Assembly: GCA_051382295.1 (NCBI GenBank)
Contig: JBBCAW010000107.1
Coordinates: 1 to 13,021 of the forward strand
DNA: 13,021 nucleotides
DNA from: Bdellovibrionota bacterium FG-1
Lineage (GTDB): Bacteria > Bdellovibrionota > UBA1018
Direction: 5' to 3'
The translations under genes were made by a program, and so were the position numbers. The first letter of the stretch is position 1. Every line of letters begins with the position of its first letter. The notes under the pieces were generated by a model, which was not told the origin of the DNA, searched no databases, and was given only the letters and a program-made list of their open reading frames with translations. Positions 1-13,021 of the stretch are shown in pieces.

Positions 1-704
1 GGGGCGGGGGCGCCCCTTTTGCGAGGGGTCGGGCGAATACGCGGAGGACGGTAGGTCGCCGTAAATTGCTGAGTGGCGGGAGCCTCTTGAATTTCAAGCG
101 TCGTGCGACCGGCTAACGAAGAACCATTCTGGGCCTCGTGCTGAATTTTTTGAAGTTGGTCCGCAAATTCGAGGTTCGTCTTGGCGAAGTGAGTGGTAAA
201 ACGAACGTGTTTGAAGGGGTGGCCTTCGCAACGGGACTGGGCTTGCTCTTCGTTGGTCATGTCATAACCGAGCAGATCCACTTCAATCGAATCCGTGAGG
301 GATTCGTCGAGTTTTTCGAGGGCTTTGCAGGGGTCATCGCCGCAGGTATCCTGTCCGTCCGTGATGATCAAGGTTCGCGCGATTTTCTGTGTCGCGGTTT
401 TTTGGGCCAACATCCGAATCGAGGCTCCGAGCGGAGTCATGGCAAATTTTCCCGGCCTTTGGTGGGTCGCCCAGTTATCCAGTTCTTCGGCGCGTTTCAG
501 CGCGACCTCCATGCCGTCACAGCCTGCGGATTTCCCCGAGCCAAACGAGATCACCAAAATCGGATCTTGCGCGCGATAGGACGAAGACAACGCCCCCATG
601 TTTTCGACCAAAATATCCCGTTTGCTCTTGTCCTCGAGTTTTTGATCCATGGAGCCGCTAAAGTCCAGAATCAACGCTAAGGCGATCAAGGCATCAGTCG
701 ACAT
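1..704 (-). CDS. von Willebrand factor A (VWA) domain protein with MIDAS motif, 3'-truncated by the window edge
   Basis: Not in the ORF track because it has no stop in the window. Manual translation from ATG 704, with a GGAG SD just upstream, is open to base 3: MSTDALIALALILDFSGSMDQKLEDKSKRDILVENMGAL...ILVISFGSGKSAGC...AMTPLGASIRML...RTLIITDGQDTCGDDPCKAL...IEVDLLGYD... It has DxSxS, TPL and ITDG-x-x-TCGxDPC motifs typical of YwmD-like VWA domains, and overlaps the upstream ORF by 11 nt. Confidence 0.9.
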   Translation of the reverse strand, partial: MSTDALIALALILDFSGSMDQKLEDKSKRDILVENMGALSSSYRAQDPILVISFGSGKSAGCDGMEVALKRAEELDNWATHQRPGKFAMTPLGASIRMLAQKTATQKIARTLIITDGQDTCGDDPCKALEKLDESLTDSIEVDLLGYDMTNEEQAQSRCEGHPFKHVRFTTHFAKTNLEFADQLQKIQHEAQNGSSLAGRTTLEIQEAPATQQFTATYRPPRIRPTPRKRGAPA

Positions 705-1977
705 CCGAGAGTTCTCCGCTATGATTCAAATTGAGGGCGAAGCTCAGCGTGAGTCCGCCCGCCCAGTTGAGGTAGCGATACTCTGGATTGGCCGTCAGCA
801 CTTTCGAAATGCGCGGGCCGCTCCCAGTCTGCCAGACTATGTCCATGCCGCCAAAAGCGCCCAGGCCAAATTCCAGGGCGGAAGAAAACTTTCGTTGGAA
901 AAGCGTTCTTCTTAAATCGATGGAGAACCAGCTGGCAGTGACCGCCGTTCCCCGATAGTTGGCCGAATCCTGAGTCGTGCCTACCACGCTTTTTAAAATT
1001 TCCAAGGTCAGCCAGGGGCTTTTGATGCGCGTGCCGAAATAAACAGATTGGCTCAAGGTCGAAAATGCGACGGGGGCTTCCGGCTCAATGGTCAGTCGTT
1101 CTTGGCGAAAGCCGCCCAGCAAGCCAAAGAGCCAACGGGCCTCATCAGGTTTCCAGGCAACGAGTAAATGTCCGTCCCAGCCATCCGTGTGACCGGTTCG
1201 TTCTTCCGTCCCGGCGGCCGACGTGGTCACGGTCTCTAATGAGCCAGCCATGGAACGTTCAAATGCGCCCTGCAGATGAAAAATCATCGTCCCATGATCA
1301 AAGTCGGGATTCCAGGGGGTCGTCCAGCCGAGGCCAATCGTGTTATTGGCGTTCAAATGGTTCGCCGACTCGGTCTGGGTATTGGCCGTGGTCGAGAGAG
1401 CGCGTTTTTCCAGCGCCGATTGCAGGGCGAGCGAGAACTTTCCGAGGCTAAGGGATCTTTCGTCTTTTTCAAAAGTCGGAATCGCCAAGACGGTGGTATT
1501 TTTTGCCAGCACCGGCGCCGGTCGTGGCAATTCGGGCGGGCGGGGCGTCGCCATTTTGGCAAAGGCCAGTTGATCGACCGTTAAAAAATGCAGCGAACCT
1601 CTCGGCAGACGGCCCTCAGCCTCCACACGTAAGCCATCTTGAAACTTGCTGGCCTCATCCGAGGAGAGCGCGGCGACCCGTCTACAAAAGGGATCACACA
1701 AATAAATTTCCGAAAGAATAGAATCTTTGGGACGCCCCAGGGCCAGTCGCTTCATGCGAGTGGCAACGTCCTCATTCAGGTGATGTGCCGTGGGCCGCGC
1801 GGGACGGGGAGGTCGGGGCGGACGCGGGGGCCGCGCCGGGCGAGGTGTGCGCGCAGCGCGCGCCATCCGAGGAGCGTGAAACACGCGCGGAACGGCATCT
1901 TCGGTCGCCGAGGCCAACAAAAGAAAAGGCTGAGAAAAAACGAGCAAAATCAAGGCCGTAGGGCATCCGTGCCACAC
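694..1977 (-). CDS. Secreted protein with Pro/Arg-rich N-terminal linker and predicted C-terminal outer-membrane beta-barrel
   Basis: 427-aa ORF with GTG start and a hydrophobic signal ending in ASA. The C-terminal ~215 aa contain about 10 alternating amphipathic segments (TIGLGWT, IFHLQGAFER, GHLLVAWK, WLFGLLGGFRQ, SVYFGTRIK, WFSIDLRR, LEFGLGAFGG, WAGGLTLSFAL). It is coupled by overlap to the VWA gene. Confidence 0.65.
   Translation of the reverse strand: MWHGCPTALILLVFSQPFLLLASATEDAVPRVFHAPRMARAARTPRPARPPRPPRPPRPARPTAHHLNEDVATRMKRLALGRPKDSILSEIYLCDPFCRRVAALSSDEASKFQDGLRVEAEGRLPRGSLHFLTVDQLAFAKMATPRPPELPRPAPVLAKNTTVLAIPTFEKDERSLSLGKFSLALQSALEKRALSTTANTQTESANHLNANNTIGLGWTTPWNPDFDHGTMIFHLQGAFERSMAGSLETVTTSAAGTEERTGHTDGWDGHLLVAWKPDEARWLFGLLGGFRQERLTIEPEAPVAFSTLSQSVYFGTRIKSPWLTLEILKSVVGTTQDSANYRGTAVTASWFSIDLRRTLFQRKFSSALEFGLGAFGGMDIVWQTGSGPRISKVLTANPEYRYLNWAGGLTLSFALNLNHSGELSDVD
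1792..1872 (-). repeat. Coding tripeptide repeat (xxR)9: PRMARAARTPRPARPPRPPRPPRPARP
   Basis: Arg occurs at residues 37, 40, 43, 46, 49, 52, 55, 58 and 61 (exact period 3), with mixed codon usage. Confidence 0.85.
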
Positions 1978-2003
1978 TCAAATCATTGTAATCCAAAAGC
2001 TTC

Positions 2004-2024
2004 ATGATATCATTAAATAATGAT
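2004..2024. promoter_or_regulatory. Overlapping palindromes in the short AT-rich divergent intergenic region (possible operator)
   Basis: ATGATATCAT (2004-2013) is a perfect palindrome and ATCATTA-AA-TAATGAT (2009-2024) is a 7-2-7 inverted repeat. They sit in the 42-bp gap between divergent starts at 1977 and 2020. Confidence 0.3.
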
Positions 2025-4953
2025 CGGTGCATGCCGACCTACGGTCATTGCCTTGCTTTTGTGGGCCCTCGGGGGAGGGCTTGCGGGCTGTTCTTTGGCC
2101 AAAAATTCGGTCCCATTATCTAGCCTCGCCGATTATCGAAATTTGCCCGTCGACGCCGAATTGAGTCTGTTTGCTGTCAATTCAGGCCTTTCTGAAAGCG
2201 CTTATGTCGGCACCCTGCAAAGGACGACGACGGGGATTGAGTTGCCTGCGGCCGCGCTTTCCGACATTCAAGCTCGAAGTGCGGCGCAACCCGTGGCTTT
2301 TGTGATCAAATCATTTTCGGTCGCGGCGGCCACGGGGAGTGATTATTTTTTAGAAACCCCGATTTTGAGTTCTTCCCTCGAATTCAGCGGCGCGACCACG
2401 GCGCTTTGGTTGGCCGTTAAACTGAGTGTCAAAAATGCGGCAAAAGTGTTGAAAATCGATCGCGCGACTTGGGATGATCTCTTATTTGTACTGGAAAATT
2501 CCTGCAAAAATTGCAAAACGATGAGTACTTCCGAGGTCTGGGCGGTGTTGCGAAGTAATGCTGAACTTCAGACCTCCCTCAATTTATCGCTGAGTCAACT
2601 GAATCCACCCGTACAGCTTCTTCAAACTGTTTTGGATTCACCTCCGATCCAGATTGCCAAGAGCGTGCCGGTGAGCGTGAATGGTATCGCAGTAACGCAA
2701 GCCATTGTGGAGGGAAGCACGCTCTCTTTTGAAGCGGAGTTCTATGCACCGGATCAGGCGAGTGAGCGGATCGCGCCGACTTCGTGGAGCAGCTCCGCCT
2801 CCGGCAACACGGTCTTTGCAACCAACGCGGCGACGGCCAGCAAATATTTCGATTTCTTCACCGCGGGCACGGACACCATTACGGCTGGCACGAATTTGAC
2901 GGACGGACGCAGTGCTTCGGTCGTATTTAATCAGAGTGTCGCTAACGTCAATCAACCCCCGACGTGGGCGAGTATTCCCACCCCAAGTTTTATCGCAAAT
3001 CATCGCAATACTCTGGATCTTTCGCTTTATGGTCAGGACATCGATGGCGATCCAATGACCTTCAGCTTGGTTTCTGGACCAGCGGGGCTGACCCTGAATG
3101 CTTCGACGATCGAGTGGAATCCCACGCAGGCTCCTAACCCGGATCAGCTGGGCACTTTCGAGGTCATCGCGAAAGTGCGATCCACGGTTTTTGATGCGTC
3201 CGTGACCTTTCATGTCGCGGTGACGCAGGATCATTTGCCGTCTTTTGCCCTGGGAATCCCGAGTTCCTGGAACCTCAGCGAAGGCACGCTCGGCGTTTTC
3301 AGTTTTGCCACACAGGATACGGAGTCTGATCCGCTGGCTTTGAGTTGTGTCAGTGGTTGCGCTGCGATTGTGTCAGGGAGTCCTGCCGATGCCGGTTGGC
3401 CCTCCAGTTATAGCTATGGCGGTGTGCCGGGAGCTCAGACGATTTCGATTTCCTACAAACCGAGTTACCTTGAAACGATTGGGGGCGATGCTGCGCGGGC
3501 GATTGTGCTTGGACTTTCTTATGATCAAATCGCTGACCCAAATTTACGACAAATCACGCCCGTGGAGTTTCCGCTCACTTTGAATATCACCAATACGGAT
3601 GATCCGCCTTCTTGGATCGCGGGCGGCGCGATTCTGACCGAGGATCACACGGGTGGGGCGGCGTTAACCGAAAATGTGGCCTTCACTTCGACAACCGCCT
3701 TCCTCGCCATCGATCCCGCGCCCGGCGCGACGGCCCTCACTTACAGCGTGCCTGCGCTCCCGACTTATTGTCCTTGGCTTACGCTCAACGGCAGCCGCAA
3801 GGTGACGGGCACGCCCGGCTATGCCTCGCCGGCAACGTGCGTGTTTCAGATTCGTGCGACGGACACGCATGGACTCTTTAGTGATTCGCCGAACATCACC
3901 TATGCCATCACAGATGTAAACCGCCCTCCCGTGACTGCAATCGCCTTACCCGACCAAACCATCGCCGAAGGGCAAACGCTGACGTTGGCGTTGGCCACGT
4001 ACTTTAGTGACCCGGACGTGACGGTCGGTGACCCGCGCGAAACTCTCGTTTATAGCTGCACGAACTGTCCCGCAGGAGCGACGATCAGTGGCTCGACCTT
4101 GACTTACATTCCCGCTTATAGCATATCGACCGGCGCGCCTGTTGCTTTCAATGGTGTTCAAATCACCGTGACGGACAAGGGGGGCGCGACCGCCAGTCAG
4201 ACCTTCAAGATTACCGTGACCAACGCCCTGGGACCTCCTGTTATTGCCTTCAGTTCGGGTACCCTCACGCTTGCGGCAAACCAGGTTACGCAAACCGAGA
4301 CGGATGCCGCCGGTACGATCATCGTCGGGGTGAGCTTCTATGCTGGCGATGCGCCTTACGCCTATGATCTGAGTGTTTCCTGTTCACCTAGTTGCAGTGG
4401 CAGTTTGGTGAGTTTGCCGGTGACTTCCGGCAGCACCGCCGCTAATTATAACCTGAACATCACCCCGTCTTATACGGATGGCGATGGCGGAACGAACGCG
4501 AGTCAGAAAAACTACACGGTGACGATCTCTGGGGCCCAGAACGCCGGTATTCTGACCGGCTCGAGTTCGTTCGTTTTAAATATTGAGAATGTCAATCGCC
4601 TGCCAACGGCTCTCGTGATCGCCGGTGATAACGGGGTTGGAACTTATGCCTTTACGATCGATGGTTCAACTTGGAACAGTCATACCACCGCGCTGAGCAC
4701 TGCCGATCCCGATGGCACTAATGACGCCTATACTTATAGTTTTGTCACCACCACCTATGCGGCCGTGGGGAGCCTCTCTGGCTCAAATTGGAGCTTTAAT
4801 CCGATTCAAGCCGGCTGCGCCAGTGGGAGTGAAACCGTGGTTAAAACTTTTGATCTTAAAACCTCAGACAACCGAGGGGGGACCGTCACGCGCCGGCTGC
4901 AAATGACCGTGCTGAACGCTCAGACCGGGGGGGGCGGGTCGTGTCCGTACTAA
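2020..4953 (+). CDS. Large surface lipoprotein with tandem cadherin-like/putative-Ig (He_PIG-like) repeats; probable adhesin
   Basis: Lipobox LAG-C24. Repeated cadherin-type linker and Ca-binding motifs: NVNQPP, DIDGDPMTFSLVSGPAGLTL, DTESDPL, NTDDPP, DVNRPP, DPDVTVGDP, TDKGGATASQTFKITV, NVNRLP, DPDGTND, SDNRGG. The sequence is Thr/Ser/Gly-rich and beta-type. Confidence 0.85.
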   Translation: MIGACRPTVIALLLWALGGGLAGCSLAKNSVPLSSLADYRNLPVDAELSLFAVNSGLSESAYVGTLQRTTTGIELPAAALSDIQARSAAQPVAFVIKSFSVAAATGSDYFLETPILSSSLEFSGATTALWLAVKLSVKNAAKVLKIDRATWDDLLFVLENSCKNCKTMSTSEVWAVLRSNAELQTSLNLSLSQLNPPVQLLQTVLDSPPIQIAKSVPVSVNGIAVTQAIVEGSTLSFEAEFYAPDQASERIAPTSWSSSASGNTVFATNAATASKYFDFFTAGTDTITAGTNLTDGRSASVVFNQSVANVNQPPTWASIPTPSFIANHRNTLDLSLYGQDIDGDPMTFSLVSGPAGLTLNASTIEWNPTQAPNPDQLGTFEVIAKVRSTVFDASVTFHVAVTQDHLPSFALGIPSSWNLSEGTLGVFSFATQDTESDPLALSCVSGCAAIVSGSPADAGWPSSYSYGGVPGAQTISISYKPSYLETIGGDAARAIVLGLSYDQIADPNLRQITPVEFPLTLNITNTDDPPSWIAGGAILTEDHTGGAALTENVAFTSTTAFLAIDPAPGATALTYSVPALPTYCPWLTLNGSRKVTGTPGYASPATCVFQIRATDTHGLFSDSPNITYAITDVNRPPVTAIALPDQTIAEGQTLTLALATYFSDPDVTVGDPRETLVYSCTNCPAGATISGSTLTYIPAYSISTGAPVAFNGVQITVTDKGGATASQTFKITVTNALGPPVIAFSSGTLTLAANQVTQTETDAAGTIIVGVSFYAGDAPYAYDLSVSCSPSCSGSLVSLPVTSGSTAANYNLNITPSYTDGDGGTNASQKNYTVTISGAQNAGILTGSSSFVLNIENVNRLPTALVIAGDNGVGTYAFTIDGSTWNSHTTALSTADPDGTNDAYTYSFVTTTYAAVGSLSGSNWSFNPIQAGCASGSETVVKTFDLKTSDNRGGTVTRRLQMTVLNAQTGGGGSCPY

Positions 4954-4972
4954 GCGGTCAGGGAAAAAGAAG

Positions 4973-5620
4973 TCAGGGCAAAAACCAATAAAACCCAAGG
5001 GAAGCGTGAAAAAACGTTACCTCACGATTCAACGTCGTCCCTAGCCCCGTTTCCATTCGCATTCCGAAACGGCGGAGAATGGTATAATCGAGTCCCAGTT
5101 TGCCAAGAATCCCCACGCCGCTGCTATTCAAACGGGTCGTCGTAGTCGTGCTGCCTACGGTGGTTGCGCGTGAAAGCGTCCCTTGGCTAAAATCCACGCC
5201 TAACCCTAAATAGGGGCTCCACGCCTGGCGGTACCATGCCGTCCGAAAAATTTCCTCGCCTCCTGGAAGTACGCCCGGAGTGCCATTCCAAAAGTACCAG
5301 CGCCCGATCAGGCTCGTGACGCCCACGCCGCTAATAATCGGCGAGAGGCTTGCGGTTCGGAGATGCTCGAGGGCTAGGGTTTTTGTAGTATCCGCGGACC
5401 ACTCGAGGGAAGCTGCCAGCAACAGCGGACCTTCATTGAGTACTTTTGGGCTGATGCTTACGGCTGAAACGCCATACCCCATGAGCACGCCCAGGCGAAA
5501 GCTGGACAGGCCGCCGCTCTCCTCGGCGCTGGCCAAGCTCCCGCACAAAAGCCCATTACAAAATCCGCCCCACAATCCAAAAAAAAGGAAGCTACGCGGC
5601 CATCGGTCTGACATTTTCAC
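4973..5620 (-). CDS. Small outer-membrane beta-barrel protein (OmpA-TM/OmpW-like size)
   Basis: Signal peptide ending ASA, about 8 amphipathic strands (FRLGVLMGYG, LAASLEWS, LIGRWYF, SPYLGLGVDF, GILGKLGLDY, FGMRMETG) and an aromatic C-terminus ASLGFYWFLP. The start is GTG 5620 or ATG 5614, overlapping the stop of the 610-aa gene. Confidence 0.75.
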   Translation of the reverse strand: MKMSDRWPRSFLFFGLWGGFCNGLLCGSLASAEESGGLSSFRLGVLMGYGVSAVSISPKVLNEGPLLLAASLEWSADTTKTLALEHLRTASLSPIISGVGVTSLIGRWYFWNGTPGVLPGGEEIFRTAWYRQAWSPYLGLGVDFSQGTLSRATTVGSTTTTTRLNSSGVGILGKLGLDYTILRRFGMRMETGLGTTLNREVTFFHASLGFYWFLP

Positions 5621-7424
5621 GTGTTTTCTCGTTGGCGGTTTCTAGGTGAAGATCGATCTGCCCATTCGCAAGCAATTCATTGAGCCGGCCCTTCAGGGAC
5701 AAGAGATGATTCTCCCGTTCGTCGGCCGTGGTGCGGTCCTCGCGTTTGAGTCCATCCTCCACGATTTGCCGGGTCATGGGGGGGCAGACCGCGAGCACTC
5801 TTCCTTTAACTTCCGGAATCAGACGCAAAAACGAGGCAATTTCACCCTGCGGGGCCGTGGCAAAGAGGCTGGTCAGCGCAGCGTCCGACCACCAACCGAC
5901 AAAAGCCAGGGAAGGGTAGTTTTCCTTGAAAGAAGTCATCGCGGAGCCCAGTCGTTCCTCGAGTTTTCGCAGAATGGCGATTTCGGCGGTTGGCTTGAGC
6001 GATTCAAGCAGTCGCGCCAGCATAGGTTGAACCTGGATTTCGGCTTCGGCAGCCGTGCCATTGAATTTGGACTTGAGCGAGTTGTTGAGTGCTTGCACGT
6101 CGGTCTTGGAAACCTTGTCGAGTTTGAACGCTTCTTCAATGAGTTCCTCCAACGAATCCGGAGACAAGGTTCCAAAGTATTGGGTCCGAGTTTGTTCGGG
6201 CATGTGGAGTGCGACCAGGGTGCGCATCCGCGAATTCTCATTGATCAGCATTTCATTCAACAGGCCTCCATTACTTCGACCCAGATATTCGAAGGGTTTC
6301 TCCATACCCTCGGCGCCAAGGGTTTTAAAGGCCACGACATCCCAGTACACTTTTTCAACCGTTTGGAGGCGATCGAGTAAAGGAAATTCGGACATCCGTT
6401 TAAAGACATCAATCATGCCATTGCGTGCCTCGGCCGGCACATTAAAATGCTCCTGCATCTCGGTGACCGCGTCGATGAAGCAGGCCATTTTGAAGGTGCC
6501 CTCTTCTCCGGCCTGCGTCCACGTGGCCATGATAGGTTCAAGCCTGGGTCCTAATTGGGTGACCAGGGTCCTAATTTTGTCCAAAAACCCATTAATTTCG
6601 GCCTGAATTTGCCGCGGCGAACGCGTGTGATGAATGGGCTCGGGCGTTTTTTCTTCTTCTATTTTTTTAGGGGGAGGCGGGGCCTCGGCTGTAAGCGCCG
6701 GGCTTTGCAGTTTATGTAATTCTACCGTCGTCTTCCGTTCTTCAAGCGCATCCTTGGAGACCATATTTTTCCAACCCAACAAGGCCAGTAAAATAGCCAA
6801 ACTAAAAACTGTCAGCCCCAGCAGCGTTTGCATCTCCGCGACCCGATCCAAAGGGGTCTTTTCGCGCGGGGGCAGCGGCTTCTCCGGAGGGGGCGTGGGA
6901 TCCACGGGTTTTTTCTTAATAAAAGTAACGGAGCTTTTCCCGGTCTCCTGAAACTCATTTTTTACCCGTTGTTTGAGCCAGGTTCCGACTTGTTCTTCAG
7001 TGGCTTTGTCCAGCGTATCGATCAAGCCGACCGATAAAACAGCCGAAACAATCTCGTATTTGTTGAGCAACCCTTCGGGGGGCTTGAATTCCAGGCGATC
7101 CAGTTCAAAAGTGCCCAGCATGATATCCGGGGGCGGGGCTTTATCTTCGGTCGGTTGGGGTTGCCGGATTGGCTCGATTTCAACTTGCGCGCTCACGGTA
7201 AAACTCTCGCGATCCAAAAGCGTGGCCAAGCCGGTCCGATATCGCTTGGCGAGCATGTCCTCGAGCAAGGCTTTGGCCCCGATCATCTCGGAAGTGTAAG
7301 GGGCTTCGACCGGCGCGGGGGTGTCGGGTCCCGCAGCGAGGACGGTTTGAAAACTGAGGGCCAGCAGCAAAAAGCCAAGTACGCATCTATTCAATCTGTT
7401 AGTCCATCTCGTGGTCCATCTCAT
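5592..7424 (-). CDS. FliF-FliG-like fusion protein (signal peptide, FliF RBM3-like domain, TM helix, FliF C-terminal helix, FliG N/M/C domains)
   Basis: Manual alignment to remembered consensus. aa54-84 and 124-170 resemble the two halves of FliF RBM3. TM at aa200-218. aa280-303 (FLDKIRTLVTQLGPRLEPIMATWT) resembles the FliF C-terminal helix, and aa307-365 (EEGTFKMACFI...) resembles FliG_N. aa377-453 (PFEYL...LINENSRMRTLVALHMP) resembles FliG_M, with EHPQ replaced by ENSR. aa466-592 resembles FliG_C, ending LNELLANGQI. Confidence 0.8.
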   Translation of the reverse strand: MRWTTRWTNRLNRCVLGFLLLALSFQTVLAAGPDTPAPVEAPYTSEMIGAKALLEDMLAKRYRTGLATLLDRESFTVSAQVEIEPIRQPQPTEDKAPPPDIMLGTFELDRLEFKPPEGLLNKYEIVSAVLSVGLIDTLDKATEEQVGTWLKQRVKNEFQETGKSSVTFIKKKPVDPTPPPEKPLPPREKTPLDRVAEMQTLLGLTVFSLAILLALLGWKNMVSKDALEERKTTVELHKLQSPALTAEAPPPPKKIEEEKTPEPIHHTRSPRQIQAEINGFLDKIRTLVTQLGPRLEPIMATWTQAGEEGTFKMACFIDAVTEMQEHFNVPAEARNGMIDVFKRMSEFPLLDRLQTVEKVYWDVVAFKTLGAEGMEKPFEYLGRSNGGLLNEMLINENSRMRTLVALHMPEQTRTQYFGTLSPDSLEELIEEAFKLDKVSKTDVQALNNSLKSKFNGTAAEAEIQVQPMLARLLESLKPTAEIAILRKLEERLGSAMTSFKENYPSLAFVGWWSDAALTSLFATAPQGEIASFLRLIPEVKGRVLAVCPPMTRQIVEDGLKREDRTTADERENHLLSLKGRLNELLANGQIDLHLETANEKTRENVRPMAA

Positions 7425-8098
7425 GATCGCGCCCCCCCCGTACCGGTGGCGGGCCTGTTTAAGAGTTTGCGGAGTTTGGAAATCATTTTTACCGCGTCGT
7501 CCATCTGCGCATCCAAAGTCAGGGCTTCCTCGAAGGATTTTAGGCTTTCCTCATATTTGTGCTGAAGGTAGTAGACCGAACCCCGCATCGAAATCGCGCG
7601 CGGAAAACGGGGGGAGATCTGCAGGGCCTTATCTATCTCAATTTGCGCGCGCTCGTAGTCACCTTGAACGGCAAATTTTTGCGCCATAAAAAGAATGCGC
7701 AAAAGCTCGCTCGCGATGTGGTCCTCTTTGGCTCCTGCGGTAAGTTTAACGTTGAGGCCATTCGTGAGGGTTCCAAGACGACCCGTTGGGAGCACGTAGT
7801 GTTCGGTTTGAAAACCTGATTTTTCGAGGATCAGCTCGACAAAGTCATTGGAGGGAAACGGCTCACCCGTTCGCTTTGCGAATTCCGCGCGCGAAAAATC
7901 CACCGGCGTCGTGCCGAGTGAGATCCGTTCGCCCGTCGTCGGCTTGAGCGCATAGACCGTGGCTTCTGCAGGATCACTCTTAATGACCAGGTGTGAGGCA
8001 CAGCCCCCCAACGTCACGACGATGGCGATGACCAGCCCGACCCGCTGCAAGGCAGTGCGCAAAACATGAAAAAATAAAAAGGGTGAAAAATTGCCCAT
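7421..8098 (-). CDS. PEGA-domain plus TPR lipoprotein
   Basis: Lipobox LGG-C33. PEGA-like segment LVIKSDPAEATVY...LGTTPV...LILEKSGFQ...LNVKL. TPRs AQKFAVQGDYERAQIEIDKALQISP and AISMRGSVYYLQHKYEESLKSFEEALTLDA. It has an ATGA overlap (7421-7424) with the fusion gene. The true start could be TTG 8062. Confidence 0.85.
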   Translation of the reverse strand: MGNFSPFLFFHVLRTALQRVGLVIAIVVTLGGCASHLVIKSDPAEATVYALKPTTGERISLGTTPVDFSRAEFAKRTGEPFPSNDFVELILEKSGFQTEHYVLPTGRLGTLTNGLNVKLTAGAKEDHIASELLRILFMAQKFAVQGDYERAQIEIDKALQISPRFPRAISMRGSVYYLQHKYEESLKSFEEALTLDAQMDDAVKMISKLRKLLNRPATGTGGARS

Positions 8099-8107
8099 CC
8101 TTTTACC

Positions 8108-8134
8108 GTTTCGTCTGATTTCAGGATGAACTTA
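8108..8134 (-). promoter_or_regulatory. sigma28 (FliA)-like promoter for the PEGA-TPR / FliF-FliG / beta-barrel operon
   Basis: Minus strand TAAG-N15-GACGAAAC versus consensus TAAA-N15-GCCGATAA (3/4 and 5/8 matches, exact spacing). Confidence 0.35.
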
Positions 8135-8159
8135 ACCTTTTTCCACAATCTGACGATCA
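8133..8159 (+). promoter_or_regulatory. sigma28 (FliA)-like promoter for the coiled-coil gene
   Basis: Plus strand TAAC-N15-GACGATCA versus TAAA-N15-GCCGATAA (3/4 and 6/8 matches, exact spacing). Confidence 0.4.
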
Positions 8160-8198
8160 GTGCTTGTGGCAAAAGTCCGCGTTGAACATTCCATACCC

Positions 8199-9443
8199 AT
8201 GCCTGAAAGCGAAACCGCCCCTGAGCGGCGTTTTTCAGAACGGCGGATCGGTGACGAGTTGCGCTCCGCAATTGAGGGCTTTGAGCAAGAAATTACCCAA
8301 ACTCATGAGGGAAAACGGTTACTCGAACAGGAAAATCACCGCCTTCGGGGCGCCGGTTTAGCGCTCCAAGAAGAACTCGCGGCAAAAGAGCAGGAGCTCG
8401 AACTCATCCGCGCGACCTTGGCCCAGGCGCAGGAAGAAGCCCGAACACAAGAGCGGGCCTTCAATACGCAGCTGCACGCGACTACTTTGATCCACCAAGA
8501 AAAAATCGAGATGATTCAACAGGCGGCGGTGAGACAAGTTGCGCAAGCCGAAGAAAAAATCGTCGCCTTGCACCGCGTTTTTGAGGCCAAGATCCGGATA
8601 GAGCACGAAGAGCAAGCGAAAACACGTGAAAAAATGGGGTTATTGGAAACGCAGCTTTGTGAGGCTCGGCAACAGGTACTGGATCGCGAATCCCAGGTTT
8701 CGCGCCTGAAAAAGGAAAATCATCAGCATCACGTCGAACTTGTTCAGGGTGCGAGGGAGTCTTCTCGCTTGGTGGCCGAACGGAAAGCAGCCCAGCAAGC
8801 CTCACAGATCGAGGGTCAGAGAAGGTTTCAGACCGAACAAGCGGCTCTTGCGAAACTGGAAACCGCGATGGCGCAAATCGAGTTTTACAAGGACGAGTTG
8901 ACTCATTTTAGAAATCATTTGGAATCAGTGAAACCAACGATTGAAGCGCAGGCTCGTCAAATTCGTAAGGAGGCCGAGGAGTATTGGCGCGCCCGCCTCG
9001 CCGAGAAGGAGCGTGAATGGCTCGACAAAATTTTGGCGGCTCAAGGAGAGTGTGCGCGACTGAAGGCCGAACGGGACTCGACCCAAGCGACGCACCAGTC
9101 GGCGATTGTGAACGCCCAGGTGCGTTTGGACAGTTCTTTGGCGGCACTGGCCGCTGAAAAGCGAAAATTTGCGCAAGATCTCGAAAAACTTGCGGTCGAA
9201 GTCGAACAAATGAAGTGTTTGCACCCGCTGCGGGATTGTCTGCGGTTGACCGAACGCGAGCTTCACCGAACCGAGGGTGAACTCAAGGGTCTGCACCCCC
9301 TGCGTCCGGAGCGGCAGTCTTTGGAAGGGACCTTGGCTCAGCTTGAGGAGCAAAAGAAATTTCTGGAGCAAGTGATTGGCAAAGCGTCCTCGGATTTTGA
9401 CGAGCAGGCGAGAAAAATTCGGAATAAAACGCTAGTTAATTAG
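8199..9443 (+). CDS. Long cytoplasmic coiled-coil protein
   Basis: E/Q/A/L/R/K-rich heptad pattern over about 390 aa, with no signal peptide or TM. The ORF track starts at GTG 8160; the in-frame ATG 8199 (MPESETAPERR) is preferred here. Confidence 0.8.
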   Translation: MPESETAPERRFSERRIGDELRSAIEGFEQEITQTHEGKRLLEQENHRLRGAGLALQEELAAKEQELELIRATLAQAQEEARTQERAFNTQLHATTLIHQEKIEMIQQAAVRQVAQAEEKIVALHRVFEAKIRIEHEEQAKTREKMGLLETQLCEARQQVLDRESQVSRLKKENHQHHVELVQGARESSRLVAERKAAQQASQIEGQRRFQTEQAALAKLETAMAQIEFYKDELTHFRNHLESVKPTIEAQARQIRKEAEEYWRARLAEKEREWLDKILAAQGECARLKAERDSTQATHQSAIVNAQVRLDSSLAALAAEKRKFAQDLEKLAVEVEQMKCLHPLRDCLRLTERELHRTEGELKGLHPLRPERQSLEGTLAQLEEQKKFLEQVIGKASSDFDEQARKIRNKTLVN

Positions 9444-9495
9444 ATTTATTGGATATTTTAACTCTCGATTCGGATTTCGAAATCTATCATTGGTC

Positions 9496-9526
9496 CTCAC
9501 GAAAAATGTTTAACATTCTCGTGGAG
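9496..9526. terminator. Imperfect hairpin between convergent genes (possible terminator)
   Basis: CACGA-aa-AATGTT-t-AACATT-c-TCGTG at 9498-9523. A separate perfect palindrome GATTTCGAAATC lies at 9473-9484. There is no clear U-tract. Confidence 0.3.
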
Positions 9527-9549
9527 CGGTGAAGCCGATGGCGTTCAGC

Positions 9550-10194
9550 TCACTCCGTCATGGTTCGTTTCTGAAAATACTGCCGAAGCCTCGCCAAAGC
9601 ATCTTGGTTAATAGTCCTACCAGCATGATCTAGCTGCCACAGCGCCACGTCTGGGAAGCGAAGAAAAATCTGTATGAGTCGGGCAGGTGCAGAATCAATC
9701 GATTTATTCTGTTCGACTCTGTTCACGGTAATAACGCTCAAGCCGAACGCACGAGCAAGCTCATACCGAGATAGGCCCAACTCTTTTTTGATTCTAATGA
9801 GCTGACTCGAATCAAAACGCTCTAAAGGCACTGGCTCGAAAACGAAAGTAGAGGGCCCTTTTCGTCCTATCGTAGTAAGGAGGACAATTGGATTTTTTTC
9901 GTTGAGTGAAATACCAACGGAACGACAGTATTCCTCGAATGCTGGGTTCGCGCGCGAAGGGATGCGATCAGAAAGCGAGGCAAACAGTTTTTTTCCTTTC
10001 GACCAGTGCACCTTTTTGAATAAGTCTAGATCCGGACCGACTGGAATAGCGTTTTTTGATAAAGCATATTTCTGGTCATATTCAAATTTGTACAGCTCGC
10101 GGTCCGGCTCATAGGATAGTACCCCAACGTAGATTCTACGCGTTCGGTTTTCAGTAAATACTTCAAGTCGGTTAGAATCCATTTCTAGTTGCAT
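9550..10194 (-). CDS. HipA N-terminal (HipS/Couple_hipA-like) domain fused to XRE-type HTH; probable antitoxin and autorepressor
   Basis: aa9-121: VGVLSY...YKFEYD...AIPVGPDL...LFASLSDRIP...IVLLTTIG...FVFEP. aa130-178: LIRIKKELGLSRYELARAFGLSVITVNRVEQNK. GGAG SD lies 7 nt before ATG 10194, and the gene overlaps the kinase by 23 nt. Confidence 0.85.
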   Translation of the reverse strand: MQLEMDSNRLEVFTENRTRRIYVGVLSYEPDRELYKFEYDQKYALSKNAIPVGPDLDLFKKVHWSKGKKLFASLSDRIPSRANPAFEEYCRSVGISLNEKNPIVLLTTIGRKGPSTFVFEPVPLERFDSSQLIRIKKELGLSRYELARAFGLSVITVNRVEQNKSIDSAPARLIQIFLRFPDVALWQLDHAGRTINQDALARLRQYFQKRTMTE

Positions 10195-11113
10195 CTTTCA
10201 ACTCCTGAATCCGCTTCGCGATTAACTTCGAAATAGCCCCCTTCATTAGGTTAGAACAAAAGCTTTCTGAAATTACCGCTTGGATTTTTTCCTCATTAAT
10301 ACGTCCTGTGAACGTTTTGACGTGATCCGCGAATCCACACGAACTGAATTCGACGACATAATCGTACATCGTTGGTTCCCGCGAGCGCTCCGTAAATATC
10401 TTCCCGCGAGGATCAAAGTCAGCCCTTAAAAATTCCCCCGACTCCAAGCCAAGATAGGACGTATTATCGTAGACGGGAGAAAGTGACACACGCTGCGGGG
10501 TTATCACAAAAGCCAAGTTACGTCCGTGCCTGTCATGGTTGCCAATCAGCGCATCGAAGAGGCACGTATGAATAAATACCTCCAAATCATAGGGTCGTTT
10601 CGTTTCTTGCTGAATGATCTGAAGAAGTGAAGCGCAAGAGTACGCTTGGTCCGCTTGGAAATAGTGATAGATATGCGTAAGATTGGAGGATCCGCCGCCG
10701 CGCCTGATGAAGTTTTTGGTTACAAATGTACGATCACCAAAAAGTTCAATCAAATAGTGATCCGCGATAGGCAAACCCAAGGCTTGGCCTATCTGATTGC
10801 AGAGATATTCTACTTCCGGAAGTTCAGGAGCCTTTTTTTCGTGGACCTTCAAAATGTAGCTATCGCCCGCTAAATCGGCAGAATATTTTCTGAATTTTCC
10901 ATGGAAGAAGCTTGAGATAAACCCCTTGGCTGGGTCTATCGCCGGTGACGGTAGGGTCGGCTCGCGGCTTTCAGTTGACTGCCTCACTAAACTGACAAAT
11001 TCGGCGGGCTGCTTCAGCTTAAACCAAGTCAGGAAACAAGCTTCATGCAAGCCGTAGCGAGACTGTGCACCAGCAATCGGCTGCAAGCATTTGAAGCACC
11101 TTTTATTGTTCAT
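10172..11113 (-). CDS. HipA-family Ser/Thr kinase lacking the N-subdomain (HipT-like toxin)
   Basis: Motifs YILK, LPEVEYLCNQIG, FVTKNF, FDALIGNHDRHGRNLAF (catalytic) and LSPVYD (Mg-binding). N-terminal C6xxC9...H23xxC26. 313 aa. Confidence 0.92.
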   Translation of the reverse strand: MNNKRCFKCLQPIAGAQSRYGLHEACFLTWFKLKQPAEFVSLVRQSTESREPTLPSPAIDPAKGFISSFFHGKFRKYSADLAGDSYILKVHEKKAPELPEVEYLCNQIGQALGLPIADHYLIELFGDRTFVTKNFIRRGGGSSNLTHIYHYFQADQAYSCASLLQIIQQETKRPYDLEVFIHTCLFDALIGNHDRHGRNLAFVITPQRVSLSPVYDNTSYLGLESGEFLRADFDPRGKIFTERSREPTMYDYVVEFSSCGFADHVKTFTGRINEEKIQAVISESFCSNLMKGAISKLIAKRIQELKDATRNGF

Positions 11114-11153
11114 GTTTTTTGCGGAAGCCCTTTGTTAAGCTCAGTATAATGAT

Positions 11154-11219
11154 ATACATATATACCACATGTGTGTTACTATAGATATATATCACAACTA
11201 AAGCGTAATACATATATAC
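11154..11219. repeat. Three 12-bp direct repeats at an exact 27-bp period upstream of the kinase (probable operator array)
   Basis: ATACATATATAC at 11154, ATAGATATATAT at 11181 and ATACATATATAC at 11208. Copies 1 and 2 both continue with CACA. Confidence 0.7.
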
Positions 11220-11293
11220 TAAGGCATCGTAACAAAAAGACTCTTATTACAAATGCATGAAATTACTAAATTATTTAAAGTTTAACGCATTAT

Positions 11294-12048
11294 ATGCGGC
11301 GGAATCTTGAAAAAATGGGAGATTCGGCCGAGTTTGTGCTGTCTTTGGCGCGACCTTATTAAAGATGCCCAGTCGCTTTCCCCTTGTGGCTTGCAAGAAC
11401 AATGAAAGTGACCATCCCCAAAAGAAAGGATTCGATTCTTATTGTATGCGGCTCCGTTGCCGCTTTCACAACCGGGTTACGAAATCTCCGATCTCAATGC
11501 GTCCTTTCACTGGTGAATCCGCAACCCAATTCATCAATAACAATTTCTTCGGAACCCGTGGTGAACTTCGAAAGGACTTTTCACGCCTTTTCAAATCTTT
11601 GTTTGATGAATACCGAAAGCATGTTGCCGTCATTCGGGCTTTGGCCGCTCATCCATCGGGATACACCCATCAAGAATTGCTGGGAGTTCTACAGCTTCCG
11701 GGCGGTGGGAGATTCTCAGAAGCGCTGGAAGAATTGGAGGAGTCACATTTTATTCAATTTACTCCGAAGCTCGGGAACAAGAAGAAAGAAGGAGTGTATA
11801 GACTCATTGATCGCAAAGACGACACGATCAATCTCTGCGAGATGAAGTATACAGGCTCCGTTTTCAAGCTTACTGCAACGGAAGCTAAAAAAATTCGGGA
11901 TAGAAAAGATGAACTCCTGAGTATCGTGAAAAAAGGAACTTCAGTCATCGTAATACTGGTCACGCCGCTGCCAGTGAGCAAGACCATGGCCCACTATACG
12001 GGGCTTATCGATGACCAGGTAAATCTAGACGCCTTCTTCAAAAACTGA
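11294..12048 (+). pseudogene. Degraded AAA+ ATPase (archaeal-type ATPase with winged helix and C-terminal DUF234/PD-(D/E)xK-like domain)
   Basis: Fragments lie in different frames: SAEFV then AVFG (11324-11349, lead-in to a missing GRRRVGKT Walker A), FPLWLA, RKDSILIVCGSVAA, then FHNRVT...PFT, FSRLFKSLF, LEELEESHFI, YRLID and IDRKDDTINLCEMKYT. There is no intact Walker A or B, and several internal segments are absent. Confidence 0.8.
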
Positions 12049-12093
12049 CATTGGCCCTATCACTCTAAGATCACCAACGGCAGGCCCACTGGC

Positions 12094-12471
12094 TCAAGGC
12101 TCGAAACACTCATTGGAAGACAGGATCTTTTTCAAATTTTTATCCAATGTCCAAACCTTGAGTTTGTTTTTTCTCGCGGCCGAAAGGATCGCCAAGTCGA
12201 TCAGCCCGACGCCTTTTGAATGAAGTCTGCCCTCGGAAGAGAGTTTGCCTGCCGAAAGCCAGATTCCTTCCTCTTGGACCTTCGGAAGGTTTTTCCAATA
12301 CTCCAGGACGATATCAGCCTCTTTGTTGGATCGCACCCCCTGCAAGAGCTCTCCAAAAACGCATTCCACCGTGAAAACCCTGTGTTCTTCAATCATCGGC
12401 CCTAAAATAGACGGGTAATCCCCGACGCCCTTGAGAAATTCGATCCATATCGAGGTGTCGGCGATCATCAT
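12094..12471 (-). CDS. vapC: PIN-domain ribonuclease toxin (VapC family)
   Basis: IADTSIWIEFL, GELLQG, LIDLAILSAA and WTLDKNL provide the PIN acidic residues. 125 aa, with an ATGA overlap with the upstream antitoxin. Confidence 0.93.
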   Translation of the reverse strand: MMIADTSIWIEFLKGVGDYPSILGPMIEEHRVFTVECVFGELLQGVRSNKEADIVLEYWKNLPKVQEEGIWLSAGKLSSEGRLHSKGVGLIDLAILSAARKNKLKVWTLDKNLKKILSSNECFEP

Positions 12472-12689
12472 TTCTGTCTTCTTCGGTTGAGTCGCCTAAT
12501 CTTAGCCGCGCCGACGCCTTCTTTAAAGCGAAGAGGAGCGCGCTGGACCTCCTGATTCAGGGCTTGGAGCGTTTTTGTCGAGGTCCATTCGCTCAAAGCA
12601 ATGATCAATGCCTCAGTGATGGTCTTGCCGTGCGAAAGGACCTTCACTTCATTAATAAGCTCGTCAGGTAAGAGAGCGGTTACTTTCAT
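12468..12689 (-). CDS. vapB: VapB-like antitoxin (RHH-type, DUF2191-like), 73 aa
   Basis: MKVTALLPDELINEVKVLSHGKTITEALIIALSEW has a ribbon-helix-helix pattern. The start was reassigned from TTG 12767 to ATG 12689 because the promoter and operator lie between them. Confidence 0.85.
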   Translation of the reverse strand: MKVTALLPDELINEVKVLSHGKTITEALIIALSEWTSTKTLQALNQEVQRAPLRFKEGVGAAKIRRLNRRRQK

Positions 12690-12695
12690 TCCCCC

Positions 12696-12723
12696 ATTAT
12701 ACGATACGTCATCGTATTTTGAA
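12696..12723 (-). promoter_or_regulatory. vapBC promoter and operator
   Basis: Perfect TATAAT (12701-12696) lies 6 nt before ATG 12689, with a weak -35 TTCAAA (12723-12718). The inverted repeat ATACGAT-N5-ATCGTAT (12699-12717) overlaps the -10 and spacer. Confidence 0.75.
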
Positions 12724-12742
12724 ACCCCCTTTTCCGCATACG

Positions 12743-12769
12743 GATTGTCTACACGGTGCGTAGACAATC
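12743..12769. repeat. Perfect 10-7-10 inverted repeat
   Basis: GATTGTCTAC-acggtgc-GTAGACAATC. Confidence 0.85.
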
Positions 12770-12905
12770 TCTCTTTTGGGAAAGGCCTCGTTAAACCGGG
12801 CGTTTCTTCAACCTCGTCCTCGACGGTATCGACACCCCCTACGTCTATTTCGACCGGAGGAAATCAGAGGACAACCATTGCAAAATTGTCAAGGCGGCTT
12901 CGAAA

Positions 12906-13021
12906 TTACAACGCTGTAGTCCTTTGCTGAAGAACGGAGAGGTATGCTTTTTTCATATTCTCGCTCAAGAAGGAGTGTGGAATTAATTCTTCGAGCGTCC
13001 GTGTCCAGGTTGGAATTTCGG
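12906..13021 (-). CDS. C-terminus of a second HipA-family kinase (5'-truncated by the window edge)
   Basis: Manual translation gives EIPTWTRTLEELIPHSFLSENMKKAYLSVLQQRTTAL*. This matches the HipA-like C-terminal pattern LI..SFLS..MK..Y...L..R...L and the end of the 10172-11113 kinase (VISESFCSNLMKGAISKLIAKRIQEL). Confidence 0.65.
   Translation of the reverse strand, partial: EIPTWTRTLEELIPHSFLSENMKKAYLSVLQQRTTAL

Follow-up and report, generated by a model that had tools for sequence, protein, structure and literature searches.

A FliF–FliG fusion and its conserved gene neighbours in Bdellovibrionota, the candidate core of an ion-driven envelope machine

FliG rings and stators of the MotA/PomA type are currently regarded as flagellum-specific. 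A comparable principle is found in the T9SS/gliding apparatus of Bacteroidota, in which a 5:2 ion motor, GldLM, drives the GldKN ring. A natural FliF–FliG fusion reportedly occurs in Chlorobium tepidum, for which the literature search found no paper, and Salmonella mutants with an engineered FliF–FliG fusion can reportedly build a ring. The title of the PDB entry 8z4d, an engineered fusion from Vibrio, also points to ring formation by such a protein. The Agl-Glt system of Myxococcus, in the available parts of PMC11135422 and PMC11761067, combines an ion motor with TPR proteins, outer-membrane barrels and a surface lipoprotein, and the GYF domain of its GltJ binds a proline-rich sequence of AglZ (PMC11135422). 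In Bdellovibrio bacteriovorus, a rose-like complex without assigned genes was described (bioRxiv 10.1101/2022.06.13.496000); according to the available text, it reaches across the periplasm, with a ring of ~17 nm on the cytoplasmic side and large densities outside the cell, and each invasive pole bears 2–3 copies, and a type I secretion system was suggested by its authors.

The window analysed here is the whole contig C107 (JBBCAW010000107.1, 13,021 nt) of Bdellovibrionota bacterium FG-1. Seven packed ORFs, with overlaps of 11, 29 and 4 nt and gaps of 42, 19 and 61 nt (the last being 100 nt if counted up to the first ATG of the coiled-coil gene), were recovered where the original prediction had placed them (Table 1). 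They had been viewed as a single compact gene set, but the ORFs occupy both strands and form four transcription units, not one operon: the VWA and large barrel genes, the Ig lipoprotein gene, the TPR–fusion–small barrel genes and the coiled-coil gene. The predicted absence of FlhA/B, FliPQR, FliM/N, rod and stator genes from the window was confirmed, and no plasmid match was found for it.

Table 1. Features of the analysed contig.
Feature	Position	Strand	Remarks
VWA protein, N-terminal half	1..704	-	ORF 3-704, cut by contig end
Probable larger outer-membrane barrel, exported, 427 aa	694..1977	-	
Intergenic region, divergent, 42 nt	1978..2019	.	Sigma-70-like sequences on each strand, by consensus only
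Ig/cadherin-like repeat lipoprotein, 977 aa	2020..4953	+	He_PIG, Big_9
8-stranded outer-membrane barrel, core partner	4973..5620	-	OmpA/OprF/NspA type
FliF–FliG fusion, 610 aa	5592..7424	-	Sequence and fold matches
FliG middle and C-terminal domains, including torque helix	5655..6311	-	Within fusion
FliF RBM3 (S-ring) fold	6912..7298	-	Within fusion
TPR lipoprotein, core partner	7421..8098	-	Lipobox Cys33
Cytoplasmic coiled-coil protein	8160..9443	+	

As had been predicted, the protein of 610 aa combines FliF and FliG in a genuine chimera. It is composed of a signal peptide (residues ~1–30), the RBM3/S-ring domain (43–171), a membrane helix (200–218), a helix resembling the FliF tail and the FliG N, middle and C-terminal domains (307–590), and it ends with Ala-Ala. 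The RBM3 fold was matched by 8z5v (Z 12.7, rmsd 2.6, 96 aligned residues) and 6scn (Z 12.2), with only 8.4 for PrgK D2, and it is followed by the membrane helix and a tail of the FliG-binding type, as in FliF; by sequence, the match to FliF 448–559 was weak (E 0.0096). The FliG part was recognised by sequence (1lkv, E 9e-24) as well as by fold (4fq0, Z 12.8; 1qc7, Z 10.9), with the middle and C-terminal domains in order. Weak MgtE_N matches of the C-terminal part were also obtained; an MgtE identity was rejected, as FliG chains matched far better over the two domains together.

TM1, RBM1 and RBM2 are absent ahead of RBM3, the signal peptide replacing TM1, and in 122 homologues the RBM3 helix is preceded by a median of 30 and a maximum of 90 residues. 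At the place of the beta-collar, the window's fusion has a short, low-confidence loop, the insert being ~80 residues shorter than in FliF. The fusion thus lacks the FliF parts holding the export gate and the rod. In its torque helix, M550, D557 and G558 occupy the positions of R281, D288 and D289 (numbering from the available part of PMC12505986). The acidic pair is kept in 109/122 and 111/122 homologues, whereas the R281 position is R or K in just 56/122, and G558, the residue of the window's copy, is seen in 2/122. The EHPQ motif, responsible for FliM binding, is not kept, being ENSR in the window and mostly Q-N/D-x-K in the family. A 57%-identical relative, the protein P0002, exists, and no relative was found in a metagenome scan with a two-sequence alignment.

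Conservation of the neighbourhood of fusion homologues had been set beforehand as a test. It was followed in 28 related Bdellovibrionota loci by a six-frame scan with profiles built from the same loci, whose kinship makes the counts not independent. The TPR lipoprotein and the 8-stranded barrel each accompanied the fusion in 26 of the 28 loci, giant fn3 lipoproteins in 21, MotA with MotB in 18, GYF in 12 and the coiled coil in nine; MotA/B was present in 12 of the 14 loci for which each flank extended over at least 6 kb. The VWA, large barrel and Ig lipoprotein genes constitute a minor cassette (3/28). The core consists of five genes, encoding the TPR lipoprotein, the fusion, the small barrel, MotA and MotB, the latter two outside the window. 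The idea of a flagellar-rotor-derived trans-envelope machine accordingly passed this test, with its conserved loci and linked stator, while details of its membership called for correction: only the TPR lipoprotein and the small barrel proved to be regular partners, the coiled coil recurred in part and the cassette genes were rare. No export gate, FliM/FliN, rod, hook or filament genes were recognised among the recurring neighbour families scanned.

The lipobox cysteine of the TPR lipoprotein is invariant. The TPR assignment stood, and the predicted PEGA part remained weak, with a PEGA-like N-terminal domain in 4/22 homologues (best E 0.006). Because the RBM3 region is short and the TPR protein has only ~190 aa, there is no obvious shaft through the cell wall. 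The small barrel was modelled with eight strands (pLDDT 82) and matched its type with E 4e-8. The coiled-coil family shares a conserved 70-aa C-terminal domain, with a proline-rich tail in 6/10 aligned members and none in the window's copy. In relatives, genes for a GYF_2 membrane protein and for a coiled coil with a proline tail occur together, a combination that may correspond to the GYF membrane protein and proline-rich coiled coil of Agl-Glt.

The linked stator is of the PomA/MotA type (E 6e-33) and not of the ExbB/TolQ type. Its MotA has the expanded cytoplasmic interface, and its MotB a plug, the ion-binding Asp and an OmpA wall-binding domain. Chance proximity of motAB was put at a few percent by our own arithmetic, with 3 to 7 motAB pairs per 4-Mb genome. 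The correlation of fusion and MotA distances (rho 0.60) was discarded as evidence since shared ancestry explains it. Within the core clade, the Asp is retained by 17/17 MotBs and the basic interface residue by 18/18 MotAs, and the second charge pair (FliG R281/MotA E98) is poorly kept, the E98 position being acidic in 0/18 members, or in 5/17 in an ungapped by-eye register. The MotAs of a ~790-aa paralogue family lack the basic residue in 8/8 cases. In the tree, module MotAs were split by one branch from six free-standing MotAs (support 93/75), and each of two closed genomes carries three motAB pairs, one of the three in a module-type locus.

The stator genes expected just left of the window were not found, as contig C11, its likely continuation, contains no MotA-family match, and none of the source genome's MotAs belongs to the core clade of 17 members. 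The stator of this genome would be provided in trans, most likely by the pair at C55:5573-7203, the MotA of which is linked to the module clade with support 87/90, short of the mark for well-supported branches, and has Asn at the basic interface position.

The module shares with the flagellar motor core the RBM3/S-ring fold, the membrane helix with FliG N/M/C, the acidic torque helix and a stator (MotA5B2/PomA5B2 in the flagellum) with plug, Asp and OmpA domain. It differs in that the rotor is one polypeptide with a signal peptide, without RBM1/RBM2 and with a short loop for the beta-collar, that its loci lack FliM/N, export gate, rod, hook and filament and the EHPQ motif is lost, and that it brings an outer-membrane barrel, a TPR lipoprotein and giant lipoproteins, with several paralogous modules per genome. 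The engineered FliF–FliG fusions, unlike the module, retain full-length FliF and serve the flagellum. The likeness to T9SS/gliding is one of concept, a ring rotated by a 5:2 ion motor so that surface adhesins move, whereas the proteins are different and so are the positions: the T9SS ring belongs to the outer membrane and has its drive on the periplasmic side, and the module's ring is predicted in the inner membrane, with its drive in the cytoplasm. In contrast to the module's motor with its MotB plug, AglRQS is TolQR-like and works without a FliG ring, and CglB is a lipoprotein VWA while the module's VWA protein has no signal peptide (comparison to Glt by Pfam and NCBIfam scans).

The preferred reading, which has an even chance of being correct, is an inner-membrane FliF/FliG ring turned by dedicated MotA/B, with the forces passed to large surface adhesins. 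The fusion would assemble into the ring, and MotA would use ion flux to drive the FliG torque helix in a cogwheel fashion. As FliM/FliN partners are missing and the EHPQ motif is not conserved, the ring would turn in one fixed direction, and with RBM1/2 and the collar missing, the machine would have no export gate or rod. The TPR lipoprotein and the small barrel may relay force to the large surface lipoproteins, and the job would most likely be the moving or tensioning of adhesins for surface or prey attachment, the adhesin role being suggested by domain types only. Positioning of the machine within the cell could fall to two neighbours found in many relatives, the GYF membrane protein and the coiled coil with its proline tail, a role played by GltJ and AglZ in Myxococcus, and in the source genome the C55 pair would be the likeliest supplier of the stator. 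Against this reading stand the absence of an obvious shaft, the flagella of 33/35 genomes, the poorly kept second charge pair, G558 and the Asn of the C55 MotA in the source genome, the MotAs of the ~790-aa family without the basic residue, the limited support for the C55 link and the kinship of the loci.

Instead, the same ring and stator could power the export of the giant lipoproteins or their display at the surface, by analogy with the T9SS motor and ring. These proteins of 800–2400 aa are the commonest accessory neighbours and require a route to the surface, and a second, larger barrel gene frequently lies close by (c25 in 5/28 loci, the F23 family in 3/28). However, the conserved barrel, with eight strands, is too narrow as a protein channel, the neighbour families scanned contained no recognisable T9SS or secretin gene, and RBM1/2, which house the type III export gate, are missing from the fusion, which makes this role unlikely. 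Quite unlikely, too, is a surface-contact sensor, in which load on the outer-membrane adhesins would bring the stators into action at the ring and a signal would result, with net rotation small or absent. The degenerate torque charge pair would agree with it, as would signalling genes near some modules (HAMP-SpoIIE in 2/28 loci and beside the C55 stator, a cNMP-binding protein in the ~790-aa family) and the effect of B. bacteriovorus stator mutations on c-di-GMP and lifestyle, though reported for motA3 in the available part of PMC11323537. Nevertheless, the signalling genes stand outside the core, and the clade shows strong conservation of both acidic residues of the torque helix and of the basic residue in MotA.

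Another reading accepts the machine in relatives and regards the source genome's copy as decaying or re-purposed after parting from its stator. The locus without motAB, the GYF and LysM genes on other contigs, M550/G558 in the torque helix, the coiled coil without its tail and the lack of a core-clade MotA are in line with this; yet all complete ORFs are intact and of full length, a 57%-identical relative exists, the G232 stator is 24 kb away, though in the same cluster, and 4/10 coiled coils lack the tail, so that this reading seems very improbable. An alternative rotor/stator set or assembly factor of the ordinary flagellum would fit the presence of flhA and flagellin in 33 of the 35 genomes tested with the module, and a 2026 review (PMC13689555) maintains, in its available part, that a single flagellum is driven by all three motAB pairs of B. 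bacteriovorus. This was judged highly improbable, as the fusion is kept in G232 (97% complete) and G071 (91%), in which flhA, flagellin and canonical FliG gave no match and all motB matches (two and one, respectively) lie within module-like loci; with 33/35 genomes flagellated, the flagellum-free evidence comes from these two draft genomes. Moreover, separate canonical fliF and fliG genes are present on contig C1 of the source genome, the fusion has no gate- and rod-binding parts and the module stators group apart from free-standing MotAs.

If true, a module with rotor and stator but no export gate, rod or switch would put the motor to a new use and represent a minimal rotor of natural origin, with a bearing on the evolutionary assembly of the flagellum. 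Two questions on the predators become testable, namely why they possess several motAB pairs and which genes build their unidentified polar complexes; three such pairs are said to be the subject of Morehouse et al. from 2011. A tentative extension, somewhat doubtful as a whole, is a second ion-driven rotary machine in Bdellovibrionota, in which a rotor–stator core with a single ring protein drives giant adhesins via barrel and lipoprotein on a GltJ/AglZ-like GYF/coiled-coil platform, some predator "flagellar" stators would be its own and the rose-like complex could be its visible form. That last step, taken alone, is improbable: flagellar FliG rings are much wider than ~17 nm, and the resemblance to the module is a lead only. 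Literature searches found no published description of the module, which subscription papers and supplements (e.g., Tables S4/S5 of PMC11323537) could mention, and the whole stator clade is named 'flagellar ion transporters' in the available part of PMC12505986.

As for the cassette genes, the VWA domain gave a weak match in the window (E 0.002) and a clearer one in homologues. The VWA protein starts at the MIDAS strand and has no signal peptide or lipobox in the window's copy or in 3/3 close homologues; the proposed CglB-like surface adhesin is thus at most putative. The complementary C-terminal half is encoded at the start of C11, and solely from these halves we infer that C107 and C11 join, their ends sharing no overlap. 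The second predicted barrel is, beside the well-matched small one, a lead only: a probable larger barrel (atlas score 0.92; recognition score 1996, below the 2300 mark), for which a word search gave no homologue. It is probably the positional orthologue of the F23-family gene upstream of the VWA gene in three loci, with which it has a C-x-P-x-C motif in common at non-significant scores (hhalign E 0.0034, probability 9.5%; z 1.0-1.6). The repeats of the cadherin-like lipoprotein were identified as He_PIG/Big_9, in agreement with the original prediction, and their type makes this protein a candidate surface adhesin.

The fusion, a 610-aa FliF/FliG chimera, belongs to a real, conserved system made of flagellar motor parts (here called the module: fusion, TPR lipoprotein and small barrel, with linked MotA and MotB in relatives). 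The module is apparently not yet described, as no description was found in the literature open in main text. With a profile of 21 homologues, 219 of 1.8 billion representatives were recovered at E of 1e-30 or lower, and the named relatives were Bdellovibrionota/Oligoflexia genomes. Pfam alone gave a weak FliG_M match to the fusion (E 4e-4). The full-length profile of 122 sequences matched the FliG M and C domains (E 9e-24) and had a weak match to FliF residues 448-559 (E 0.0096). The AlphaFold model had a mean pLDDT of 74 and a pTM of 0.31, so the individual domains can be relied on, unlike their arrangement; its best Foldseek matches were FliG chains. In a wide structural search, residues 43-171 matched the FliF S-ring domain (RBM3) with Z of 12.7 and 12.2, outscoring other ring-building motifs (PrgK 8.4, SpoIIIAF 7.5). 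The stretch ahead of this domain, a signal peptide, had a median length of 30 residues, hence TM1, RBM1 and RBM2 are missing. In the model, a shorter, low-confidence loop takes the place of the FliF collar. In FliF these parts house the export gate and contact the rod.

The EHPQ motif was not kept in the window copy or in the homologue alignment. The acidic torque pair was kept in 109 and 111 of the 122 homologues, but only 56 had the basic residue; the window copy has M550, D557 and G558 at these positions. The fusion ends in Ala-Ala (window 5592-5600), as do 81 of the 122 homologues vs 51 of 2892 long ORFs of the FG-1 genome. This ending is similar to a ClpXP degradation tag, which suggests that turnover is regulated.

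Matches were found in 61 of 300 further genomes from the phylum, and in 17 they were strong and full-length. These 17 loci and 11 from the search of named relatives made up a set of 28, with six duplicates removed and three loci of other subfamilies excluded. Six-frame profiles found the TPR lipoprotein and the small barrel in 26 loci each, MotA and MotB in 18 each, the GYF membrane protein and FG-GAP in 12 each, the coiled coil in nine, the LysM lipoprotein in eight, and VWA and the Ig lipoprotein in three each; since the loci are kin and supplied the profiles, these counts are family assignments rather than independent trials. The giant fn3 lipoprotein family, assigned by BLAST cluster, was present in 21 loci. 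Where both flanks reached at least 6 kb, MotA and MotB were found in 12 of 14 loci. VWA, a large barrel and the Ig lipoprotein formed a cassette in three of the 28. A family of proteins of about 790 aa, which matched more weakly, had its own conserved operon, comprising a ~390-aa gene without a Pfam match, a TPR lipoprotein, the fusion relative, often a cNMP-binding protein, MotA and MotB. Atlas clusters with FliG_C and FliG_M came from Bdellovibrionota, Balneolota, Myxococcota and Elusimicrobiota, and YscJ_FliF_C was also present in 15% and 55% of the members of two of them.

The module-linked MotA was of the PomA/MotA type (E 6e-33), and its MotB had a plug, an OmpA domain and the conserved Asp (17/17). 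Of the interface residues, the basic one was kept in all 18 clade MotAs and the acidic one was not conserved. In an unrooted tree, from which two long rows had been removed, a branch (93/75) separated the module-linked MotAs from six free-standing ones. Many module MotAs, like the fusion, ended in Ala-Ala. A free-standing MotB of FG-1 (contig C33, 5895-6614 of locus L124) had Gly at the expected ion-binding Asp.

Among the partners, the TPR protein had an invariant lipobox Cys and the 215-aa protein an 8-stranded OmpA/OprF/NspA-type barrel fold. The window coiled coil has a 70-aa C-terminal domain in common with nine relatives; six of these ended in a proline-rich tail, missing from the window copy, and had a GYF_2 membrane protein nearby. 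In Myxococcus, the GYF domain of GltJ binds a proline-rich stretch in AglZ, a coiled-coil protein (PMC11135422), to which this pair may be a parallel by analogy. The VWA protein, originally predicted to lie at the surface, has no signal peptide. The features tested set the module apart from the flagellum, Agl-Glt and the T9SS.

We give about an even chance to a mechanism in which the stator would turn an inner-membrane ring of the fusion in one direction, and the TPR lipoprotein and barrel would couple this ring to surface adhesins. That the same parts load surface lipoproteins is rather unlikely; a contact sensor is a still more doubtful reading. For the barrel, docking is a more probable role than forming a channel. 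A flagellar accessory seems scarcely probable. Although flhA and flagellin were present in 33 of 35 module genomes, neither these nor a canonical FliG match was found in G232 (97% complete) or G071 (91%). In G232 a single contig carries the entire cluster (MotB, MotA, GYF, coiled coil, LysM, a gene of larger-barrel family c25, giant lipoproteins, TPR, fusion, barrel); the second motAB pair of this genome is flanked by a TPR gene and by a 554-aa gene without a profile match. The sole motB match of G071 adjoins its fusion. Two closed genomes each have three motB genes, with one pair in a locus of this kind and two free-standing. Bdellovibrio stator papers count three motAB pairs as flagellar, with FliG unmentioned in the text covered (PMC13689555, PMC11323537). 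In Table 1 of the latter, both biofilm-forming B. bacteriovorus mutants have a change in bd0149, an uncharacterised gene numbered only a few loci away from motAB1 (Bd0144/0145); motAB1 is missing in epibiotic predators (PMC11870529).

A decaying copy in FG-1 is improbable. The window fusion nests among stator-linked orthologues. No stator gene was found on C107 or its probable continuation C11, and the orthologues of the GYF and LysM genes are on C4 and C83, so the module is scattered, and may be partly decayed, in this genome, which has a normal flagellar cluster on C1 with separate fliF and fliG, and seven motA/motB pairs. The best stator candidate for the window fusion is a pair on C55, whose MotA joins the clade at 87/90, has Asn at the basic position and adjoins HAMP-SpoIIE and FecR-like genes, as in two of the 28 loci. 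The MotA on C54, with the basic interface residue kept, is a second candidate. Several paralogous modules occur per genome; in those on C55 and C116 the 544-557-aa protein has a fusion-like layout, the 210-235-aa gene has no Pfam match and the MotA torque interface is shortened. The two ~790-aa copies are near-identical and truncated at contig ends, possibly an effect of the 5% contamination. Should C107 and C11 be contiguous, the lipoprotein on C11 would be the giant one usual in module loci. Contig C78 (56351-70885) carries four related 820-870-aa fn3-family lipoproteins with short unrelated genes between them.

Features of the FG-1 genome and of the right side of the window
Location	Strand	Feature
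C55, 5573-7203		Candidate stator pair
C55, L064:7175-11608		Further module: TPR, MotA, MotB, 544-557-aa protein, 210-235-aa gene
C116, L065:269-13878		Further module: same parts and two giant fn3 lipoproteins
C54, L066:5142-10763		motAB pair, 455-aa barrel-like gene, fn3 lipoprotein; no fusion nearby
C123 (start), L067:215-2973		cNMP-MotA-MotB-zinc-ribbon continuation of ~790-aa paralogue locus
C11, L068:1459-7662		2067-aa lipoprotein, Laminin G and Ig domains, just past VWA C-terminal half
C62, L069:14285-16040		~790-aa paralogue, truncated
C55, L070:12943-14716		~790-aa paralogue, truncated
Window, 9550-11113	-	HipBA-like toxin-antitoxin pair (HipA N-terminal/HTH gene, HipA_C kinase gene), lower-GC stretch
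Window, 11365-12048	+	227-aa ORF, no Pfam or NCBIfam match
Window, 12094-12767	-	PIN/VapC gene with small partner upstream

The window is the entire contig C107, of 13,021 bases, from a 4.44-Mb draft genome. The seven ORFs and their spacing were as predicted, but four units are spread over the two strands, the overlapping run comprising only the TPR lipoprotein, fusion and small barrel. On the right side, GC falls and unrelated toxin-antitoxin genes start; the 227-aa ORF there may be a fragment. Near the end of C107, a 135-nt piece is 99% identical to C78, where a small gene similar to the PIN/VapC partner is present.
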